From the NCBI GenBank assembly GCA_964525295.1, contig CAZGEO010000001.1, positions 73,671 through 137,670 on the forward strand: a DNA stretch of 64,000 nucleotides. Direction: 5' to 3'. Under the pieces are notes generated by a model, which searched no databases, was not told the DNA's origin, and saw only the letters and a list, made by a program, of their open reading frames with translations. The DNA is from an uncultured Candidatus Saccharibacteria bacterium. GTDB lineage: Bacteria > Patescibacteriota > Dojkabacteria > GCA-002793355. The position numbers and the translations under genes were made by a program. This document shows, piece after piece, positions 1 to 64,000 of this stretch (positions are counted from its first letter, which is position 1; each line of letters opens with the position of its first letter).

Positions 1-7417: not shown

Positions 7418-8074
7418 ATGACCAATGTCATCCTTATTCCTGGATTTGGTGAATATCCTGAAACAAAGACCTTTCAAACACTTGCTGAACAACTGAAATC
7501 GGCTAATTATAATGTCACAACACTCGCTTGGCCACATTATCCAGAAAACCTCGCAGATTATTCGATTTCAGCGACACTTGAAGCGGGAAGAACACTTCTT
7601 TCACGTTTACATATTTCAGGTGAAAAATATATTTTGCATGCGAACTCAATGGGGGGAATCATTGCAATTATATTAGCTGCAGAATTTCACCCAGAAAAGG
7701 TCTCACTCACAGTAAGTCCATTTCAAGCTGGCACCAATGACGACCTCGCAGGAAAATATAAGGAATGGAAAGAAACTGGCTATCGAACGTTTACTTCATC
7801 AAAATACGGTGAATTGCAGATTCCTTTTACTTTTATCGAAGACGCACGACAATACAACGCTCTCGATTACATTAAGCGAGTTACCTGCCCAATTTCTTTT
7901 ATAGCGGGAGAACTTGATCAAAACGTCCCTTGGACCAGTACACGCAGACTTTACGATCAAGCAAACGAGCCCAAAAATTGGCACCTAATTGAAGGAATGG
8001 AGCACAGGTTCCAGTATCAAGAGGAAAAGTTACAGCTTGTTAATGAATTAATTATAAATTTCATACAGAACTAA
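7418..8074 (+). CDS. alpha/beta-hydrolase fold serine hydrolase
   Basis: GxSxG nucleophile elbow HANSMGG, with the size and pattern of small esterases/thioesterases. Confidence 0.55.
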   Translation: MTNVILIPGFGEYPETKTFQTLAEQLKSANYNVTTLAWPHYPENLADYSISATLEAGRTLLSRLHISGEKYILHANSMGGIIAIILAAEFHPEKVSLTVSPFQAGTNDDLAGKYKEWKETGYRTFTSSKYGELQIPFTFIEDARQYNALDYIKRVTCPISFIAGELDQNVPWTSTRRLYDQANEPKNWHLIEGMEHRFQYQEEKLQLVNELIINFIQN

Positions 8075-8080
8075 AAAAGT

Positions 8081-8977
8081 ATGTCACTAAAACTTACTGA
8101 AAAGAAACTTATTCGCAAAAATTTACGATTTTCGACTTTTTTCGCAAAATTTGGAAGAAGAAAAGTTTTCGTAAAGAAGGCCAATACAGTAAAATTAATT
8201 AAGCGGTTATACCGAGAAATTTCTGGAATGCACATACTTGCAGAACTCGATCCACTTAAGAAATTTTATGATGTTCCAAAGATTATTCAGCTTGACAACA
8301 ATACCTTAATAACGACCTGGATTGAAGGAACACCTTTGCTAGATTATCTCGAAAATCATGATTTCTTCTCAAAATATATTCCAAAACTAATTCGCATATA
8401 CGGGTTTATTGACGAAAGGTCTCCAAGTAGCAAAGGCATTACCATTCTCAATAATCCAAAAAGTAAACCTATGATCGATAGATTACTTGAAAAGATTTCT
8501 CTAACTAAAGCTGCTACATTGCTCAACAAAAAAAAGATTCTATTAATTGCAAATTATGCTAAGAAACATTTATCTTCACTTGAAGCAAAGTTTGCTCATG
8601 GTGATTTACAGCCAGCAAACGTATTAATCGATAAAAAAGGAAATTTTAATATCATAGACTGCGAGTCTTGCTCATTTCTCTGGCCTCGTCATTATGAAAT
8701 CGTCAATTTTGTTTTCAATTATTCCTACATTCATCCTGATAAGGCAATATTCTTAAAAAATTGTATAAAAGATTACATTAAAAATTTACAAATGCCCAAA
8801 GAACAAATACTGCAACAATTGAATACAATTGCTGCTATCAGATGGCTTTCAATAATCGTTGAACAACTCACCAATCATACCGAAATTGCGCACGAAACGC
8901 TTGCCCCTGAAAAGTTACTTCAGTTAAATCATATTGCAGAAAATATACTTTCCGAAAAACGGTATTTTTTTGAATAA
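8081..8977 (+). CDS. protein-kinase-like phosphotransferase (APH/CotS/choline-kinase family)
   Basis: Catalytic loop HGDLQPANVLID and a downstream IDCE resembling the metal-binding D of the DFG motif. Confidence 0.5.
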   Translation: MSLKLTEKKLIRKNLRFSTFFAKFGRRKVFVKKANTVKLIKRLYREISGMHILAELDPLKKFYDVPKIIQLDNNTLITTWIEGTPLLDYLENHDFFSKYIPKLIRIYGFIDERSPSSKGITILNNPKSKPMIDRLLEKISLTKAATLLNKKKILLIANYAKKHLSSLEAKFAHGDLQPANVLIDKKGNFNIIDCESCSFLWPRHYEIVNFVFNYSYIHPDKAIFLKNCIKDYIKNLQMPKEQILQQLNTIAAIRWLSIIVEQLTNHTEIAHETLAPEKLLQLNHIAENILSEKRYFFE

Positions 8978-8996
8978 TTTATATTTTTAATTATTT

Positions 8997-9440
8997 ATGT
9001 CCACTTTTAGAGAAGACCAAGAAATTCGTCTAGATCACCAGCAATCACGCGCTATCGTAATCAAAGAGGGAATGCTCCTTACCATGTTTCGAAGAAAAAA
9101 TGGTGAAGAATACTACGTCATCCCAGGCGGTCATATGCAAATAGGAGAAACACCCGAACAAACCGCGATTCGTGAAGTTGAAGAGGAAACTACCGTAAAA
9201 ATCGGCAACTTAAGACCAGCCTACGAAATTACTGATTACGCAAAAATTAAAAAAGTTGAAAAGGAATACTATTTCGTTGCCGACTGGGTTTCAGGTGAAC
9301 CGATACTTTCGGGTGAAGAATCAAGACGTTCAGTACTTGAAAACTATTATGAACCACGCTGGTTACCTCTTAACGAAATCGATGCGGTGTCATTCTATCC
9401 TGTTCAGCTGAAAGAATGGATTAAAAAGAATTTGTGCTAA
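8997..9440 (+). CDS. NUDIX hydrolase
   Basis: Nudix box PGGHMQIGETPEQTAIREVEEETTV. Confidence 0.75.
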   Translation: MSTFREDQEIRLDHQQSRAIVIKEGMLLTMFRRKNGEEYYVIPGGHMQIGETPEQTAIREVEEETTVKIGNLRPAYEITDYAKIKKVEKEYYFVADWVSGEPILSGEESRRSVLENYYEPRWLPLNEIDAVSFYPVQLKEWIKKNLC

Positions 9441-9622
9441 ATCTTAATATTTCTTTTCTTAATCTCTTCTAGAATTTTTCCTGTAATCGGACGACAAGGA
9501 CAATTTTTGGCGTGTTCTACATGCCAAGCGATTCGCTGATCTAGTGTCGGATTTTTTGGCATCTTATTTGCCATGTGCCATTCCGCATTAATCTTTCCCA
9601 TGTTATTTATTTGCTTTAACAA
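9437..9622 (-). CDS. small Cys-containing hypothetical protein
   Basis: 61 aa with a CPCRP motif. Overlaps the next gene by 20 nt. Confidence 0.35.
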   Translation of the reverse strand: MLKQINNMGKINAEWHMANKMPKNPTLDQRIAWHVEHAKNCPCRPITGKILEEIKKRNIKI

Positions 9623-10022
9623 TCAAATCAGCCAACACTTTCATATCAATGTCACTTAATCGTTTTACATACAAACAAATCTTCCCAACAGAATGTTTCC
9701 CGATCTTTTGCAACAAGTCGGCATACTTTTCTGCACCACCACGCAAAACATATAAAGAAAAAGATCCTTTTCTGGGCGAAAAGCCAATTTTAAACCATTC
9801 AAGTTCTCTTCCGCTTGCATACTTCAATTTTTCAGTTCCAAAACCTACCATCGTATCACCCCACATGACTGGAACTTCTCCAGAAATTTCACTAAATATT
9901 GCTAGAAGTTTCTCAGATTCGAGACGTTGTTCAGTATTCGCAATTTCTGAAATAAATTTTGCTACACTTTTGTTATTTCGCTTTGTTTTGAGTTCTGCTA
10001 CCGCCATAGGATTTCTATACAA
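9603..10022 (-). CDS. DUF1801-like (YdhG-type) protein
   Basis: Size and sequence pattern shared with the ORF at 10065-10421 (FSxxGxxxxxxK, GxxLxxF). Confidence 0.45.
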   Translation of the reverse strand: MYRNPMAVAELKTKRNNKSVAKFISEIANTEQRLESEKLLAIFSEISGEVPVMWGDTMVGFGTEKLKYASGRELEWFKIGFSPRKGSFSLYVLRGGAEKYADLLQKIGKHSVGKICLYVKRLSDIDMKVLADLIVKANK

Positions 10023-10064
10023 TTTAGGTTAACATGAGTGTATCTGAATTTGTTTGAAAGATAA

Positions 10065-10421
10065 ATGCTGAATCAAAAGATCTCGTTTGATGAATATTTC
10101 CTGCAATTTCCGAGTGAGACACAAGAGAAATTGCAGCTTATCAGAAAACTTGTTAAAGAACTCGTTCCTGAAGCCATCGAAGGGTTTAGTTATGGAATTC
10201 CTACGTTTGATTATAAAGGGAAACACCTTATTCATTTCGCTGGATATAAGGCTCATATTGGCGTTTACCCAACCGCAACCGGAGTTAGTAAATTCGAAAG
10301 TGATTTATCACCCTACAAAACGGCAAAAGGAACAATTCAGTTACCGCTCAATAAAGAAATTCCGTTTGATTTGTTAAAAAAGATTGTTGAATTTCGCAAA
10401 GCGGAAATCGATGTAAATTAG
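10065..10421 (+). CDS. DUF1801-like (YdhG-type) protein
   Basis: Paralogous to 9603-10022, in a convergent pair. Confidence 0.45.
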   Translation: MLNQKISFDEYFLQFPSETQEKLQLIRKLVKELVPEAIEGFSYGIPTFDYKGKHLIHFAGYKAHIGVYPTATGVSKFESDLSPYKTAKGTIQLPLNKEIPFDLLKKIVEFRKAEIDVN

Positions 10422-10424
10422 GAA

Positions 10425-11183
10425 TCACTGTTTAGAAAACCACGGAACAAAAACACTTGTTTTTCGTTTATATTCTTCCCAATCTGGCCTGCCTTCATAT
10501 TTCTTCTCAAGCAAGGGAACTCCAGAGACGTAACGCAAAAGAACTGTAATTGTTATTGGACTAATAACAACAAAAGGATTTCCCGTTGTAACCGCTATTA
10601 ACCAAATTCCCCACCATTGCAGCGCTTCACCAAAATAATTTGGATGCCTTGTATATTGCCATAGCCCAGAGGTCATTAATTTCCCTTTATTTTCAGGTTT
10701 AGAAATGAATTCCTTTAGTTGAGCATCTCCAACGACTTCAAAATAAAACCCAATAAGCCAAACTAAGACTCCCAAAAATGATTGCAAAGATAACGAAAAG
10801 AGAGCGGTCGTATTAATGGCAATAATTGGTAGAGAAATTAAAAACATGAAAAACCCTTGCAACATGTATATTTGCAGATAACTTCGCGCTATGAAATACT
10901 TCCAAGTTTTTCGCCATTCCAAATAACGATAATCTTCACCTTTTTTACTATTGCGTAGAAATATATGAAAAGCTAATCGAGCTCCCCATACAGTCACCAA
11001 AATATTGACCAATACACTTGAAGTAGAGTAACCTCCAATTGCCCAAGCTCCCCATGCAATAACTATAAACCCAATTCCCCATGCGATATCGGCTATGTCA
11101 TTTCGTTTCAATACTAAACCAATTAGAAACCACGAAGTCATATAAAACCAAACGACAATCGCGATCACTATGAACGGATTCAT
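10425..11183 (-). CDS. DUF1295 / steroid-5alpha-reductase / ICMT-like membrane protein
   Basis: YTRHPNYFGEALQWWGIW C-terminal signature. The start was moved to the Met whose ATG forms an ATGA overlap with the upstream stop. The ORF track extends it to 11249. Confidence 0.5.
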   Translation of the reverse strand: MNPFIVIAIVVWFYMTSWFLIGLVLKRNDIADIAWGIGFIVIAWGAWAIGGYSTSSVLVNILVTVWGARLAFHIFLRNSKKGEDYRYLEWRKTWKYFIARSYLQIYMLQGFFMFLISLPIIAINTTALFSLSLQSFLGVLVWLIGFYFEVVGDAQLKEFISKPENKGKLMTSGLWQYTRHPNYFGEALQWWGIWLIAVTTGNPFVVISPITITVLLRYVSGVPLLEKKYEGRPDWEEYKRKTSVFVPWFSKQ

Positions 11184-11578
11184 AAACCAAGCCATTTTGC
11201 CATAATAAATGAGAAGCCGGCAACCATTGTTGATAATGAAGTGCCCCAAATAAGATCAATAATTGTAATTGACAATGGCCAATCTTTGATTGTTGCAAGA
11301 TTTGTTAAGTCGTAGGTTGCATAGGTTATTAAGCCAAACAATGCACCAAGGCTCAAGGCCATCACTAAACTATTCTTTTCTACCGCAGGTTGTAATACGA
11401 AAATTACTACCCCCACAATGAAAAGAAAATAAAACAGCAATGCTGCTACCCAATTAACATTGGTTTTCATTAAATAACCAAGTTGTTGAGCATACAAATT
11501 CTTTGCGACAACTCCGAGCCAAACGAGGTCGATAGCTAGAAAGATTGGCAAAGCAATTAAATATAGTTTGATGAACAT
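11180..11578 (-). CDS. small polytopic membrane protein (DUF2177-like)
   Basis: Four predicted TM helices, 132 aa. Confidence 0.4.
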   Translation of the reverse strand: MFIKLYLIALPIFLAIDLVWLGVVAKNLYAQQLGYLMKTNVNWVAALLFYFLFIVGVVIFVLQPAVEKNSLVMALSLGALFGLITYATYDLTNLATIKDWPLSITIIDLIWGTSLSTMVAGFSFIMAKWLGL

Positions 11579-11640
11579 GAAACATTATACACATATTTAC
11601 ATTACTCATCATTAATAATTAGTAATTAATAATTGTTAAT

Positions 11641-12618
11641 GTGCTACCATACTCCATGGCGAAATTATTCATAGAAAACATCACCGCCGGGACCAAAGGT
11701 TTCGACGAACTATTCAGTATTAAAGAGATTCAAAAGCATCAAACCAAAACAGGAGACAGCTATTATCGAGTCACCTTGCAAGACAAAACTGGCAGCGTTG
11801 ATGCAAAAATCTGGAAAGATTCATTCTTGCTCACCAATGCAGAGAACTTATCTTCTAGCGACGTAATTAAGGCAGATTTTGAAGCTTCCGAATATATGGG
11901 CAAGTTGCAACTCACGCTCAAGCGAGCAGAAAAAGTCACCGAGTACGACATGAATGATTTGGTGAAAATGACCGATAAAAATCTTGACGAACTGTACGCA
12001 AAAATCGTAGCAATCCTAGAAACAGCAAAAGATGCTCATATTCGTGGACTGTGTCTGCGTTTTATAAAAGACCCTGAAATCGCGGAAAAACTTAAGTTCG
12101 CGATTGCAGCAGAAAAAGTCCATCACGATTACATCGGTGGCTTGATGGAACATATGCTTGAAATGTTCGCACTCGCAGAAACTCTGATGACTTTTTACCC
12201 ACGAGCGAATCGAAGTATTGTTCTCGCAGGTATTTTATTCCATGATATTGGCAAATTATACGAACTTGGATTAGAAAAGACCAGCTTTATCCGTACAATT
12301 TCTGGCTATTTAATTGGCCACATCACAATCGGGATTGAAATGTTCAATAAAGCATTACCACCAGATTTCCCAGAAGAAAAAAAACTTGCTATCGAACATA
12401 TTATTCTTTCACATCATAAAGAAATTGAATATGGGGCAGTTATGCGACCTGCTACTATAGAAGCAATCATTGTTGCCATGGTAGATTATGCATCAAGCCA
12501 CACCAGACAATTCCAAAAAGAACTTGACGAAGGAAATCCTGACGAAGCCGGGTTTGGAGCATATCAACCGTTCCAAAAAATCAGAATTTACCACAAAGAG
12601 ATTGTTGAAGAAGAGTAG
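11641..12618 (+). CDS. OB-fold + HD-domain phosphohydrolase (YhaM-like 3'-5' exoribonuclease family)
   Basis: N-terminal OB-like region, then HD motifs (HDYIGGLMEHMLEM ... FHDIGKLYE ... SHHK). ~325 aa, as in YhaM. Confidence 0.55.
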   Translation: MLPYSMAKLFIENITAGTKGFDELFSIKEIQKHQTKTGDSYYRVTLQDKTGSVDAKIWKDSFLLTNAENLSSSDVIKADFEASEYMGKLQLTLKRAEKVTEYDMNDLVKMTDKNLDELYAKIVAILETAKDAHIRGLCLRFIKDPEIAEKLKFAIAAEKVHHDYIGGLMEHMLEMFALAETLMTFYPRANRSIVLAGILFHDIGKLYELGLEKTSFIRTISGYLIGHITIGIEMFNKALPPDFPEEKKLAIEHIILSHHKEIEYGAVMRPATIEAIIVAMVDYASSHTRQFQKELDEGNPDEAGFGAYQPFQKIRIYHKEIVEEE

Positions 12619-12777
12619 AGGAAGGTATTAAAGCATTAAAGTATTAAAGCACTAATGCGATAAGGCAAGGAAGCGTTAATGCGTTGTACTAATGCGATGA
12701 AGCATTAAAGCAGTGAAGCTCTAATACTATAAAGCACCAATGTCATAAGTGTGAGTTACATAATACGCGTCAAGTTT
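12619..12777. repeat. degenerate tandem array of 8-9 nt units (TTAAAGCAN / TAATGCGAT) between convergent genes
   Basis: The array reads gtattaaagca ttaaagta ttaaagcac taatgcgat ... ttaatgcg .. taatgcgat gaagca ttaaagcag tgaagctc. Related arrays at 35445-35535, 48110-48190 and 61085-61190. Confidence 0.55.
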
Positions 12778-13998
12778 TTACTCCCAGGCAAGTTCGGCAA
12801 GAACTCCATTTGAGCTAACTTGCATTCGCCATGCATGCCCAACATCAAAAAAATCCCTTGGTGATAATGCAATGCACTCTACGCCAGGTAATTCATGATT
12901 AAATTTTACCTGTTCAGAAGAGATCATCGAGGTTGGATCACCTTTCGATTCATGAGCATGCTTGGTATTTGCAATCGTTGCAGTACTAACTATGGCCAAC
13001 GGCTTAGCAATTGATGAATTATCTTTAAAAAATTTTATTACATTGTTTAATTCTGACTGACTAACAAGCAAGACCCTACCTTCGAAATCATTCATATTTA
13101 CATGATTCGATTCATATTCCATTCCTCCCCAAGATATGACTTCTCCCTCACAAAATGGAATTGCTCCAGAAACTAGACCCGAGTAGCATCTATTTTTGAA
13201 AGTAAATTCGACAACATTTTCTTGTGGAAAGTTTTTATTAAATATTTGCCATGGAGTGGGACGTAATTGCACAAGATGGAATTCGCCATTATTTATTACA
13301 ACCACTTCCAATTGAATAGGAAAATACAATCCAATTTTTCTAGCTACTTCTGGCAATTCTTCTCCTACAAAACGGAGTAATTCACTTTTCGTAAACTGAT
13401 CATCTGATAAGAATGAAGTACGAAATTTATCATGAATAAGAGATTTCAATTTGCCTGATTCAAGTACAGCGACATCAGGCATTGCACAACAAGTTACGTA
13501 TTTTTCACTTGCTGAAGGGTCTTCTTTATCAAAGCCAGATGCTATTCGCGCATAAGAATTTGTATTTATAGATGCGGGGATCCAATCAATTGTCAACCAA
13601 TATCTTGCCCCTTCAACCAATTTCTGCCAAAAATGTGATTGCGTTTCAGTCTTAACACCTGCCAAAGGATTTAACCAATCGGTATCTGGTGCAGAATATC
13701 GTAATCGCCACCCAATAGAATCCTCTGGTTTAACTAAGCTTAGATCTGGAACTTTGAGATTGAGTAATTCTGTGTGCTGAGCCAACAACTTTGCGACCGC
13801 AAGACCGAATGCTTTTCCACCGCCAGACAGTCTTATCCCTTCTTGTGTTTCAACAGGCAATTCATACTTCTCTTGTAATCTATTTTCGAACTGCTGCAAA
13901 GAAGCTGGTGTATAGCTCCAAAATTCCGAAGGAATTGCTCCTTTGGGGTTAATATCGCGCTCAAACGAATAAGTATTAAACGAATTCTTATTTGTCAT
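12778..13998 (-). CDS. hypothetical protein with PEP-utilising-enzyme (PPDK_N-like) nucleotide-binding motif
   Basis: N-terminal LSGGGKAFGLAV resembles the GGKxxxL motif of pyruvate-phosphate dikinase / PEP synthase N-domains. Confidence 0.35.
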   Translation of the reverse strand: MTNKNSFNTYSFERDINPKGAIPSEFWSYTPASLQQFENRLQEKYELPVETQEGIRLSGGGKAFGLAVAKLLAQHTELLNLKVPDLSLVKPEDSIGWRLRYSAPDTDWLNPLAGVKTETQSHFWQKLVEGARYWLTIDWIPASINTNSYARIASGFDKEDPSASEKYVTCCAMPDVAVLESGKLKSLIHDKFRTSFLSDDQFTKSELLRFVGEELPEVARKIGLYFPIQLEVVVINNGEFHLVQLRPTPWQIFNKNFPQENVVEFTFKNRCYSGLVSGAIPFCEGEVISWGGMEYESNHVNMNDFEGRVLLVSQSELNNVIKFFKDNSSIAKPLAIVSTATIANTKHAHESKGDPTSMISSEQVKFNHELPGVECIALSPRDFFDVGHAWRMQVSSNGVLAELAWE

Positions 13999-14000
13999 GA

Positions 14001-14408
14001 CTAACTAAGCTTTTTTATATTCTCGGCATTTGAGAATTTTTCGAGATTGATATATCTCAACTCTAAAATCTTTCCTGGCTCCATTATTTTTGGCTCTCCA
14101 GAAACAATTCGTCCCGTATAGTAAAGAAATGTCCAAATACCATCCCCATAGGGTTTTTCTGAAATACCAAAAAGACCTGTAATTTGTACTTGAATTCCCA
14201 GTTCTTCCATCGTTTCTCGAATAGCACAGTCACGCAATGTTTCGCCAATTTGTAGCTTTCCGCCAGGAGGAACCCAAACCCCACCAGGAATCTCTTTATT
14301 TAGTAATTCAGCTAAATACAAACCTTCCTTGTTACTGATTAAGACAGAAGCACAAACCTTCAATTGTTCTTTAAATTGCTTATTTGCCTCAGCCAATGTT
14401 ATAGTCAT
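14001..14408 (-). CDS. NUDIX hydrolase
   Basis: Nudix box PPGGKLQIGETLRDCAIRETMEELGIQV. Confidence 0.75.
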   Translation of the reverse strand: MTITLAEANKQFKEQLKVCASVLISNKEGLYLAELLNKEIPGGVWVPPGGKLQIGETLRDCAIRETMEELGIQVQITGLFGISEKPYGDGIWTFLYYTGRIVSGEPKIMEPGKILELRYINLEKFSNAENIKKLS

Positions 14409-14485
14409 AGTAATGATTATTATCTTATGCGAATATTGTATAGTGACTTAAACATAATATCTTTACTTTATTCTTACCAATTAAA

Positions 14486-15421
14486 ATGATCTTTATTTGC
14501 GAGTACTCTCCTAGAAATGATGCCGATATTCTTTATCATAATCTTGAGCAAATAAAAAAAGGTAATTATCAAAGAAAAGGCATTCTTATTTTCGATGGAA
14601 TATCTGAAAATTGTCCTATTCCATATGCGAATATCCCGATACAAAAATTGTTAAATAAAAGTAACCTTGAAATTTTACCTCAAAATACAGTAGTTAGTAT
14701 TGAGCATCAATGGAAAACATTCGAACCAAAGATAACAATCTTGCTTGAAAAATTTCTACACACGCATAATATTAAATCTATTCGAATACATCCTACCAGC
14801 TATGGTGTTCGAGGTACTCAAATCGAAACACAACCAGGAGAAATTGAAATCTGGCACAGAATTGACTTTCCCATACAGTTTGTTGCAATAACGATAATTG
14901 AGGCCGTTATTTACAAATATCTTTCACAAAACGAAGATCATGGTGATATTTACTCTGGAGCACCTTATCAATACAAGGGTGCGGTTCTAGATTTTCTTTT
15001 TAACAACTCTGTGTTTTCTGAACTAGTTCCAAATTACAAAGGATTAGCGAAACAAATGGCTATTCCAGAAATAAGTAAAACTTTACTTGATGAGAGTTCA
15101 GAAAATTATGCAAAACTTGGTGTTACGATTGAAGATTCGCTGTCAATAAAAGACGAGGGCATTTATCTTTTTGGCAAAAAAATTCGTTCACTTACACATA
15201 ATCAAAAGATGATTCTTATGACCTTAGTTAATGCGAATTCAAACATTGTAACTTTTGATGAAATCGCAAAAAAACTTTGGGGGGAAAATTCCAAGGAAAA
15301 ATTTTCTCTTAACGCAATTTCAAAAAATATTCACGATTTACGCGATAAACTTCGCGCTACAGGATTGCAAAAAGAGATTATTTTTACAAAACGTAAAGAA
15401 GGATACTGGCTTGAGAAATAA
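14486..15421 (+). CDS. OmpR/PhoB-type winged-helix DNA-binding protein without a receiver domain
   Basis: C-terminal trans_reg_C pattern (LTxNQKMILMTLVNANSNIVTFDEIAKKLWGEN ... IHDLRDKL ... TKRKEGYWL). Confidence 0.5.
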   Translation: MIFICEYSPRNDADILYHNLEQIKKGNYQRKGILIFDGISENCPIPYANIPIQKLLNKSNLEILPQNTVVSIEHQWKTFEPKITILLEKFLHTHNIKSIRIHPTSYGVRGTQIETQPGEIEIWHRIDFPIQFVAITIIEAVIYKYLSQNEDHGDIYSGAPYQYKGAVLDFLFNNSVFSELVPNYKGLAKQMAIPEISKTLLDESSENYAKLGVTIEDSLSIKDEGIYLFGKKIRSLTHNQKMILMTLVNANSNIVTFDEIAKKLWGENSKEKFSLNAISKNIHDLRDKLRATGLQKEIIFTKRKEGYWLEK

Positions 15422-15488
15422 TGTCCTAATCATCGTGAAAAGCGACACTTTTTCTGTACAAAAATATCCAATTACGTTATAATGCGTC

Positions 15489-15776
15489 ATGCTATTCAGG
15501 TTTATTGCGCAAATCGGGTACACTATACTGATAGTCATTGAAACTTTACTCTCACTTAGGTTCATTTTAAAATTCGTAAACATAAGTGACTCAGCGCAAA
15601 TAATCAAATGGCTTTATACTTTCACCGATAAAATTTTATTTCCTTTCATGGGAATTGTGCCAGATTCATCAAAGTTTCTAGGCTTCACCATCGAATGGAC
15701 AACGTTGCTAGTTATCTTAGTAATCACTATCTGCGGATACGCATTAAATGAAATAATCAAGGCATTTCAGGCATGA
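15489..15776 (+). CDS. YggT-family membrane protein
   Basis: 95 aa, two TM helices, typical YGGT size and pattern. Confidence 0.55.
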   Translation: MLFRFIAQIGYTILIVIETLLSLRFILKFVNISDSAQIIKWLYTFTDKILFPFMGIVPDSSKFLGFTIEWTTLLVILVITICGYALNEIIKAFQA

Positions 15777-16543
15777 GCGAAAATCTTTCACCACTCCCCA
15801 TTACCATTACTTCAGACGGCATTTCAGTTGATGAGAGTTTTTTGACAATCACAAAATCAAGGTCTTTTCTTTCTCGACATCTTAGACGTTACTATTTAAG
15901 CGTGTCAACCGTGTATCCAAAAATTATATATAAAACATTTTGGATAGAAGAACGTGTTCCAGGTCTACTAGCTAAATCAGGAATGAAGCTTAAAGCAACA
16001 TACCTTTACTCTGACATCGTTGGCATAGAATTCGCAAAAACAAAAACAATTTGCTCTGTTGGAACATCACGTTTACTTGAAGTAGTTCAAGGTAATGGTC
16101 TCATTATTCTACAGCACGCGACTAAATCACTTCTGGATGAAGCGATACCTTATGTTATTCACATAGAGGCCGGCAAAAAGGCCGTTATTCCAGCAAACTG
16201 GGATTATGCTATTGTTAATACAGGCAAAGAACCTCTAGTGACTTTGGAACTTTATAATGGAGATCAACAACTTCACAAATGCAATTGTGAGAAGAAGGGT
16301 AGTGGTATTTATGTCATTGAACGCAATGGTATTCCTGAAATTGTGAAGAACTCACAATACAAAAACGTCGGTAAATATGCTACAGTTAACTCAGAAGAAT
16401 ATGTTACTGCTCTCGAACTTGACCCAACAATACCGTTGGCTGAACAATTACCTGCGTTTACTCAGTCTCGCTGGTTTGCTTGCGATTTGTACGATTGGCA
16501 TCAGCCACTTGATCGCTCAAGCATTACCTCAATCAGTTTCTAG
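15773..16543 (+). CDS. hypothetical protein (possible cupin-like)
   Basis: No decisive motif. The 3' 167 nt overlap the next ORF. Confidence 0.35.
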   Translation: MSENLSPLPITITSDGISVDESFLTITKSRSFLSRHLRRYYLSVSTVYPKIIYKTFWIEERVPGLLAKSGMKLKATYLYSDIVGIEFAKTKTICSVGTSRLLEVVQGNGLIILQHATKSLLDEAIPYVIHIEAGKKAVIPANWDYAIVNTGKEPLVTLELYNGDQQLHKCNCEKKGSGIYVIERNGIPEIVKNSQYKNVGKYATVNSEEYVTALELDPTIPLAEQLPAFTQSRWFACDLYDWHQPLDRSSITSISF

Positions 16544-18056
16544 TAAATCTATTGCAGTATTTGCGGCTACGCCAACCCCCACGCCCACCCCAAAAACCTT
16601 TGATGAAACTGTAACGTTACAATTTTTTGTAGAAAAAGATTACTCGATTACTGTAAAGGGCGTTATCGAGTTAGTAAACAATACAGGCAAAGATATCTCA
16701 CTAACCCAATACGACATGAATTTGCCGTATTTTACCCTCAAGAAGACCGAAATTGGATACGTTTACCCTGCAGCGTTTTTAGTAGACATGTATAGTGAAA
16801 ACAATTCTATTCTGTTTACTTTCAAATCAATGTATACAAAACCTGTTGTTATCGGTAAAGGTGGAAAGGTTACATTTACCTATACTGCGCAGGTAGTTAA
16901 TGCTTATAAAGAAATTGGCCCGCTTCGTACACTCGCCTTTCCATTCACTTTATCAGATGACCACAGAAAGACACAGATAACTGTTATATTAGATTCATCA
17001 CTACCGTTAGTTGCTGCGCCAAAAACAACACCCGAACTTTCAAAAAAGGGTATTTATACAATAACCGAAACTTCTGGTAAAGGATTTGTCTTTCTTGAAG
17101 GTAACGGGGTAATCTCTGTAACATTATCATCAAATCAAGAGGTAGCATTACCTTTTTTGAATCCACCAAATACCTGCATGCAAGAAACTCCTATCACCTG
17201 TACTGGCTGTAAAGAAATTAATGTGACAACAGATAGGCAAGTCCTCGCAGTTAAGCAGCCAACGGCCACAAAGGTTTCAGCAACCCTTGCGAAAGATTTC
17301 ACCAAAGATTGTTTACAGACTCAATTTAAAAATTTCGATGTCATCTCAGCTATGAATATTCAAAAACGTCAAAAAGTAACAGGATTTGCTATTATGCCCG
17401 ATACTGCAACTCTTATTCCAGCAGTCTGGGAGTACGTTACTACGGGAAGTGGTAATTATATCCAAATGCTTGATACAAATGGCATCATATACGCATTTCG
17501 CTCTGATATTTTTGGAACGTTACTGATTCCACTTATCGCCTGTACCAGTGATGATGACTGTATAAAAGCATCCCAATTATTAAGAACCTTTGATATTGCA
17601 TTAGATACGAATCCTTTGCAACCTGACCGCAAGGCGTATGCGGAAGCACAAAATAGCGATATTAATTTAGCAATTACTCAGCACGGTAGTACATTTTCGT
17701 TACTACTCGAAAATAGAACCGAGTCCTTTTTAATGATTTCTGAACCTGCAATTTCAGATAATCCACTATTCGCATTAAGACATCCTGCGACATTAATTAT
17801 CGCGCCAAAAGCGACCATTTCATACGATTTATTTACTAAAAAACGTATTCAGACTTCAAACCAACCAATTACCATTACTTTCTCTTCAAAAAAACAGAGT
17901 AGTCAAGTAACATTTTCCCCTGTAAGAATAACCATCATCACAATAATCGAAACATTAGGTTATTTATTCGTTGTTGCGCTTGGTATTTTCTTACTATCGA
18001 TATCAACAATAATTTTGTATAATCGACACAATGCTAAAAAAGATACTCATCAGTAG
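16377..18056 (+). CDS. cell-surface protein with N-terminal signal/TM and C-terminal TM anchor
   Basis: Hydrophobic N-terminus LLSLAGLLAICTIGISHLIAQA, TPTPTPTP linker, C-terminal TM helix. Confidence 0.45.
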   Translation: MLQLTQKNMLLLSNLTQQYRWLNNYLRLLSLAGLLAICTIGISHLIAQALPQSVSSKSIAVFAATPTPTPTPKTFDETVTLQFFVEKDYSITVKGVIELVNNTGKDISLTQYDMNLPYFTLKKTEIGYVYPAAFLVDMYSENNSILFTFKSMYTKPVVIGKGGKVTFTYTAQVVNAYKEIGPLRTLAFPFTLSDDHRKTQITVILDSSLPLVAAPKTTPELSKKGIYTITETSGKGFVFLEGNGVISVTLSSNQEVALPFLNPPNTCMQETPITCTGCKEINVTTDRQVLAVKQPTATKVSATLAKDFTKDCLQTQFKNFDVISAMNIQKRQKVTGFAIMPDTATLIPAVWEYVTTGSGNYIQMLDTNGIIYAFRSDIFGTLLIPLIACTSDDDCIKASQLLRTFDIALDTNPLQPDRKAYAEAQNSDINLAITQHGSTFSLLLENRTESFLMISEPAISDNPLFALRHPATLIIAPKATISYDLFTKKRIQTSNQPITITFSSKKQSSQVTFSPVRITIITIIETLGYLFVVALGIFLLSISTIILYNRHNAKKDTHQ

Positions 18057-18717
18057 TTTATTCCTACTCGTAGTGATAATTTCGTCAATCACACCAGTTA
18101 CTGCACAAACACCGACCATTACACCTTCTGCTTCAGTATCAATCACCGTGACTCCATCTATTACGACTTCACAAACTACCACCATAACCGTGCCAACGAC
18201 CTCACCAACACCATTGAGTACACCTGTTAAAGCTCCTGTTTCAATTCAACTTGAAGTTGGCACTCAATATCCCTGGAACAAGCGAATCCCCGTTACCTTG
18301 TATATAACCCCCAGCACTTCAGGAGAAAAGCTTGAAATTCGCTGGCAAAAAAGAACTGGGTTACTTGCAAATCCTCTAAATAAGGCGTGGGCTTCACCAC
18401 AAGCAGGCACTACCTATAAAGCCGAATTCCTCATTACGCCTCAATCTATTGGTTATCAACGAGCTGTAGCAGACGTCATAATTACGACCTTTAACAGTAA
18501 CTATGTCGCCTCTCAAGATTTAGTACTTAATCTTGATGCAAATAAAGTAGTGCAACCGCAAACAGGAACGTATCTTGCATATCAAATAGGCATGTACATT
18601 CTTCTCTTCTTAGTATTTCTTGTACTTATTCCTTTCGCCTTATACAAAGCATTCATGTACATTAAGAACACATTTATTCCACGATGGCTAGAATCAAAAC
18701 TCGCAAAGCCCCAGTAA
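18031..18717 (+). CDS. secreted Thr/Pro-rich protein with C-terminal TM anchor
   Basis: Signal peptide ending ...VTA-QTP, then T/S/P-rich low-complexity region and a C-terminal TM helix. Confidence 0.45.
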   Translation: MLKKILISSLFLLVVIISSITPVTAQTPTITPSASVSITVTPSITTSQTTTITVPTTSPTPLSTPVKAPVSIQLEVGTQYPWNKRIPVTLYITPSTSGEKLEIRWQKRTGLLANPLNKAWASPQAGTTYKAEFLITPQSIGYQRAVADVIITTFNSNYVASQDLVLNLDANKVVQPQTGTYLAYQIGMYILLFLVFLVLIPFALYKAFMYIKNTFIPRWLESKLAKPQ

Positions 18718-19466
18718 ATGTTTTTCTCATTATATTTCTGGGAATCATTGGAATTGCACTTACAGGCTTAATAGCATTCGCATTACTAAAAATGCGCGAT
18801 CAGAATGTTTTGTTTTTTGAGGAGGATGTTACCTCCCTAACAAAAACATATGAAAAATTGGAAGATTATTATATCGATTCGGTACAAACAGTTGTGCAAA
18901 AACAAACGCCTATTTCAATCGATTTTCTTGCTGAATTAAAAAAGTCCTATACCGATATTCAAGAAAAGTTAAAACCTTTACCAGCTTCAGATGCGAAAGC
19001 AGAATTATTGCAATCGCTCTATGAACGCGAAAACAAAGTCGTTATTTTACAATCGATCAATGAATTACTTATCGCACAACAGGTAATTGGTGAGCATGTC
19101 ACAAAATTTCAAAATTGTACAAAAAATATTTCTTTTGGGCAGGAGTCAAAAAATATAGTTGCAGAATTAAATAGTTGTCAGCAAGACTTATCTGAAGCTC
19201 AAGCACTTGCATTACAAATCAACAAATCTTCCCTAAGTTTATGTGAAGTGGAACGTAGCCCTTCTATTCTTCTTGGTAAAATGAACGAACAGCATACTGC
19301 TTTAACTGCGTACTATTCTGCGGTAAGCACGAAAAATGCAAAAGAGGCAACAATAGCAGATCAAAACTACCGATCACTTACTAGTGAACTTGCACGTACA
19401 CCTGGGTGGAATACTTGTATTGCGCTGTCTATTGCGCAACAAAGCGATTTACTGAAAGAATATTAA
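18684..19466 (+). CDS. membrane-anchored coiled-coil protein
   Basis: N-terminal TM helix followed by a heptad-rich region. Confidence 0.4.
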   Translation: MARIKTRKAPVNVFLIIFLGIIGIALTGLIAFALLKMRDQNVLFFEEDVTSLTKTYEKLEDYYIDSVQTVVQKQTPISIDFLAELKKSYTDIQEKLKPLPASDAKAELLQSLYERENKVVILQSINELLIAQQVIGEHVTKFQNCTKNISFGQESKNIVAELNSCQQDLSEAQALALQINKSSLSLCEVERSPSILLGKMNEQHTALTAYYSAVSTKNAKEATIADQNYRSLTSELARTPGWNTCIALSIAQQSDLLKEY

Positions 19467-20356
19467 CGTTTACCACCAAACAATGATTTCATCATCGACT
19501 TCATTTCATCTAACGGACCTGGTAGCTTTTTAACTTCTACACCAAGTGAGCTTGTAGTTTGAACTGTTTCTGTCGTTTGAGCAACTTCAGGTTGAACAAA
19601 TTGCTGTTGTGGTAATGGTTGAGCCATTCTTTCTTCAGGAATGCCTCGCATTTGTTGTATATAGCGATTTTTTTCTATAAGTAACTGCTGCAACGTATAC
19701 AGTTCTTGTTGCATCGAAGCCAACGAAGCTTCCATTTGTTTTGTTCGAATATCAAGATCATTCATTGATTGTTTTAATGATGCATGTTCTCGAGCTTTCT
19801 CCACAAGTTGTTTGTGTTCTGGCAAGGTTAACAGGCTCTTAACCAATGATTCCTCGGTTAATGTACTAAATCGATAATAGCTAAAATCACGGTCTGAGGC
19901 TTCTTTACCTAAAACGAGAAGGAATGTTTCTGTAATAACTCGACGTCGCTCATCTTCTGTCATTCTTGAAAGTGATTGACCTTTAATTGGTGATGAACTT
20001 TTCGTATTGTTTGGTGAAAAAGAGGGAAGAGTACTCGGTAAATCATCAGATTCATCAATATCAAAATCTTCTAATGAAAAATCTCCATCATCATCAAGAC
20101 TCGGCTGCGGTGGTTGTGCCACCGATTGCATTTTAGGAACCATATTTTGCACTCGAGATAGCGGATTTTGAGCTAGCATTGGAGCATTTGACTGCATAAC
20201 AGGAGTTTGAACTGGAATTGTCACAGGAGAATCTTGTTGAGCAATTGGCATAGCAGGAGGCGATGAAACAGGTGGATTAATCGTAGTATTTGAATCTGCA
20301 GGAAGTGAACCTTGGGCAGAATTTCTCACTTGCCCTGGCGTTGACACTATTGGCAT
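19463..20356 (-). CDS. Pro/Gln-rich hypothetical protein with DUF4214-like segment
   Basis: ITETFLLVLGKEASDRDFSYYRFS resembles the DUF4214 pattern. Otherwise low complexity. Confidence 0.35.
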   Translation of the reverse strand: MPIVSTPGQVRNSAQGSLPADSNTTINPPVSSPPAMPIAQQDSPVTIPVQTPVMQSNAPMLAQNPLSRVQNMVPKMQSVAQPPQPSLDDDGDFSLEDFDIDESDDLPSTLPSFSPNNTKSSSPIKGQSLSRMTEDERRRVITETFLLVLGKEASDRDFSYYRFSTLTEESLVKSLLTLPEHKQLVEKAREHASLKQSMNDLDIRTKQMEASLASMQQELYTLQQLLIEKNRYIQQMRGIPEERMAQPLPQQQFVQPEVAQTTETVQTTSSLGVEVKKLPGPLDEMKSMMKSLFGGKR

Positions 20357-20396
20357 GTTGAATTATACCATTTTGTCATGATAGAATCTAATTGTT

Positions 20397-20470
20397 GCGG
20401 ACGTAGTTCAGTTGGCTAGAACGCCTCCTTGCCAAGGAGGAGGTCGCGGGTTCGAATCCCGTCGTCCGCT
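20397..20470 (+). tRNA. tRNA-Gly (GCC)
   Basis: Acceptor GCGGACG/CGTCCGC, D-arm GTTC-AGTTGGCTA-GAAC, anticodon stem CCTCC/GGAGG with loop TTGCCAA, T-arm GCGGG-TTCGAAT-CCCGT. Upstream TTGAAT-18-TAGAAT promoter. Confidence 0.85.
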
Positions 20471-20783
20471 TTTTCTTCTTTTAGCTTCCCATTTTCTCTA
20501 AAGCAACTCCACTCACACCAGAAACATCTTCATATTTCCGGTTATGCTCGTCCGTTTACTTTATTCTTGGTGTTGCGCACAAAAAATAAAAAGCGGGAAG
20601 TTAAAAGAAGAAGGAAATGTAATGAGGGATTCGAAACCCAAGGAGAATGTAGCAACCTACATTCGACAAAGGGCGGGGCTGCGCCTAACAACCCCTAAAA
20701 CTTATAAGTGCAATTTTAGTGATGAATCAACATAAGGAAGATGAATCCTGAAATTGGTGGGAAGCCGAATCCCGTCGTCCGCT
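20471..20783 (+). repeat. tRNA-3'-flanking element copy 3 (after tRNA-Gly)
   Basis: CGAATCCCGTCGTCCGC at 20765-20781 duplicates tRNA positions 56-72 at 20453-20469. Hairpin AATGTAG-CAAC-CTACATT at 20646-20663. Core AGGGCGGGGCTGCGCCTAACAACC at 20669-20693. Junction AAATTGGTGGGAAGCCGAATCCC. Confidence 0.7.
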
Positions 20784-20830
20784 TATGGGTTGGTGTTCAT
20801 CTGAAAAGATGGATAGCAACCCATTTTTAT
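20784..20830 (+). terminator. rho-independent terminator immediately after element copy 3
   Basis: ATGGGTTG...CAACCCAT 8-bp stem followed by TTTTATT. Confidence 0.55.
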
Positions 20831-20856
20831 TATGTCGGGATACGATATAATGGGGT

Positions 20857-21213
20857 ATGAAATACATTAAAGCAGGAGCAAGTCAAAAAATTGTTAAAGA
20901 AGATTACGCCAAAGAAATACTTTTTGACTCAACCGATCTTCCCGAAGGTGGGCACTTACTTCAAATAGTTACAATACCACCAAATACCAACCAACGAATT
21001 CACAGCCACGATCAACAAACTGAAGTCTTTTTAATCCTTTCAGGAGAGTGCGACATAATCATTAACGGAACCGTTTTTAACGCTACCCCAGGTGACGCCT
21101 TTGTATGTTCACCAGGCGATAAACACAATCTTCATAATCGCTCCAATACTGAATTTAAACTCGCTGTTTTCAAAATTAACCTGCCCATCTCAGATGATAC
21201 CCACTGGAGCTAA
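20857..21213 (+). CDS. cupin-domain protein
   Basis: Two-His cupin motif region (HSHDQQTEVFLILSGE ... GDKHNL). Confidence 0.55.
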   Translation: MKYIKAGASQKIVKEDYAKEILFDSTDLPEGGHLLQIVTIPPNTNQRIHSHDQQTEVFLILSGECDIIINGTVFNATPGDAFVCSPGDKHNLHNRSNTEFKLAVFKINLPISDDTHWS

Positions 21214-21230
21214 CTTAAGTTAAAAATCGA

Positions 21231-21962
21231 ATGCAACCCATCTACTTCTTCTTCCATCTAGCAAAAACAGGAGGAACCACCTTTGTTGGAAATTTATACG
21301 AGCATTTGAAATTCGATTATGATTTTGTTGACCTAGGGCCACAGGGAACCGATTTTCGTGAAGAAAATAATAGACCTCCATTGGAGCAACGTAGTCAAGA
21401 AGAGCTAGATCAAATTAAAATCGTTGTTGGTCATTTAGTTTATTGGGAAAATCTGGATTTATTTCCCAATCGAGAAAAAAGAAAGATTATTTTTTTCAGA
21501 GAACCTGTAAGTCGCGTAATTTCTCACTATACATTCAATGCTTCAAAAGAAGAGCAAATTTTTGCTGATTGGTATAGTAGTTGGATAAAAAATCAAATGA
21601 CTGTGTTTCTTTACGACCATTTCCGTGTTTCAACCCTACAAGATGTGCTTGAAAAGCTTGAGACATTTTGGCATATTGGCTTCAAAGAAGATTTACATCC
21701 AAGCCTTGTTCAATTGTATACAGAATTAGCAATTCCAACTACCTACAAAAATAGACGTGTTGCCGGGCAAGATGCTGGGGTAAAAGAACTCGGATACAAA
21801 GACAGATTTGAACTAAAGCCCACCTATCAACCAACACCAGAAGAGCTTGAAATGATTAAAAAAGATCATCAAATTGATACCTGGCTTTACAATACCATAA
21901 GGAATAACACACGTAACTTTAGATTTGTTAAACCAGTAAACTTAGAGATTCCTACGTTCTAA
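21231..21962 (+). CDS. sulfotransferase-family protein
   Basis: N-terminal 5'-PSB-like motif HLAKTGGTTF. Confidence 0.55.
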   Translation: MQPIYFFFHLAKTGGTTFVGNLYEHLKFDYDFVDLGPQGTDFREENNRPPLEQRSQEELDQIKIVVGHLVYWENLDLFPNREKRKIIFFREPVSRVISHYTFNASKEEQIFADWYSSWIKNQMTVFLYDHFRVSTLQDVLEKLETFWHIGFKEDLHPSLVQLYTELAIPTTYKNRRVAGQDAGVKELGYKDRFELKPTYQPTPEELEMIKKDHQIDTWLYNTIRNNTRNFRFVKPVNLEIPTF

Positions 21963-21978
21963 TCTGCTAAAATACCTT

Positions 21979-23127
21979 ATGCAAGAACCGAAAGTCGCCC
22001 TAGTACATGATTTTTTCACTGTTTGGGGTGGCGCTGAAGGTGTTTGTGACGCGCTAGCACAAGCATTCCCAAATCACACCATAACAGCAGCAATTGTTCA
22101 TTCCGAAACAGTTCACGCGCCTTTAAACAAAGAACAGATATCCTCAACCTTTTTACAGAAACTTCCACTTAACCGTACAAAAATGATCAATCTCTACAAA
22201 TTCTTACTACCTCTTGCATTTGAATCTATACACTTTATCCCCGATACGCAGCTTATCATTAGTGATACTGCATCATTTGGGAAATTTATAATTCCACCAG
22301 TTGGTGTAAAACACCTTTCATACATTCACACTCCACCAAGATTTCTTTGGAATATGCCCCCAAGCATGAAAGTCAGGGCAAATAACTTTCTGCGATTTTG
22401 CTGGAATATTGTTATTGGTTCTACCTTCCGCATTGCAGATTTTCTCCACGCACGAAGAATACATGGTTTGATTGCAAACTCACAGGAAGTAGCAAAAAGA
22501 ATTCGCAAATTTTATCGTAAAGAGCCATTAGCCATTATTAATCCACCTATCTACGTGAAAAAATTTGCAAAGCAGGTAGATGATTTGTATAAAGCGAACA
22601 AAATTTCTGATAAACCCTCTTTTTTGGCATTTGGTCGAATGGAAACATACAAGAACTTCGATAAATTGATAGAAATTTGGCCTGATGAATTCCAACTAAC
22701 ACTTGCTGGGCGAGGAAGTCAGGTTCCAACTATTAAAAAACTAATTGCTCATAAACCAAATATCCAGTTTATTGATCGTTATATCTCAGATGAAGAAAAA
22801 GCAATTCTTTTTGCCTCTCATCAAGGTTTTTTGTATCCAAATGTTGAGGATTTCGGCATGATGATGGTTGAAGCGATTGCTGTTGGTACGCCAGTAATCG
22901 CTATGCGAGAGGGTGGTGGAAGCGAAATTGTGAAACATGAAAAAACAGGTTATCTTTTAGAAAAATTATCAAAAGAAGAATTACTTGCAGCACTAACTTG
23001 GGTTAACTCATTTAAAAAAAGTGACCAACAACGAAAGGCCTTTTACGCAGATATGTTACAATACGACATCGACAACTTTATTCAGAAAATTAGGGCTGTT
23101 GCGAAACAATTTATAAAACCTATATGA
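21979..23127 (+). CDS. GT-B glycosyltransferase (GT1/GT4 family)
   Basis: C-terminal EDFGMMMVEAIAVGTPVIA matches the E-x7-E/GT4 donor-binding motif. Confidence 0.7.
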   Translation: MQEPKVALVHDFFTVWGGAEGVCDALAQAFPNHTITAAIVHSETVHAPLNKEQISSTFLQKLPLNRTKMINLYKFLLPLAFESIHFIPDTQLIISDTASFGKFIIPPVGVKHLSYIHTPPRFLWNMPPSMKVRANNFLRFCWNIVIGSTFRIADFLHARRIHGLIANSQEVAKRIRKFYRKEPLAIINPPIYVKKFAKQVDDLYKANKISDKPSFLAFGRMETYKNFDKLIEIWPDEFQLTLAGRGSQVPTIKKLIAHKPNIQFIDRYISDEEKAILFASHQGFLYPNVEDFGMMMVEAIAVGTPVIAMREGGGSEIVKHEKTGYLLEKLSKEELLAALTWVNSFKKSDQQRKAFYADMLQYDIDNFIQKIRAVAKQFIKPI

Positions 23128-24578
23128 AACAATTTTTCAAAAGTTTACTAAGCTTTTTGATTCTTGCTGCAGCAGACGTTGCAATCATTATCTCAGCATT
23201 TGGCTTAGCTATAACTATTCGTAACTTTTTAGGTAATTTTATTGAAATTCCGAATTTATTAACAGACGATCCCCTAGCATATCAACTCAATAACTGGTGG
23301 ATAATCCCTTTGTATGTAGCAATTTTTTGGATAGAAGGTTTATATACAAAACATCGACCTTTCTGGCAGGAAGCTAAAGTACTATCGCGGGCAATTTTTA
23401 TTACAGCACTAACCGTTTATTCATTCATTTCTCTTGGACGAATCGATGAATACATCTCTAGAATCCTTTTTGTGCTACATCCATTAATATTGATGGGGTT
23501 GTTACCATTAACGCGAAGAATTTTGAAATCTATTTTGTTCAAACTTGGATATTGGAAAACTCAAATTGTTGAAGTACGAATCGATACAGAATATTCATTA
23601 AAAGAATCATTTTCTCGGAATCAATTCATCGGGTACTCAATTGTCGATTCAATCAAAGTTTCCTTAGAAAACGAAGAGTATCAATCCATAATCGAATCAA
23701 CAAAGAAAACTCAGGAAAGAACAAATTCAAATTCACTTTTGGTTGTTGTTAAAGACATTACTTCACCTAAAGTTGGTGAACTTGTTGAACGTTTGTATTT
23801 CATATCCGATCATATTCTTGTGGTTCCTGAAATGCTTGATTTAGACGTGCTTAACGCTGACGTCTATCACATGATGTACGAGAATCTCTTTATCTTTGAT
23901 ATCAACAAAGGATTAAATGCAGCGTTCAATCAGTTTCTCAAACGTATCATCGACATTCTGCTTTCTACCATTGGCATCATTATCTTCTCGCCAATTTTAC
24001 TTTTCGTTTCAATTCTTGTACTTATTGCCGATGGAATGCCAATTTTCTATAATCACGATAGGTTTGGCAAAGGCGGAAAGATTTTTACTTTCCACAAATT
24101 CCGCTCAATGCGAAATGAAAGATATCCCGATGAAAATTTTGAATTAGTGAAGAAATATGTTGCTAATGACCCAGTAAAAAAGCTGGAATGGGAGAAATTC
24201 CAAAAACTTGAGAATGATCCCAATGATCCTCGCATTCTAAAGGGTATGAATATAATTCGCAGAACTTCACTAGACGAGTTAGCCCAGTTATTCAATGTTT
24301 TCAAGGGCGACATGAGTATTGTTGGGCCACGCCCATTCATGCCCAGAGAACGCGAAATGATGGGAGATTATTTCGACCGAGTTTTGGCAGCGAAGCCCGG
24401 TATAACCGATTTGTGGACTGTCAGCGGTAGAAATTCATTGACTTTTGAACAACGATTGAAGATGAGCACTTGGTATATTCAAAACTGGTCACTTTGGCTT
24501 GACTTTGTCATTATTGCAAAAACGATTCAGCAAGTAATTTCATATTTCTTCAAATGGTCAAAACGATCCAAGAAGTAG
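23124..24578 (+). CDS. polyprenyl-phosphate sugar phosphotransferase (WbaP/bacterial sugar transferase family)
   Basis: C-terminal Bac_transf motifs: RFGKGGKIFTFHKFRSM, DELAQLFNVFKGDMSIVGPRP. N-terminal TM block. Confidence 0.75.
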   Translation: MKQFFKSLLSFLILAAADVAIIISAFGLAITIRNFLGNFIEIPNLLTDDPLAYQLNNWWIIPLYVAIFWIEGLYTKHRPFWQEAKVLSRAIFITALTVYSFISLGRIDEYISRILFVLHPLILMGLLPLTRRILKSILFKLGYWKTQIVEVRIDTEYSLKESFSRNQFIGYSIVDSIKVSLENEEYQSIIESTKKTQERTNSNSLLVVVKDITSPKVGELVERLYFISDHILVVPEMLDLDVLNADVYHMMYENLFIFDINKGLNAAFNQFLKRIIDILLSTIGIIIFSPILLFVSILVLIADGMPIFYNHDRFGKGGKIFTFHKFRSMRNERYPDENFELVKKYVANDPVKKLEWEKFQKLENDPNDPRILKGMNIIRRTSLDELAQLFNVFKGDMSIVGPRPFMPREREMMGDYFDRVLAAKPGITDLWTVSGRNSLTFEQRLKMSTWYIQNWSLWLDFVIIAKTIQQVISYFFKWSKRSKK

Positions 24579-24937
24579 CTAGAAAACATTTTTCAAGCCA
24601 AAAATATGCCTGGAATGGTTTATCTTTAATAGTTATTGGCCAAGCAAATTTTCGTATTGAGTTAGCAATTACTGTATTGGTTATAGCAGCAGGATTATAC
24701 TTCAAAATTTCACTTCTTGAGTGGTATGGTGTTCTTTTCAGTATTACGATAGTGCTTATTACCGAGGCATTAAATTCAGCACTCGAAAGCGCCTGTGATG
24801 CAATTACAACACAGAGAAATGGAGCCATTCGCTATGCCAAGGACGTCGCTGCTGGTGCGGTCTTGGTTGCAGCAATCGCCGCTGTTGTCGTTGGTATGGT
24901 TGTATTTTGGCCTTATGTCATTCATCTTTTTTCATGA
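24554..24937 (+). CDS. diacylglycerol/undecaprenol kinase (DgkA family)
   Basis: ~125 aa, three TM helices, EALNSALE motif. Confidence 0.7.
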   Translation: MVKTIQEVARKHFSSQKYAWNGLSLIVIGQANFRIELAITVLVIAAGLYFKISLLEWYGVLFSITIVLITEALNSALESACDAITTQRNGAIRYAKDVAAGAVLVAAIAAVVVGMVVFWPYVIHLFS

Positions 24938-25662
24938 TTCGCTTTACTGTATTAACGCTTTTTCCCGAAATCATCGAAGGTTATTGTGCAAGCAGTATTA
25001 TTGGCAGAGCTCAAAAGAATGGGCTCTTGACCGTCAATGTGCGAAATATTCGAGATTGGGCAACCGACAAACACCATACTGTAGACGATCGAATTTTTGG
25101 CGGTGGAGCAGGCATGCTCATGAAAATTGAACCATTATATCTAGCTATCACCGAATTAAAGACAAAAGCTATTACCGATGGATTTAAGCCTTTCGTTATT
25201 GCGACAGCTGCATCAGGTGCATTATTTACACAAAAAATTGCTGAAAAATGGGCTAAAGTAGATGAAGCTACTGATTACATCATAATTTGTGGGCATTACG
25301 AGGGCTTTGATGCACGAATAGAAAATTTTATCAACCAAAAAATCGGTATCGGGCCATACATTTTAACTGGTGGTGAATTACCTTCATTAATTATGATTGA
25401 TGCAACTGCAAGATTACTCCCCGATGTCCTTGGAAACCCAGAAAGCGCTATCGACGAAACAACTTTCATTTTGAAAGATGACCAAATCATCGTTGATGGT
25501 GAACACCCACAATACACTGTACCCGCAGAATTCATTTATACCGACAATGTCGGTCAACCGATTTCATTGAAAGTGCCAGAAATCCTTAGATCTGGTCATC
25601 ACGCAAAGATAAAAAAAACGAACGAATCACAAAGGCAAGAAAGCACGCAGAATATTGGGTAG
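24907..25662 (+). CDS. trmD: tRNA (guanine37-N1)-methyltransferase
   Basis: MIRFTVLTLFPE ... RDWATDKHHTVDDRIFGGGAGMLM SPOUT-knot motifs. Confidence 0.85.
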   Translation: MALCHSSFFMIRFTVLTLFPEIIEGYCASSIIGRAQKNGLLTVNVRNIRDWATDKHHTVDDRIFGGGAGMLMKIEPLYLAITELKTKAITDGFKPFVIATAASGALFTQKIAEKWAKVDEATDYIIICGHYEGFDARIENFINQKIGIGPYILTGGELPSLIMIDATARLLPDVLGNPESAIDETTFILKDDQIIVDGEHPQYTVPAEFIYTDNVGQPISLKVPEILRSGHHAKIKKTNESQRQESTQNIG

Positions 25663-25729
25663 ATTGTATATAAGAGGGATCATTTTTCTCAGCGTATACT
25701 AGGTCAGATTAAGTTAACTGACCACGCAT

Positions 25730-28700
25730 ATGCGCCAATTATTCGTTTGTTTTTGCATACTACTACTGATGAGTACCTTATTTCAACAGATTAAGCCTGT
25801 TCGAGCAGGGCAAACGGTGTATCACGACATATCGATTTATGAAGATACATACAATATGCAGAATTTTCCGACCCTTTCTCCTTGGGATGATCCTTACTTA
25901 TTTACAGGAACTGATTCACAATTTGGTAAGGGAAAAACTCGGATATTCATGCGACCTTCTTGGCAGCAATTGAAAAATTTGAATATTAAACCACTCGATA
26001 TATTGCATGCAGAATTACATCTTTATCAAACTACAGAATTTCCTGCACTTGAGACTGTACAACTTGATATTGCAACCCCGTACATGGCTTGGGATGTGTA
26101 TAACTTCAAATGGAATGAGCAGATCTCATCAGGTATTCCACTAGATCACCCCGAAATTACAAACGATATCGGTCAAAAAATGATTCCCATGACCAATACA
26201 GCGCGAGACAGTTATGATTTCTTTCTGACAAAATTCATCAATAAAGGAATTTCGGTACGAATGCCACAAGAACACCTGGCAGCGCAAAGATTTTATTCAA
26301 TTGATTGCACAACCTCCACTTCCTGCACACCAAATCAGAAGCCATTTATTCGCATATTTATACAAAAAAACAATGCGCCAACAGCCTGTGTGCTCGCATC
26401 ACCGAAAATTGGAGAAATCAAAAATACTGCAAATATTGTGCTAAAAGCTACTGGTAGTGCAGATCCTGACGGTGACAAACTGTCGTATTCTGCAAGAATA
26501 TGCAAAGATATTCGCTGTATTGAAACTATCTGGGATGGACCAATATCTTCAACTACTAATACTACTGTACCAATTACCTCAGGAAATTATATTGCTGAAT
26601 GCACTACAGATGATAACTATGGCGGGCGAGTGACTGGCCCTTCTCATGAATTCACCATCGATACCTTAGTTCCTGCTGCTCCAAAATTGCTGCCTTATTC
26701 AGAATTCTCAGCACTCGATAATTACACAGTTTCTTGGCTCCCTTCGGCTAGCGAAGAGTTACTTACCTATCAGGTTCTTTATAGCGAAAGAAGTACCTTT
26801 TCTGCATATAATACTTACACCGAATGGTCATCAGAAACAAGCGCTAAAATAACTTTAGCCAAAGAGAAAACCTACTATTTTAAGGCTCGAGCTAAAGATC
26901 TTGCAGGAAATATTAGCGATTGGTCAGAAACAGGTAAGGTAACCCTCGATACTGCAATTCCAAAAATTAACTATTTCAAGACAAATAGAACTGTCATTAC
27001 GCCAAAAAAGAATTCTTCAAATGGAGCGATAGAAAATGCTGCGTATATTCAAGGGAGTATTGATGATGATACTATTTCTCATGTTACCATTTCTATCTAT
27101 AATGAGGTTGGCGATACTATCTTCAGTAAGTCAACTTCAGAGAAGAATTATTTGTGGCTACATTGGCCAGATTCTCTCGAGTATCCAGATGGAAAATATA
27201 CTGCTCAACTACAAGGAATCGATGCATTAGGGAACACAATTATTTCGTCACCAATAGTCCTTGCCATTGATACGACGCCACCACCAAAAGCGCAAATATT
27301 TGGTATCAGTAATAACGCAGTATATCGTACTTCGCAACAAAAAGTTCAAGCTATTTGTACAGATTCTATCGGTAGTTTCTACTTATCAGGCAAATTGCTA
27401 AAAACTGGAGAAAGAAATTTTAATACAGAGTTTAAGCAAAATGACGGAACGTTCACTTTTGAGGCGACATGTACTGACGACACAGGGAACAAAAGTAGTG
27501 AAATCGTTCGATATACGATCGATTCAACACCCCCAACTGCTCCTAGCTTAACGCTTACTTATAATGAACAAGAAAATGCAATTTACGGCAAGGTCTACTG
27601 TAGAGAATCTGGCAAATTAGAATTTTCTGAATTGGGCAACTTGATTGCTACCCAAGAATGCAGTTCAGGAAAATATGTTGAAATAAAGCTACGCGAACAT
27701 ATTGTTAAGCCAAGCACACAGAGATTTTCAGCACGACTGTCAGATTTGGCAGGCAATCAAAGCAATATAACCGAACAGGCACTTTACATAGAAGCGAAAT
27801 ATTCCCCACCTGAAGAACAAAAAGCAAAAGAGAAACTATTTTGTCGAGTCGCTTACAATATCGATACTTCTAAACAAAAAGAAGTAGAATGTTCCTGGCC
27901 AACAATGCAAACACCTAAGTACATTAAGTCGGAACTAATTGAACCAGCAAAATACAAGAGTACATTTCAAACAACTGGTGAGTATCGAGGGACGTTATTT
28001 TATTCAGTATTAGTATGCAAAAAACGTGACATTTTTGATCCTAGAACGTGGTTTTCTTGTGTTGAACAGATGATCGAAACAAACTCGATACCATTACAAT
28101 TTATCCCAATTACATTTACTTCCTATTCTTACCTACACAAACAAGAAAACACCTATTTGCTCAATTTTTTTCATACTGAAGCAAGCATTGCCAATTTAAT
28201 GCTCGGTTTTGTAGCACAAACGTCATATACCGTCGGCAATAATTCGATTGTTTTTCAAACTAACTCTTCACCAAGCATATTCGCCCAAAAACTTTCTCTA
28301 CCTGAGAAACTACAAAGTCCGTCGCTAGGGTGGATCTTCGCAACATCAAAAGAAGTAACTCAATGGTATGGGAATACTGCATATCAAAAACCGCATCAAG
28401 GAATAGATTTCGCAGTAACTAAAGAAGCAATTTATGTTCCTGCAAACGGTAAAGTTGTTTCTATTACTTATGACCAATCAAATTCTTGTAATGCAGGTGG
28501 TAATTATCTGGCAATCAAGCATGATAATGGGTTGTACAGTTATTATTTTCATCTTGATTCCTTGCAGAATCCACAAACCAACGCAAAGAATTCAATAGGA
28601 GATATGGTTAAAGCCGGCAATAGGGTAGCAGTCTCTGGCAACAGTGGTATGTATAACTGCCTACCACTTGCTTACCATCTACATTTTGAAATAAGAACAA

Positions 28701-28828
28701 GTCAATCCCCGAATTCACATACCAACCCTGTTCCATACATGAATGTTAACTGGGCAACGATTGCGACCGCAAATCCGCAAACATATCCCGGTCGATTAAC
28801 TGGGGAAAATCCACATCCAACGTATTAA
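25730..28828 (+). CDS. large secreted protein with C-terminal M23 (LytM-type) peptidase domain
   Basis: Signal peptide, ~850 aa of beta-rich repeats, C-terminal HQGIDFAV ... GNSGMYNCLPLAYHLHFEI (M23 HxH). Confidence 0.6.
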   Translation: MRQLFVCFCILLLMSTLFQQIKPVRAGQTVYHDISIYEDTYNMQNFPTLSPWDDPYLFTGTDSQFGKGKTRIFMRPSWQQLKNLNIKPLDILHAELHLYQTTEFPALETVQLDIATPYMAWDVYNFKWNEQISSGIPLDHPEITNDIGQKMIPMTNTARDSYDFFLTKFINKGISVRMPQEHLAAQRFYSIDCTTSTSCTPNQKPFIRIFIQKNNAPTACVLASPKIGEIKNTANIVLKATGSADPDGDKLSYSARICKDIRCIETIWDGPISSTTNTTVPITSGNYIAECTTDDNYGGRVTGPSHEFTIDTLVPAAPKLLPYSEFSALDNYTVSWLPSASEELLTYQVLYSERSTFSAYNTYTEWSSETSAKITLAKEKTYYFKARAKDLAGNISDWSETGKVTLDTAIPKINYFKTNRTVITPKKNSSNGAIENAAYIQGSIDDDTISHVTISIYNEVGDTIFSKSTSEKNYLWLHWPDSLEYPDGKYTAQLQGIDALGNTIISSPIVLAIDTTPPPKAQIFGISNNAVYRTSQQKVQAICTDSIGSFYLSGKLLKTGERNFNTEFKQNDGTFTFEATCTDDTGNKSSEIVRYTIDSTPPTAPSLTLTYNEQENAIYGKVYCRESGKLEFSELGNLIATQECSSGKYVEIKLREHIVKPSTQRFSARLSDLAGNQSNITEQALYIEAKYSPPEEQKAKEKLFCRVAYNIDTSKQKEVECSWPTMQTPKYIKSELIEPAKYKSTFQTTGEYRGTLFYSVLVCKKRDIFDPRTWFSCVEQMIETNSIPLQFIPITFTSYSYLHKQENTYLLNFFHTEASIANLMLGFVAQTSYTVGNNSIVFQTNSSPSIFAQKLSLPEKLQSPSLGWIFATSKEVTQWYGNTAYQKPHQGIDFAVTKEAIYVPANGKVVSITYDQSNSCNAGGNYLAIKHDNGLYSYYFHLDSLQNPQTNAKNSIGDMVKAGNRVAVSGNSGMYNCLPLAYHLHFEIRTSQSPNSHTNPVPYMNVNWATIATANPQTYPGRLTGENPHPTY

Positions 28829-28848
28829 TTTTAAATTCTGATAACAAC

Positions 28849-29901
28849 ATGACCAAAAAACACTATTTTGTTCTTATACTAATTCTCCTCATTTATGGAA
28901 TCTCATTTGTCGTACTTAATTGGCTTTTCAAAAGCTCAAATAAAATCGAGACTACTTCTCTTGTACCCTACATATTACTCAAAAATTGCGATACGAATTA
29001 CCAAGCACTTGGCTTTACAGAAAATGGGACCTCGATTTGCCTTGGAAAAAAAGGTCTCATCACAGCAACGAATGATGGAAAAGAGATATATCTACTGAGC
29101 AAAGAAAAAATCGCAAATGATGATTTACTACAAATACGTTCAAATTTTCTGTTTCATATTTCGCAAAAGAAATTGAAGATTTCACGAATTACAAGTACGA
29201 ATGCACTCGAACAATTATCAGAGATTAAATTGCAAGACAGTGAAACTGTTCTTGACACTTTCGTCAGCTCAACTATCGATTCAACCAATTATTTATTGAT
29301 TAGCTCAGAACTTCAAGCACAAAAGAAAGAAGATAATAAATCTCAAATTAGGGTGATTACTGTTAACAACGAATATAAAATCATTACAGAAAAAATTCTT
29401 CTCTCACAGAATATTCTGAAAGTTCAATACGCAAATTTTGCCTACGCACCGAATTTCATCGTCACAAAAACCGCGTACCCTTTTTTGGAATCTAAATACG
29501 AGATTTTCAACGCTGATCTAGAAAAAATCTCTACGAATAATTGCAAAATTTCAGATATAGATTATGAATTTTCAACATTACTTTGGCAAACAGACTGTAA
29601 TAACGAGAAAAAAATGTTTTCTCTCGATGCAAAAAATAAAGTTATAGAAACTAACGAAATTCTGAATCCAGACGTCTTTGAATTTTTTACTAGTAAACTA
29701 CGTCAAACGGCAAATGGAGAATTTCAACTCGAAAGCGATGGTAAAATCATACGCTTGTTACATAAAAATCGAGATACTTACGTCAACTTCGATATAATCT
29801 CACAAAAGAGTACAAGAATTGGCAAAAGAGTGTATAATTGCATTGACTTCGGTGAATTACCGCAGATAAGTTTGAGAGTATGCATACCATTTTATGACTA
29901 G
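28849..29901 (+). CDS. hypothetical membrane-anchored protein
   Basis: N-terminal TM helix only. Confidence 0.4.
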   Translation: MTKKHYFVLILILLIYGISFVVLNWLFKSSNKIETTSLVPYILLKNCDTNYQALGFTENGTSICLGKKGLITATNDGKEIYLLSKEKIANDDLLQIRSNFLFHISQKKLKISRITSTNALEQLSEIKLQDSETVLDTFVSSTIDSTNYLLISSELQAQKKEDNKSQIRVITVNNEYKIITEKILLSQNILKVQYANFAYAPNFIVTKTAYPFLESKYEIFNADLEKISTNNCKISDIDYEFSTLLWQTDCNNEKKMFSLDAKNKVIETNEILNPDVFEFFTSKLRQTANGEFQLESDGKIIRLLHKNRDTYVNFDIISQKSTRIGKRVYNCIDFGELPQISLRVCIPFYD

Positions 29902-32833
29902 TATTTTGAAAAAATTCTTCTCACCAAATGAAAGAGAAGTACTTAAAGCTCGTGAAATTGTCAAGAAAATTTCAGCACTTGAGGCAGAAGTTGAGAAATT
30001 GAGCGATGAAGAATTAAGCAAATCAACCGAATACTTCCGCAACAAATTGAACATCGACATCAAAGCTCGCAAAAGTGATTCTATTTACTATGACAACAAC
30101 TATCCAGTAATCGAAAAAAAACAACTTGAGGCAGAACGAAAAGCATTATTTTCAATTATGCCCGAAGTTTACGCTCGTGTTAGAGAAGCAGCTAATCGAG
30201 TTGCAAAACACAAGCATTTTGATGTGCAGTTAATCACAGGTATTCTTCTTGCTCAAGGAAAAATCACAGAGGTTTTCACCGGCGAAGGTAAAACCAACGC
30301 AGCAATATTGCCAGCATACCTATACGGGCTGCTCGGCTACGGTGTACACGTTGCTACGGTAAACGATTATCTTGCTCGCCGTGACGCTGAATGGGGTGGT
30401 CAAATTCTTTTAGCACTTGGCATGACCAGCTCGGTAATTACTGGTGAAGCTAGTTATCAGGTTATTTCAGACGAAGAAGTTATCAAAACTTACGGAGATG
30501 ATGCAAAATCAGGACTTGCCAAAAAAGACATGAGTAACATGTCTACTATGAACGGCACGAACCTCAGAATTATCAGTAAAAAAGAGGCATATTATTCAGA
30601 TATTATCTATGGACAAGCGAGTGAGTTTGGATTCGATTATCTCCGTGACAATAGCGCAAAATCACTCGAAGAACGCGTTCAACGATATTATACCTACGCA
30701 CTAGTTGACGAATGTGACTCAATCTTAATTGATGAAGCAAGAACGCCACTTATTATCTCTGAGCCAGATGCCCAACCAAGCGATGTTTACTATCGATTCG
30801 CAACAATTGCCGATGAACTTATTCCAGAAGAAGATTACGTTGTCGACGAAAAACGACATTCTGTTGTTCTGACTGACATGGGTATTAAAAAAGTAGAAGA
30901 AATGTTTGGTGGAGACGATGTTTGGAGTGATAGTATCTTTATACGTCATATGGATAATGCATTAAAAGCACGTGCACTTTATCGTAATGATAAAGAGTAC
31001 ATTGTTCATAACGAAGAAGTACTCATCGTCGATCAGTTTACTGGTCGTGTACAGCAAGGTCGTCGATATAGCGAAGGTTTACACCAAGCAATTGAAGCGA
31101 AAGAACGAGTACCTGTCAAACAAGAAAGTAAGACTCTTGCAACGATTTCATACCAAAACTATTTTAGAATGTACTCATATCTCGCTGGTATGACCGGAAC
31201 AGCAATGACTGAAGCTGAAGAATTCCAGAAAATTTACAAAATTGATGTGGTTCGAGTTCCAACCTATAAGGAACTAATCAGAAGCGACGAAGCTGATGTA
31301 ATCTACAAATCAGAAAAGGCAAAATTTGCTGCGGTTGTCGATGAAATCAAGCAAATGTATGAACTAGGACGACCTGTCTTAGCAGGTACAACATCAATTG
31401 AAAAATCAGAGTACCTTTCAAATCTTCTTAAAAAAGAAGGAATTCCACATCAGGTTTTAAATGCAAAACTTCACGAAAAAGAAGCAAAAATCATTTCTGA
31501 GGCTGGAAAGAAAAACATAGTAACTATCGCAACCAACATGGCTGGTAGAGGTACTGACATTAAACTTTCTCCTGAAGTAAGAGACTTAGGTGGTCTTCAT
31601 ATCATTGGTACTGAACGTCATGAAGCACGTCGTATTGATAATCAACTCAGAGGTCGCTCTGGTCGTCTTGGTGATCCTGGCTCAACCAGATTCTATCTTT
31701 CTCTCGAAGACCATTTAATGCGCGTATTCGGGGGAGAAATGATGAAAGCAATTATCGGTGAATCTTTACCAGATAATGTTCCTTTAGAGTCTCGCATGCT
31801 GTCATCTATTCTCGAAAAAGCACAACAGAAAGTTGAATCACTAAACTTCGACAGTAGACGCCATGTTGTTGAATACGATGATGTATTGAATCAACAGAGA
31901 GAAATCGTCTACAAAATGAGAAAAGTGATTTTGATTTTACTTCATAGCGAAAAGTTACCAGAACTCAAATACGAAAAATTTAAGAGTGATGAAGTATTAC
32001 AATTCCTCAGTGCATTAAGAACTTTCACACTAAAATCACCAAATGATGAAAGGGTTAGAAAATTTGTAAAAGGCAGTATGTTAGATTACTCATTAAGACT
32101 TTGGGTAATCAAGCAAATTATCGCGCAAATCGAAACGACCTTAGGTGAAATGACTAAGATTGCACACAAAATCACACTAAAGCAGGCCAATCTTGTAACA
32201 ACCTTCTTAGATTCTTGTATTCCCAATGGCATGCAGGAAGAAGCAGCAAAACTACTTGGTTACGATACTTACGAACAATTCAAAGAGACACTAGTAACAA
32301 TAAAGAAACAACATGCAATATTGCATGTTGATAATCTAGTAAACCTTTTGACTTCTTCACTTTATCTGGAACTTTACTCAATAAAATCGAGTTTGCCAGA
32401 TAAAGAATACGAGCGATACCTCATCATGTCTTCACTCGATTATCTCTGGATGGATCATATCGATGCAATGGCTGATCTTCGCGAAGGCATCACTCTTAGA
32501 GGTTATGCCCAGAGAGATCCGCTTGTTGAATACAAACGTGAGGGAGCAATTCTTTTCGAAGAATTCTTCGCTGCATTGGGAACAATGGTATCACAAAAAA
32601 TGTACAAATTACGTGTAGTTGAGGAACCAAATCGAGTACAGCAAGAATCACCTAAAAAGGGGAGAGCAGCCGTTCAAGATGCTGTATCGGCCGTACTCAG
32701 TAACAAAATCTCTCAGCAAAAGGCAGCCGTTGTTGCAAAGGGCAAACTACGCGCGAATAGAAACGATCCATGCCCATGCGGAAGTGGTAAAAAGTACAAA
32801 AAATGCCATATGCCAAGTGATCTTGCACAATAA
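29894..32833 (+). CDS. secA: preprotein translocase ATPase SecA
   Basis: Walker A GEGKTNAA, DEAD-like DECDSILIDEARTPLIIS, C-terminal zinc-binding CPCGSGKKYKKCH. 979 aa. Confidence 0.9.
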   Translation: MTSILKKFFSPNEREVLKAREIVKKISALEAEVEKLSDEELSKSTEYFRNKLNIDIKARKSDSIYYDNNYPVIEKKQLEAERKALFSIMPEVYARVREAANRVAKHKHFDVQLITGILLAQGKITEVFTGEGKTNAAILPAYLYGLLGYGVHVATVNDYLARRDAEWGGQILLALGMTSSVITGEASYQVISDEEVIKTYGDDAKSGLAKKDMSNMSTMNGTNLRIISKKEAYYSDIIYGQASEFGFDYLRDNSAKSLEERVQRYYTYALVDECDSILIDEARTPLIISEPDAQPSDVYYRFATIADELIPEEDYVVDEKRHSVVLTDMGIKKVEEMFGGDDVWSDSIFIRHMDNALKARALYRNDKEYIVHNEEVLIVDQFTGRVQQGRRYSEGLHQAIEAKERVPVKQESKTLATISYQNYFRMYSYLAGMTGTAMTEAEEFQKIYKIDVVRVPTYKELIRSDEADVIYKSEKAKFAAVVDEIKQMYELGRPVLAGTTSIEKSEYLSNLLKKEGIPHQVLNAKLHEKEAKIISEAGKKNIVTIATNMAGRGTDIKLSPEVRDLGGLHIIGTERHEARRIDNQLRGRSGRLGDPGSTRFYLSLEDHLMRVFGGEMMKAIIGESLPDNVPLESRMLSSILEKAQQKVESLNFDSRRHVVEYDDVLNQQREIVYKMRKVILILLHSEKLPELKYEKFKSDEVLQFLSALRTFTLKSPNDERVRKFVKGSMLDYSLRLWVIKQIIAQIETTLGEMTKIAHKITLKQANLVTTFLDSCIPNGMQEEAAKLLGYDTYEQFKETLVTIKKQHAILHVDNLVNLLTSSLYLELYSIKSSLPDKEYERYLIMSSLDYLWMDHIDAMADLREGITLRGYAQRDPLVEYKREGAILFEEFFAALGTMVSQKMYKLRVVEEPNRVQQESPKKGRAAVQDAVSAVLSNKISQQKAAVVAKGKLRANRNDPCPCGSGKKYKKCHMPSDLAQ

Positions 32834-32872
32834 GGCATTCGCATTCCTTATTATAATAAGCAAACCGGGTTA

Positions 32873-32897
32873 CTGCCTGTGACTAAATTACAGGCAG
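32873..32897 (+). terminator. hairpin after secA without a U-tract
   Basis: CTGCCTGT-gactaaatta-CAGGCAG 7-8 bp stem with a 10-nt loop, with no T-run following. Confidence 0.3.
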
Positions 32898-32999
32898 CCG
32901 TTCACTTTGCGGGTTATCATTTGCGCGCCATTAATTGACAGTAGTAGCGCCATATGCTACAAAAGTAGTAATAGACTCACTTAATCTGCCTAACAATTT

Positions 33000-34016
33000 A
33001 TGCGACAAAAAAACAATACAGTAACTTCAATACTTGCAATCACCTATGCACTTGCTCTATTGACGCTTTTTACTGGAATTCAAAAAGTATATGCAGCTGG
33101 CGTTGCAGTAACAATTACCCCTGCTGCCTTAACCGCATCTACACCAACCAATATCTCGTTTAGCTATATTGCCTCAGCAGATTATGCAAATACCAATACA
33201 GTATCAATTACAGCGCCTTCGGGCATAACCGTTGCTAACTGTGCATCGCCAACAACAGATGCCGATGGTGATGCAACCCCAGATGGTTCTGCCAATGTTG
33301 CGGGTCAGGTTTATACCTATACATTTTCAGCGAGCACAACCAATGCAGATACAACAGGTGTCACGTTTTGCATTAACTTATCTGCAGCAACCGGTAATTA
33401 TGGAATTTCCTTTACCGATTCAAAAACAAATATTGCAAACAATGATTTCGGTGCAGCATTAATTTATGTCGGAAGCGCCAACGTTGTTAATGTTACTGCG
33501 CAGGTTGAACCAGCGCTCTCATTCGTTATTCGCAATACGGCTGATACCGGAAATACAAATACTTGTGCATTAGGTACACTATCACTTGTAGCTGTAAACA
33601 CCTGCGGTTATCGACTCAAAGTAACAACCAACTCTGGTTCAGGATATGCAATTCAAATAAATACAGATGGCGATTTACGCCGTTCAGGTTCTGGTGACGT
33701 TATCAACTCGCTAGATATTGATAGAGTAGCCGAAAACAGCACAGTTACTGCCGGCGTTGAAGGTTACGGCATCGCAATAACTGCTGGATCAATCACAGGC
33801 GGAACCCTTACACTTCAAGGTGACTTTACAGATAACGATACTCCCTTACCAATTAGTTCTGTAACCAGTCTTGCAACTACTAACGGAAATAACAACCCGG
33901 CAACTACTGACACTACCAATACAATGTTAATTACTCATCGAGCAAGCATGGACGGTGACACGACAACAGGTAACTACACGCAACAAGTTACCTACACAGC
34001 TTCTGCAAATTTTTAA
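33000..34016 (+). CDS. secreted Thr/Ala/Asn-rich surface protein
   Basis: Signal peptide ending ...VYA-AGV, then low-complexity beta-rich sequence. Confidence 0.4.
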   Translation: MRQKNNTVTSILAITYALALLTLFTGIQKVYAAGVAVTITPAALTASTPTNISFSYIASADYANTNTVSITAPSGITVANCASPTTDADGDATPDGSANVAGQVYTYTFSASTTNADTTGVTFCINLSAATGNYGISFTDSKTNIANNDFGAALIYVGSANVVNVTAQVEPALSFVIRNTADTGNTNTCALGTLSLVAVNTCGYRLKVTTNSGSGYAIQINTDGDLRRSGSGDVINSLDIDRVAENSTVTAGVEGYGIAITAGSITGGTLTLQGDFTDNDTPLPISSVTSLATTNGNNNPATTDTTNTMLITHRASMDGDTTTGNYTQQVTYTASANF

Positions 34017-34022
34017 AAAGAT

Positions 34023-34943
34023 ATGGCACGTGATTACGGTTACATCATTTCTCCATCATTAAAATGGTATGATTTCAAACCAGGTGAAACCTATACCGAT
34101 TCATTTTCAATAACCAATTCTTTTGTTACGAATACTCCAGAAGATCAAACATTTGTCATAACAACAGGATTCGTCTTTCAAGAAAACGGAACAAAATTTA
34201 TTTATCCAACAGTTCCAACAGGAAAGAATAATTACGCAATGACCGACTGGATTACTTTTGATACACAAGAAGTAACAATTAAACAAAACGATAGCAAAAA
34301 AATCACATACACAATAAATGTGCCGCAAAATCCACCTCCGGGAGGAAAATATGCTGCAATAATTATTCAGAAAAAGGGAGTAGAAACGCTTAATGGAACT
34401 GGTGCACAACTTGATGATCAAGTCGCTTATCAGATTCTCGGCAGTATCGCAGGGAAAGAAACTCGAGATTCAGAAATCACCAATTTTACCGTCAATAAGC
34501 AGGTATTCTTTCTCTGGCCATATGAAAAAGCTGAATTCACCCTGTCATTTCGCAATAAAGGCAATGTCGAGTTAGTTCCAAATGGTGACATTTTTGTACA
34601 TCAGGGACGAATTACACAATCACTCTGGAATGAGAGTTTTAACCCGCAAACTCTGGTAGTCTTACCAGAAAATGAACGTTCATATCAAGTAACTTGGATT
34701 CCACAAACAAAACTCATCAAGACAGATACAAACGGAATCACACTAAATCTCGATTATTTTCGCATCGGCAAATATACAGCAACTGCGAAAATTGGCACAG
34801 AAATCAATGGTCAGAGAATACTAACAGAAAAATTGGTAACTTTTTGGATATTGCCATTGCCACTTATCATTGCTATACTGACTTTGATTCTAGTTACTTA
34901 TCTTGTAAATCGATTATGGCGAAACCGACAAAGCCGCAAGTAG
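34023..34943 (+). CDS. hypothetical protein with C-terminal TM anchor
   Basis: C-terminal ILPLPLIIAILTLILVTYLV. Confidence 0.4.
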   Translation: MARDYGYIISPSLKWYDFKPGETYTDSFSITNSFVTNTPEDQTFVITTGFVFQENGTKFIYPTVPTGKNNYAMTDWITFDTQEVTIKQNDSKKITYTINVPQNPPPGGKYAAIIIQKKGVETLNGTGAQLDDQVAYQILGSIAGKETRDSEITNFTVNKQVFFLWPYEKAEFTLSFRNKGNVELVPNGDIFVHQGRITQSLWNESFNPQTLVVLPENERSYQVTWIPQTKLIKTDTNGITLNLDYFRIGKYTATAKIGTEINGQRILTEKLVTFWILPLPLIIAILTLILVTYLVNRLWRNRQSRK

Positions 34944-35239
34944 GAGTTGCGCAAAAAAAATACACAGTCATAAAAATGAACTGTGATAATTGTGGAGAAG
35001 ATGTTTATTATGTATTTGCCTGTCATCACTGTGGAGAATACCTCTCATTTGCAGAAGCCACCGAAATGACTCGTGACGAATTAAAAAAATTGATTGAAGA
35101 AGACGGAAAAGAGGTAAAAGGTGATATCAAACCCATTGTCGCAACAGGCGACGAATTCGATGATGTTGACGGAGATGTTGGCTCACTAGAAGTAGAAGAA
35201 GTCGATGATTTGTATTCGGGACCGTTTAATCCACTTTAA
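34916..35239 (+). CDS. small zinc-ribbon protein with acidic tail
   Basis: CDNCG ... CHHCG double CxxC. Start reassigned to the internal Met, since the track ORF 34694-35239 runs through the preceding gene. Confidence 0.4.
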   Translation: MAKPTKPQVGVAQKKYTVIKMNCDNCGEDVYYVFACHHCGEYLSFAEATEMTRDELKKLIEEDGKEVKGDIKPIVATGDEFDDVDGDVGSLEVEEVDDLYSGPFNPL

Positions 35240-35367
35240 ACAAATTATCAATTCTCAATATTCAATTACACGGAATTTAGCGCTACAGTAATTTATCACG
35301 GTTAATGATATAATTGCCTGAATTCTGATTCTAATTGATAATTGAAAATTAGAAATTAATAATTACT

Positions 35368-35444
35368 TGGGCACGTAGCTCAGCTGGTTAGAGCATCCCG
35401 TTCACATCGGGAAGGTCACAGGTTCGAGTCCTGTCATGCCCACC
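35368..35444 (+). tRNA. tRNA-Val (CAC) with encoded CCA
   Basis: D-arm GCTC-AGCTGGTTA-GAGC, anticodon stem TCCCG/CGGGA with loop TTCACAT, T-arm ACAGG-TTCGAGT-CCTGT, acceptor with one C-A mismatch at 6-67. CCA is encoded. Confidence 0.75.
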
Positions 35445-35539
35445 AATAATAAAGCATTAGAGCTGTAAAGCAATAAAACGTCAAAATCCAAACTCTTTAT
35501 CGCTCTACTCCTTTATCGCTTTAATTCTTTACCGCAATA

Positions 35540-37108
35540 ATGTACCTCGTCTACGCAAACGACATCCAACTCACCATTGAAACAAGAATTCTTTTGAGTC
35601 ACGCAACTTTCAGTATTATGCCCGGAGATAAAATCGGTATTGTTGGAAAAAACGGCACAGGAAAATCAACACTTTTAAAGGCACTAGCTTCGAGAACGCC
35701 CCCAAGAAAAGGCGAAATCGATGTTAAAGCAACCACGTTTTATGTTCCTCAAGAGGTTTCACTTTCAACAGAAGATATGGAACTTCCTGTAATCAGCTAT
35801 GCACAGTCACTACACGAAGAAGGTTGGAATGTTTTTCATAAAATTGAAAAACTTTTTGACTATACAAATATTCTGCCAGAAAAACTCATGAAACAGCTTA
35901 GTGGCGGTGAATTAACTATGCTACATCTGGCCCTTGGACTCATGATCGAACCAGAATTATTACTCCTCGATGAACCAACAAATCATCTTGATCTTATTGG
36001 AACCAAACGTCTTGCACAAGCGCTCAAAGAACATAGAAAGTCACTCGTAATCATTTCACATGATTCCTATATCTTGAATGAAGTAACTGAAAAAACCTGG
36101 GAGATTAGGGAACGAACTCTTCACAAATATTCGGGGAATTATGACTTCTACCAAAAAGAAAAAGCGCATCAGATTGAGATAATGCAAAGAAAAATTCGAG
36201 ATAACGAGAAAGATTTGAAATTTACACTCGAAAGAAAGCAAAAAATTGCCGAACGAATCATGCGCCGAGAAGCCGATATTAAAGGATTAAGAAATTCCGG
36301 AATTCCTGCAATTCAACAAGGGTATTATCTCGAAAAGGCAGCAAAATCAACAAGTCACGGCATGGCATTGGCAAAACAAGCTGAGCGAGAGAGCAGGGCA
36401 GAGATCAAACAATTCAAAGAGAAGTTAAAGAAATCTCAAACACTGAATATCGAATTAGGAGCCTCAAATACTTCAGTATTTTCATTAATTGACGTAAACA
36501 ACGCACAGCTAACTATTACAAACAATGAGCGAGAACGCATAACGTTAGTTTCACAAATTTCTCTTCGCATCACTAACCAAGATAAAGTGCTACTACAAGG
36601 AAGAAACGGTAGCGGAAAATCCTCTTTTATGAAGGCTGTACAGCAAACCAAAGGATACGAACTACTGAGTCCGGCAAAACCAATCTTACCGCAATCTTCG
36701 ATTTACATCGACCAACATTATTCACTCATTGAAGCAGACAAAACTTTAATTGGGCACATTTCTGCGCTCGCTCCGAACCTTGAATACGAGGAACAACGAA
36801 AAATTCTTGGTAACTATCTATTTATAACCGACGACCAAATAAATCAAAAGGCTGGTACACTAAGTGGAGGAGAAAAAGCACGCCTGGCACTTGCAATGGC
36901 ATCAATTTCGCCACGATCGTTATTACTTTTAGACGAACCAACCAACAATCTAGACATCGAAAGCATTGATGAATTGATTTTCGCATTAAACAATTACGAA
37001 GGCGGAGTACTCATCGTCTCTCATGATATTGGCTTTATCTCCCAACTCAATTTAACGCAAAAAATTACCTTCATTGGGGGAAGGGTAGAGTTGAAAGAAG
37101 GGGAATAA
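35540..37108 (+). CDS. ABC-F family ATPase (tandem ABC domains, no TMD)
   Basis: Two Walker A motifs (GKNGTGKST and GRNGSGKSS) and two signature motifs (LSGGE). Confidence 0.8.
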   Translation: MYLVYANDIQLTIETRILLSHATFSIMPGDKIGIVGKNGTGKSTLLKALASRTPPRKGEIDVKATTFYVPQEVSLSTEDMELPVISYAQSLHEEGWNVFHKIEKLFDYTNILPEKLMKQLSGGELTMLHLALGLMIEPELLLLDEPTNHLDLIGTKRLAQALKEHRKSLVIISHDSYILNEVTEKTWEIRERTLHKYSGNYDFYQKEKAHQIEIMQRKIRDNEKDLKFTLERKQKIAERIMRREADIKGLRNSGIPAIQQGYYLEKAAKSTSHGMALAKQAERESRAEIKQFKEKLKKSQTLNIELGASNTSVFSLIDVNNAQLTITNNERERITLVSQISLRITNQDKVLLQGRNGSGKSSFMKAVQQTKGYELLSPAKPILPQSSIYIDQHYSLIEADKTLIGHISALAPNLEYEEQRKILGNYLFITDDQINQKAGTLSGGEKARLALAMASISPRSLLLLDEPTNNLDIESIDELIFALNNYEGGVLIVSHDIGFISQLNLTQKITFIGGRVELKEGE

Positions 37109-37136
37109 AAATCCTAGTTTGCAGCGCTAGGTTGCA

Positions 37137-37928
37137 TTGATATACACTTACGATTACGATATAATACGTGGAATGTCAGCAATCAAGGAACCATCTGAAC
37201 TTGAAAAGTGTGCCGAAGTAAGCCGTAAGTTGGAAGATGCGATAGCTTTATCCCCTGAACAACAATTGGGTGTTAAGTTTCATGCCTTACAAGGAGCGAT
37301 AGGAGACACAACCAGAGAACAATTTGACAACTACAAAAAACAAAAACAATTCAAAATTGAAAAATCCCAAGAAGAAAAAATCATTCGAACTGTTGGAAAA
37401 GTTTTTCTTTGGTATTTCTTCCAGGAAAATAGGCAAAATGCAAAGGCCGATAGAATTTCATTAATCAAGGCTTTAACATCAGATACTTTTGATACTGATG
37501 ATGTAGATTTCATTTTAAAAAGTTGCACCTCAATGTTGACTAAAGCTCAACAGACAATTCAGCTTAAAGACAATGCCAGTTTTGACTCAAAAATTCAAAT
37601 AATACTAGACTTTCTGCCATTCCTCAAAAAATATTATGAGTCAATGATATCGAATTCAGATTTCCAAAAAATCAACGGTACCTCTAGAAGAGACAGATTT
37701 TTAGCAAAGGTCGATATGCATTTTACCGAACAAATAAGAAAATTACTTAGTACACAAAGTCCTGAAACATTAAAAGCTTCTGGCGTATCGATAGAGCATA
37801 GATTCAACACAACATTCGCTCTTGAATCACCAGCAGTTCGGGCTTCACATGGATTCGACGGTATTACAACGACTCCAAAGACTGGAGAGCTTGATGCTAA
37901 CCATCTCAACAGACTAGATACGCTATAA
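37137..37928 (+). CDS. hypothetical protein
   Basis: 263-aa ORF with no motif. Confidence 0.35.
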   Translation: MIYTYDYDIIRGMSAIKEPSELEKCAEVSRKLEDAIALSPEQQLGVKFHALQGAIGDTTREQFDNYKKQKQFKIEKSQEEKIIRTVGKVFLWYFFQENRQNAKADRISLIKALTSDTFDTDDVDFILKSCTSMLTKAQQTIQLKDNASFDSKIQIILDFLPFLKKYYESMISNSDFQKINGTSRRDRFLAKVDMHFTEQIRKLLSTQSPETLKASGVSIEHRFNTTFALESPAVRASHGFDGITTTPKTGELDANHLNRLDTL

Positions 37929-37961
37929 AATAATTAAACGTTTTTCCTGCTATAATCCTTA

Positions 37962-38372
37962 ATGACCTTACACGATACTGTTTTACGAATTCAAACGTAT
38001 GCAAAACGAAATTTACCCGCAATCATTTTTCTAGAAGGTAACTTAGGAGCAGGAAAGACTCATTTAACCAACGCATTCGCTCAAGAAATTGGCCTTACAG
38101 ACAGACTACCAAGCCCAACGTTTACTTTTCTACAAGAATACAAGATTGAATGGGAGAACTTCAAAAAATTAGTTCATTGCGATTTTTATAGAATTGAACC
38201 GGAGCAAGCTGAGAAAACACTTGAACAAATCGGCTTTTGGGACTATCTTGATGCAAACACAATCATTTTTATAGAATGGCCCGAAAGAGTTAGCTCTCAG
38301 ATAAATGAACTACCACACGCAACAGTCAAAATAACATTGCAAGAAGAACGACATTATGAATTCATTGAGTAA
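37962..38372 (+). CDS. tsaE: tRNA t6A biosynthesis ATPase TsaE (YjeE)
   Basis: P-loop LEGNLGAGKTHL. ~135 aa. Confidence 0.7.
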   Translation: MTLHDTVLRIQTYAKRNLPAIIFLEGNLGAGKTHLTNAFAQEIGLTDRLPSPTFTFLQEYKIEWENFKKLVHCDFYRIEPEQAEKTLEQIGFWDYLDANTIIFIEWPERVSSQINELPHATVKITLQEERHYEFIE

Positions 38373-38937
38373 TATTGTAATTCAAACGGCACTGAAACCA
38401 ATTACCATTTACTATGACGGTAATGTTAAAGTTGCAAACGATGTAGCAGAATTCTTTAACATAATGGATTTTCTTGACATCTCAGATGAAACAAAAGTAA
38501 CCATTATCAGGGGACCAGGTTCATATACAGGAATTAGAACTGGAATTGCGTATGTTTATGGATTGCTTCATGCGAAGCTAATCAAAAAAGAACAAATAGT
38601 TGGAGTAACAACATTTGACTTAATTTCTGCAATTTCAGAAAGAAACGCGCCAATATACTTAAAAGCATGGCCGAGGCTAGCAAACGGCAAAATTGAGGGC
38701 AGTAAAGGGTATTTCTACGATGGGTCGCAAATACAACACCTTGAGTACGAAATGATTAAAGATAAGTATGAAAATCTAACCATTTACAGCGATGAACAAT
38801 TACACGACTATTCTCAGCAAAACACAGTAACCGCAAAAATATTACAGCAACCTGAAATCTACGAAAAACTCCTTGAAAAAAATAGTCACGACTTTTCATT
38901 AGAACCTCTTTATATAAATCCTGTAAGAATTAATTAG
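38356..38937 (+). CDS. tsaB: tRNA t6A biosynthesis protein TsaB (YeaZ)
   Basis: GPGSYTGIRTGIAYVYGL motif. Confidence 0.65.
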   Translation: MNSLSNIVIQTALKPITIYYDGNVKVANDVAEFFNIMDFLDISDETKVTIIRGPGSYTGIRTGIAYVYGLLHAKLIKKEQIVGVTTFDLISAISERNAPIYLKAWPRLANGKIEGSKGYFYDGSQIQHLEYEMIKDKYENLTIYSDEQLHDYSQQNTVTAKILQQPEIYEKLLEKNSHDFSLEPLYINPVRIN

Positions 38938-40127
38938 TGAAAACAGCAATCGTTTACGATTATGTTCCAGCATATGGTGGAGGAGCTGAACGTGCATTAC
39001 TTGAACTAATAAGTCACTTTGCGCCAGATGTTGACGTGTATTTCGGATTTGTTGTTGATTCGCCTTTCAGTCGAGATTTTTTAGCAAAATTACGAGATTT
39101 GTATACCCCCCCCCGTATCCATACTGGACCAATCCTGAAACATATAAAAAGCATTGGATTTCGCTTATTAAACTTTTACCTTCCGTCATTGTTGCAGAAA
39201 TTTCATTTACAAAATTACGATTTAGTAATTAGTTATACTGCATTCCTGAGCCACTCAATTATTCCACCAGTAAAGGGCAGGCATATCCTGTACCAAAACA
39301 CACCAGCACGCTTTCTTTGGAATTTATCACATGCGCAAAGTCTACTGAAAAAGGTTACCGCTGTGTTCAAAATTACCGATATCATGCGATTTCGTTCGCG
39401 CTTATATGATTTAGCTGCAATTGAGCGAACACCACAAATACTAGCAATTTCAGAAGCAGTGCAAGAACGTATTAAGACATTTTATAATCGAGAATCTACT
39501 GTTTTATATCCAGCGTCGGGAACGAATGAAAGCTTCACGAGAAATTATTACTCTCCCGAACTAAAAAATAGAATTGGAAAATATATTTGCCACGTTTCGC
39601 GTGTCGAAAGTTTCAAGAATATTGATCTGGCAATTGAGTATGCAATTTCAACTCCTTCGGCATACAAAATGCTAATTGTTGGTGATGGGCCATACTTGCA
39701 AGATTTACTCTTAAAAGTGCAGAAGCATTTCAACCAGGAAATTATTGAAATTCCTGAATTACAGGTAAAAGCAAAAAAATTTGGCAACCTAATATTCACC
39801 GGTTATTTGAATGAAGAAGCAAAAATGAAAGTTTTTGCAAACGCTGAGGCAGCGCTTTCATTAAATGATGAAGATTTTGGCATTACAAAAGTAGAACCTA
39901 TAGCGCTAGGAACCCCAGTAATCGCGCTTAATGCTGGCGCAGCGAAAGAAGTAGTTCACCACGGACAAAATGGCCTGCTTTTCGATAAGGCAGACGTTGG
40001 ATCGTTTGTTGCCGTTTTGCGGCTCTTTGAGAAAATGAAATTTGACAGAGAGATTGTGCGCAAAACGGCAACAAAATTTACAACCGAGGCGTTTCACGAT
40101 AATTTGGACAGATTGCTCAATGCGTGA
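38937..40127 (+). CDS. GT-B glycosyltransferase (GT1/GT4 family)
   Basis: C-terminal EDFGITKVEPIALGTPVIA. Confidence 0.65.
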   Translation: MKTAIVYDYVPAYGGGAERALLELISHFAPDVDVYFGFVVDSPFSRDFLAKLRDLYTPPRIHTGPILKHIKSIGFRLLNFYLPSLLQKFHLQNYDLVISYTAFLSHSIIPPVKGRHILYQNTPARFLWNLSHAQSLLKKVTAVFKITDIMRFRSRLYDLAAIERTPQILAISEAVQERIKTFYNRESTVLYPASGTNESFTRNYYSPELKNRIGKYICHVSRVESFKNIDLAIEYAISTPSAYKMLIVGDGPYLQDLLLKVQKHFNQEIIEIPELQVKAKKFGNLIFTGYLNEEAKMKVFANAEAALSLNDEDFGITKVEPIALGTPVIALNAGAAKEVVHHGQNGLLFDKADVGSFVAVLRLFEKMKFDREIVRKTATKFTTEAFHDNLDRLLNA

Positions 40128-40758
40128 ATATGTCAGCGGACTTTTTCTTATACTTGACTCGCGAAAATACACAGACGATATAGCATTTCTTAGTATTTCA
40201 CCCTACGAAGGGCAACAAACCATCGTAGTAAAAGGAGGAAATCGCGAAACCAGTAAAAGAGGAAAAGTACTCGATATTGGTAACTCAGTAAAAGCAAAAC
40301 TTTATAAACGCCACCATTTTTACCTAACTGAAGCAGAAATTGTCGAATCCTTTTCATTTTTGAAAAACAATCTTGCTACCATCGTTTTATTGCAAATTCT
40401 TCTTGCGGTGTTAAAAAGAACATATTACTTGCCAGAAAGACAATTTTTCTTTTCTGTATACAAATCACTCATCGAATTAAACGAAAGTAATGACGTTGAA
40501 CGCGCAGATTTAGGGCTCTTTCTGGTTATTATGAAAGTTCTGAATTTTTACGATATCATCGAATTTCCTCTAAAATGTCAAATTTGTAACACCAATGTGT
40601 ATCAGGGCAATTTCGACTATTTAGGTTTCTATTGCAACGAGCACAGAGCAGCAAATGGTACAGACTTTTCACTTTTTACAACGAATTCACGAATAGAATT
40701 TCTCAGAACAATGCTGCGAGAACTTCTCAATTTGCCAATTACTCTAACACTCGAGTAA
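40120..40758 (+). CDS. recO: DNA repair protein RecO
   Basis: ~212 aa with a C4 zinc motif CQIC ... CNEH. Start placed at the Met whose ATG overlaps the upstream stop. The track ORF begins at 40042. Confidence 0.55.
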   Translation: MREYVSGLFLILDSRKYTDDIAFLSISPYEGQQTIVVKGGNRETSKRGKVLDIGNSVKAKLYKRHHFYLTEAEIVESFSFLKNNLATIVLLQILLAVLKRTYYLPERQFFFSVYKSLIELNESNDVERADLGLFLVIMKVLNFYDIIEFPLKCQICNTNVYQGNFDYLGFYCNEHRAANGTDFSLFTTNSRIEFLRTMLRELLNLPITLTLE

Positions 40759-41224
40759 CATCAGATTCACCAACTTTTTCAAGCCCTTTTGTTTCAAAGC
40801 GATATATAGCCAACATAATCATTTCAAAAATTACAATAATGCCCGCTACATACCAAATATTTTCCTGAACAGGGATATCAGATTGTGCATTAAGTAAAAC
40901 AGAGAAGAAAATAAGAAATACAAAATTCACAAAAAGAGCTGCAAAGAACTGAGGATATCGAGCAACTTTACCAGTTTCGGCAATAACTCCTGCAATTAAA
41001 GTATCCAATTTCAAAAAACTTACAATAAATGATAAGACTAACACAATTGTGATAAGTATAGAAACATCAAATTTAAATATTACCTCTAGCAACGAAAGAA
41101 TTAACGCAAGTGTGACAAAAATAGATCCTAACCTGAAGGCAAAAACAAAAAACGAAATTATGCCGATTTTAACGACATAAACTCCCAGAAAGTTTTCTTT
41201 CTTCTTTTCAATGCTCATATCCAT
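40739..41224 (-). CDS. hypothetical membrane protein
   Basis: 4-5 TM helices. Confidence 0.4.
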   Translation of the reverse strand: MDMSIEKKKENFLGVYVVKIGIISFFVFAFRLGSIFVTLALILSLLEVIFKFDVSILITIVLVLSFIVSFLKLDTLIAGVIAETGKVARYPQFFAALFVNFVFLIFFSVLLNAQSDIPVQENIWYVAGIIVIFEMIMLAIYRFETKGLEKVGESDVTRVLE

Positions 41225-42079
41225 CTATAAAGTAAACAATATTATTCCAATAACTGCAAGCGATGCAGCAAGAAGTTTCTTGCGAAGATTTTCTCTTTCT
41301 TTAAAGACTACAAGTTCTATCAAAATAACGCCAAAAACCGTAGAATTGTTGATTGCATCTACCTTACCAACATCCCCACCATTAATATAGGAAAACTGTG
41401 TAAAGACATTAAATAATGTTCCAAAAAGGGCAGAGAAGAACATCGGACGAAAATCTATTACTTGTAACGTTTTTGATTCCTGGATAATTCTTTTTCCACT
41501 TGCAAGAAAACTAACCAGCGCAACGCCGAAACATATCAATGAAACATACATTGTCGGGTGAAGTGCTGTAGTTACGATCGATTTATCGATGGTAAAGGCA
41601 ATACCAAAGAAGAATCCTCCAGCCAAAGCGTATAGATTGTACAAAGAAAGCTTTTCTCCTTTACGGTAATTTACATATGCAATTCCCGCAAGAACTAAAA
41701 CAACGCCTAAAATTTTCTGCCAAGATAGTGCTTCACCAAGCAAAAGAATTCCCAATGTCGTAGAAACAACTGCCGAAAAACTTCCAAGAACAATTGAAAA
41801 GCTGGCGCTATTCGCTTTATAGCTGGTGTAATATAACGTCCCACCTATGAAATATATAACTGCATTGATTATAAGCTTTCCCCAGGTCATCCCATCTACC
41901 GGTAACGCAAGTACTCCAAATACACTTGCAAGAAGAAGTCCCCCAATTCCTTGCATACTCCAGACGTAGAAATTGTTTGTAATTGCAGAAAGATTATTCT
42001 TACCCGTTAATGAAATTTTTTGTGATAATTCGGACCCAACAAGGGCAAAGAGAGAGAGAAATGCAAAGAAGAGCCACAT
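41225..42079 (-). CDS. EamA/DMT-family transporter
   Basis: Ten TM helices in two EamA-like halves. Confidence 0.6.
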   Translation of the reverse strand: MWLFFAFLSLFALVGSELSQKISLTGKNNLSAITNNFYVWSMQGIGGLLLASVFGVLALPVDGMTWGKLIINAVIYFIGGTLYYTSYKANSASFSIVLGSFSAVVSTTLGILLLGEALSWQKILGVVLVLAGIAYVNYRKGEKLSLYNLYALAGGFFFGIAFTIDKSIVTTALHPTMYVSLICFGVALVSFLASGKRIIQESKTLQVIDFRPMFFSALFGTLFNVFTQFSYINGGDVGKVDAINNSTVFGVILIELVVFKERENLRKKLLAASLAVIGIILFTL

Positions 42080-42161
42080 TTAGTTCTTTAGTAAATTAGT
42101 TTAAAAACAAAGCTTTAACGATTTCAAGTCACCATCTTTAGTGCTTTCTAGCATTACTGCT

Positions 42162-43145
42162 TTATGACTCTACTGCCTTAATCAAATTAATCGCGTACCC
42201 TGCAATAACACTTGCATTATCGGTGCAATATTTTTTGTTTGGAATAAATAAGTCAAATTTCAATCCGCTCTCGCCAAGATACGAAAATAATATATCTGCT
42301 AATCTTTGGCTTGCTGCAACACCGCCGCCGACGACTATTTGTGATATTCCCGTACTTTTCATTGCTTTTTCTAGTTTCTGGGCAATATGGGTAAATGCGG
42401 TTCTCTGAAAAGAGGCTGCGACATCAGCGACAAAATATTGTTTATAAACTTCATGCTGGTTAGGCAGTTCTTTTTCAACATACTGTCTGACCGCAGTTTT
42501 TAGTCCTGCAAAACTAAAATTCAAGGAATCATCATTTTCAAGGGGCATTGGTAACTTAACCGCGTGACTGTCGCCCTTTTCTGATATTTTTTCAATCTGT
42601 GGCCCACCGGGATATGGTAAATTCAACATCGCTGCGACTTTATCAAAAGATTCACCGACCGCGTCATCAAGAGTTGAGCCTAGAATTTCGTAATCTTCAG
42701 AAGAATCAAATCTAATAATTTGAGTATGTCCGCCCGAAACCACAAGACCTAAGAATGGATATTCCGGTTTATCGGTGAATGCTGGATCAATCCAAACGCC
42801 CCACAGGTGAGCTACTACGTGATTAACGGGAATCAACGGAACTTTTTTAGCTTTTGCTAACGCTGCTGCATACGATTCTCCTACTTGAACAGCAGGGGGA
42901 AGTCCAACTTTAGATGCTACAGCAACCGCATCTATTTGATACCCTTCAATCGCCTTAAAGAAATTTTCACCTAAAAATTCGATATTCTTAATATGCTCAC
43001 GTGCGCCAAGTTCAGGAACTACGCCACCGTAGGGTGCATGCTTATCAACCTGCGAAAGAGTAACTTCAGCAATTATCTGATTACCGTCTTTTACTAGTGC
43101 TAATGAAGTTTCATCGCAAGTTGTTTCAATACCTAGAATATTCAT
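42162..43145 (-). CDS. tsaD: tRNA N6-adenosine threonylcarbamoyltransferase TsaD (Kae1/YgjD)
   Basis: MNILGIETTCDETSLALV ... VSGGHTQI ... VGGGVAASQRL motifs. Confidence 0.85.
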   Translation of the reverse strand: MNILGIETTCDETSLALVKDGNQIIAEVTLSQVDKHAPYGGVVPELGAREHIKNIEFLGENFFKAIEGYQIDAVAVASKVGLPPAVQVGESYAAALAKAKKVPLIPVNHVVAHLWGVWIDPAFTDKPEYPFLGLVVSGGHTQIIRFDSSEDYEILGSTLDDAVGESFDKVAAMLNLPYPGGPQIEKISEKGDSHAVKLPMPLENDDSLNFSFAGLKTAVRQYVEKELPNQHEVYKQYFVADVAASFQRTAFTHIAQKLEKAMKSTGISQIVVGGGVAASQRLADILFSYLGESGLKFDLFIPNKKYCTDNASVIAGYAINLIKAVES

Positions 43146-43345
43146 GCAGAATTATACAAGGTGTGCGATTAATGCACAATGATATTGGCCAGAGTACTCA
43201 AGATTGCCATTGAACTCAGTACCGCAATACCAAGAAGTTTTAGTAATGAATTGAACTCCATATAGATATAACGATTTTTCTCAAAAAATGTAACACCTTT
43301 ACTGCAATGATTTTGACTTTCTCTGCAAAAACAGTATAGTTTTTT

Positions 43346-43942
43346 ATGGAACCAACAACCCAGCTTCCCCCTTTGACTTCACAACTTCCTCCTTTACCCT
43401 CACAACCACCAATTAATGATGCGACTTATCAACTCAATCGGCCACAAGCACCTGTTGCAACGCCTCTTTTTCCTGAGCCTTCATCGGTTGAACCGTTACA
43501 ACCTACAAAGCCTATTCCAGTACTACAGGTGCTTAAGATCCTTCTTTTCATTACTTTTTTATGTTTCGGTCTTTCACTCGGAGGTTTATTCATGTCTAAA
43601 CGCGTAATCCAAAAATCCCCCCCTTCACAAACGGTAACTAACTTTTTTACAGCAGCTGACAAAGGAGATCTCGGATTCATAACAGAAAACACGACGTCTA
43701 CATTATTTACGCTACTTAATCGAAGAAATGATACTGGAACGACACTCGACTTATTAAAGAATAATCTCAAATCGCTCGAGATAACAAATTTATCAATTAC
43801 AGGGAACTCAGCAACCGTTTCATTTACGCTACAAGTGCATCAAAATCAAATTTTCTTCGACGAGATACGAATTGCAAAATTAACAAAAGATAGTGATGGA
43901 AATTGGAAGATCAATGAATTTCGTAAAAGTAACGATAACTAG
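43346..43942 (+). CDS. hypothetical Pro-rich membrane-anchored protein
   Basis: LPPL repeats followed by one TM helix. Confidence 0.4.
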   Translation: MEPTTQLPPLTSQLPPLPSQPPINDATYQLNRPQAPVATPLFPEPSSVEPLQPTKPIPVLQVLKILLFITFLCFGLSLGGLFMSKRVIQKSPPSQTVTNFFTAADKGDLGFITENTTSTLFTLLNRRNDTGTTLDLLKNNLKSLEITNLSITGNSATVSFTLQVHQNQIFFDEIRIAKLTKDSDGNWKINEFRKSNDN

Positions 43943-43948
43943 AAAGTA

Positions 43949-43977
43949 TTTACATTTTTTCACGAATTTACTATAAT
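43949..43977 (+). promoter_or_regulatory. sigma70-like promoter of the T-box leader
   Basis: TTTACA, 17-nt spacer, TATAAT. Confidence 0.55.
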
Positions 43978-43994
43978 ACGTATTTCTTGTCATT

Positions 43995-44240
43995 GATCGA
44001 GAAAGTAGAGAAGTCGTAACTTCTGCAAGGCGGGTAGTAGCAAGCCGCTAGCGAAAACTTCTTGAAACGCCCTCGTGAGACTAGAAGATCAAAGCATTAC
44101 GCCGAAAATCTTCGCAGGTTGTTCCTGCAAGAAAAGTAACTAAGAGTGCTCTGCAAAGAGAACTATGGTGGTACCGCGAAGAAAGCCTTCGTCCATAGGT
44201 AGGATAGTCTTACCTGCGAACGAAGGCTTTTTGTATAAAT
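43995..44240 (+). ncRNA. T-box riboswitch leader with intrinsic terminator
   Basis: Stem-I-like region with AGAGA at 44000-44100. T-box consensus GGTGGTACCGCG at 44167-44178. Terminator AAGCCTTCGT...ACGAAGGCTTTTT at 44182-44232. Confidence 0.6.
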
Positions 44241-44299
44241 AGCCCGCTCAAGATTTCCTACCTAAACAGACTTTTTCGCTCCACAATCGTTCAACTTAC

Positions 44300-44382
44300 A
44301 GAGAATTGGGTGGTACCGCGGGTTGCAGGAGTGAAAAGCAATTCGTCCCTTCTAATAAGTTTATTATGAGGAGGGAGCAAAT
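44300..44382 (+). promoter_or_regulatory. second T-box consensus copy with putative SD-sequestering hairpin
   Basis: GGGTGGTACCGCGGG at 44308-44322. The CGTCCCTTCT segment can pair with the RBS AGGAGGGAG 10 nt before the ATG at 44383. Confidence 0.4.
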
Positions 44383-45513
44383 ATGGCGCCACCATCATCT
44401 ATCGGAGTCTTTGAACATTTCAAAGATATGCCTCAGGTTACAGGAAATGAGCTTGAGGCATTGTCGAGTGAATTTTCACAGTCTGTTGAAAAAACACTTA
44501 ATTGCAATCAAAGCCGAGCTGAACTGTTTACCACGTTAAAAGAACTTAATCCGGCATTTGTTGAGAAAGCGTACTCTGAGAGCCCCAAAGCTAATTTGCT
44601 TGCTAATATCGTTTCTGCCGTTTACGCTCCATTACTTCACGCATATGCTCACAGCATTCTAGACAACATCGAGGCTGATACGCTTTCTCCATATATAATC
44701 GCACCGCCGAGAGACGCAATGCCAATTGTTGCAGCGATCAAGAGTCAACACAAAATTGGTGTAGAAGCAGGTAAATATTCGCAGCAAATAACTATTCTGC
44801 AACCTCCAATAAACAGAATTACCGCAGGGATAAAAATTGCGCAGAATACTCATGAACCGAAGCTTGACCCTCTACTACCGGAATTGCTACAACAAACCTT
44901 TCAAGATATTCCTCCTGAGATCGGATATACCGAAGTAGAAACCGGAATCTATGGAACAACTTCTCTGGTAACAGCATTGTTACTTGCGCAACAAGGAATT
45001 AACATAAAAATCGTTTCGACCAAATTCTACGCCTTGGGACCGAATCATAGCTTTACCCACGCAATATTGAGTAACGGCCACTCATGGATTGCTGAAAAAG
45101 CTGAAGACCAAGATTTGGTTAGTACCAAAAAGATTGCACATTTAATGTTACTTCTTGATAGTATGGAAGAATTTGGCATGGAAAAATTCTACAAATCAAT
45201 AGCAGCGCTATACAAAGATGCTAACGGAATAGTCAGACCACTCCTAGAAAAGGAATCTGCCGAAAATGTTGAGATTGCTAAAGCATGTCAACGAGCGATC
45301 AAAGCTACCGCTCAACTTTATACTAAAGAAGAAGCGCAAAAAGTTACGCTCAAAATCTTTGATAACATAGAAACACTTGCTTTACTTTCAAAAGAAAAGC
45401 AATGGCCAATTACGCTAACTCAACCCATCCCCCCAATGGAAAAACCTGAACAACTATTCGCAGACATTATTGCAGCAGATGTATTTTCACAACCAGACAA
45501 TTTAATTTTATAA
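44383..45513 (+). CDS. hypothetical protein (first gene after the T-box leader)
   Basis: Strong RBS GAGGAGGGAG. No motif recognised. Confidence 0.45.
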   Translation: MAPPSSIGVFEHFKDMPQVTGNELEALSSEFSQSVEKTLNCNQSRAELFTTLKELNPAFVEKAYSESPKANLLANIVSAVYAPLLHAYAHSILDNIEADTLSPYIIAPPRDAMPIVAAIKSQHKIGVEAGKYSQQITILQPPINRITAGIKIAQNTHEPKLDPLLPELLQQTFQDIPPEIGYTEVETGIYGTTSLVTALLLAQQGINIKIVSTKFYALGPNHSFTHAILSNGHSWIAEKAEDQDLVSTKKIAHLMLLLDSMEEFGMEKFYKSIAALYKDANGIVRPLLEKESAENVEIAKACQRAIKATAQLYTKEEAQKVTLKIFDNIETLALLSKEKQWPITLTQPIPPMEKPEQLFADIIAADVFSQPDNLIL

Positions 45514-45524
45514 TTACTACAAAT

Positions 45525-46325
45525 ATGCACAACAACTTTACCAAAATATTTCCCAAGAAAAATATCCTTATCGGGATGATTCACCTGCTTGCATCGCCTG
45601 GTTATCCTGAACACCAGGGATTTCAAAAAACGCTCGATTACGCGCTGAACGACCTTCATGCGTTACAACGAGCAGGTTTTGACGCTGTACTCGTAGAGAA
45701 TGACAACGATCAACCGCACATGATTACGCCGACACCAGAAGTAATCAGTTTTATGACATTAATTACTTCTGAAATCGTAAAGCGGGCAGAAATTCCAGTT
45801 GGAGTTGAAGTCCTCTTGAATGATCCACTCGCTTCAATGGGCATTGCTGCAAACACAGGGTGTAAATTTATAAGAACTGATTATTTTGTTGATAGAATGA
45901 GTAGAGATATTTATGGAGGAGAGATGAAAATCCAACCAGAGGAGATTGTCGCCTACAGAAAAAAGCTACAGGCGGAGGAAATACTCATTCTCGCTGATTT
46001 ACAGGTCAAGTACGCAACTCTACTTGAAGAAGGTAAATCTATTGGAACCTCCTTAAAGCAAGCCATTGAGAAAGAAGCGGATGCTGTAGTAATTACGGGC
46101 GATTTCACCGGGGAAAAGCCAAAACTCGATGATTTGATTACTGCACGAAATGAATCACAAGACTTTCCGATTCTTGTTGGAAGTGGTTTCGCAAGCGATA
46201 ATGCAAAACAACTGTTAGAATACGCAAACGGTGCGATTATCGGATCTTCAATTAAAATCGAGGGTTTTAATTCTCCGGTAAGTCTCGAAAAAGCGAGAAC
46301 CTTAGTTGAAATCGCAAAAAGTTAG
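45525..46325 (+). CDS. BtpA/SgcQ-family TIM-barrel protein
   Basis: N-terminal GMIHLLASPGYP resembles the BtpA signature. Confidence 0.5.
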   Translation: MHNNFTKIFPKKNILIGMIHLLASPGYPEHQGFQKTLDYALNDLHALQRAGFDAVLVENDNDQPHMITPTPEVISFMTLITSEIVKRAEIPVGVEVLLNDPLASMGIAANTGCKFIRTDYFVDRMSRDIYGGEMKIQPEEIVAYRKKLQAEEILILADLQVKYATLLEEGKSIGTSLKQAIEKEADAVVITGDFTGEKPKLDDLITARNESQDFPILVGSGFASDNAKQLLEYANGAIIGSSIKIEGFNSPVSLEKARTLVEIAKS

Positions 46326-46345
46326 TTAATTCAGTATAATCTCGT

Positions 46346-48061
46346 ATGAAATCATTATTACAAGCAGCACTTAAAAAAGTTATCGAAGAATTGTACAGCA
46401 TTACCGACGTTACACCTTCAATTGACTTTACAAATGATTTGAAATTCGGTGACTTCACAACAAATATCGCGATGGTAATAACCAAGACAGTAAAAAAAGC
46501 ACCAAATGTCATAGCTTTAGAAATATCACAGAAATTATCTAACGAGGCGCTACAAGATGCTATTCCAGCAAAGATTCAAACCATTACCCCTATTGGTGGA
46601 TTTATAAACTTTACCCTTTCAACCAATCTACTTTGGGACTTAATAATCGGTATTAATAGAAATTACGGCACAACAACTGTCAAACAAGTCGAGCGTATTA
46701 TGGTGGAATACGGTCAGCCAAACACTCACAAACTACCGCACATTGGGCACCTTTTTTCATATATCGTTGGTGACTCTTTAGCTCGAATAAAAGAAACTCA
46801 AGGCCACAGCGTTATGAGGGCAAATTACCAAGGAGATGTTGGACCTCACGTTGCAAAAGCGATTTATGGCTTTATTCAGATTGGGCAAATTGATCCGAAA
46901 AGCCCTGAAGAAAGGGTTCGATTGTTACAAAAATGTTATCAAGAAGGTAGCAAGGCATACGAGGAAGATCCAATTGCCAAAGAAACCATCGATGATATTA
47001 ATAAAAAGATCTATACTGAAGATCCAGAAATTATCCAAATTTGGAAAGAAACCAGACAATGGTCAGTTGATTATTATGCGATGTTTGAACAAAAACTAGG
47101 TGTTCAACAAACTTTTCACTACTTCGAAAAGGATACTTTCAAAACAGGCAAACAAATTGTTGAAGAAAACATAGGGAAAATTTTTGAAAAGAGTGAGGGA
47201 GCAATTATCTTCCCAGGGAAAAAGTTTGGATATCACGACAGAGTTTTCTTAACAAAAAACAATACTCCAACTTACGAGGCAAAAGATGTTGGATTAAATA
47301 TTCAAAAATTCCAAGATTGGGAATATGATCAAAATATTATCACTACTGCTAGTGAGCAAAATGCTTATTTCGACGTTGTTATCAAAGCAATAGAGCAGGT
47401 TGCACCACACCTCGAAGGGAAAGTAAAACATATTGGTTTCGGTATGATTTCGCTTTCAACAGGAAAAATGAGCTCTCGAACTGGGCAAATACTTAGTGCA
47501 ATCGACCTAATCGATGCAGTTCAGGGTAGAGTAGAAGAAATTATGAAATCTCGAGAAGGATTAAGTGAACAAGAAAGAGAGGCAATCATTGAAAAAGTCG
47601 CTATGGCAGCGATCAAATTCGCCTTCTTAAAACAAAATATTCTGCAAAATATGAAATTTGATATCGAAGAATCTGTTTCTTTCGAAGGACGATCTGGCCC
47701 ATATTTGCAGTACACTTATGCACGAATCAATAGTATTCTAAGACAAAATACCTCAACTACATCGGCCACTGCTACCGATGAGCAATTCTTACAAACTGAG
47801 CCAGAAATTTCGCTGATGCGCTGGATCTACCGTTTTCCTCATATGGTAAGTGAGGCGAGTACTCAAAATGCACCACATCTTGTTGCTGAATACACATACC
47901 AATTAGCCCAATACTTCAACACTTTCTATACTTCATGTCCAATAAATACAGCTAAAGATGAAGAAACTAAACGTGCAAGAAAGACTTTGGCCGAAAAGAC
48001 GGCTCAAGTTATAAAAAATGGTTTGGAATTGCTGGGAATTGAAACTGTCGAGAAGATGTAA
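46346..48061 (+). CDS. argS: arginyl-tRNA synthetase
   Basis: HIGH motif PHIGHLFSYIVGD, C-terminal GKMSSRTGQ (ArgS variant of KMSKS), DALR-like anticodon-binding C-terminus. 571 aa. Confidence 0.85.
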   Translation: MKSLLQAALKKVIEELYSITDVTPSIDFTNDLKFGDFTTNIAMVITKTVKKAPNVIALEISQKLSNEALQDAIPAKIQTITPIGGFINFTLSTNLLWDLIIGINRNYGTTTVKQVERIMVEYGQPNTHKLPHIGHLFSYIVGDSLARIKETQGHSVMRANYQGDVGPHVAKAIYGFIQIGQIDPKSPEERVRLLQKCYQEGSKAYEEDPIAKETIDDINKKIYTEDPEIIQIWKETRQWSVDYYAMFEQKLGVQQTFHYFEKDTFKTGKQIVEENIGKIFEKSEGAIIFPGKKFGYHDRVFLTKNNTPTYEAKDVGLNIQKFQDWEYDQNIITTASEQNAYFDVVIKAIEQVAPHLEGKVKHIGFGMISLSTGKMSSRTGQILSAIDLIDAVQGRVEEIMKSREGLSEQEREAIIEKVAMAAIKFAFLKQNILQNMKFDIEESVSFEGRSGPYLQYTYARINSILRQNTSTTSATATDEQFLQTEPEISLMRWIYRFPHMVSEASTQNAPHLVAEYTYQLAQYFNTFYTSCPINTAKDEETKRARKTLAEKTAQVIKNGLELLGIETVEKM

Positions 48062-48214
48062 AATAATTACTAATTATCAATTTTCAATTATCAATGCAGA
48101 TTATTGGATAATGATGTAAAGTGGTAAAACTCTAAAGTAGTGAAGCACGAAAGCGTTAATGCTTTATGTATTGGCGTTTACTACAATACCATGAAAATGG
48201 TATAATTACCAAGT

Positions 48215-48775
48215 ATGCTTCTCCAATTAACATATGCTGGCAATCCAGTTCTTTACAAAAAATGTAAGGAGATTCCCGTAAAGGAGATCCTGAGTGCAAA
48301 GGTTCAGACATTTCTTAACAATATGTCTGAAACAATGCTATCTTTTGATAATATTGCAGGCCTTGCAGCCCCGCAAGTAAACAAAGAGTTGCGACTTTTC
48401 GGCATAGTATTGCCAGAAAAGTCGCTTACCTACGAGCCCGTAACCCCAAGAGGGGAGCGAGTAATAACCCCTGATGAACCATTTTTCTTTATTAATCCAA
48501 AACTAAGCTTCCCAGAGCCAACAACTGAATTAAAGCCTGAAGCATGTCTTAGTATTCCGTATTATTATGGTATGGTCGAACGACATAGCAAAGTAAAAAT
48601 TTCGGCATACACAAGAGAAGGAAAATACTTCGAAATTATTGCTTCAAAATTCCTATCACGCGTTATTCAGCACGAATACGATCACCTTGATGGTATTCTT
48701 TGGTTCGATAGAGTGAAATCAAAAAACGACATTATTTACAACGGCATCGCACTTCAAGACGAAGTCGACGAATAA
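48215..48775 (+). CDS. def: peptide deformylase
   Basis: Motifs GLAAPQV, EACLSIP, HEYDHLDG. Confidence 0.8.
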   Translation: MLLQLTYAGNPVLYKKCKEIPVKEILSAKVQTFLNNMSETMLSFDNIAGLAAPQVNKELRLFGIVLPEKSLTYEPVTPRGERVITPDEPFFFINPKLSFPEPTTELKPEACLSIPYYYGMVERHSKVKISAYTREGKYFEIIASKFLSRVIQHEYDHLDGILWFDRVKSKNDIIYNGIALQDEVDE

Positions 48776-48784
48776 CCACAAGCG

Positions 48785-49297
48785 ATGTCGCCATTGTTCA
48801 GCCAAGAATCAGATTGGGCGAACGTACATTTTCATATTGAAATATTTACTGCGTCAGACTTTACAGGTGAATTGACACCACTTAAGCAATCTTGTGGCTT
48901 AGCACTTAACACAACTAATCGAGTGTTGCTCGTTAAAGGTCGCAGCGGGCTTTGGCAACTGCCCGGTGGCAGAATCGAACCTGATGAAACTCCGGTTGAA
49001 GCGTTAAATAGAGAACTTCTTGAAGAGGCCGCTGTCATCGTCGATCAATCAAGCATACAGCTTGCTTTTTTTCAAAGCAACTCCATAACAAAAGATGGCA
49101 TTACCACATTCAAAGGATATGAACTGAGATACTTCTGCAAAATCATCGAGCAACAAGAATTTTTCAATGATCCTGATAAAGGAGATGTAACAGAACAAAT
49201 GTATTGCGAAATAAATGAATTAGATAAATATCTCCTTTGGGGGGAAACAACGACCTTCATTCAACAGCTCCTGAAAAATTTTATAATTAGTAATTGA
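48785..49297 (+). CDS. NUDIX hydrolase
   Basis: Nudix box LPGGRIEPDETPVEALNRELLEEAAV. Confidence 0.6.
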   Translation: MSPLFSQESDWANVHFHIEIFTASDFTGELTPLKQSCGLALNTTNRVLLVKGRSGLWQLPGGRIEPDETPVEALNRELLEEAAVIVDQSSIQLAFFQSNSITKDGITTFKGYELRYFCKIIEQQEFFNDPDKGDVTEQMYCEINELDKYLLWGETTTFIQQLLKNFIISN

Positions 49298-49343
49298 GAA
49301 TTATTAATTGACATAAAGCTCCCTACTTGTTACTCTTCACTAT

Positions 49344-50795
49344 ATGAAATTCATCGAAAAATCTTTAGTAGCTATAACAATTACTGCTGCACTTTTAGTC
49401 TCAACTCCAGCTTTTTTCATTGCCAAGGTACAGGCACAAGCTACACCGACACCAACGGCTAATGCAACCTCAACTGCAGAAAGCGAACTTGAGCGCCCAA
49501 GAACTATGTTAAAAGAAATTTCACTAACGCTTCCCGATGCAACAGACGATCCCAACTATACAATTACTTTCGTTGATCCCTCTGGGCAAGGCGTAGATAT
49601 TACCGTAGACGATAAAACTACAACTAAGGCCAAAAGTCCATTTCTTCTTCAAAACTTAGCCATCGGGCAACATACATTAACCTTCAAATTCAAAAATAAA
49701 GAAGGGCTACTCAGAATTCTTACCCAGAAGCTTATGGTCGTTCCAAAAGCGCCAATTCTTGATTCCGCAACCAAAACAGTCGTCAACAAACCTTCTCAGG
49801 TGATCTTCAAGGGAACAGCACTTCCTCAAGCCAACGTATTAATCGTCATTAATAGTCAAGACACGCACACCGTAACCGTTAACACCGAGGGGCAATGGGA
49901 ATTTATTGTTCCTGAGCCGAAAACGGGTGTAAACAACGTTATTTTCTTTACTGTTAGAGATGGAATCGTTAGTATTCCCTCAAAATCTTTTAGCTACGAA
50001 TATCAACAATCAGCCACAGCCACAAATACAGAAACAATCGGTGTTGAAGGAAATACCTTTCTTCAAGCATTACAAACACTAGGCGCCAATATTGATGCCA
50101 ATCGACAGCAAAATCCCTTACTTTTTTATGGAGTTATTGGGATTGCACTATTAGCAATTCTTGTTGTTGTTGAACTTTCTCTTCGTAAGAAAGCAGCCAA
50201 AAAGCGAGAGGAGAAAACAATAGCAGCTTTATTTGGTTCAGTACAAAAAGATGGTGGAAGCATCGTTGACATAATTCAATCTATGCAAAAAGGCGACAAA
50301 AAAACTGCAGTCGTTGAAGAAAAGCCAGCCACTCCTGAGCCAGTGAAAAAAGCTATCGAAGCACTCAAAGTAAAACTTGATGATTCTGACGAAGAAGTCG
50401 AAAAGACTGAAGAAAAGCCAGTTACTCCAGTTGAAAAGCAAGAAGAGAAAATAGTGACCGAAACGCCTAAAATCGTTCCTGAAACAATACTGAAAGAAGA
50501 ACCAAAGAAAAAGAGTTTCAATATATTTGGTCTATTCAAAAAGGAGAAGAGCGCTAATGAACCTAAAAAAGAGGAAATTGTAGAGATTGATAAAACAAAA
50601 GAGCCAATAACTCCTAAAGTTGAAACTGAAGAAAAACCAATCGAGACGAAGAAACCAAAGAAGGAAAAAAAGACCAAGGAACCAGAAAAAATTTCAATAG
50701 AAGAAGCAGTTGAAACAGAAGAACCAGAAAAGAAAGTTCTTACCAAAGAAGAATTCCTTAAGCAGTTTCAGAAGGGTTCCGGGCAAGACGAATAA
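49344..50795 (+). CDS. secreted/membrane protein with Lys/Glu-rich C-terminal tail
   Basis: Signal peptide, internal TM helix, long KE-rich low-complexity tail. Confidence 0.4.
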   Translation: MKFIEKSLVAITITAALLVSTPAFFIAKVQAQATPTPTANATSTAESELERPRTMLKEISLTLPDATDDPNYTITFVDPSGQGVDITVDDKTTTKAKSPFLLQNLAIGQHTLTFKFKNKEGLLRILTQKLMVVPKAPILDSATKTVVNKPSQVIFKGTALPQANVLIVINSQDTHTVTVNTEGQWEFIVPEPKTGVNNVIFFTVRDGIVSIPSKSFSYEYQQSATATNTETIGVEGNTFLQALQTLGANIDANRQQNPLLFYGVIGIALLAILVVVELSLRKKAAKKREEKTIAALFGSVQKDGGSIVDIIQSMQKGDKKTAVVEEKPATPEPVKKAIEALKVKLDDSDEEVEKTEEKPVTPVEKQEEKIVTETPKIVPETILKEEPKKKSFNIFGLFKKEKSANEPKKEEIVEIDKTKEPITPKVETEEKPIETKKPKKEKKTKEPEKISIEEAVETEEPEKKVLTKEEFLKQFQKGSGQDE

Positions 50796-51951
50796 GCATT
50801 CCCGCAAAAATACCGAACATAAGGATTGAAGAACCTCCATAACTTACGAAAGGTAGGGTGATTCCTTTGACCGGCATAAGTGCAACATTCGCTGCTAAGT
50901 GAAACAATGTTTGCACAATGAACCACGTGGCAAGCCCCCATACGAATAAGCGTTGATACTGATTCTTCTGCTTTTCAGCGACTTCCGCCATAAGCATAAA
51001 TAAATAGACGTAAATACCCACAAAAAGAATACTCAAGAAGAATCCTAATTCTTCAAAAATAACTGCAGCAATAGAATCGGTAAAAGCTGTTGCTTCAACG
51101 AAATATCCATGTCTTAATCGCGATTGACCGATTCCTTTACCCCAAAGCCCGCCCGACCCAACTCCTATCAAAATATTTCTTAGCTGCAGCCCTGAATTCC
51201 ATTCATCTTGAATTTGCCCTGTTTGTGTAAAGGTAACATAAGTTTTTATTCGCTCGAATCGATATGGCTCTAAAATGAGGGCAACCGCAACAACAAGAAC
51301 GCCAAGTACTGCTAAGACAGCGACATCAGCCTTTTTCCACCTACTAGGCGATAACAGATACATAACAAAAAATGATGCGCCAATGACAACGACATTTCCT
51401 AAATCTGGCTCTAGTAAAATCAAAAGTAACATGACAGCAATCGGAAGAACTGCAAGCGCAAATTTTACAATGTGGTCTTTATATGTTTTGTTTTTTGACC
51501 AGTCGATACCCGCAAAAATTTGCGCACCAAAAAGAACAGCTAATAATTTCGCTGCCTCCGAAGGTTGAAACGTTTTTGACCCAATATACAACCATCGGTG
51601 AGCGCCATTTAAATCAGGCATAAAGAAAACTGCAATAAGTGCGATAAGAAGTACAATGTAAGCAAGCACCGTAAATTTCTTCCAGAGTGAACTAGGAATA
51701 AAGCTAACTATCAAACCAGCAATAGCAGCAATTGCGATCCACTGAATGTGCAAAATTCCTATTGCATTCGGATTCCCCAGCTCAACAGTACTAAAGTACC
51801 GTGATGCTGAAAATACCTCAACAGCACCGAAAATTGTCAGTGCTAAGATCAATCCCAAAATGGTTTTCCATAAAGAACCAGGTGAACCTGTTTCTTTACC
51901 TTGGACCTCTCGAAATTGGGGCCTTTTAAAGTCGAGCATCGTTGTTCTCAT
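50758..51951 (-). CDS. SEDS-family peptidoglycan polymerase (FtsW/RodA)
   Basis: Ten TM helices and C-terminal SYGGSS-like GITLPFVSYGGSS. Confidence 0.8.
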   Translation of the reverse strand: MRTTMLDFKRPQFREVQGKETGSPGSLWKTILGLILALTIFGAVEVFSASRYFSTVELGNPNAIGILHIQWIAIAAIAGLIVSFIPSSLWKKFTVLAYIVLLIALIAVFFMPDLNGAHRWLYIGSKTFQPSEAAKLLAVLFGAQIFAGIDWSKNKTYKDHIVKFALAVLPIAVMLLLILLEPDLGNVVVIGASFFVMYLLSPSRWKKADVAVLAVLGVLVVAVALILEPYRFERIKTYVTFTQTGQIQDEWNSGLQLRNILIGVGSGGLWGKGIGQSRLRHGYFVEATAFTDSIAAVIFEELGFFLSILFVGIYVYLFMLMAEVAEKQKNQYQRLFVWGLATWFIVQTLFHLAANVALMPVKGITLPFVSYGGSSILMFGIFAGMLIRLARNPSETA

Positions 51952-51977
51952 CTAGGTTTTAGTGTATCATAGTTCTG

Positions 51978-52757
51978 ATGCCTAACCAATCTACTGTAGT
52001 TCCTGTAATCCTCCTCGATGGGATGTTAGCCTCAGGAAGTTCAGTCATTTCTACCTACGTTGGAACTTCTTACTCATTCTTCGTTGTAAACGGTAATCAA
52101 TACCTTCGTGATTTGGGCGTATCAACGGGCTATGTTCGCGCACCACTTGGTACTATCGACCACGAACGACAGCTATTAGACTTCTATCAATATATCGTCA
52201 ACGATGGAGCTCAAGTTCATGATCAGATCTATTCGTTCCTCACCAGTAAAGTAAGCATTGCAAAGGAACCGACCATCGTTCATTGCACAGGCTACGCTGC
52301 TTATGCTTTTGCAAAACAACTTCCCGTTAAAAATATTTACTGGTTGCACGCAACAATTAAAGATAGAGTAGAGCGATTATTTCATGCTCACAAGTTAGAA
52401 GCAGACGACACCGTGAAACAGGAGTTTCACGAAAAGCTCGAAAAGATAGATCAACTTTGGTCCGAAAAATTGATGAATAACTTGGGTGTCGATTTACAAG
52501 CATTTGAGAAGCGTCAAGAAAAAATTATCGATACTGCGAACCTCACAATTGACCAAGCATATCAAAAATTGGCAACTGTTGAAGAGTTTATCGATACCTA
52601 CAACCAATTAGCTCATCTGATGCCTGAATACACTCACGAATGGCGCCGTTGGCGCTGTCTGAATTGTCAATTGGTCCTTGAGACGAACAAAGTTGTTGTG
52701 AAATGCCCTCGCTGTTCAAATGCCGATCCAAATCGCTTCCGAGACCTTAGTGAGTAA
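51978..52757 (+). CDS. hypothetical protein with C-terminal zinc ribbon
   Basis: CLNCQ ... CPRC. Confidence 0.35.
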   Translation: MPNQSTVVPVILLDGMLASGSSVISTYVGTSYSFFVVNGNQYLRDLGVSTGYVRAPLGTIDHERQLLDFYQYIVNDGAQVHDQIYSFLTSKVSIAKEPTIVHCTGYAAYAFAKQLPVKNIYWLHATIKDRVERLFHAHKLEADDTVKQEFHEKLEKIDQLWSEKLMNNLGVDLQAFEKRQEKIIDTANLTIDQAYQKLATVEEFIDTYNQLAHLMPEYTHEWRRWRCLNCQLVLETNKVVVKCPRCSNADPNRFRDLSE

Positions 52758-52779
52758 ACCCCTTAGTGTTTTACTATAC

Positions 52780-53406
52780 TCACAGCATTGAAACTTGCCC
52801 TTTAGTTGGCTTCATTCCTCTATATGCAAGAACTAGATCACTTACTGAATCAACTTTATAATGATTTTGTAATTTGGGCCAAAGCCAGAAAAATCCGTCT
52901 TTAGTAAACTGAGAATCAGCCAATGCTCGATGCTTCTTCAACTGGGGATCAAGTCCTGCAAGTTGCATCAAAGTTTTCAATTTCCGACTAGGTGCTTCAG
53001 GAACGACCTTACTCATTAAGTGCATCGTATCCAAATATGGACGATTGTTAAATTCTTGATACCACGGAGTAGAAACATGCCCACGACGCCCGAGTGACTG
53101 ATCAATAACTCGCAAATCATATAAAGTATTATGACCAATCACAATTGCGCCAGTTGAACGTTCAACAACAGAAGGGAAATATTCGTGAATTTGTGGAGCA
53201 CCCTTAACCATATCATTTGAAATTTCAATAAGCCACTCCGTATACGAGTTTATCGGAACTAATGGCGAAATAAATGATTGTCCTTCTTCAATAATTTGAT
53301 CATTTTCTGTAAGAATCCAACCAATTTCAACAACTTCGGTAATCATGGCGTCTCCATACCATCCAGTCGTAGTTTCAGTATCAATGAAAAGCAATCTATC
53401 TGCCAT
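52780..53406 (-). CDS. DEDDh 3'-5' exonuclease (DnaQ-like)
   Basis: Exo I LLFIDTETTT, Exo II VIGHNTLYDLRV, Exo III HRALADS. Confidence 0.65.
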   Translation of the reverse strand: MADRLLFIDTETTTGWYGDAMITEVVEIGWILTENDQIIEEGQSFISPLVPINSYTEWLIEISNDMVKGAPQIHEYFPSVVERSTGAIVIGHNTLYDLRVIDQSLGRRGHVSTPWYQEFNNRPYLDTMHLMSKVVPEAPSRKLKTLMQLAGLDPQLKKHRALADSQFTKDGFFWLWPKLQNHYKVDSVSDLVLAYRGMKPTKGQVSML

Positions 53407-53412
53407 AGGTAG

Positions 53413-54141
53413 TTACGTCGAAAGATTATGAATTTGTACAATGAATTGCATGATCAATGCAGTCAACACCAAGTTTTCGTTAAAGTTTTTTGGCATTTCA
53501 ATTGTTAAGCAACGCGAAAATGCTCCTGTATTTATTGCCCATTCTTCAAGAAACAACAACTCATCGTCTTTCTTTGCTGCCGGAATATAGCCATTTTTTG
53601 AAGTATAACCTAACCAAACATCTTCTGGATCATCAGCACCAGAATATAATGGTACTGACAATGCCTTTAATTTCTCATAAAATGGATATAAAACTTCATT
53701 AGGCAAAACTCCTGTGTCGTATAAATAAAACTCCTCAAATTGTAAATCTTCATGAAATGTAACAGCTGTTGCCTTTCTTGCCTTTGATAGGAGAATTTTC
53801 AAAGAATTTATCTCAACATCATTTTCAACATTGAATGAACGATTGATATCTCGCCCATATTTATTAAATCGTGTTTGTTGTAATACAGCACTCGGACTCA
53901 CTTCTGGAATATATAAAAAAGCCGGTAAATCGGCATACATCGCTTCAATCACTTTCGTCACATACGGAGTAACTCCTGCTTCATCACCATGAGTACCAGA
54001 AAGTATGACTAATTTGGGCGATTTGCCTTTTACGTGGTAGCGAATTGGCCCAAACGATTCAAATATCATGCCGAATTGTAACATTGTAATTGTGAAGAAG
54101 TATAGTGGCAATAATTTTTCGTTTCGAGTAAGATAGTACAT
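53413..54141 (-). CDS. AstE/AspA (succinylglutamate desuccinylase/aspartoacylase)-like zinc hydrolase
   Basis: SGTHGDE zinc-ligand motif. Paralogous to 55171-55881. Confidence 0.45.
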
Positions 54142-55174
54142 GAGAAAAGTAGCATTAATAACAGGTATAACTGGCCAAGATGGCTCTTACTTAGCAGATT
54201 TATTGCTCTCCAAAGGTTACGAAATTCATGGGATTGTCAGAAGAAGTTCAAACTTCAATACTCAACGAATCAACCAACATATGGAGAATAAGAATTTCAA
54301 GCTACATTTTGGCGATTTAACTGATTCATCCTCATTGAACAATTTAGTGCGCGAATTGCAACCAACAGAAGTCTACAATTTAGGCGCACAAAGCCATGTC
54401 AAAGTAAGCTTTGAAGTACCTGAATATACCGCCGATGTTGTAGGGCTTGGCACTCTCAGATTACTTGAAGCACTTAAAAATAACGCTCCTCGGGCAAAAT
54501 TCTATCAAGCCTCAAGTAGTGAGATGTTCGGTAAAGTTGTTGAGGTTCCGCAACGCGAAACTACACGTTTTTATCCACGTTCACCCTATGGTGTTGCAAA
54601 AGTGTTTGGTTACTACATTACAGTAAATTATCGAGAAAGTTATGATTTACATTGTTCAAACGGAATTCTCTTCAATCACGAATCTCCTCGTCGAGGAAAA
54701 ACCTTTGTAACTCGCAAAATCACCCGCGGTTTAGTCAATGTACTTCTCGGCAGGGAAGAATGCCTCTATCTCGGTAACATGGATTCTCAACGCGACTGGG
54801 GGCACGCAGCCGATTATGTTGAAGCAATGTGGTTGATGCTCCAACAAGAAAAAGGTGATGATTACGTTGTAGCCACTGGAGAAACTCACTCAGTTAGAGA
54901 ATTCGTTGAACTTGCAGCGAAAAAATTAGATTTTGATCTTGAATGGAAAGGTAAAGGGCTCAACGAAGTTGGGATCGATAAAAAGACTGGCAAAGAGATT
55001 ATTCGCATTGACGAACGATTCTTTAGGCCCGCAGAAGTCGATTTATTGCTTGGTGATGCCAGTAAAGCCAAAAATGCGCTCGATTGGCAACCAAAATATT
55101 CGTTTTTGCAATTAGTTAATGAAATGGTTGAATCAGACCTAAAGAACGAAAAAGAGCAATTATACGAATACTAG
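54140..55174 (+). CDS. gmd: GDP-mannose 4,6-dehydratase
   Basis: [31 protein letters not shown] ... YGVAKV catalytic YxxxK. 344 aa. Confidence 0.9.
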
Positions 55175-55881
55175 TTTAATTCGGTAAGTAGAGGAAAATC
55201 ATTATCAAAAATTGCCAATGACTCTTCTTGCTGTACAAGCTCAGATGCAAGTTTTAGGGTAAGTTCAACAATCTCATCGACTTTTTGATGATTTGCTGGA
55301 ATTTCTACAGTCAATACGCGTGATGCATGACTGTGGTACAAAATCCAATCATCAACAAAAGTACCAATTGGTCGGGCAGAGTACACATCGGCGAGATATC
55401 CATCTTGAAAGTGATTGGCTAAATGTTCATCATGTGGATCATCAACGCCATTGTATAGTGGCACTAGCAATCTCTTTAGTGCTCGTTGATACCATTGCAG
55501 TAAATCATCATTTATACGCCCCGAATCATACATATAAAACTGATTGGTTTCGAGATCTTCATGAAATGTGACTGCAATTGAGTGCGTTGCGAGTGCAAGA
55601 ATTTGTTTATTTGCAACAACTTCAGGGTCATCTGTTGGTATACCGAAAATTCTATTTAAATCGTTACCGTATTTATTAACTCGCGATCCTAAGGCAACTG
55701 CAGACGGACTAACACGAGGTACAAATAGAAAATTCGGAAGATCTGAATAAAGATCGTTTACCACGCGTTCTAATGGGGCAATTACATGGTTTTCATCACC
55801 GTGAGTGCCACTATGAATGATTAAACGTGGCGCAACGCCTTTCAGGTGGTACTGTACCTCACCAATTTTTGAATAGTTCAT
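55171..55881 (-). CDS. AstE/AspA-like zinc hydrolase, paralog
   Basis: SGTHGDE ... [16 protein letters not shown], collinear with 53413-54141. Confidence 0.45.
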
Positions 55882-56179
55882 CGTTTTTACGAATCAACTT
55901 AACTTACGAGTTATGTTTCACGTGTTCGCAAAAGCGACAGGGCGTGAAACATCACCACTGTAGTGGTAAGTTGGACATGTCAGCAGCTAAGCTTTTGGGG
56001 TAGAGAACCGTCAGCTGTTTTCACTGCACCGTCATGTCACGAAAAGAAAGGGAGATTCGCAATACGCGATGTTTGTTCTACCAAAGCAAGAAAGAAATCA
56101 AACGAAGAAATTCTTCAATGCGGTCTCTTTGCTACTTTCAGGCTATATTGAAATCACTTACTTTCTTAAGCGGATTATA

Positions 56180-56477
56180 GCAGGAAAACAGGGGAGAATC
56201 AATTAATAAGGGTATCCCGTTAGCGACATAAAACAATAAAGCGCTAGATCGTCGGCACTACAAGTACTAAGGCGTTACTTCTTCGAGCCCCGCGTCGCCT
56301 GAATGAACGTCAGTACATTTTCCCTAGCACTTCAACTCCCACACTAAACTTTCTCATTTTTCTTTCTCTCATCAAATACCCTTTATTCGGCATTTTGATT
56401 TTATTGAATCTCAGTATGCGGTGAGCGTAACCGAAAGAACTCCGTCTTTCGGTAGTGAACGAACAGCATTATTAACA
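56180..56477 (-). repeat. divergent partial copy of the tRNA-flanking element, in tandem after copy 5
   Basis: The minus strand reads ...GGGAAAATGTACTGACGTTCATTCAGGCGACGCGGGGCTCGAAG..., i.e. hairpin plus GCGGGGCT core. No clear 3' junction or tRNA-end copy. Confidence 0.4.
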
Positions 56478-56784
56478 TAATGAGAGAAAGAAAAATGAAA
56501 TGCCGAAGGAGGGACTCGAACACCCAACAATTTCAGGATTCACCGCGCAATACTTGTTCATCACTGAAATTGCACTTGATACATTTATATGATTTTAGGC
56601 GCGTTCCCGCTCTCGTCAAACGTAAGGTCACTTACGTTTTCCTCAAGTTTCGAGTCACACAGCTTAACCTCTTCCTTATTTTTTCCTCACAACATTTTTT
56701 TGTGCGTAAACCAAATGAAGTAGATTACTTCATCGGTAACAAACGAAAGGTCTCGGAAAAATGGTGAGGAGAAAAATAATGAAA
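56478..56784 (-). repeat. tRNA-3'-flanking element copy 5 (after tRNA-Leu, minus strand)
   Basis: tgccgaaggagggactcgaac on the plus strand at 56501-56521 duplicates 56785-56805, the last 21 nt of tRNA-Leu, with a similar pyrimidine-rich flank. Minus-strand junction AAATTGTTGGGTGTTCGAGTCCC. Hairpin AACGTAAG-GTCA-CTTACGTT at 56618-56637. Core at 56591-56614. Confidence 0.7.
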
Positions 56785-56868
56785 TGCCGAAGGAGGGACT
56801 CGAACCCTCACACTATTGCTAGTACTAGCTCCTGAAGCTAGCGCGTCTGCCAATTCCGCCACCCCGGC
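56785..56868 (-). tRNA. tRNA-Leu (CAG), type II with long variable arm
   Basis: Reverse complement folds as: acceptor GCCGGGG/CTTCGGC with two G-U pairs, anticodon stem CTAGC/GCTAG with loop TTCAGGA, 15-nt variable arm, T-arm GAGGG-TTCGAGT-CCCTC. Confidence 0.8.
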
Positions 56869-58565
56869 ACGAGCTTCCAAGTATGAATATTCGAAAATCT
56901 ATCGCTTGGATCGACAAAAGATTCCGAAACTTTACGGTCAATTATATCAAAGGATACTTCATAATACGAAGGATGATACAAAAATATCGCAGGAACTTCC
57001 GTTACCAAAGCTTTTTGAAAATCTTTATAGGTAACTAATCTTTTTTCAGCATTAATCTGTAAACGACCTTTTTCCAAATAATTATCTACAAGCGTTGATT
57101 TATATCCACCCAAGTTTAAGCCCGGAAATGTAGTTTGCGAAGAATGCCACAGCCCATACTGATCTGGATCAATACCCGAATGAATTTCAAACAACAGCAT
57201 TTCGAACTCTTTCTTCGCAATAACAGCTTCTTGCATGTTTTCACTCGTAACACCTTCTAATGTCAAATTGAAGCCGACTTTAAGTAATTGATCTCTAATA
57301 TTTTGCGCTACTTGCCTGTTTACTGGAGTATCCAAAAAGGTCAATGTTGCGCCTAATTCTTTCTCTTTCTGCGTTCTAAATGGCGCACCCGAATATTCGT
57401 ATTTCCAGCCTAATTTATCGAATACTTTATTTGCATCTTCCTGCGAAAATTGGAGTAATTTGTCGAGTTCTGTATTATAGACATAACTATTTGAATCAAA
57501 TGGCCCTTGGGCGACTTTTGCGCCAGGCAATGTAGCTACCAATGCGTTTTTATCAATAGATTGTGCGAGTGCCTGGCGCAACTGAATATTTACCAGTAAG
57601 CTCTCATTTTCAGCTTCCTCTAAACTACCTGACAGATTAAACAAAATGACACGAGTATTATTTGCTTGCACGTATTTTTTTAACGAAACGTGCGAAGCTA
57701 CGGTTGCTGCATTTATCCACTTGGGAACAACCGCAGGCTCAAGTGGTGCAAGTAACATGACAGTTCCCTTGAGAAAGGCTACTTCTGCTGCAGCATACGT
57801 TTGAAATTCTGTAAATGAAATTTCCTTAATTTCTGGCGCACCCTTAAAATATTTTTGATTGGCGCGTAAATTATGCTTGTTACCGAGCTTCTGTACATAC
57901 TGATATGGCCCCGTTCCGATAGGCGAAATGGTGTCTCCTTGCTCAACTAACCTGGAATAAGTGTAATCTCTAAATAAATGTTCTGGCAGAATGCCAATCG
58001 TTATCAACTCTAAAAATGCTGCATTTACCTGTGGCAAAGTAAACTGTACCTGATAGTCACCAATTGCTTGAAATTGTACACCAGTCATAATTGCGCCAAG
58101 CACCGTATCATCACCACCCGATTGAATGATTTTGTAAGTATTTACAACGTCTTCTGCGGTAAACAGTTCGCCGTCATGCCAATAAATGTTTTCACGAAGA
58201 AATATTGTATACTTTCGACCATCTGGTGAAATTTCCCATGTTTCTGCAAGTTCTGGCGTAATACGACCAGATTGACTATCAATTGAGACCAATCCTGAAT
58301 AAATCAGGCTAGTAATTAGTTGAGAAGATTCATCAGTAGAAACATCAAGAGGATTGATTTGCGATACAGAACCAACAATTCCATATTTCAATTCTTGACC
58401 AAAAACTCGAATACTTGCAACAGAATTAACAAAAAGTGCAATAATAAAAAAGATTAAAATTCCCGTGACAATTCCCGCAAGAATTCTAAATAAAGACGAG
58501 AAAAGGGCTACGAAATTAATAATCCCTTGCGGATATCCCCACAGGATATCGCGAAATGATGACAT
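56838..58565 (-). CDS. ABC transporter substrate-binding protein (family 5, peptide/nickel type)
   Basis: N-terminal TM/signal, then a ~540-aa SBP_bac_5-like region. The 3' end overlaps tRNA-Leu by 31 nt. Confidence 0.65.
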   Translation of the reverse strand: MSSFRDILWGYPQGIINFVALFSSLFRILAGIVTGILIFFIIALFVNSVASIRVFGQELKYGIVGSVSQINPLDVSTDESSQLITSLIYSGLVSIDSQSGRITPELAETWEISPDGRKYTIFLRENIYWHDGELFTAEDVVNTYKIIQSGGDDTVLGAIMTGVQFQAIGDYQVQFTLPQVNAAFLELITIGILPEHLFRDYTYSRLVEQGDTISPIGTGPYQYVQKLGNKHNLRANQKYFKGAPEIKEISFTEFQTYAAAEVAFLKGTVMLLAPLEPAVVPKWINAATVASHVSLKKYVQANNTRVILFNLSGSLEEAENESLLVNIQLRQALAQSIDKNALVATLPGAKVAQGPFDSNSYVYNTELDKLLQFSQEDANKVFDKLGWKYEYSGAPFRTQKEKELGATLTFLDTPVNRQVAQNIRDQLLKVGFNLTLEGVTSENMQEAVIAKKEFEMLLFEIHSGIDPDQYGLWHSSQTTFPGLNLGGYKSTLVDNYLEKGRLQINAEKRLVTYKDFQKALVTEVPAIFLYHPSYYEVSFDIIDRKVSESFVDPSDRFSNIHTWKLVPGWRNWQTR

Positions 58566-58567
58566 AA

Positions 58568-58807
58568 TTAAACGACTTTAATATCGATATAAATAAGAAC
58601 CATCAAAATCAAGATTACCACAAATGTAAGATAGAAGAAGATTTTATCTGCACCTTTTCGTAACTTGAAGATGTCGCCACCACCACCGAAGAAGCTTGAT
58701 CCTTTTTCACTTCGATTCTGAGCTAAAATCAAGACAATACCAATAATCCCGAAAACGATCTCTAAAATATTTACCCATTGTTGTGTCATTTTTCTGTGTT
58801 CAACCAA
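58568..58807 (-). CDS. secG: preprotein translocase subunit SecG
   Basis: ~79 aa, two TM helices flanking the Gly-rich LAQNRSEKGSSFFGGGGD. Confidence 0.55.
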   Translation of the reverse strand: MVEHRKMTQQWVNILEIVFGIIGIVLILAQNRSEKGSSFFGGGGDIFKLRKGADKIFFYLTFVVILILMVLIYIDIKVV

Positions 58808-59199
58808 ATTAACGTCTGATATGCAAGCCCTATCTGAGCTGACAATACTGCTATTGTACCAAACAATCCAAGAGAAGTCCCAATCACTTTTCCTCCAAAA
58901 AATACGAAAGATGGAAAGTTAACCGCCTTAATGGTTATTCCACCCAAAAGCGAATGACTTAAATAAAACACTACCATTAATATAACAACATGAATCAATG
59001 CATCAAATACTGGCCCTGAAGGCAATAAAAAGAAGGAGCGAATACGTGATGAGGCGAGAGTTGCTGCGCCATAAAAACAGAGAAACATTGCAACATACGT
59101 AATCGAATTTGCAAATAGAATGCCTCCGGTAAACTTTGAAACAATTGCTAATAGCAAAAAACTGAGCAGCAACTGAAATATGATTTGCTTAATTTTCAT
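58786..59199 (-). CDS. hypothetical membrane protein
   Basis: Four TM helices. Confidence 0.35.
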   Translation of the reverse strand: MKIKQIIFQLLLSFLLLAIVSKFTGGILFANSITYVAMFLCFYGAATLASSRIRSFFLLPSGPVFDALIHVVILMVVFYLSHSLLGGITIKAVNFPSFVFFGGKVIGTSLGLFGTIAVLSAQIGLAYQTLIWLNTEK

Positions 59200-59767
59200 T
59201 TTGATTCACTTGAGTTAATCCGGTCTCATCAACCTGTAAAGTGTACGTAATTGTATCTGAAGATGCAAGCAGAGGAATTATAACAAGTTGTTTGGTTATC
59301 AGATTAACGTCAGGCTCTGAAATTTTAACAATACCCAATGACTCGAGTTGTGCCAAGAAGGGATCTTTATTCTCATACAAAATTCTTCCCGATGAATCAG
59401 TAATTTTTGCTAGTTTATACATTGAGCGAAAGCCTACTGGCACAAGAGCATCTGGAAGGGTAATTTTCACATATTCTGCCCATAAAAGTTCGCTACGTGC
59501 AGCAAGAACTGCTTCTACATCTTTCGTAGCGCGAGAAGTGTTCCTAGTGATAAGTACTTCGAGCGCATTAGCAGCATTTACTTTATTGAAAGTAAATCCA
59601 GAACCAGTTTTGGCATCTTTTTTCGTAACTTCTATTGAAGCAACTAATTGTTTTTCATTATCTGGAACAAACGAACGAAACCAATTAAATACAATCAACA
59701 ATACTACAATCGCTCCAACAAAAAGGTAGAGCGTAAAAAATGCTATAATGGTTTGTATGAATTTCAT
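59189..59767 (-). CDS. hypothetical membrane-anchored protein
   Basis: N-terminal TM helix. Confidence 0.35.
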   Translation of the reverse strand: MKFIQTIIAFFTLYLFVGAIVVLLIVFNWFRSFVPDNEKQLVASIEVTKKDAKTGSGFTFNKVNAANALEVLITRNTSRATKDVEAVLAARSELLWAEYVKITLPDALVPVGFRSMYKLAKITDSSGRILYENKDPFLAQLESLGIVKISEPDVNLITKQLVIIPLLASSDTITYTLQVDETGLTQVNQNEN

Positions 59768-59794
59768 ACTGCCTCATTTTATCATGAAATCATC

Positions 59795-61084
59795 GTGAAA
59801 ACCAAAATAATTGCTACGATTGGCCCCTCGACTTGGAATTTACCAGTAATTAGAAAAATGTACCGCGAAGGGCTCGATATTGCTCGAATAAATGCCTCTT
59901 TTGCAGATCGAGAGGAATTATCGCGAGTGAAGAATCAATATCATCGAGTCAATTCGCAAATCACCATGATGGTTGACACCGTTGGTTTTAAGATTCGTCT
60001 CAACAAAACAAATGCTGAAATAACCGTTACAAAAGGAGACCTCATTAATTTTTCATCTCACCCGACTAAAGATTTCGAATTAGGTCTAGACTACCAATTT
60101 TTCGAACGAGATGTGCAACCAGGCAATCGACTTTCAATTGACGATGGCAACATGCAATTGAAAGTCATCGAGAAATCAGCTGAACGAGTAACAGCACAGG
60201 CAATAACTAACGGAATTATAAAAAAAGGCAAGACACTTGCTCTTCCTGACACCAAATTAAGTTTTAACGAACCAATCACCGCAAAAGACAAGATTAATAT
60301 CGACAACGCAATTGATCTTGGATACGATTTTCTAAACATTTCATTTGTTCGTGGTATCGGCGATATTCGCGCCATACGGCAATATATTGGGAATTCAAAA
60401 ATTTCATTGGTTGCAAAAATTGAAAATGCCGAAGGCATCCAGAGTATAGATGAAATCCTACCATATGTTGATGCATTGATGATTCCTAGAGGAGATCTCG
60501 CAATAGAAACACCTTTTGAACAACTTCCGATCATTCAGAAAGAGATGAGTCGAAAAGCAGCGCAATTCGGTAAGCCCGTAATTTACGCTTCGCAAATTCT
60601 TGATAGTATGAAATCGAGTAGATTCCCACTACGCTCTGAAATTTCAGATTTAGGCAATGCTGTATACGACCGTGCCGATGCAATTATGCTCGCACAAGAA
60701 ACTGCTATTGGTAATTTTCCAGCAACTACAGTAGCAACAGCGCGAAAAATTCTAGATAGAGTAGAGCCATCATTTAGTATTGATCCATTATTTGAAGATT
60801 CCTTTATTCTTGAAGCAGCTACGAATTCCGCAAAAAATCCAAAGACGAAATTTATGCTTGAAAAAGCTCTTCACGTTGATTATCAACTTGCAAACGGTTA
60901 CAAATTCAGTTGCCCTTATGGCCTTGATACATACAAAGATATGGCAGACTTTTGGTATGAATTTGAACCTCTAGTATACCTCAGTAAACTGCGAAAACCC
61001 TTAACTTTAACATTTGAATCACCAGATTTACGTGCATTAAGACAAGCAAATTTACTGTATGGTGTGCAATGTAATAGAGTTTAA
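59795..61084 (+). CDS. pyk: pyruvate kinase
   Basis: KIIATIGPS N-terminus and MIPRGDLAIE active-site region. The start is probably GTG at 59795, because the track ORF from 59648 runs through the convergent upstream gene. Confidence 0.7.
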   Translation: MKTKIIATIGPSTWNLPVIRKMYREGLDIARINASFADREELSRVKNQYHRVNSQITMMVDTVGFKIRLNKTNAEITVTKGDLINFSSHPTKDFELGLDYQFFERDVQPGNRLSIDDGNMQLKVIEKSAERVTAQAITNGIIKKGKTLALPDTKLSFNEPITAKDKINIDNAIDLGYDFLNISFVRGIGDIRAIRQYIGNSKISLVAKIENAEGIQSIDEILPYVDALMIPRGDLAIETPFEQLPIIQKEMSRKAAQFGKPVIYASQILDSMKSSRFPLRSEISDLGNAVYDRADAIMLAQETAIGNFPATTVATARKILDRVEPSFSIDPLFEDSFILEAATNSAKNPKTKFMLEKALHVDYQLANGYKFSCPYGLDTYKDMADFWYEFEPLVYLSKLRKPLTLTFESPDLRALRQANLLYGVQCNRV

Positions 61085-61200
61085 AACGATAATGCAATAG
61101 CGTATTAATGCTTTAGTGCTTCATTGCTTTGCTCTCTTTACCGCTTTCTCGCTTTACTTTCCGTCACTCTGCTTTAATTGAAATTTTGTTGTATAATTCA
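61085..61200. repeat. TGCTTTA-type short-unit array (reverse orientation of the 12619 family)
   Basis: gcattat gctttag tgcttca ttgctttg cgctttc tcgctttac ctgctttaa. Confidence 0.5.
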
Positions 61201-61210
61201 CAAACTAACT

Positions 61211-61282
61211 GGTGATGTAGCCAAGTGGTAAGGCAGCGGTCTGCAAAACCGCTATGCGCGGGTTCGAATCCCGCCATCACCT
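61211..61282 (+). tRNA. tRNA-Cys (GCA)
   Basis: Acceptor GGTGATG/CATCACC, anticodon stem GCGGT/ACCGC with loop CTGCAAA, T-arm GCGGG-TTCGAAT-CCCGC. Confidence 0.85.
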
Positions 61283-61420
61283 AATTCAAATTTCCCTTAA
61301 CACATAATTCCGGTTGATTTAAACAACGGAGTATTTCGAATAACAACCGTTACAAAAAGAAAAATTTTTTTCTAGGAAATGTAACGACCTACATTCAACG
61401 GGGTGGGTGAATCCCACTAT
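61283..61420 (+). repeat. degenerate fragment of the tRNA-flanking element after tRNA-Cys
   Basis: CGAATAACAACC, hairpin AATGTA-ACGACC-TACATT, then CAACGGGGTGGGTGAATCCC. The tRNA-end copy is not preserved. Confidence 0.4.
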
Positions 61421-61839
61421 TACGCAGAATACTCATTAGAAACGAATTGAGATACTCTCTCAATGTCATCGTCAGAAATCTCTGTTGAATTGATATCTTC
61501 AATAAGCTTATTCATAATGATATTTATCTCTTTTTGGAACAATTCAATAGTTAAAACGCGATCGACATTGGTATTACTTCTATATATTTGAAACGCTTTT
61601 TGTGTTGTTGCCTTAATTCTATCAATGGCAACAAAATAATCGAGCGAATTTTTTTCTGTAGCAGAAAAAAGTGATCCAATGCTACCGTTAGGCTGAGCAA
61701 AATGCGCCAATTTATGCCTGAAATTATTTAGAAGTGACGTTGCATTACGTTTATTGTAAAGGCCATACCTCTTTAGTGTAAATTTTACTGCATCATCTTC
61801 ATAAGTTACTTTCATGAAAACTTTTTTTTTAGTTATCAC
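61420..61839 (-). CDS. hypothetical protein
   Basis: 139-aa ORF with no motif. Followed by ~260 nt without an ORF. Confidence 0.3.
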   Translation of the reverse strand: MITKKKVFMKVTYEDDAVKFTLKRYGLYNKRNATSLLNNFRHKLAHFAQPNGSIGSLFSATEKNSLDYFVAIDRIKATTQKAFQIYRSNTNVDRVLTIELFQKEINIIMNKLIEDINSTEISDDDIERVSQFVSNEYSA

Positions 61840-62139
61840 ACTAAGAGGCCACTCCTTAGGATTATGGATAACATATGCGATTCTCGAATAGAAATTAAGA
61901 AGACTAAATAATCCAACTGCAATTAAGTAATTACCTCCTCCAATATATTCGCTTGAAGAAAGAAATTCTTTCTTCGTTGTAGTCTTAGCTCAAAGAAACG
62001 TATTACAATCTGAAAATAATTCATGCCCAACGTCTATTATATAACTCACTATTTCATTCCTATTCATTAATGTCATTCTAGCATTTTTGTCACTACGGTG
62101 CCTCTTCTTCCCCCCTCCCATCTATGCTACACTTCCCGT

Positions 62140-62844
62140 ATGAATAAACGAACTATCTCTGTAATAGTACTTGCGCTAGCAATTGTCGGCGTCATCATTT
62201 TTGCTCTATACAAAGTAAATCCATTTGGATCTAGCGATTACACGCAAGGTAAAAAAATGTCCCCAACTGAGGCAAGATCAACGTATGAACTGCCTTTTGC
62301 TAACAAAACAATCCAGTTGATCCGTGCAAATTCCGGTAGCACCGAAAGTACCTTTTGGAATACTACAATAGCTTCTGTTTCTGTTAATGGCACGCTCGAT
62401 TCTCTATACGATAGGGAAGACTGGGGGGTATCTTTATTCTACGATAGCCCTAAAAATGCATTTTACTACCTAAACCCCGGGGGGTATGAAAAAATAAGTA
62501 TCGTTACCTCAAGTTACATTGCGGAACTGGCAAAACCAAAAAATCAAAAACTTGCCCAAGAAGATCTAACAGGAACAACTACCTATCGTAGTTGTGCGCA
62601 AAAAGAAACTTCCGTTGGATCAATAACTGGTGTACTTTCTGTACCATGTACTGAACGCGTAGTAAGTGATGAATTTTCTGATGTTCTCGATGAAAGCACT
62701 GTTGTTGCCTGCTTTATTCCAATTTCTTCAGGCAATTACCTTGCGTTTGAATTACCACTAAGACCAGTTGGCACGTCACTCAACCTTTGTGAATCACTAA
62801 CGGCAATGGGTATTCAAAGTATTACTGAAATTACCAAAAAATAA
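62140..62844 (+). CDS. hypothetical secreted/membrane-anchored protein
   Basis: Start placed at MNKRTISVIVLALAIVGVIIFALY (TM/signal). The track ORF starts at 62098. Confidence 0.4.
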   Translation: MNKRTISVIVLALAIVGVIIFALYKVNPFGSSDYTQGKKMSPTEARSTYELPFANKTIQLIRANSGSTESTFWNTTIASVSVNGTLDSLYDREDWGVSLFYDSPKNAFYYLNPGGYEKISIVTSSYIAELAKPKNQKLAQEDLTGTTTYRSCAQKETSVGSITGVLSVPCTERVVSDEFSDVLDESTVVACFIPISSGNYLAFELPLRPVGTSLNLCESLTAMGIQSITEITKK

Positions 62845-62845
62845 T

Positions 62846-64000
62846 ATGAAAAACTTCCTTAAAAGATTCGGTGCAATTCTCGCTGATTTGCTATTCTTTA
62901 CCGTTTGGATTGCAGTTTCGCTTGCTGTTGCAATTTTCATTCTCTATTGGCAAAACAAAGATATCGCAATAATTAATACTTTACTGCAAACCCAATTAAT
63001 GCCAACATTATACGTCGCGTATGCAGTATTATTTGTAATAATTCTTAAATACTTCACCATTGTGCCTCTTTTCTTAAAAGCGACACTTGGCCAGGCATTA
63101 TTTGGTATCTCCTATACAACCGAAGGAAAATTTACCTGGTGGAAACTCTTTCTCAAACATATTATTGGTCCATTTTGGGATATTCTTTTATTTCCTTACA
63201 CACTATTTGCAGGTTTCACTAAAAAAGCAAAAATAAGCACAAATATCTCGGGTATTGTTGTTTCAACTGAAAAACGAAAGCAGGGGGTTGTTTTCTATGC
63301 AGTTACAATTTTTTCAACTCTTGCGCTTATTGCAACTATTGCAGGAGGAACTTACGTTCAAAAAGTAGGTATAAATCAACTCATTGAACAATATACTGAC
63401 TACGAAAAGCAGGTTGATTACTTGATAGAAAAACACGCCTATCAAGACGCAGCAGACGTACTCGAAAAATATAAAGAATATAACGGAGAGACAGCGACAT
63501 ACTGGTTTAGCTCCTGTATTATCAAAGGAAATCTGACTACCGAAGAAACAACACACGAAATTTGCGCTAAAGCAGCAGAACAAAACGCCAGTGACGCTTC
63601 TCGTCAACTACAAATAACTGCCGTTGAGGCACGAGTATATGCAGCCAATTTAGATTATGAAAAAGCAGAGTCACTGTACGCAAAACTATGGAATGAACTC
63701 AACGTAAGAACATTAGATATGAAAGATTATGTATATGTTCTTTCTGAACTAGGAAAAAACAAAGAAGCGACTGAGGTTCTAGGCGAGCTTGAAAAGGCTG
63801 TACCTGCAGAAAATATCTCACTAAACCGTGATATTGCAGTACTTTACGAACGACTTGGTGACACCGAAAAAGCACTTAGCAAGTACAAAGAAATCCTGGC
63901 TGCAATTCCAGAAGGGAGTAATCAAGATATCGCAGGTGAACTTAATTACAGCGTAGGTGTAATACTTTTTAACCAAAATAAGCCTGATGAAGCGAAACCA
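62846..64000 (+). CDS. membrane protein with C-terminal TPR-like helical repeats (3'-truncated by window edge)
   Basis: Open frame from ATG 62846 to the window end (385 codons). N-terminal TM helices, then Tyr/Leu-rich helical repeats. Confidence 0.45.
   Translation, partial: MKNFLKRFGAILADLLFFTVWIAVSLAVAIFILYWQNKDIAIINTLLQTQLMPTLYVAYAVLFVIILKYFTIVPLFLKATLGQALFGISYTTEGKFTWWKLFLKHIIGPFWDILLFPYTLFAGFTKKAKISTNISGIVVSTEKRKQGVVFYAVTIFSTLALIATIAGGTYVQKVGINQLIEQYTDYEKQVDYLIEKHAYQDAADVLEKYKEYNGETATYWFSSCIIKGNLTTEETTHEICAKAAEQNASDASRQLQITAVEARVYAANLDYEKAESLYAKLWNELNVRTLDMKDYVYVLSELGKNKEATEVLGELEKAVPAENISLNRDIAVLYERLGDTEKALSKYKEILAAIPEGSNQDIAGELNYSVGVILFNQNKPDEAKP

Follow-up and report, generated by a model that had tools for sequence, protein, structure and literature searches.

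The 313-nt sequence following tRNA-Gly in the window (the whole 64,000-nt stretch of DNA analysed here) is a member of a previously undescribed family of non-coding structured RNAs, about 285-315 nt long. Elements of this family adjoin six of the eight tRNA genes visible, namely Thr(TGT), Thr(GGT), Gly, Leu(CAG), Leu(TAA) and Cys; none is found at tRNA-Arg and tRNA-Val. In the explanation preferred here, they are copies of a selfish, site-specific element, spreading via an RNA or RNA-guided intermediate and constituting a new family at tRNA 3' ends. A probability of about one half is assigned to this reading, in which we infer both the mobility of the element and its mechanism.

Copies of the element and the tRNA-Gly locus

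By using nhmmer, four full copies (E about 1e-68 to 1e-72) and one tandem degenerate copy were detected in the window, along with a sixth copy just beyond its edge (E = 8e-42). All are located directly 3' of tRNA genes, and every unit starts at the first base 3' of the tRNA. Most copies end in the 3' part of their own tRNA, the intact ones from T-loop C56 onward. The resulting direct repeat is 54 nt long with one mismatch at Thr(TGT) (2518-2571 / 2813-2866), has 17 exact nt and 86% identity over 28 nt at Thr(GGT) (4143-4170 / 4444-4471), and is an exact 27-mer at Leu(CAG) (starts at 56804 and 56520). It has been lost from the Leu(TAA) copy, and is decayed (12/15 matches) in the Cys remnant, where the P4 hairpin and GGTGGGTG are retained. 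Coordinates are reported in Table 1.

Table 1. Features of the tRNA-Gly locus and location of the other elements found in the window
Feature	Position	Strand	Support
Promoter-like site, TTGAAT / 18-nt spacer / TAGAAT, TG 5' of the -10 hexamer	20358-20387	+	
tRNA-Gly(GCC), complete, CCA not encoded	20397-20470	+	72.6 bits; ARAGORN, Rfam
Proximal copy of the 19-nt repeat, from T-loop C56 to discriminator + 1 nt	20453-20471	+	
P1 5' arm, pyrimidine-rich, from the first base after tRNA-Gly	20471-20495	+	
Conserved single-stranded GTTGCGCAC (GTTACGC-type elsewhere), in the variable domain enclosed by P1	20572-20580	+	alignments
P1 3' arm, purine-rich (GGGAAGTTAAAAGAAGAAGGAAA)	20590-20618	+	
Anti-T segment GGGATTCGAAACCC, P2 5' strand; last 3 nt are P3 5' strand	20626-20639	+	
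P4 hairpin, AATGTAG-CAAC-CTACATT	20646-20663	+	
P3 3' strand GGG (20671-20673) and P5 5' strand GGCTGCGCC (20677-20685)	20671-20685	+	
J5/6, conserved, unpaired, fixed length (TAACAACC..TAAAA..)	20686-20710	+	zero indels in five copies
P6 arm: CAATTTTAG/CTGAAATTG, GAT/ATC, tandem G.A/A.G, variable tip	20711-20756	+	
P5 3' strand GGGAAGCC: conserved element 3' end plus first base of the repeat	20759-20766	+	
Distal copy of the 19-nt repeat; 20767-20773 are P2 3' strand	20766-20784	+	
Intrinsic terminator: hairpin 20785-20824, then U-tract	20785-20833	+	fold energy
Copy at tRNA-Thr(TGT) (2463-2536)	2537-2866	+	nhmmer E = 4e-68
Copy at tRNA-Thr(GGT) (4087-4160)	4161-4471	+	nhmmer E = 6e-72
Copy at tRNA-Leu(CAG) (56784-56869, -)	56494-56783	-	nhmmer E = 9e-70
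Second tandem copy after the Leu(CAG) copy: degenerate, own P1, 3' end missing	56240-56493	-	E = 2.4e-5
Internally deleted remnant at tRNA-Cys (61211-61282)	61283-61423	+	

Core sequences are 79% identical between the Thr(TGT) and Leu(TAA) copies and 81% identical between the Thr(GGT) and Gly copies, every other pair ranging from 57 to 71%. Relatedness of the elements thus crosses tRNA identity, and copies would therefore have moved between tRNAs. Elements are present at all six tRNAs having a GGG/CCC T stem and at neither of the two having AGG/CCT (Fisher p = 0.036). The genes located downstream of the elements are mutually unrelated, and often convergent. The element was found in one species only. 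Neither presence/absence polymorphism nor a circle junction or an empty site was detected among contigs of the same species (SRR32934939, SRR11582162; the other strain is 98% identical), all of which end at elements or tRNAs. Relatives have SecA proteins 74-77% identical, and the SecA comparison indicates an affiliation with the Dojkabacteria.

At the Gly locus, CGAATCCCGTCGTCCGC has two exact matches in the 64 kb, at 20453-20469 and 20766-20782, against 0.01 expected by chance, and the exact repeat extends to 19 nt. The preliminary description had reported this duplicated tRNA-Gly end at 20765-20781; the exact copy exists, shifted by one base. The promoter reported upstream of the tRNA was also located: its hexamers occupy 20358-20363 and 20382-20387, the latter 9 nt from tRNA-Gly, and match the consensus at 9 of 12 positions. 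A scan of 20200-21000 revealed no other promoter-like site, and none inside the element, yet 1.5 such sites are expected by chance.

The hairpin ATGGGTTG...CAACCCAT starts immediately 3' of the 19-nt repeat. It has a predicted energy of -25.2 kcal/mol (z = -6.5, with none of 200 shuffles as stable) and is followed by UUUU-A-UU-A-U, so that the region combines the stable, G+C-containing hairpin and the adjoining U-tract which define an intrinsic (Rho-independent) terminator, as had been proposed for the sequence directly after the copy. A consensus terminator scanner reported no terminator-like site anywhere in 20200-21000, missing this hairpin too, probably because of mismatches within the stem. 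As the preliminary description also held, no terminator separates tRNA-Gly from the element, either by the scanner or in the predicted fold of 20471-20783, where no G+C-rich hairpin followed by a U-run is found; UUUUUCUUCUUUU, directly 3' of tRNA-Gly, belongs to a long helix, whose 5' arm it forms, rather than to a canonical terminator. That the terminator should belong to the element is at odds with the other copies: none follows those at Thr(TGT), Thr(GGT) and Leu(CAG), and for this reason it is not a property of the element. Since it begins right after the 19-nt repeat, in the usual position of a tRNA terminator, it is best explained as tRNA-Gly's own, displaced 313 nt downstream by the insertion.

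The most economical reading of this layout is that tRNA and element would be co-transcribed, because one promoter-like site lies before the tRNA and none within the element; in addition, the first helix begins at the tRNA edge and a strong terminator follows the copy. Presumably lacking its own promoter, the element would be driven by that of the tRNA and extend the pre-tRNA at its 3' end, and at the Gly locus transcription would stop at the original terminator of tRNA-Gly. An RNase Z-type cut at the tRNA 3' end would then release the element, with its 5' end sealed in P1. For the participation of RNase P in the release of a ~310-nt RNA, previously suggested, no obvious substrate is present at the element 3' end, because the acceptor copy has no 5' partner within the element.

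Fold of the element and predicted pairing with the adjoining tRNA

On the tRNA strand the element folds into two domains, a pyrimidine/purine P1 helix around a variable region and a conserved three-way junction formed by P2-P6. P1 measures 19-26 bp in six of six copies, no two of which share its sequence. It holds 14 U.G wobbles, which would be A.C mismatches on the opposite strand; the tRNA strand is therefore the folded one. The minimum free energy of the whole element does not distinguish the strands. The P1 3' arm is preceded by AAAAAGCGG, complementary to the last bases of tRNA-Gly and to the first trailing Ts.

In the second domain, 95.1% of the cells are paired and double changes are found in 16 of 38 pairs, compared to 7.5 +/- 1.7 in shuffled controls (0/500 reach 16) and to 4 or fewer in slid controls. 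Compensatory changes among copies affect five of the six pairs counted in P4, and three consecutive P5 pairs in the Leu(CAG) copy; the tandem G.A/A.G of P6 lies between co-varying pairs. The tip of P6 contains a UGAUGA...CUGA look-alike, and a weak match to the C/D-box RNA sR18 (E = 0.6) was the only one found, besides tRNA, in Rfam searches performed both at gathering thresholds and at E <= 10 with permissive filters. A coding function was rejected: no ORF is conserved, the only shared frame is interrupted by stops and has its codons altered by the compensatory changes, and a 40-codon frame seen in the Gly and Thr(GGT) copies is not kept in the others.

The first 8 nt of the duplicated tRNA end are incorporated into the fold of the element: by covariation, GGGAAGCC pairs with the upstream GGCUGCGCC, and GAAUCCC with an internal GGGAUUC. 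The rest of the distal repeat (20774-20784), which copies the acceptor 3' strand, is unpaired in the fold. These assignments bear on the proposal, made in the preliminary description, of an RNA of ~310 nt, freed by RNase P and RNase Z, with a 3' end mimicking T arm and acceptor; such a tRNA-like RNA might receive a CCA end or be charged, and so be treated as a tRNA or tmRNA is. At its 3' end the element does carry the 3' half of the T loop and the 3' strand of the acceptor, and within the co-transcript this strand is predicted to be able to pair with the tRNA 5' strand. The proposal is very improbable nevertheless, since the hairpin on which it relied, GGGA-AGCCGAA-TCCC, is contradicted by covariation, which assigns its strands to P5 and P2 (GGGNAGCC and GANUCCC, respectively) and leaves no T-like hairpin; moreover, a 5' acceptor strand is missing from the element itself, and ARAGORN and Rfam detect no tRNA-like or tmRNA gene there.

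A different relation to the tRNA is provided by the anti-T segment, a reverse complement of the T arm of tRNA-Gly, loop and stem (complementarity of 92% over 13 nt, to 20448-20460). The motif GGGA-N-TCGAA of the element is complementary to TTCGA-N'-TCCC of its own tRNA, and N:N' co-varies across five copies, being T:A, G:C, T:A, C:G and G:C. Duplex energies of the anti-T segment hardly separate own from other tRNAs, because T arms are so alike. As for the acceptor 3' end, the longest exact complementary run is no better with the own tRNA than with foreign tRNAs. The Thr(TGT) copy, which has the longest and cleanest repeat, yet the poorest anti-T match, and which carries a Leu-type AAATGCC, has the features to be expected of an element that came recently from a Leu locus.

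It had been suggested that alternative pairing of the tRNA 5' acceptor strand with the downstream acceptor copy be checked in silico. The outcome is positive: in the minimum-energy fold of the co-transcript the two are predicted to pair in four of four loci, and the strand-swapped fold is favoured over the canonical one by 5-6 kcal/mol in three, by nearest-neighbour energies which leave out tRNA tertiary structure and co-transcriptional folding.

On these grounds, the element could be a resident sequence acting in cis, which extends the pre-tRNA at its 3' end and serves the host. The anti-T segment, and P1 with the A-run, would clamp the 3' half of the tRNA, and the duplicated end would offer an alternative partner to its 5' half; folding, processing or stability of the tRNA would thus be gated or monitored, with the junction domain binding a protein or a ligand. 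In favour of this possibility are the fold, which compensatory changes have preserved across loci despite the divergence of the copies, the covariation of the anti-T base with the resident tRNA, and the fact that the tRNA-derived part of the repeat is perfect despite diverged neighbouring sequence at Thr(GGT) and Leu(CAG). The swapped conformer, being the predicted minimum-energy fold in all four loci, and the very high occupancy (six of eight tRNAs) point the same way. A host-serving role is nonetheless considered unlikely. Decay or truncation is seen at Cys, in the second of the two Leu(CAG) copies and in the copy at Leu(TAA), where the repeat is lost; tRNA-Arg and tRNA-Val manage without an element; the element phylogeny crosses tRNA identity, so that copies would have moved; and the energies invoked are subject to the omissions just mentioned.

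A further argument against it is the lack of homologues in the genome, metagenome, viral, phage and plasmid sequences searched. Exact patterns from the element core gave no match, or chance matches only, in genomes, metagenomes and viral contigs, as judged by nhmmer and tRNA scans, and BLASTN comparison of the element with phage and plasmid collections returned nothing. Three loci (L021-L023), reached via the neighbouring ORFan and Erm/KsgA-like gene, belong to unrelated, high-GC organisms, whose tRNAs there have no repeats.

Proposed insertion, duplication and spread

According to the preferred reading, that of a selfish site-specific element, entry into tRNA genes would occur at the T loop, between T55 and C56, and the stretch from this point to a variable one at or past the tRNA end (19-54 nt) would be duplicated. 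As a consequence of the duplication at insertion, the tRNA is left intact, and each copy bears the 3' end of its own tRNA. The enzyme, be it a reverse transcriptase, a recombinase or a nuclease, would act in trans from elsewhere in the genome; no gene for any of these, or for a transposase, was found in the ~79 kb inspected of the 659-kb genome.

The left edge of the duplication is C56 in the three copies with a standard ...NAGC end; exceptions are Leu(CAG), where it is located 2 nt earlier, and the decayed Cys remnant, where it is found 3 nt later. The right edge is variable, with repeats of 19, 17/28, 27 and 54 nt. In three loci the repeat continues into sequence resembling a P1 arm, a feature which tandem copies could also account for, and the duplication model therefore needs tandem insertion followed by deletion. 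The coexistence of one copy in tandem, one with an internal deletion and one without its repeat is taken as what the life cycle of a selfish element would produce. Copies 57-81% identical are old, and their folds are nevertheless kept, which would likewise agree with selection, locus by locus, for a function in the host.

It is possible, if doubtful, that the mobile form is the RNA itself: an ORF-less, ~300-nt trailer of the pre-tRNA, freed by 3' processing and homing back into tRNA genes, as a bacterial analogue of SINE/R2 elements, the first of its kind, in which target recognition is written in RNA. The anti-T segment and the 3' tail would pair with the two strands of the T-loop/acceptor region; nicked target DNA would prime reverse transcription, or an RNA-guided recombinase would insert the element, and the gene would survive with its tRNA 3' end duplicated.

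An insert placed between a complete tRNA and a partial copy of its 3' end is also the classic signature of integration, and the insert is indeed contained between direct repeats including the tRNA 3' part (19, 28, 54 and 27 nt). The elements might accordingly be miniature remnants or satellites of integrase-driven elements, similar to CIMEs, flanked by attL and attR, having recombined at the T loop under an integrase encoded elsewhere, with tandem copies resulting from accretion. Repeats extending beyond the tRNA end (54 nt at Thr(TGT)) agree with this possibility, and the element end, GGTGGG-NAGC-CGA-N-TCCC, is T-arm-like, as an attP core would be. This origin is judged quite improbable. The element contains no ORF, and no integrase was found in 79 kb, nor any recombinase Pfam match in the window or flanks. 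Under reciprocal recombination, a 0.3-kb family at 6 or more tRNAs would need the right 3' end for each, and a jump to a new tRNA would result in a chimeric, broken and probably single-copy tRNA; an element with one attP and one attB was rejected for the same family distribution, at six tRNAs, and because the surviving repeats are each tRNA's own 3' end. Uniform size, covariation of the RNA type and U.G wobbles are unexpected for leftover att arms.

An origin as a self-splicing, group I-like intron, or a self-cleaving ribozyme, placed in the T loop or derived from it, is barely credible. The repeat junction falls at the three-way junction and many conserved bases are unpaired, as such an origin would have it. 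The upstream tRNA is however already complete, the ends break the rule by which the exon ends in U and the intron in G, the known site in Patescibacteria is the anticodon loop, at 35/36, and no Rfam model of group I or II introns or of ribozymes, small self-cleaving ones included (hammerhead, twister, HDV-like; permissive filters), matches at E <= 10.

Other identities were also rejected. In a MITE, inverted repeats are terminal, whereas here they are internal (P1, anti-T), and the duplication is variable (19-54 nt). An IS200/IS605 PATE or a TnpB omega-RNA disagrees with the direct repeat present, the lack of Rfam matches and the lack of OrfB-type Pfam matches in 79 kb; an IS110 bridge or seek RNA, with the lack of an IS110/IS1111 DEDD recombinase gene in the window or flanks. 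Against a T-box leader are the lack of an Rfam match (RF00230) and the genes downstream, where an aminoacyl-tRNA-related gene would be expected; they have no relation to one another and are often convergent. Look-alikes of hammerhead and twister motifs (CGAAAC, UGAUGA, GCCUAAC), resemblances to dif/Xer sites and integron attC cores, a k-turn in P6 and terminal inverted repeats were dismissed by reading the sequence or by Rfam.

Relation to known systems and significance

Integration at tRNA genes, with accretion and decayed remnants, is known (10.1101/2022.07.05.498093; 10.1101/2020.12.28.424599). Prophages, ICE/CIME remnants and tycheposons share with the present family an insert bounded by a complete tRNA on one side and a partial copy of its 3' end on the other, repeats that measure tens of bp and can pass the tRNA end, tandem accretion and decay. 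They differ from it in that here the element is 0.3 kb long, without integrase or ORF, its fold includes duplicated target bases, and a single family occupies six or more tRNAs, each copy carrying the 3' end of that tRNA.

R2, located in 28S rDNA, is a site-specific retroelement on the transcript of a host gene. Proposed likenesses to R2 and SINEs are the dependence on the target promoter, a ~300-nt non-coding sequence with an enzyme in trans, structure near the 3' end, and what may be a target duplication with one nearly constant and one variable edge; in contrast, the host is bacterial, no partner reverse transcriptase was found in the ~79 kb inspected, no A-rich tail is present and the duplicated target lies within the RNA fold. 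Guide-bearing RNAs of mobile elements are found in group II introns, through EBS/IBS pairing, and in the TnpB omega-RNA. The bridge RNA of IS110 is a further one (PMC11208160). In each of them, as proposed for the anti-T segment, a stretch of a structured RNA pairs and co-varies with the insertion site; the omega-RNA likeness also includes a scaffold followed by a 17-19-nt 3' stretch identical to the flank. Here, however, tnpB, an IS110 recombinase or an intron-encoded protein is not found in the neighbourhood, Rfam reports no match, and the 'guide' sequence is also intact just upstream, which would amount to self-targeting.

Dicistronic genes, in which a tRNA and a non-coding RNA are separated by RNase Z or RNase P, are exemplified by plant tRNA-snoRNAs, MALAT1-mascRNA and the bacterial 3'ETS sRNAs. 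The lack of an own promoter and a 5' end produced by tRNA 3' processing are the proposed points in common; those are single genes, unlike the present repeated family, with its target duplication and its tRNA-antisense segment. The group I introns that Patescibacteria carry in their tRNA genes are ~300 nt long, mostly ORF-less and inserted in the anticodon loop at 35/36 (10.1101/2025.07.03.662931). Phylum, association with tRNAs, size and general lack of ORFs correspond, but here the tRNA is intact and no group I model matches. Dada DNA transposons of fish insert specifically into tRNA and snRNA genes (PMC8869645); they are eukaryotic, encode a transposase and are unrelated to this element in both sequence and structure.

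In practical terms, the elements break short-read assemblies at tRNA loci, and their partial tRNA copies may be mistaken for genes in annotation. If the interpretation favoured here is correct, a new class would join the few bacterial elements that rely on RNA to specify their site (group II introns, TnpB, IscB, IS110), and essential, single-copy tRNA genes would be open to a non-destructive route of colonisation. There would be a natural case of a pre-tRNA in which the 3' half of the tRNA can face competition from the 3' trailer, and a streamlined, 0.66-Mb genome of the Patescibacteria (candidate phyla radiation) would tolerate, or use, structured RNAs following the majority of its tRNA genes.

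A repeated element family at tRNA 3' ends

A search by blastn and nhmmer, using the 313-nt insert behind tRNA-Gly as query, detected four full units directly 3' of tRNA-Thr(TGT), tRNA-Thr(GGT), tRNA-Gly and tRNA-Leu(CAG), with E values from 1e-68 to 1e-72. These and the other members listed in the table form a repeated family of ORF-less elements of ~0.3 kb, tied to tRNA 3' ends; no reading frame common to all copies was found. The tRNA-Arg and tRNA-Val genes carry no element.

Members of the element family, sequence stretches within them and helices of domain 2
Feature	Position	Strand	Remark
Unit behind tRNA-Thr(TGT)	2537-2866		blastn/nhmmer
Unit behind tRNA-Thr(GGT)	4161-4471		blastn/nhmmer
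Unit behind tRNA-Gly	20471-20783		query
Unit behind tRNA-Leu(CAG)	56494-56783	minus	blastn/nhmmer
Second, degenerate unit, in tandem after Leu(CAG) unit	~56240-56493		E = 2.4e-5
Internally deleted remnant behind tRNA-Cys	61283-61423
Sixth full unit, behind tRNA-Leu(TAA)	~0.3 kb past window's right end (sequence L017)		E = 8e-42
Acceptor-complementary A-run stretches	20588-20596; 4229-4237; Leu(TAA) unit in L017
P2			internal GGGANUC; partner GANUCCC in the terminal copy of the tRNA
P3			CUC/GAG; CCC/GGG in the Gly copy
P4			hairpin; double changes in 5 of 6 counted pairs
P5			GGCUGC-CC with element 3' end GGGNAGCC; three consecutive compensatory pairs in the Leu(CAG) copy
P6			long arm; tandem G.A/A.G with co-varying pairs on either side

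A module of ~40 nt, GAAGTAAC[GA]CCTTA[GA]TAC..GTAG[TC]GCC[GA]ACGAT, is common to the degenerate second Leu(CAG) unit (56240-56290, minus strand) and to the sequence just past the Leu(TAA) unit (L017, 5080-5150, minus strand), with no further occurrence in the window and the flanking DNA examined; it is a possible marker of a second subtype.

The host proteins are of bacterial type, and SecA puts the genome within Candidatus Dojkabacteria (WS6, Patescibacteria), the relatives found being 74-77% identical in this protein; the source contig measures 659,080 bp. The element did not turn up elsewhere when genome, metagenome and viral collections were scanned by pattern, and blastn against phages and plasmids gave no match. 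The same loci are present in a second strain (SRR32934939, 98% nucleotide identity), whose contigs stop at tRNAs or elements. Short-read Logan contigs likewise break at or near the tRNA-element loci, at ~2818 (L005), ~20410 (L025) and ~56622 (L018); in practice, then, assemblies are fragmented by the elements, which also give rise to stray partial-tRNA calls. Differences between the strains were noted. A ~435-bp segment with a NUDIX-family gene (48813-49249) is absent from the second strain (L024), and thus represents a strain-level indel; a species-restricted ORFan (3466-4047) encodes 193 aa here and 290 aa in the other strain, whose contig has ~270 extra bases at ~3924-3944. An Erm/KsgA-like rRNA adenine methyltransferase (928-1815) has best non-self relatives only 35-38% identical, against the SecA values, and may be fast-evolving or horizontally acquired.

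A conserved fold that builds in duplicated tRNA bases

Each unit opens, at the first base past the tRNA, with a pyrimidine-rich arm; 60-110 nt further downstream lies the purine-rich arm with which it forms helix P1, 19-26 bp long in all six units and different in sequence in each. Its 14 U.G wobbles become A.C mismatches if the opposite strand is read. The region enclosed by P1 is variable; a conserved motif of GTTACGC type lies in it, as does a hairpin. The helices of domain 2, a three-way junction (P2-P6), were derived from an alignment of the copies by RNAalifold and pair counting. Paired cells amount to 95.1%, and changes on both sides are found in 16 of 38 pairs, compared to 7.5 +/- 1.7 in shuffled alignments (0 of 500 equalled the observed value) and to at most 4 in slid controls. 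The conserved fold lies on the tRNA strand and incorporates the duplicated tRNA bases. Its long maintenance at each locus favours a cis-acting pre-tRNA extension serving the host, which we hold to be rather unlikely.

The covariation-backed fold of domain 2 assigns the element 3' end to P2 and P5, so that the T-arm-like hairpin placed there by the preliminary description is not supported, and the last 9-11 nt, copying the acceptor 3' strand, are single-stranded. The tRNA-like RNA proposed in that description is, in our estimate, very improbable. Rfam searches returned the tRNA only, even at E <= 10. Group I introns are known in Patescibacteria tRNAs, at position 35/36 (10.1101/2025.07.03.662931); that the element is itself an intron or ribozyme seems hardly credible.

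By eye, the GUUACGC-type motif at 20572-20580 could pair with GCG..UAAC in joining segment J5/6 (20683-20689), with equivalents in other units; in the Leu(CAG) unit, again by eye, both partners are changed in one matching case (UUUACGC and CCUAAA).

Correspondence between element and resident tRNA

The T loop and T-stem 3' strand of the resident tRNA, TTCGA-N'-TCCC, have their reverse complement in an internal segment of the element, GGGA-N-TCGAA (anti-T). The two co-vary, N:N' being T:A in Thr(TGT) and Gly, G:C in Thr(GGT) and Leu(TAA), and C:G in Leu(CAG). Within the window, the motif occurs on the tRNA's strand in elements only. The terminal repeat of the tRNA 3' part starts at T-loop C56 in three copies and 2 nt earlier in Leu(CAG), where the two extra bases are also compensatory P5 changes. 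Its right edge is variable, giving 19 nt in Gly, 17 exact or 28 at 86% in Thr(GGT), 27 in Leu(CAG) and 54, with one mismatch, in Thr(TGT); it is lost past CGAC in Leu(TAA), and the Cys remnant retains a decayed repeat. At its loop end, the T stem reads GGG/CCC in all six element-bearing tRNAs and AGG/CCT in Arg and Val (Fisher's exact p = 0.036, on a small sample). Among the eight tRNAs, only tRNA-Val(CAC), at 35369-35445, has its CCA end encoded.

Immediately upstream of the purine arm of P1, an A-run is accompanied by 4-7 nt complementary to the last acceptor bases of the tRNA (AAAAAGCGG, AAAAAGCTG, AAAATGCCG); its position is consistent across copies, and a longest-run complementarity test was not significant. 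The 81% likeness between CCAAGGAGGAGGTCGC in tRNA-Gly (20432-20447) and CCAAGGAGAATGTAGC in the element (20638-20653) is probably coincidental, since the stretch concerned is conserved in the element behind Thr(GGT) as well.

At the Gly locus, tRNA-Gly(GCC) occupies 20397-20470 (ARAGORN; Rfam 72.6 bits). The second tRNA 3' end reported in the preliminary description was recovered, one base away: two exact matches to the 17-mer CGAATCCCGTCGTCCGC, and no more, are present in the window (20453-20469 and 20766-20782; chance expectation 0.01), within a full exact repeat of 19 nt (20453-20471 and 20766-20784). The TTGAAT-18-TAGAAT promoter proposed for the tRNA is the sole promoter-like site in 20200-21000 (20358-20387, with TG ahead of the -10 hexamer). 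The terminator described behind the copy was likewise found, as a hairpin at 20785-20824, 1 base past the repeat (-25.2 kcal/mol, z = -6.5), followed by UUUU-A-UU-A-U. As had been claimed, none separates tRNA and element: the predicted element fold contains no hairpin with a U-run, and a consensus scan of 20200-21000 gave no terminator-like site, although the scanner also overlooked the real one. A tRNA gene's own terminator is normally located directly after the tRNA end. Among the units checked, only Gly has a terminator after the copy; because the others lack one and it starts right behind the repeat, it is probably that of tRNA-Gly itself. In the simplest reading, the element sits between tRNA-Gly and its original terminator.

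When tRNA and element were folded as one RNA, the alternative pairing suggested earlier, of the tRNA 5' acceptor strand with the distal copy, appeared in the minimum free energy structure at all four loci, together with pairing of the tRNA's own T arm to anti-T. The swapped fold is better than the canonical one by 5-6 kcal/mol in three loci. By these nearest-neighbour energies, which ignore tRNA tertiary structure and folding order during transcription, the two forms can compete, and the energies show no more than this. The element would be transcribed from the tRNA promoter and freed by tRNA 3' processing; at Gly, transcription would stop at the displaced terminator.

Probable nature and movement of the element

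Core identity is 79% between Thr(TGT) and Leu(TAA) and 81% between Thr(GGT) and Gly, the remaining pairs ranging from 57 to 71%, and every element ends in the present tRNA's own 3' part where the repeat survives. Such grouping across tRNA identity suggests that elements moved between different tRNAs. The Thr(TGT) copy has the appearance of a recent immigrant from a Leu locus: its repeat is the cleanest and its anti-T match the poorest, and at the A-run stretch it carries AAATGCC, of Leu type.

A partial-tRNA repeat is the classic sign of integrative elements at tRNA genes (10.1101/2022.07.05.498093; 10.1101/2020.12.28.424599), and this signature is matched by the family. An integrase-dependent mini-element is however improbable: spread over multiple tRNAs and RNA-type covariation do not fit, and in the ~79 kb annotated neither an integrase nor a transposase, reverse transcriptase or TnpB-like protein was found. 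We favour, at a probability of about 0.5, a selfish site-specific element inserting at T55|C56 through an RNA or RNA-guided intermediate. Insertion would duplicate the target from T55|C56 to a variable downstream point, and is preferred because it is the only simple route to six different, probably single-copy tRNAs, none of them broken.

In target and repeat, the element partly resembles integrative elements. Its hitch-hiking expression and variable duplication, both putative, recall elements of the SINE or R2 type, and the antisense segment that co-varies with the resident tRNA recalls guide-bearing element RNAs. The element shows the full defining features of no family considered and is a member of none, a view drawn from six copies in one species. 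The tandem, deleted and repeat-less copies fit a cycle of invasion and decay.

What the first reader, a model, noticed from the sequence alone, without database searches (positions are those of the whole stretch)
43949..44382. T-box leader with two copies of the T-box consensus upstream of a hypothetical-BtpA-argS operon
The leader has these elements in order:
- Promoter TTTACA-17-TATAAT.
- An AGAGA-containing stem-I-like region (44000-44100).
- GGTGGTACCGCG (44167-44178), followed by a canonical terminator.
- Only ~65 nt later, a second GGGTGGTACCGCGGG (44308-44322). A pyrimidine tract CGTCCCTTCT after it can pair with the Shine-Dalgarno AGGAGGGAG.

The ~65-nt gap is too short for a second stem I. 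One stem I may therefore serve two antiterminator/antisequestrator modules, giving both transcriptional and translational control. Alternatively the second box is a relic.

The first regulated ORF (376 aa) has no recognisable function. argS lies two genes downstream. Stem I contains AGA-A and CGU-G as possible Arg specifiers.
Basis: partly seen in the sequence, partly recalled or inferred. Interest (0 to 1): 0.6.

Follow-up and report, generated by a model that had tools for sequence, protein, structure and literature searches.

The report
Arginine T-box leader with two discriminators
This is a tRNA-sensing RNA leader for an arginyl-tRNA synthetase operon in a candidate-phyla bacterium; it has one codon-reading arm but two conserved tRNA-end-sensing modules, the first coupled to a transcription terminator and the second to a helix that hides the ribosome-binding site, an arrangement whose mode of action is not yet understood.

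Summary
Window 43949-44382 is a promoter followed by an Arg-specific T-box leader for a hyp376-BtpA-argS operon, in a Patescibacteria (CPR) genome.

- **Copy 1.** It has a long Stem I with specifier CGC (44068-70), a discriminator (44163-98) and a strong terminator (44182-44232). Covariation across 7 lineages supports the fold.
- **Copy 2.** At 44273-44349 it is a complete second discriminator domain (Stem III, A1, UGGUACC bulge, A2). Its 3' strand pairs with the Shine-Dalgarno sequence (44346-53 with 44369-76). It has no decoding domain of its own.
- **Conservation.** Copy 2 is present in 4 independent assemblies (3 lineages, down to about 50% protein identity). It shows compensatory changes, and its core is 91-100% identical while the neighbouring spacer is about 60%. 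A relic is therefore unlikely.
- **Origin.** The leader looks composite. Sister genomes have argS behind a single copy-1-type leader. Other genomes have hyp376-BtpA behind a single copy-2-type leader.
The specifier is CGC, not AGA or CGU. The gap is 75 nt, not about 65. "Too short for a Stem I" does not hold by itself.
- **Unresolved.** How a discriminator without its own Stem I senses tRNA is unknown. A shared Stem I is my preferred inference. L003 keeps copy 1 without any terminator, and no simple model explains that.

I rate this a new variant of a known kind.

The parts
43949..43977 (+). Promoter: -35 TTTACA, 17-nt spacer, -10 TATAAT
   Evidence: It matches 11 of 12 consensus positions. 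The -10 ATAAT is invariant in 7 lineages.
43998..44075 (+). Stem I, the decoding domain. The base helix is CGAG 43998-44001 with CUCG 44072-75. The specifier CGC is at 44068-70. The conserved AGUA and GAA loop elements are present.
   Evidence: The Rfam alignment covers it. The base helix covaries (CGAG/CUCG, UAAG/CUUA, CGGG/CCCG), and the specifier column reads CGC in six lineages and CGA in one.
44084..44128 (+). Stem II-like hairpin (44084-89 with 44108-13) and the following hairpin GCAGG/CCUGC (44114-28)
   Evidence: The Stem II-like hairpin is 100% paired with 4 pairs changed on both sides. The following hairpin is 91% paired with 2 such pairs.
44149..44198 (+). Discriminator 1. It comprises Stem III-1 (44149-60), A1 (44163-68 with 44193-98), the T-box bulge UGGUACC (44169-75) and A2 (44176-81 with 44187-92).
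   Evidence: It is matched by Rfam, R1 at 70.3 bits and R2 at 27.3 bits. Stem III and A2 covary.
44182..44232 (+). Intrinsic terminator that overlaps the 3' strands of A2 and A1 of copy 1. The arms are 44182-44204 and 44208-44230, followed by a U-run at 44228-32.
   Evidence: It folds at -32 kcal/mol with z = -5.1. Forcing the antiterminator costs +14.1 kcal/mol. It is present in L001 and L002 and absent in L003.
44196..44264 (+). P-x, an alternative long-range helix. UAGGUAGGA (44196-204) pairs with UCCUACCUA (44256-64).
   Evidence: The window shows 9 of 9 pairs. L003 is compensated (AGGGGAAGU/ACUUCUCCU, 9 of 9) and L002 has 7 bp. It is positionally equivalent to the CAUAGGU/ACCUAUG start-codon sequestrator of the single argS leaders.
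44273..44349 (+). Discriminator 2, with no decoding domain of its own. It comprises Stem III-2 (44273-77 with 44301-05), A1 GGG/CCC (44308-10 with 44347-49), the bulge UGGUACC (44311-17) and A2 (44318-26 with 44338-46).
   Evidence: The helices are verified by coordinates, and A2 is compensated across lineages. The independent model R2 gives a full-length match at 22.0 bits. The core is 100% identical to L002 and 91% to L003, against about 60% for the spacer.
44346..44376 (+). SD sequestrator. UCCCUUCU (44346-53) pairs with AGGAGGGA (44369-76), and an apical AAUAA/UUAUU helix closes it.
   Evidence: It is part of the minimum-energy fold in the window, L002 and L003. Compensated differences are seen: U-A to A-U in L002, and a different extension in L003. 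The same design occurs in the single leader of L020.
44309..44393 (+). Predicted OFF-state helix. The 5' half of T-box 2, GGUGGU (44309-14), pairs with codons 2-4, GCCACC (44388-93).
   Evidence: It appears in the minimum-energy fold of all three double lineages and is 6 of 6 paired in each. It cannot be separated from conservation of the Pro-Pro codons.
44383..48061 (+). The regulated operon: hyp376 (44383-45513), BtpA-family protein (45525-46325) and arginyl-tRNA synthetase (46346-48061)
   Evidence: ORFs are and Pfam assignments. The same gene order is found in L001 and L003.
804..878 (+). tRNA-Arg(GCG), the likely ligand. Its anticodon is complementary to CGC. The discriminator A73 is complementary to the U of UGGU in both T-boxes. 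CCA is not encoded.

Best explanation
**Shown**
- The leader is an Arg-specific T-box riboswitch with one decoding domain: a long Stem I presenting CGC to tRNA-Arg(GCG).
- It has two complete discriminator domains in series. Discriminator 1 competes with an intrinsic terminator. Discriminator 2 competes with a helix that pairs its own 3' strand with the Shine-Dalgarno sequence of hyp376.
- Both discriminators carry UGGU, which matches the A73-CCA end of the tRNA.
- Both are conserved with compensatory changes.

**Inferred mechanism**
- Expression needs uncharged tRNA-Arg twice. The first time is during transcription, where the tRNA 3' end captured by discriminator 1 prevents termination. The second is on the finished mRNA, where a tRNA 3' end captured by discriminator 2 holds CCC in helix A1 so that the SD is free.
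- Discriminator 2 has no specifier of its own. The most economical reading is that the tRNA anchored on the single Stem I supplies the 3' end to both.
- In that reading the terminator hairpin, once it forms behind the polymerase, releases the tRNA end from discriminator 1. The conserved P-x helix would keep discriminator 2 next to discriminator 1.

**Inferred origin**
- A hyp376-BtpA cassette carrying the 3' half of its own translational T-box leader joined behind the resident argS T-box leader. The reverse, deletion of the cassette in sister lineages, is also possible.
For: - **T-box identity.** Rfam RF00230 scores 69.2 bits at E = 6e-15. On 7 lineages the copy-1 fold is 95.8% paired with 16 pairs changed on both sides. 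None of 500 shuffles reaches this, and slid controls give 29-44% paired.
- **Arg specificity.** The specifier column reads CGC or CGA in all lineages, including hairpin-loop versions. tRNA-Arg(GCG) with A73 is encoded in the window. argS is in the operon.
- **Copy 2 is a genuine discriminator.** An independent model gives a full-length match at 22-27 bits, and these are the only two hits in the window. Its helices, including Stem III-2, are verified and compensated. The core is 91-100% identical against about 60% for the spacer.
- **Copy 2 behaves like a real switch.** Forcing the antisequestrator costs +2.8, +11.3 and +8.3 kcal/mol in the three lineages. The bona fide single translational leader L020 costs +6.6.
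- **No second decoding domain.** No second Rfam hit was found. The 75-nt spacer is filled by the P-x arm and Stem III-2.
- **Stem I length tracks the architecture.** A long Stem I is kept only in the double leaders. The four single translational sister leaders have collapsed it to a hairpin.
- **Composite origin.** Synteny and tblastn results are. The A1 types differ: CUAUGG/CCAUAG in argS leaders and GGG/CCC in hyp376 leaders.
Against: - There are no experimental data. Only three independent lineages carry the double form.
- L003 has no terminator after discriminator 1, and its antiterminator fold is nearly unopposed (+2.4 kcal/mol). There, the tRNA end would not be released from discriminator 1, and copy 1 has no obvious output. 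Yet copy 1 is as conserved as elsewhere.
- In the window, P-x would compete with the terminator rather than help it form.
- No known T-box structure shows a discriminator working 140 nt away from the decoding domain.
- The distance between the two T-boxes is not conserved (142, 155 and 109 nt).
Confidence: 0.45

Rival explanations
1. Discriminator 2 is an autonomous sensor of the acceptor end. It binds the free NCCA end of any uncharged tRNA with A73, from the bulk pool, without help from a specifier. Translation of hyp376 would then respond to general or Arg-dominated tRNA deacylation, independently of the upstream Stem I.
For: - A complete, conserved discriminator lacks any decoding domain.
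- The distance to Stem I varies.
- It explains L003, where discriminator 1 can keep its own tRNA.
- From memory, not checked here: isolated antiterminator model RNAs bind acceptor-end mimics in vitro with discriminator-base specificity (work from the Hines laboratory).
Against: - Affinity without anticodon contacts is expected to be weak. The review read stresses that multivalent binding is needed.
- It does not explain why a long Stem I is retained only in the double leaders.
- Amino-acid specificity would be lost for a cassette that is Arg-controlled everywhere else.
Confidence: 0.2
2. Copy 2 is an evolutionary left-over that no longer senses tRNA. The SD helix acts as a constitutive or otherwise modulated damper of translation. 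The T-box core would be kept for RNA-RNA pairings, either with codons 2-4 or with copy 1.
For: - The composite origin implies that a Stem I was lost.
- GGUGGU pairs with codons 2-4 in every minimum-energy fold.
- The core GUGGUACC(A/G)C is self-complementary, so copy 1 and copy 2 can form a 10-bp duplex.
Against: - The whole 7-nt bulge is invariant, including ACC, which those pairings do not need. A1, A2 and Stem III-2 are all maintained with compensated changes in three lineages, while the spacer has drifted.
- A permanently closed SD helix would be selected against. A neutral one would decay.
Confidence: 0.15
3. RNA relay. Only discriminator 1 binds tRNA. Its state is passed to discriminator 2 through mutually exclusive RNA pairings: P-x, the T-box 1:T-box 2 palindrome, or spacer segments complementary to the Stem III-1 and T-box 1 region.
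For: - In all three lineages the spacer's best duplex partner is the Stem III-1 and T-box 1 region. This is better than 93-99% of shuffles.
- P-x is compensated across lineages.
- It would give copy 1 an output in L003.
Against: - Much of that complementarity follows trivially from the duplication, because Stem III-2 resembles Stem III-1.
- Without a ligand, the antisequestrator is 3-11 kcal/mol less stable than the SD helix. Release alone would therefore not open the SD.
- I found no consistent logic. A freed P-x 3' arm would pair with T-box 2 and close it.
Confidence: 0.1
4. It is an ordinary complete tandem T-box whose second specifier is cryptic, for example CGN or AGA in the spacer.
For: UCG(C/U/A) and AGAC recur in the spacers of all three lineages.
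Against: - Any CGN is an Arg codon, and short motifs are expected by chance.
- The UCGC lies at the junction of the Stem III-2 stem and loop, directly next to A1. That is too close to reach an anticodon.
- There is no room for Stem II and the pseudoknot. Related ultrashort leaders have about 100 nt between specifier and T-box.
- No second Rfam match was found.
Confidence: 0.05

Closest known systems
Canonical transcriptional T-box leaders (Rfam RF00230; for example Bacillus tyrS and glyQS)
   Same: Copy 1 has the following:
- a long Stem I with a specifier one nucleotide before the base helix;
- Stem III;
- the UGGNACC bulge between A1 and A2;
- a terminator that overlaps the 3' strands.
   Different: - It scores below the Rfam gathering threshold (69 against 93 bits).
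- CUGCAAG stands where the AGAGA bulge is expected.
- In the window lineage a C rather than a purine follows the codon.
- The host is a Patescibacteria-type genome.
- A second discriminator follows the terminator.
Translational T-boxes (actinobacterial ileS type, SD sequestration)
   Same: In copy 2 the 3' strand of the discriminator acts as the anti-SD. The energy balance between antisequestrator and sequestrator is comparable to that of a related single translational leader (L020).
   Different: Copy 2 has no Stem I, Stem II or pseudoknot of its own. It sits downstream of another complete T-box and its terminator.
Complete tandem T-boxes (for example trp operons, thrS and thrZ in Bacillota)
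   Same: There are two T-box sequences in one leader, and both must presumably be satisfied for expression.
   Different: - Known tandems repeat the whole unit (sensor plus terminator) and are read as needing two tRNAs.
- Here only the discriminator is repeated.
- The two outputs act at different levels, transcription and translation.
'Partially tandem T-boxes' mentioned in the 2020 review PMC7583486
   Same: This is probably the same broad category. The review states that their modes of action remain unknown.
   Different: The library I could search held no description of which part is duplicated or of any dual-level output. The primary comparative paper was not available.

Membership tests
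T-box leader (RF00230), copy 1 | Match to the Rfam covariance model at its gathering score | tested here: not met
   The match scores 69.2 bits against a gathering score of 93. E is 6e-15 on the leader, and the match is full-length over model positions 1-219. Relatives score 30-83 bits.
T-box leader (RF00230), copy 1 | Stem I presenting a codon for the amino acid of the regulated gene | tested here: met
   CGC or CGA occupies a fixed position next to a covarying base helix in 7 lineages. argS is in the operon.
T-box leader (RF00230), copy 1 | T-box bulge UGGN complementary to the tRNA NCCA end | tested here: met
   The bulge reads UGGU, and tRNA-Arg(GCG) in the window has A73.
T-box leader (RF00230), copy 1 | Mutually exclusive antiterminator and terminator | tested here: met
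   The terminator arm 44182-44204 contains the 3' strands of A2 and A1. The cost of the antiterminator is +14.1 kcal/mol. This is not met in L003.
T-box leader, either copy | Induction by uncharged cognate tRNA | not testable with these tools
   This needs in vitro transcription, toeprinting or reporter assays.
T-box discriminator domain, copy 2 | Stem III plus A1, a 7-nt bulge and A2, recognised by a model not trained on it | tested here: met
   R2 was built from six single leaders. It matches 44303-44352 full-length at 22.0 bits and E = 4e-3 over 176 kb, and it matches copy 2 of L003 at 27.0 bits. The helices are verified. A model trained on copy-1-type sequences gives only a local match of 9.6 bits.
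Translational T-box, copy 2 | The anti-SD lies in the discriminator 3' strand and pairs with the SD | tested here: met
   The window shows 8 of 8 pairs. The pairing is compensated in L002 and L003, and it is part of the minimum-energy fold in each.
Translational T-box, copy 2 | Own decoding domain (a specifier in Stem I, with Stem II and pseudoknot in short forms) | tested here: not met
   There is no second Rfam match. The 75-nt spacer is occupied by the P-x arm and Stem III-2, and the spacer is only about 60% conserved.
Complete tandem T-box | Each unit has its own Stem I and its own terminator | tested here: not met
   There is one Stem I. The second unit ends in an SD helix with no U-run.

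The most novel reading that the evidence does not exclude
A single tRNA held by one Stem I is read by two discriminators in succession. The same leader would then check aminoacylation once during transcription and again on the finished mRNA. This would show that a T-box discriminator can work at long range from the decoding domain. The lineage without a terminator (L003) hints that the two-discriminator unit has a function beyond simple attenuation.
Probability: 0.3. Interest if true: 0.78.

Novelty: new variant of a known kind. Interest (0 to 1): 0.62.

Why it matters
T-box riboswitches are the model case of one structured RNA reading another, and every mechanistic model pairs one decoding domain with one discriminator. 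A recent review lists partially tandem T-boxes as an open question.

This locus offers a conserved natural example with clear outputs at two levels. It also comes with a set of natural variants that can be compared directly:
- double discriminator with terminator (window, L001, L002);
- double discriminator without terminator (L003);
- single leader with an ultrashort Stem I and start-codon occlusion (L022, L023, L025, L026);
- single hyp376-type leader with a long Stem I and SD occlusion (L020).

It also places divergent T-boxes that fall below the Rfam threshold in candidate-phyla bacteria. And it ties an uncharacterised protein pair (hyp376 and BtpA) to arginine and tRNA-Arg biology.

Tried and rejected
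- **Rfam at gathering threshold.** It gave no T-box. Only the permissive scan did.
- **A second specifier co-varying with Stem I.** The aligned tCGC (window) and tCGA (L003) looked promising. I rejected it because any CGN is an Arg codon, L002 has CGU there, and the motif is the junction of the Stem III-2 stem and loop, homologous to CU|GCAA of Stem III-1.
- **Constant spacing of 43-45 nt from P-x to copy 2.** Partly a coincidence. The window has a short linker and a 23-nt Stem III-2 loop, whereas L002 and L003 have long linkers and short loops.
- **NCCA-like motifs in the spacer as a cis mimic of the tRNA end.** The motifs are UCCA, GCCA and ACCA. The discriminator position varies, and CCA is expected by chance.
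- **An internal promoter for copy 2.** None was found in the window or L003. The TATAAA after the terminator is not kept in L001 or L002.
- **The copy-1-trained model R1.** It did not recover the window's copy 2 beyond a local hit.
- **More double-leader lineages.** Genome and metagenome scans, plus look-ups of ArgRS relatives, gave none beyond L001-L003.
- **Literature.** The primary comparative T-box papers were not held. No paper in the library links T-boxes with Patescibacteria or CPR.

Full report
**1. What is in the sequence**

The region 43943-44382 lies between a 198-aa ORF and three tightly spaced + strand genes:
- a 376-aa protein with no family match (hyp376, 44383-45513);
- a BtpA-family protein (45525-46325);
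- arginyl-tRNA synthetase (46346-48061).

The intergenic gaps are 11 and 20 nt. No + strand terminator-like site lies between the genes.

The promoter TTTACA-17-TATAAT is at 43949-77. The 12-mer GGTGGTACCGCG occurs twice, at 44167-78 and 44309-20. It is the only direct repeat family in the leader.

After the first copy comes a hairpin with 23-nt arms followed by UUUUU. It folds at -32 kcal/mol with z = -5.1. After the second copy, UCCCUUCU (44346-53) pairs perfectly with the Shine-Dalgarno sequence AGGAGGGA (44369-76). The one correction is that the gap from the terminator to the second box is 75 nt.

**2. It is a T-box, and it is arginine-specific**

The Rfam T-box model misses the leader at its gathering score. 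On the leader alone it gives a full-length match at 43984-44199 with 69.2 bits and E = 6e-15. Relatives score 30-83 bits. This group of T-boxes is therefore divergent and under-detected.

I collected orthologous leaders in two ways. The first was through hyp376 homologues. The second was through ArgRS homologues.

Seven lineages carry a copy-1-type leader. On their alignment, I tested six helices: the Stem I base, the Stem II-like hairpin, the following hairpin, Stem III, A1 and A2. Together they are 95.8% paired. Sixteen pairs change on both sides. None of 500 shuffles reaches this, and slid controls give 29-44% paired.

The codon that sits one nucleotide before the Stem I base helix is CGC in six lineages and CGA in L003. 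In four sister lineages Stem I has collapsed to a hairpin whose loop is (A/C)UCGCA, UCGCG or CCGCA. In the window the specifier is CGC at 44068-70.

The window encodes tRNA-Arg with anticodon GCG. Its discriminator base is A73, and CCA is not encoded. That fits both CGC and the UGGU of both T-boxes.

**3. The second copy is a complete discriminator domain, is conserved, and has no decoding domain**

The duplicated unit is larger than the 12-mer. Copy 2 has these parts:
- Stem III-2: UUUUC 44273-77 with GAGAA 44301-05, which parallels CUCU-GCAA-AGAG of copy 1;
- helix A1: GGG with CCC;
- the 7-nt bulge UGGUACC;
- helix A2: 9 bp.

A2 and the SD helix show compensated differences between lineages. 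At the sixth A2 pair the window has U-A, L003 has C-G and L020 has A-U. In the SD helix, U-A in the window becomes A-U in L002. L003 has a differently built extension.

The 23-nt core is 100% identical to L002 and 91% to L003. UUCGUCCCU is 100% identical in both. By contrast, the spacer just upstream is about 60% identical and the A2 loop 26-68%.

I built an antiterminator covariance model from six single leaders of other loci, with no double-leader sequence included. In the whole window it finds exactly two full-length matches, copy 1 at 27.3 bits and copy 2 at 22.0 bits. It also finds both copies in L001, L002 and L003. A model trained on copy-1-type sequences gives only a local match to copy 2, because the A1 helix and the loops differ.

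No second Stem I exists. There is no second Rfam match, and the 75-nt spacer is occupied by the P-x arm and Stem III-2. In the related ultrashort leaders, about 100 nt of Stem II and pseudoknot still separate the specifier from the T-box.

Forcing the antisequestrator costs +2.8 kcal/mol in the window, +11.3 in L002 and +8.3 in L003. The bona fide single translational leader L020 costs +6.6. Copy 2 therefore has the energy balance of a working switch.

**4. Origin**

Two kinds of single leader exist in relatives.
- **argS-type.** In genomes syntenic with the window (TsaD, leader, argS, def) that lack hyp376 and BtpA, argS has a leader with the copy-1-type discriminator (A1 is CUAUGG/CCAUAG). 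The strand CAUAGGU then pairs with ACCUAUG, which is the start codon region. There is no terminator (L022, L023, L025, L026).
- **hyp376-type.** Elsewhere hyp376-BtpA, always found as a pair, has its own Arg T-box with the copy-2-type discriminator (A1 is GGG/CCC). L020 has a long Stem I, CGC and SD sequestration. L018, L008, L009, L011 and L019 have terminators.

The window leader has the first kind followed by the 3' half of the second kind. The P-x helix is UAGGUAGGA with UCCUACCUA in the window, compensated to AGGGGAAGU with ACUUCUCCU in L003. It occupies the position of the start-codon sequestrator in the argS-type leaders.

The double leader is therefore most simply a fusion. Identity values do not resolve whether the cassette was inserted here or deleted in the sister lineages: TsaD is 72-76% and ArgRS 59-64% identical to the window for all of them.

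**5. Mechanism**

*Shown.* There are two expression platforms, a terminator and an SD helix. Each competes with a T-box discriminator that matches the tRNA-Arg 3' end. There is one decoding domain.

*Inferred.* Uncharged tRNA-Arg is needed at both steps. My preferred reading is that the tRNA anchored on Stem I serves both discriminators. Three points support it:
- The long Stem I is retained only in the double leaders.
- P-x joins the two discriminators.
- In the window the very stable terminator can displace discriminator 1 once the polymerase has passed.

The main difficulty is L003. It has no terminator, and its discriminator 1 is nearly unopposed (+2.4 kcal/mol). Yet copy 1 is fully conserved there. 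Copy 1 must therefore contribute something to the control of hyp376 translation that I cannot specify.

The rival readings are:
- an autonomous acceptor-end sensor;
- a relay through alternative RNA pairings. The spacer's best partner is the Stem III-1 and T-box 1 region, but this largely follows from the duplication;
- a non-sensing relic, which the conservation pattern makes unlikely;
- a cryptic second specifier, for which I found no support.

**6. Comparison with what is known**

Complete tandem T-boxes are well documented in Bacillota. Translational T-boxes with short Stem I are known in Actinobacteria. [quoted passage not shown]

The searchable library holds no description of a leader with one decoding domain and two discriminators acting at two levels. 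It also holds no paper linking T-boxes with Patescibacteria. The primary comparative-genomics papers were not available, so an earlier mention cannot be excluded.

**Verdict.** This is a new variant of a known kind. It is real and conserved, and its mechanism is open.

Noticed in passing
L008 1198-1655; L004 3636-3960; L012 3278-3641: The hyp376-BtpA cassette often sits directly behind clusters of tRNA-Arg genes. In L008, and by the R2 hit also in L004, an Arg T-box and its terminator lie upstream of tRNA-Arg(UCU) and tRNA-Arg(UCG), followed by hyp376. A T-box would then control tRNA genes of its own ligand family.
   Followed up: partly
window 44383-46325 and homologues in L003-L020: hyp376 and BtpA are always adjacent. 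They are under an Arg T-box even where argS is not nearby, which suggests an arginine- or tRNA-Arg-related function. hyp376 has no family match and folds confidently (pLDDT 92). Its only similarity is weak, to PRPP-type ribofuranosyltransferase domains of capsule polymerases.
   Followed up: partly
L008 1211-1446; L009 1-190; L011 3640-3835; L019 3706-3915: These T-boxes have an ultrashort Stem I, a hairpin with the 7-nt loop GUCGCGA. Even so, they end in clear intrinsic terminators. That goes against the generalisation that transcriptional T-boxes need a long Stem I.
   Followed up: no
L022 4960-5003; L023 4962-5003; L025 3968-4003; L026 3962-4003: In the single argS leaders the 3' strand of the discriminator pairs with the start codon region itself (CAUAGGU with ACCUAUG). 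No obvious Shine-Dalgarno sequence is nearby.
   Followed up: partly
window 804-878; L012 3568-3641: The tRNA-Arg here carries a GCG anticodon rather than the usual bacterial ACG (inosine) type. This fits the strong preference for the CGC specifier.
   Followed up: no
window 44386-44394 (also L002 1734-1741, L003 6004-6011): Codons 2-4 are GCG/GCA/UCG-CCA-CCA, and the synonymous positions are identical in all three lineages. They are complementary to GGUGGU of T-box 2. They also contain ACCA, the same sequence as a tRNA 3' end.
   Followed up: partly
window 44168-44177 and 44310-44319; L003 5832-41 and 5941-50: The T-box core GUGGUACC(A/G)C is self-complementary, so the two copies can form a 10-bp duplex with each other. 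The duplex is perfect in L003. Both copies switch together from GCG to ACG between the window and L003.
   Followed up: partly
window 45486-45514: A strong promoter-like site (TTCACA-17-TATAAT, 11 of 12) lies at the 3' end of hyp376, just before BtpA. It could give BtpA-argS some expression independent of the T-box.
   Followed up: no
ArgRS homologues P0070-P0093: Many Dojkabacteria-type ArgRS proteins are about 850-970 aa and carry an extra PF03483 domain fused to ArgRS. PF03483 is the B3/B4 tRNA-binding domain known from PheRS beta.
   Followed up: no

What the first reader, a model, noticed from the sequence alone, without database searches (positions are those of the whole stretch)
56180..56868. 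Tandem arrangement on the minus strand: tRNA-Leu, a full element copy, the tRNA-end duplicate, then a second divergent partial copy
Reading the minus strand:
- tRNA-Leu(CAG) at 56868-56785 is followed by element copy 5.
- The junction reads AAATTGTTGGGTGTTCGAGTCCC plus the last 21 nt of tRNA-Leu, duplicated at 56521-56501.
- A further body then follows with hairpin AATGTAC-TGAC-GTTCATT and GCGACGCGGGGCTCGAAG. This is the family core, but it lacks a recognisable 3' junction.

Tandem accretion at a single tRNA is what repeated site-specific insertions produce. Each insertion re-creates the target.

The ~600 nt from 55882 to 56477 contain no ORF.
Basis: seen in the sequence. Interest (0 to 1): 0.7.

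Follow-up and report, generated by a model that had tools for sequence, protein, structure and literature searches.

The report
Stacked noncoding inserts behind tRNA-Leu
Behind the tRNA-Leu gene of this small Patescibacteria genome lie two diverged copies of a ~300-base, protein-less, RNA-structured element that also follows most other tRNA genes here; intact copies end in a duplicate of that tRNA's tail, which points to an undescribed small tRNA-targeting insertion element whose enzyme is unknown.

Summary
On the minus strand, tRNA-Leu(CAG) (56868-56785) is followed by a complete 283-nt element, an exact 21-nt copy of the tRNA's 3' end (56521-56501), and a second body (56500 to about 56203). 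A family model built without that second body still finds it (E=1e-5).

The two bodies are 67% identical and share no word longer than 8 nt, so this is not an assembly repeat artefact.

The family follows 6 of the 8 tRNAs seen in this genome and contains no ORF. Each full copy has:
- a long rod helix starting right after the tRNA;
- a 3' domain with covariation-supported helices (15 of 37 pairs show compensatory changes);
- an 'anti-T-arm' segment whose variable base tracks nucleotide 59 of the adjacent tRNA's T loop;
- in four of the five full type-A copies, an exact distal copy of the tRNA end starting at C56.

Relatives have empty or differently occupied orthologous sites. The closest paralogs sit at different tRNAs, each with its own cognate end copy.

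Best reading: serial insertion of a non-autonomous, RNA-structured, tRNA-end-duplicating element, with the older copy distal. No recombinase is in the window, and the insertion mechanism is inferred, not shown. The family matches nothing in Rfam, phage, plasmid or viral collections, or the searched literature.

The last ~290 nt of the 'ORF-free' stretch is a separate, conserved structured leader.

The parts
56785..56868 (-). tRNA-Leu(CAG). It is intact, with T arm GAGGG-TTCGAGT-CCCTC (G59) and no encoded CCA.
   Evidence: ARAGORN; Rfam RF00005, 52.5 bits.
56665..56783 (-). Copy a, 5' domain. Rod helix P0: the U-rich strand starting right after the tRNA pairs with the purine-rich strand GUGAGGAAAAAAUAAGGAAG. 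The apical part carries the family motif GGUUUACGCAC.
   Evidence: Folds. All 7 copies examined have P0 with different sequences.
56641..56660 (-). Copy a, anti-T-arm ('guide') GUGUGACUCGAAACUUGAGG. It is the reverse complement of the T arm of tRNA-Leu(CAG) and forms P1/P1b with the distal T-arm mimic and end copy.
   Evidence: Sequence; alifold P1 and P1b. The pair opposite T-loop nucleotide 59 shows UA:2, GC:2, CG:1.
56619..56638 (-). Copy a, P2 hairpin AACGUAAG-UGAC-CUUACGUU.
   Evidence: Alifold: 6 of 8 pairs show compensatory change across copies.
56591..56614 (-). Copy a, conserved mostly unpaired core GAGAGCGGGAACGCGCCUAAAAUC. The family consensus is GAGCGGGGCUGCGCCUAACAACC.
   Evidence: Alignments.
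56528..56572 (-). Copy a, P3 long hairpin CAAUUUCAG...CUGAAAUUG, with an inner GAUGAAC/GUGAAUC segment containing tandem G.A.
   Evidence: Alifold: 8 of 14 pairs show compensatory change.
56501..56527 (-). Copy a, 3' junction. T-arm mimic UUGGGU followed by the exact 21-nt copy of the tRNA 3' end (56521-56501).
   Evidence: exact, 2 matches in the window, 0 expected. Also, family D7.
56203..56500 (-). Copy b, the older and divergent body. Its parts are P0 rod (56500 to about 56352), anti-T-arm GGGAGUUGAAGUGC (56340-56327), P2 hairpin (56319-56302), GCGACGCGGGGCUCGAAG (56298-56281), and a type-B tail GAAGUAACGCCUUAGUACUUGUAGUGCCGACGAU. No clear distal tRNA-end copy survives.
   Evidence: Leave-one-out nhmmer E=1.1e-5; P0 fold z=-6.9; type-B alignment; 67% identity to copy a.
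56174..56202 (-). Promoter-like site TTGATT-17-TGcTATAAT. It marks the end of copy b and is not part of the element.
   Evidence: 10 of 12 matches, with an extended -10.
55882..56173 (-). Conserved structured leader or ncRNA upstream of the AstE/AspA-like gene. It is separate from the tRNA element.
   Evidence: 74% identity over 262 nt by blastn (E=3e-31) and 82% mean column identity by MAFFT to L021 12205-12490. Alifold gives 73 pairs, 8 compensatory. No Rfam hit.
2537..2881 (+). Family copy after tRNA-Thr(TGT). The full copy is 2537-2831 and ends in the tRNA-end copy. It is followed by a near-identical repeat of the first 50 nt of the element (2832-2881).
   Evidence: D5, D8: 69 nt, 88% by ungapped extension, 1 mismatch in the first 68.
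4161..4462 (+). Family copy after tRNA-Thr(GGT). Its guide is GGGAGUCGAA (matching C59) and it ends in CGACTCCCGTTTCCAGC.
20471..20786 (+). Family copy after tRNA-Gly(GCC). Its guide is GGGAUUCGAA (matching A59) and its end copy is CGAATCCCGTCGTCCGCTT. A terminator-like hairpin follows. The only promoter-like site lies upstream of the tRNA.
61283..61425 (+). Short degenerate remnant after tRNA-Cys: P2-like hairpin AAATGTAACGACCTACATT, junction GGTGGGTGAATCCC, and a decayed tRNA-Cys end copy.
   Evidence: Sequence; weak nhmmer hit; alignment.

Best explanation
The locus is a stack of two members of a lineage-specific family of ORF-less, ~170-320-nt elements. These elements occupy the space directly 3' of tRNA genes in this Patescibacteria (Dojkabacteria-related) genome.

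Shown:
- Each full member starts right after the tRNA's discriminator base.
- It folds, as RNA of the tRNA-sense strand, into a rod-like 5' domain and a multi-helix 3' domain.
- A closing helix pairs an anti-T-arm segment with a T-arm mimic.
- Four of the five full type-A copies end in an exact copy of the adjacent tRNA's 3' end, from T-loop C56 (G53 at tRNA-Leu) to the discriminator. The copy after tRNA-Leu(TAA) keeps only a damaged stub of it.

Inferred:
- The elements are non-autonomous insertion elements. They enter at the T-loop/3'-end region of tRNA genes whose T stem is GGG/CCC.
- Each entry duplicates the tRNA end, leaving the tRNA intact and the site reusable.
- A later insertion therefore lands next to the tRNA and pushes the earlier copy outward. 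At tRNA-Leu(CAG), copy a (type A, intact) is the later arrival and copy b (type-B tail, decayed) the earlier one.
- The end copy is generated from the target rather than carried along, because near-identical element bodies sit at different tRNAs with different cognate end copies. That resembles a long target-site duplication more than a classical attP-carrying integrase element.
- The element is transcribed with the tRNA. At tRNA-Gly the only promoter-like site is upstream of the tRNA and a terminator-like hairpin follows the end copy.
- The RNA fold is under selection, for the element's own propagation or to keep it harmless to tRNA maturation.
- The enzyme acts in trans and is not encoded in the window.
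For: - Exact 21-nt end copy, 0 expected by chance.
- Family copies with a tRNA-end copy at four window tRNAs (families D2, D5, D7, D8). One more full copy lies after tRNA-Leu(TAA) just outside the window, and a remnant follows tRNA-Cys.
- Every nhmmer hit with E<1e-3 lies next to a tRNA.
- Copy b is recognised by a model built without it.
- Copies a and b are 67% identical and belong to different subtypes.
- Structure: 37 pairs, 91% of cells paired against 79% in shuffles and 34-46% in slid controls. 15 pairs show compensatory change, and 0 of 500 shuffles reach the observed values. The P0 rod is present in all 7 copies, each with a different sequence.
- The guide base opposite T-loop nucleotide 59 covaries with the tRNA. 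It is A/U at Gly, Thr(TGT) and L022 Cys; C/G at Thr(GGT) and both Leu(TAA) copies; G/C at Leu(CAG) copy a.
- Empty orthologous sites: tRNA-Leu(CAG) in L021, L022 and L023, and tRNA-Gly in L065.
- Stacking recurs at Leu(TAA), Thr(TGT) and L021 Cys.
- The closest paralogs sit at different tRNAs. Gly and Thr(GGT) are 84% identical over 107 nt and 76% over the whole 3' domain. Thr(TGT) and Leu(TAA) are 74% identical.
- The two window tRNAs without an element (Arg, Val) have AGG/CCU T stems.
- Promoter and terminator layout at tRNA-Gly.
Against: - No integrase, transposase, Cas1 or reverse transcriptase domain occurs in any window ORF or in about 14 kb of flanks. The rest of the 659-kb genome could not be read.
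- No excised form, polymorphic strain or fresh (near-identical) pair of copies was seen. Window copies differ by 24-45% in the 3' domain, so any spread is old.
- Patchy presence among relatives could reflect loss rather than gain.
- Long-term retention of helices P2 and P3 in the L020 copy fits a host-useful RNA as well as a selfish one.
- The empty tRNA-Gly site of L065 did not show which end copy is the original.
- Only about 10 copies from 4 genomes were available. Pattern scans of GTDB genomes and JGI metagenomes found no further members.
Confidence: 0.55

Rival explanations
1. These are resident, host-useful tRNA-trailer RNAs rather than mobile DNA. Each tRNA transcript carries a 3' RNA module, for example for processing, stability or regulation of the tRNA. 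The stack at tRNA-Leu would arise by local duplication and divergence, and the tRNA-end copy would be a structural part of the RNA (the 3' strand of P1).
For: - Helices are covariation-supported and several unpaired motifs are conserved.
- The guide tracks the adjacent tRNA's T loop.
- The end copy is perfect in four of the five full type-A copies and decayed where the guide is also decayed.
- The layout at tRNA-Gly indicates co-transcription with the tRNA.
- P2 and P3 are retained, with compensatory changes, in the distant L020 copy.
- An RNase III gene is present, and the P0 rod looks like a substrate for it.
Against: - Relatives with 75% identical SecA have no element at all at the same tRNAs.
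- Many copies are degenerate or truncated.
- Copies a and b belong to different subtypes.
- Window paralogs resemble each other more than they resemble the L020 copy at the same tRNA.
- The end copy always equals the adjacent tRNA even between close paralogs at different tRNAs. That requires a copying event.
Confidence: 0.2
2. The elements are scars of larger integrase-bearing islands or prophages that integrated in the T loop of tRNA genes and were then almost entirely deleted. What remains would be the attL-proximal DNA and the displaced tRNA fragment.
For: The anatomy of an intact tRNA plus a displaced 3' fragment starting in the T arm, including tandem arrays, is what tyrosine-integrase islands leave behind (PMC4383910). 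The fragment boundaries seen here match that pattern.
Against: - Copies have the same size, the same two ends and the same internal architecture at six tRNAs. Random deletion would not produce that.
- There are no coding remnants.
- Related bodies carry different cognate tRNA ends.
- The element shows no similarity to phage, plasmid or IMG/VR sequences.
Confidence: 0.08
3. The locus is an assembly artefact: a mis-joined or expanded repeat at the tRNA-Leu locus.
For: Short-read contigs break inside family copies, at the Thr(TGT) 69-nt repeat and at the P2 hairpin of copy a.
Against: - Copies a and b share no exact word longer than 8 nt and are 67% identical.
- The only exact repeat is 21 nt.
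- Contig ends from two sequencing runs agree with the window.
Confidence: 0.02
4. The element is a tRNA intron: a group I or other intron in the T loop, with the distal end copy serving as the true 3' exon.
For: - Patescibacteria are rich in tRNA group I introns (PMC13011429).
- The two end copies are interchangeable in sequence in four of the five full type-A copies.
Against: - No match to Rfam group I or any ribozyme family, even at E<=10.
- The tRNA is complete without splicing.
- In degenerate copies it is the distal end copy that has decayed, while the proximal tRNA stays intact.
Confidence: 0.01

Closest known systems
Genomic islands and prophages integrated in tRNA/tmRNA genes by tyrosine integrases (T-stem/loop att sites; Islander database, PMC4383910; Williams 2002 as cited there; phage Ms6 T-loop attB, PMC1762012)
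   Same: - An intact tRNA gene plus a directly repeated 3' fragment of the same tRNA bounds the insert.
- The fragment starts in the T arm.
- Tandem arrays occur at one tRNA.
   Different: - These elements are 0.17-0.32 kb rather than kilobases.
- They have no integrase and no ORF.
- Six different tRNA species are occupied in one 0.66-Mb genome.
- Close paralogs at different tRNAs each carry the cognate end.
- The body is a covariation-supported RNA.
Non-autonomous derivatives of mobile elements (MITEs; IS200/IS605-derived PATEs; integrase-less att-flanked CIMEs, e.g. PMC5704250)
   Same: - They are short, ORF-less and multi-copy.
- They are presumably mobilised in trans.
- They decay after insertion.
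   Different: - There are no terminal inverted repeats at the element ends.
- The duplicated target is 18-21 nt or longer and always a tRNA end.
- No autonomous parent was found.
- An internal inverted repeat (anti-T-arm and T-arm mimic) matches the target rather than being element-specific.
Polar arrays built by target-duplicating integrases (CRISPR repeats with Cas1-Cas2, casposons at tRNA 3' ends, integron cassettes at attI). Recalled from general knowledge, not tested here.
   Same: - The newest unit appears to sit next to the fixed site.
- Each unit is followed by a copy of the target.
- Older units lie distally.
   Different: - No Cas1 or IntI gene is in the window.
- The units are homologous copies of one element, not unrelated spacers or cassettes.
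- No terminal inverted repeats are present.
RNA-guided mobile-element RNAs (IS110 bridge RNA; TnpB/IscB omega RNA; review PMC13565253)
   Same: - A structured non-coding RNA encoded by the element contains a segment complementary to its own target. Here that segment is the T arm.
- It also contains a target-identical segment at its 3' end.
   Different: - No effector gene is adjacent or anywhere in the window.
- The complementary segment is paired in cis with a mimic.
- There is no sequence or Rfam similarity.
Group I introns in Patescibacteria tRNA genes (PMC13011429)
   Same: Same phylum, tRNA-associated, ORF-less structured RNA of a similar size.
   Different: - Those introns interrupt the anticodon loop (position 35/36) and match group I models.
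- These elements lie after an intact tRNA and match no Rfam model.

Membership tests
tRNA-gene integrative island (tyrosine-integrase type, Islander criteria) | Intact tRNA gene plus a displaced 3' fragment of the same tRNA in direct orientation bounding the insert | tested here: met
   A 21-nt exact copy at tRNA-Leu. End copies of 17-69 nt at Thr(TGT), Thr(GGT) and Gly.
tRNA-gene integrative island (tyrosine-integrase type, Islander criteria) | Fragment begins in the T-stem/loop (or anticodon) region | tested here: met
   Identity begins at C56 (Gly, both Thr) or G53 (Leu).
tRNA-gene integrative island (tyrosine-integrase type, Islander criteria) | Integrase gene inside the element | tested here: not met
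   No ORF in the elements. No recombinase Pfam domain in any window ORF or the flanks read.
tRNA-gene integrative island (tyrosine-integrase type, Islander criteria) | The element carries the tRNA end in its attP, so one element lineage goes with one tRNA | tested here: not met
   The Gly and Thr(GGT) copies are 84% identical over 107 nt, and Thr(TGT) and Leu(TAA) are 74% identical. Each nonetheless has its own cognate end and guide base.
MITE / non-autonomous DNA transposon | Terminal inverted repeats at both ends and a short target-site duplication | tested here: not met
   The ends (TTTTTC... and ...GGTGGGnAGC) are not inverted repeats. The only inverted repeat, anti-T-arm with mimic, is internal. 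The duplication is 18-21 nt or longer.
Group I intron in a tRNA gene | Interrupts the tRNA and matches the group I core | tested here: not met
   The tRNAs are complete. No RF00028 hit at E<=10.
Any described RNA family (Rfam 15) | Covariance-model match | tested here: not met
   At gathering thresholds only tRNAs match. At E<=10 only chance-level hits appear.
Structured functional RNA (generic) | Helices kept by compensatory changes beyond shuffled and slid controls | tested here: met
   15 of 37 pairs show compensatory change, 91% of cells are paired, 0 of 500 shuffles reach the observed values, and slid controls give 34-46%. Only 6 sequences were available.
RNA-guided mobile element (bridge RNA / omega RNA type) | Guide segment complementary to the target that changes with the target | tested here: met
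   The anti-T-arm base opposite nucleotide 59 matches in 7 copies across three base types.
RNA-guided mobile element (bridge RNA / omega RNA type) | Recombinase or nuclease gene encoded with the RNA | tested here: not met
   No ORF in the elements and no such domain in the window.
Polar target-duplicating arrays (CRISPR / casposon / integron-like) | Newest unit proximal to the fixed site, each unit followed by a target copy | tested here: inconclusive
   Polarity is inferred from decay and from the guide of copy b fitting C59, the majority state in relatives. The same order is seen at Leu(TAA) and L021 Cys. The distal copy's own target copy is not recognisable.
Polar target-duplicating arrays (CRISPR / casposon / integron-like) | Cas1-family or IntI enzyme in the genome | not testable with these tools
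   Only about 78 kb of the 659-kb contig could be read.

The most novel reading that the evidence does not exclude
The element is an RNA-centred mobile unit. Its transcript would use the anti-T-arm segment to recognise tRNA genes, or tRNAs, with a GGG/CCC T stem. It would then direct its own insertion at the T-loop/3' end through an unknown trans-acting enzyme, copying the tRNA end in the process. That would make it a bacterial, tRNA-targeted, guide-carrying non-autonomous element, akin in logic to bridge or omega RNAs but without a linked protein gene. Equally unexcluded is a new class of tRNA-linked regulatory or processing RNA that pairs with the T arm.
Probability: 0.2. Interest if true: 0.85.

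Novelty: new variant of a known kind. Interest (0 to 1): 0.62.

Why it matters
tRNA genes are the classic landing sites of integrase-bearing islands. Here the same footprint, an intact tRNA plus a displaced tail with stacked copies, is left by a 0.3-kb protein-less unit that is a folded RNA carrying a segment complementary to its target.

If the element is mobile, it shows how even a 0.66-Mb episymbiont genome is colonised. It also offers a compact natural system in which target choice may be readable from an RNA sequence. If it is instead a host RNA, it would be a new tRNA-linked RNA class in a phylum whose RNA processing is poorly known.

There is also a practical point. These units break short-read assemblies at tRNA loci, and they explain long ORF-free stretches in Patescibacteria MAGs.

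Tried and rejected
Searches that found no further members:
1. Pattern scans for more copies. The GTDB genome scan with GCGGGGCTGNGCNTAACAAC gave 6 high-GC hits that showed no credible match to the family profile (best E=0.007 over about 25 nt). The JGI metagenome scan with a gapped core pattern gave 8 hits, all inside coding sequence and none near a tRNA. Three IMG/VR scans gave none or chance hits.
2. blastn of the element against phage and plasmid collections gave no match.
3. Rfam at E<=10 gave only noise, such as microRNA and snoRNA models.
4. Seven literature searches found nothing matching. The Patescibacteria tRNA group I intron paper concerns position 35/36 introns.

Motif resemblances considered and dropped:
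5. A resemblance of GGGAUUCGAAACCCAAGG, UUCGAC and GGGGCUG to the 5' part of E. coli tmRNA (recalled from memory). The motif order is reversed, neither ARAGORN nor Rfam finds a tmRNA, and the segment is explained as the T-arm complement.
6. Box C/D-like GUGAUGA...CUGA in P3. The geometry is a symmetric tandem G.A inside a continuous hairpin, not a k-turn.
7. A hammerhead-like CGAAAC. There is no CUGAUGA partner and no Rfam hit.

Analyses that were not diagnostic:
8. A duplex-energy matrix of guides against cognate and non-cognate T arms, because T arms are too alike.
9. A comparison of the empty tRNA-Gly site in L065 with the filled site, meant to decide which end copy is original. It was inconclusive: only TTTTTCT is shared.
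10. A possible loop-loop pairing between the 5'-domain motif ACGCUC and GAGCG of the 3' domain. It fits 3 of 6 copies fully, judged by eye, and I make no claim for it.
Full report
**What is at the coordinates**

Reading the minus strand, tRNA-Leu(CAG) occupies 56868-56785. ARAGORN and Rfam agree on it (52.5 bits).

A 283-nt body, copy a, follows at 56783-56501. It ends with AAATTGTTGGGT followed by GTTCGAGTCCCTCCTTCGGCA. That 21-mer is an exact copy of the last 21 nt of the tRNA. It occurs only at 56805-56785 and 56521-56501 in 64 kb, even allowing 2 mismatches, with 0 expected by chance.

A second body, copy b, follows at 56500 to about 56203.

A profile built from five other copies, without copy b, finds it at 56495-56286 with E=1.1e-5.

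Copies a and b are 67% identical over 254 aligned positions and share no exact word longer than 8 nt. Repeat collapse or expansion is therefore not a credible source of the arrangement.

Short-read Logan contigs of the same sample agree with the window. One contig was read and ends at window 56622. The other, by its length and a constant coordinate offset, should end near 56650. Both ends fall in the P2 hairpin of copy a. I could not fetch the last 1.1 kb of the second contig.

**The family**

Copies of the same element follow tRNA-Thr(TGT) at 2537-2831, tRNA-Thr(GGT) at 4161-4462 and tRNA-Gly(GCC) at 20471-20786. A full copy follows tRNA-Leu(TAA) about 200 nt beyond the window end (L007 3952-4272). 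A short degenerate remnant follows tRNA-Cys at 61283 to about 61425.

Of the 8 tRNAs seen in this genome, only Arg and Val lack an element. These two have AGG/CCU T stems, whereas all occupied tRNAs have GGG/CCC.

No family hit with E<1e-3 lies away from a tRNA. None of the copies holds an ORF.

**Anatomy**

- P0 rod. Every full copy begins at the first base after the discriminator with a pyrimidine-rich strand. This pairs 100-150 nt later with a purine-rich strand to form a 15-22-bp rod. The helix is present in all seven copies folded, each with a different sequence.
- 3' domain. RNAalifold on six copies gives P1, P1b, P2, a small GCG/CGC hairpin and a long P3 with a tandem G.A. This totals 37 pairs, 91% of cells paired, and 15 pairs with changes on both sides.
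- Controls. On the same structure, 0 of 500 column shuffles reach the observed pairing, compensatory counts or covariation score. Sliding the partners by 1-3 columns drops pairing to 34-46%.
- Strand. Eight G.U cells against four A.C cells weakly favour RNA of the tRNA-sense strand.
- Transcription. At tRNA-Gly the only promoter-like site lies upstream of the tRNA. A terminator-like hairpin follows the distal tRNA-end copy. The element is therefore most likely part of the tRNA transcript.

**The T-arm relationship**

The 5' strand of P1/P1b, GGGAnUCGAAACyCA, is the reverse complement of the whole T arm of the adjacent tRNA. The 3' strand is a T-arm mimic, UGGG-nAGC-CGAnUCCC. From C56 onward the mimic is identical to the tRNA and continues through the acceptor 3' strand.

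The guide base opposite T-loop nucleotide 59 follows the tRNA:
- U for A59 (Gly, Thr(TGT), L022 Cys);
- G for C59 (Thr(GGT), Leu(TAA) in two genomes);
- C for G59 (Leu(CAG) copy a).

Copy b has G at this position. That fits the C59 that tRNA-Leu(CAG) carries in three of four relatives, not the present G59. This is one sign that copy b is the older of the two.

**Two subtypes**

Copy b shares the 5' domain, guide, P2 and GCGGGG motif with the window's 'type A' copies. Its 3' part instead follows a 'type B' pattern, ...GGUCGAGGAAGUAAc..UAcgcGUAGcG...ACAAGGUGaCCGAnUCC.

Type B is also seen as a tail behind the type-A copy at tRNA-Leu(TAA). In relative L022 it follows tRNA-Cys and tRNA-Leu(TAA), and in L021 it forms the second body after tRNA-Cys.

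**Comparison with relatives**

The organism is a Patescibacterium. The nearest named SecA homologues are Ca. Dojkabacteria at 66% identity. The window lies on a 659-kb NCBI contig.

Syntenic loci were recovered through the SBP and SecA genes:
- tRNA-Leu(CAG) is followed directly by the next gene in L021, L022 and L023. In L020 it carries one divergent type-A copy.
- tRNA-Gly is empty in L065.
- tRNA-Cys and tRNA-Leu(TAA) are variously empty, singly occupied or doubly occupied.

**Relationships among copies**

Within the window genome, the closest pairs of 3' domains sit at different tRNAs. Gly and Thr(GGT) are 76% identical, or 84% over 107 nt. Thr(TGT) and Leu(TAA) are 74% identical. All window copies are only 50-61% identical to the L020 copy.

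Related bodies therefore carry different, always cognate, tRNA-end copies and guide bases.

**Interpretation**

The footprint matches what tRNA-targeting integrative elements leave: an intact tRNA, a displaced 3' fragment starting in the T arm, and stacked units with the more decayed one distal (Islander, PMC4383910).

Three features depart from the classical integrase picture:
- There is no integrase or any ORF, and no recombinase, transposase or RT domain in any window ORF or in about 14 kb of flanks.
- Six tRNA species are occupied in one tiny genome.
- Close paralogs at different tRNAs each carry the right tRNA end.

An attP-borne tRNA end would produce a chimeric, broken tRNA on moving to a new tRNA. 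The end copy is therefore more likely made from the target, as a long target-site duplication running from T-loop C56 to the tRNA end.

Which enzyme does this is not known and cannot be inferred from the window. Candidates include a Cas1-like, transposase-like, reverse-transcription-based or RNA-guided activity.

The conserved fold shows selection at the RNA level. Whether that serves the element or the host is open. So is the rival view that these are resident tRNA-trailer RNAs that were lost in most relatives.

**Rest of the 'ORF-free' stretch**

Copy b ends at a promoter-like site, TTGATT-17-TGcTATAAT, at 56202-56174. The ~290 nt from there to the AstE/AspA-like gene at 55881 matches the region upstream of the orthologous gene in L021. 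blastn gives 74% identity over 262 nt, and the MAFFT alignment gives 82% mean column identity. Proteins of the two genomes are only about 50% identical (SBP).

The stretch folds into a conserved structure of 73 pairs, 8 compensatory, and has no Rfam match. It is a separate conserved leader or small RNA, not part of the tRNA element.

**Novelty and limits**

Nothing comparable was found in any of the following:
- Rfam 15;
- IMG/VR;
- phage and plasmid collections;
- strict pattern scans of GTDB genomes and JGI metagenomes;
- seven full-text literature searches.

The evidence rests on about ten copies from four genomes. The pattern scans were narrow, and the rest of the genome could not be read.

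I rate this a new variant of a known kind: tRNA-end-duplicating insertions, but miniature, protein-less and RNA-structured. There is a real, unproven chance that it is something more unusual.

Noticed in passing
window 55882-56173 (minus strand), with promoter-like site 56174-56202: A ~290-nt non-coding stretch lies upstream of the AstE/AspA-like gene. It matches the region upstream of the orthologous gene in relative L021 (12205-12490): 74% identity over 262 nt by blastn, 82% mean column identity by MAFFT. SBP proteins of the two genomes are only about 50% identical. The consensus fold has 73 pairs, 8 compensatory, and there is no Rfam match. It is a candidate new structured leader, riboswitch-like element or small RNA.
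   Followed up: partly
L007 3880-4272 (minus strand), about window 64.2-64.7 kb, just beyond the window end: A further full type-A copy follows tRNA-Leu(TAA). Its guide matches C59, but its tRNA-end copy is cut to 8 nt with 2 mismatches. A type-B tail follows that is homologous to the 3' part of copy b and to the L022 copy at the same tRNA. This is a second case of a type-A copy stacked on an older type-B copy.
   Followed up: yes
window 2518-2586 and 2813-2881: A 69-nt direct repeat (the tRNA-Thr(TGT) end plus the first 50 nt of the element, 1 mismatch) flanks the Thr(TGT) copy. Two Logan short-read contigs end or start inside it (window 2547 and 2818). The number of tandem units here is therefore not resolved by short reads.
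   Followed up: partly
window 804-878 and 35369-35445, compared with the other tRNAs: The two tRNAs without an element (Arg-GCG, Val-CAC) have AGG/CCU T stems, while all six occupied tRNAs have GGG/CCC. This matches the conserved GGGA...CyC of the anti-T-arm. tRNA-Val is also the only one of the seven window tRNAs that encodes its CCA end.
   Followed up: partly
window 56838-56868; L021 11676-11707; L022 and L023 11670-11701: The 3' end of the SBP_bac_5 ORF overlaps the first ~31 nt of tRNA-Leu(CAG) on the same strand. The overlap is conserved in three relatives but absent in L020. Either the ORF really ends inside the tRNA gene, or ORF calling runs through to a stop that lies within it.
   Followed up: no
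window 12621-12746 and 48109-48165: Intergenic A/T-rich arrays with an 8-nt period (TAAAGCAT-like units) occur at two distant places. A similar motif follows tRNA-Val (about 35450-35480).
   Followed up: no
L021 6960-7415 (minus strand): In a relative, tRNA-Cys is followed by two bodies. The first is a ~110-nt mini version ending in AAATCCCGCCATTACCT, which is the tRNA-Cys end with 1 mismatch. The second is a type-B body ending in a more decayed copy, GAATCTCGTCAACCT. The proximal-intact, distal-decayed order is the same as at the window's tRNA-Leu.
   Followed up: partly
L063 8363-9130 (about 0.7-1.5 kb upstream of the window start): The genome encodes RNase III. The 15-22-bp P0 rod immediately after each tRNA would be a plausible substrate for separating the tRNA from the element RNA.
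   Followed up: no
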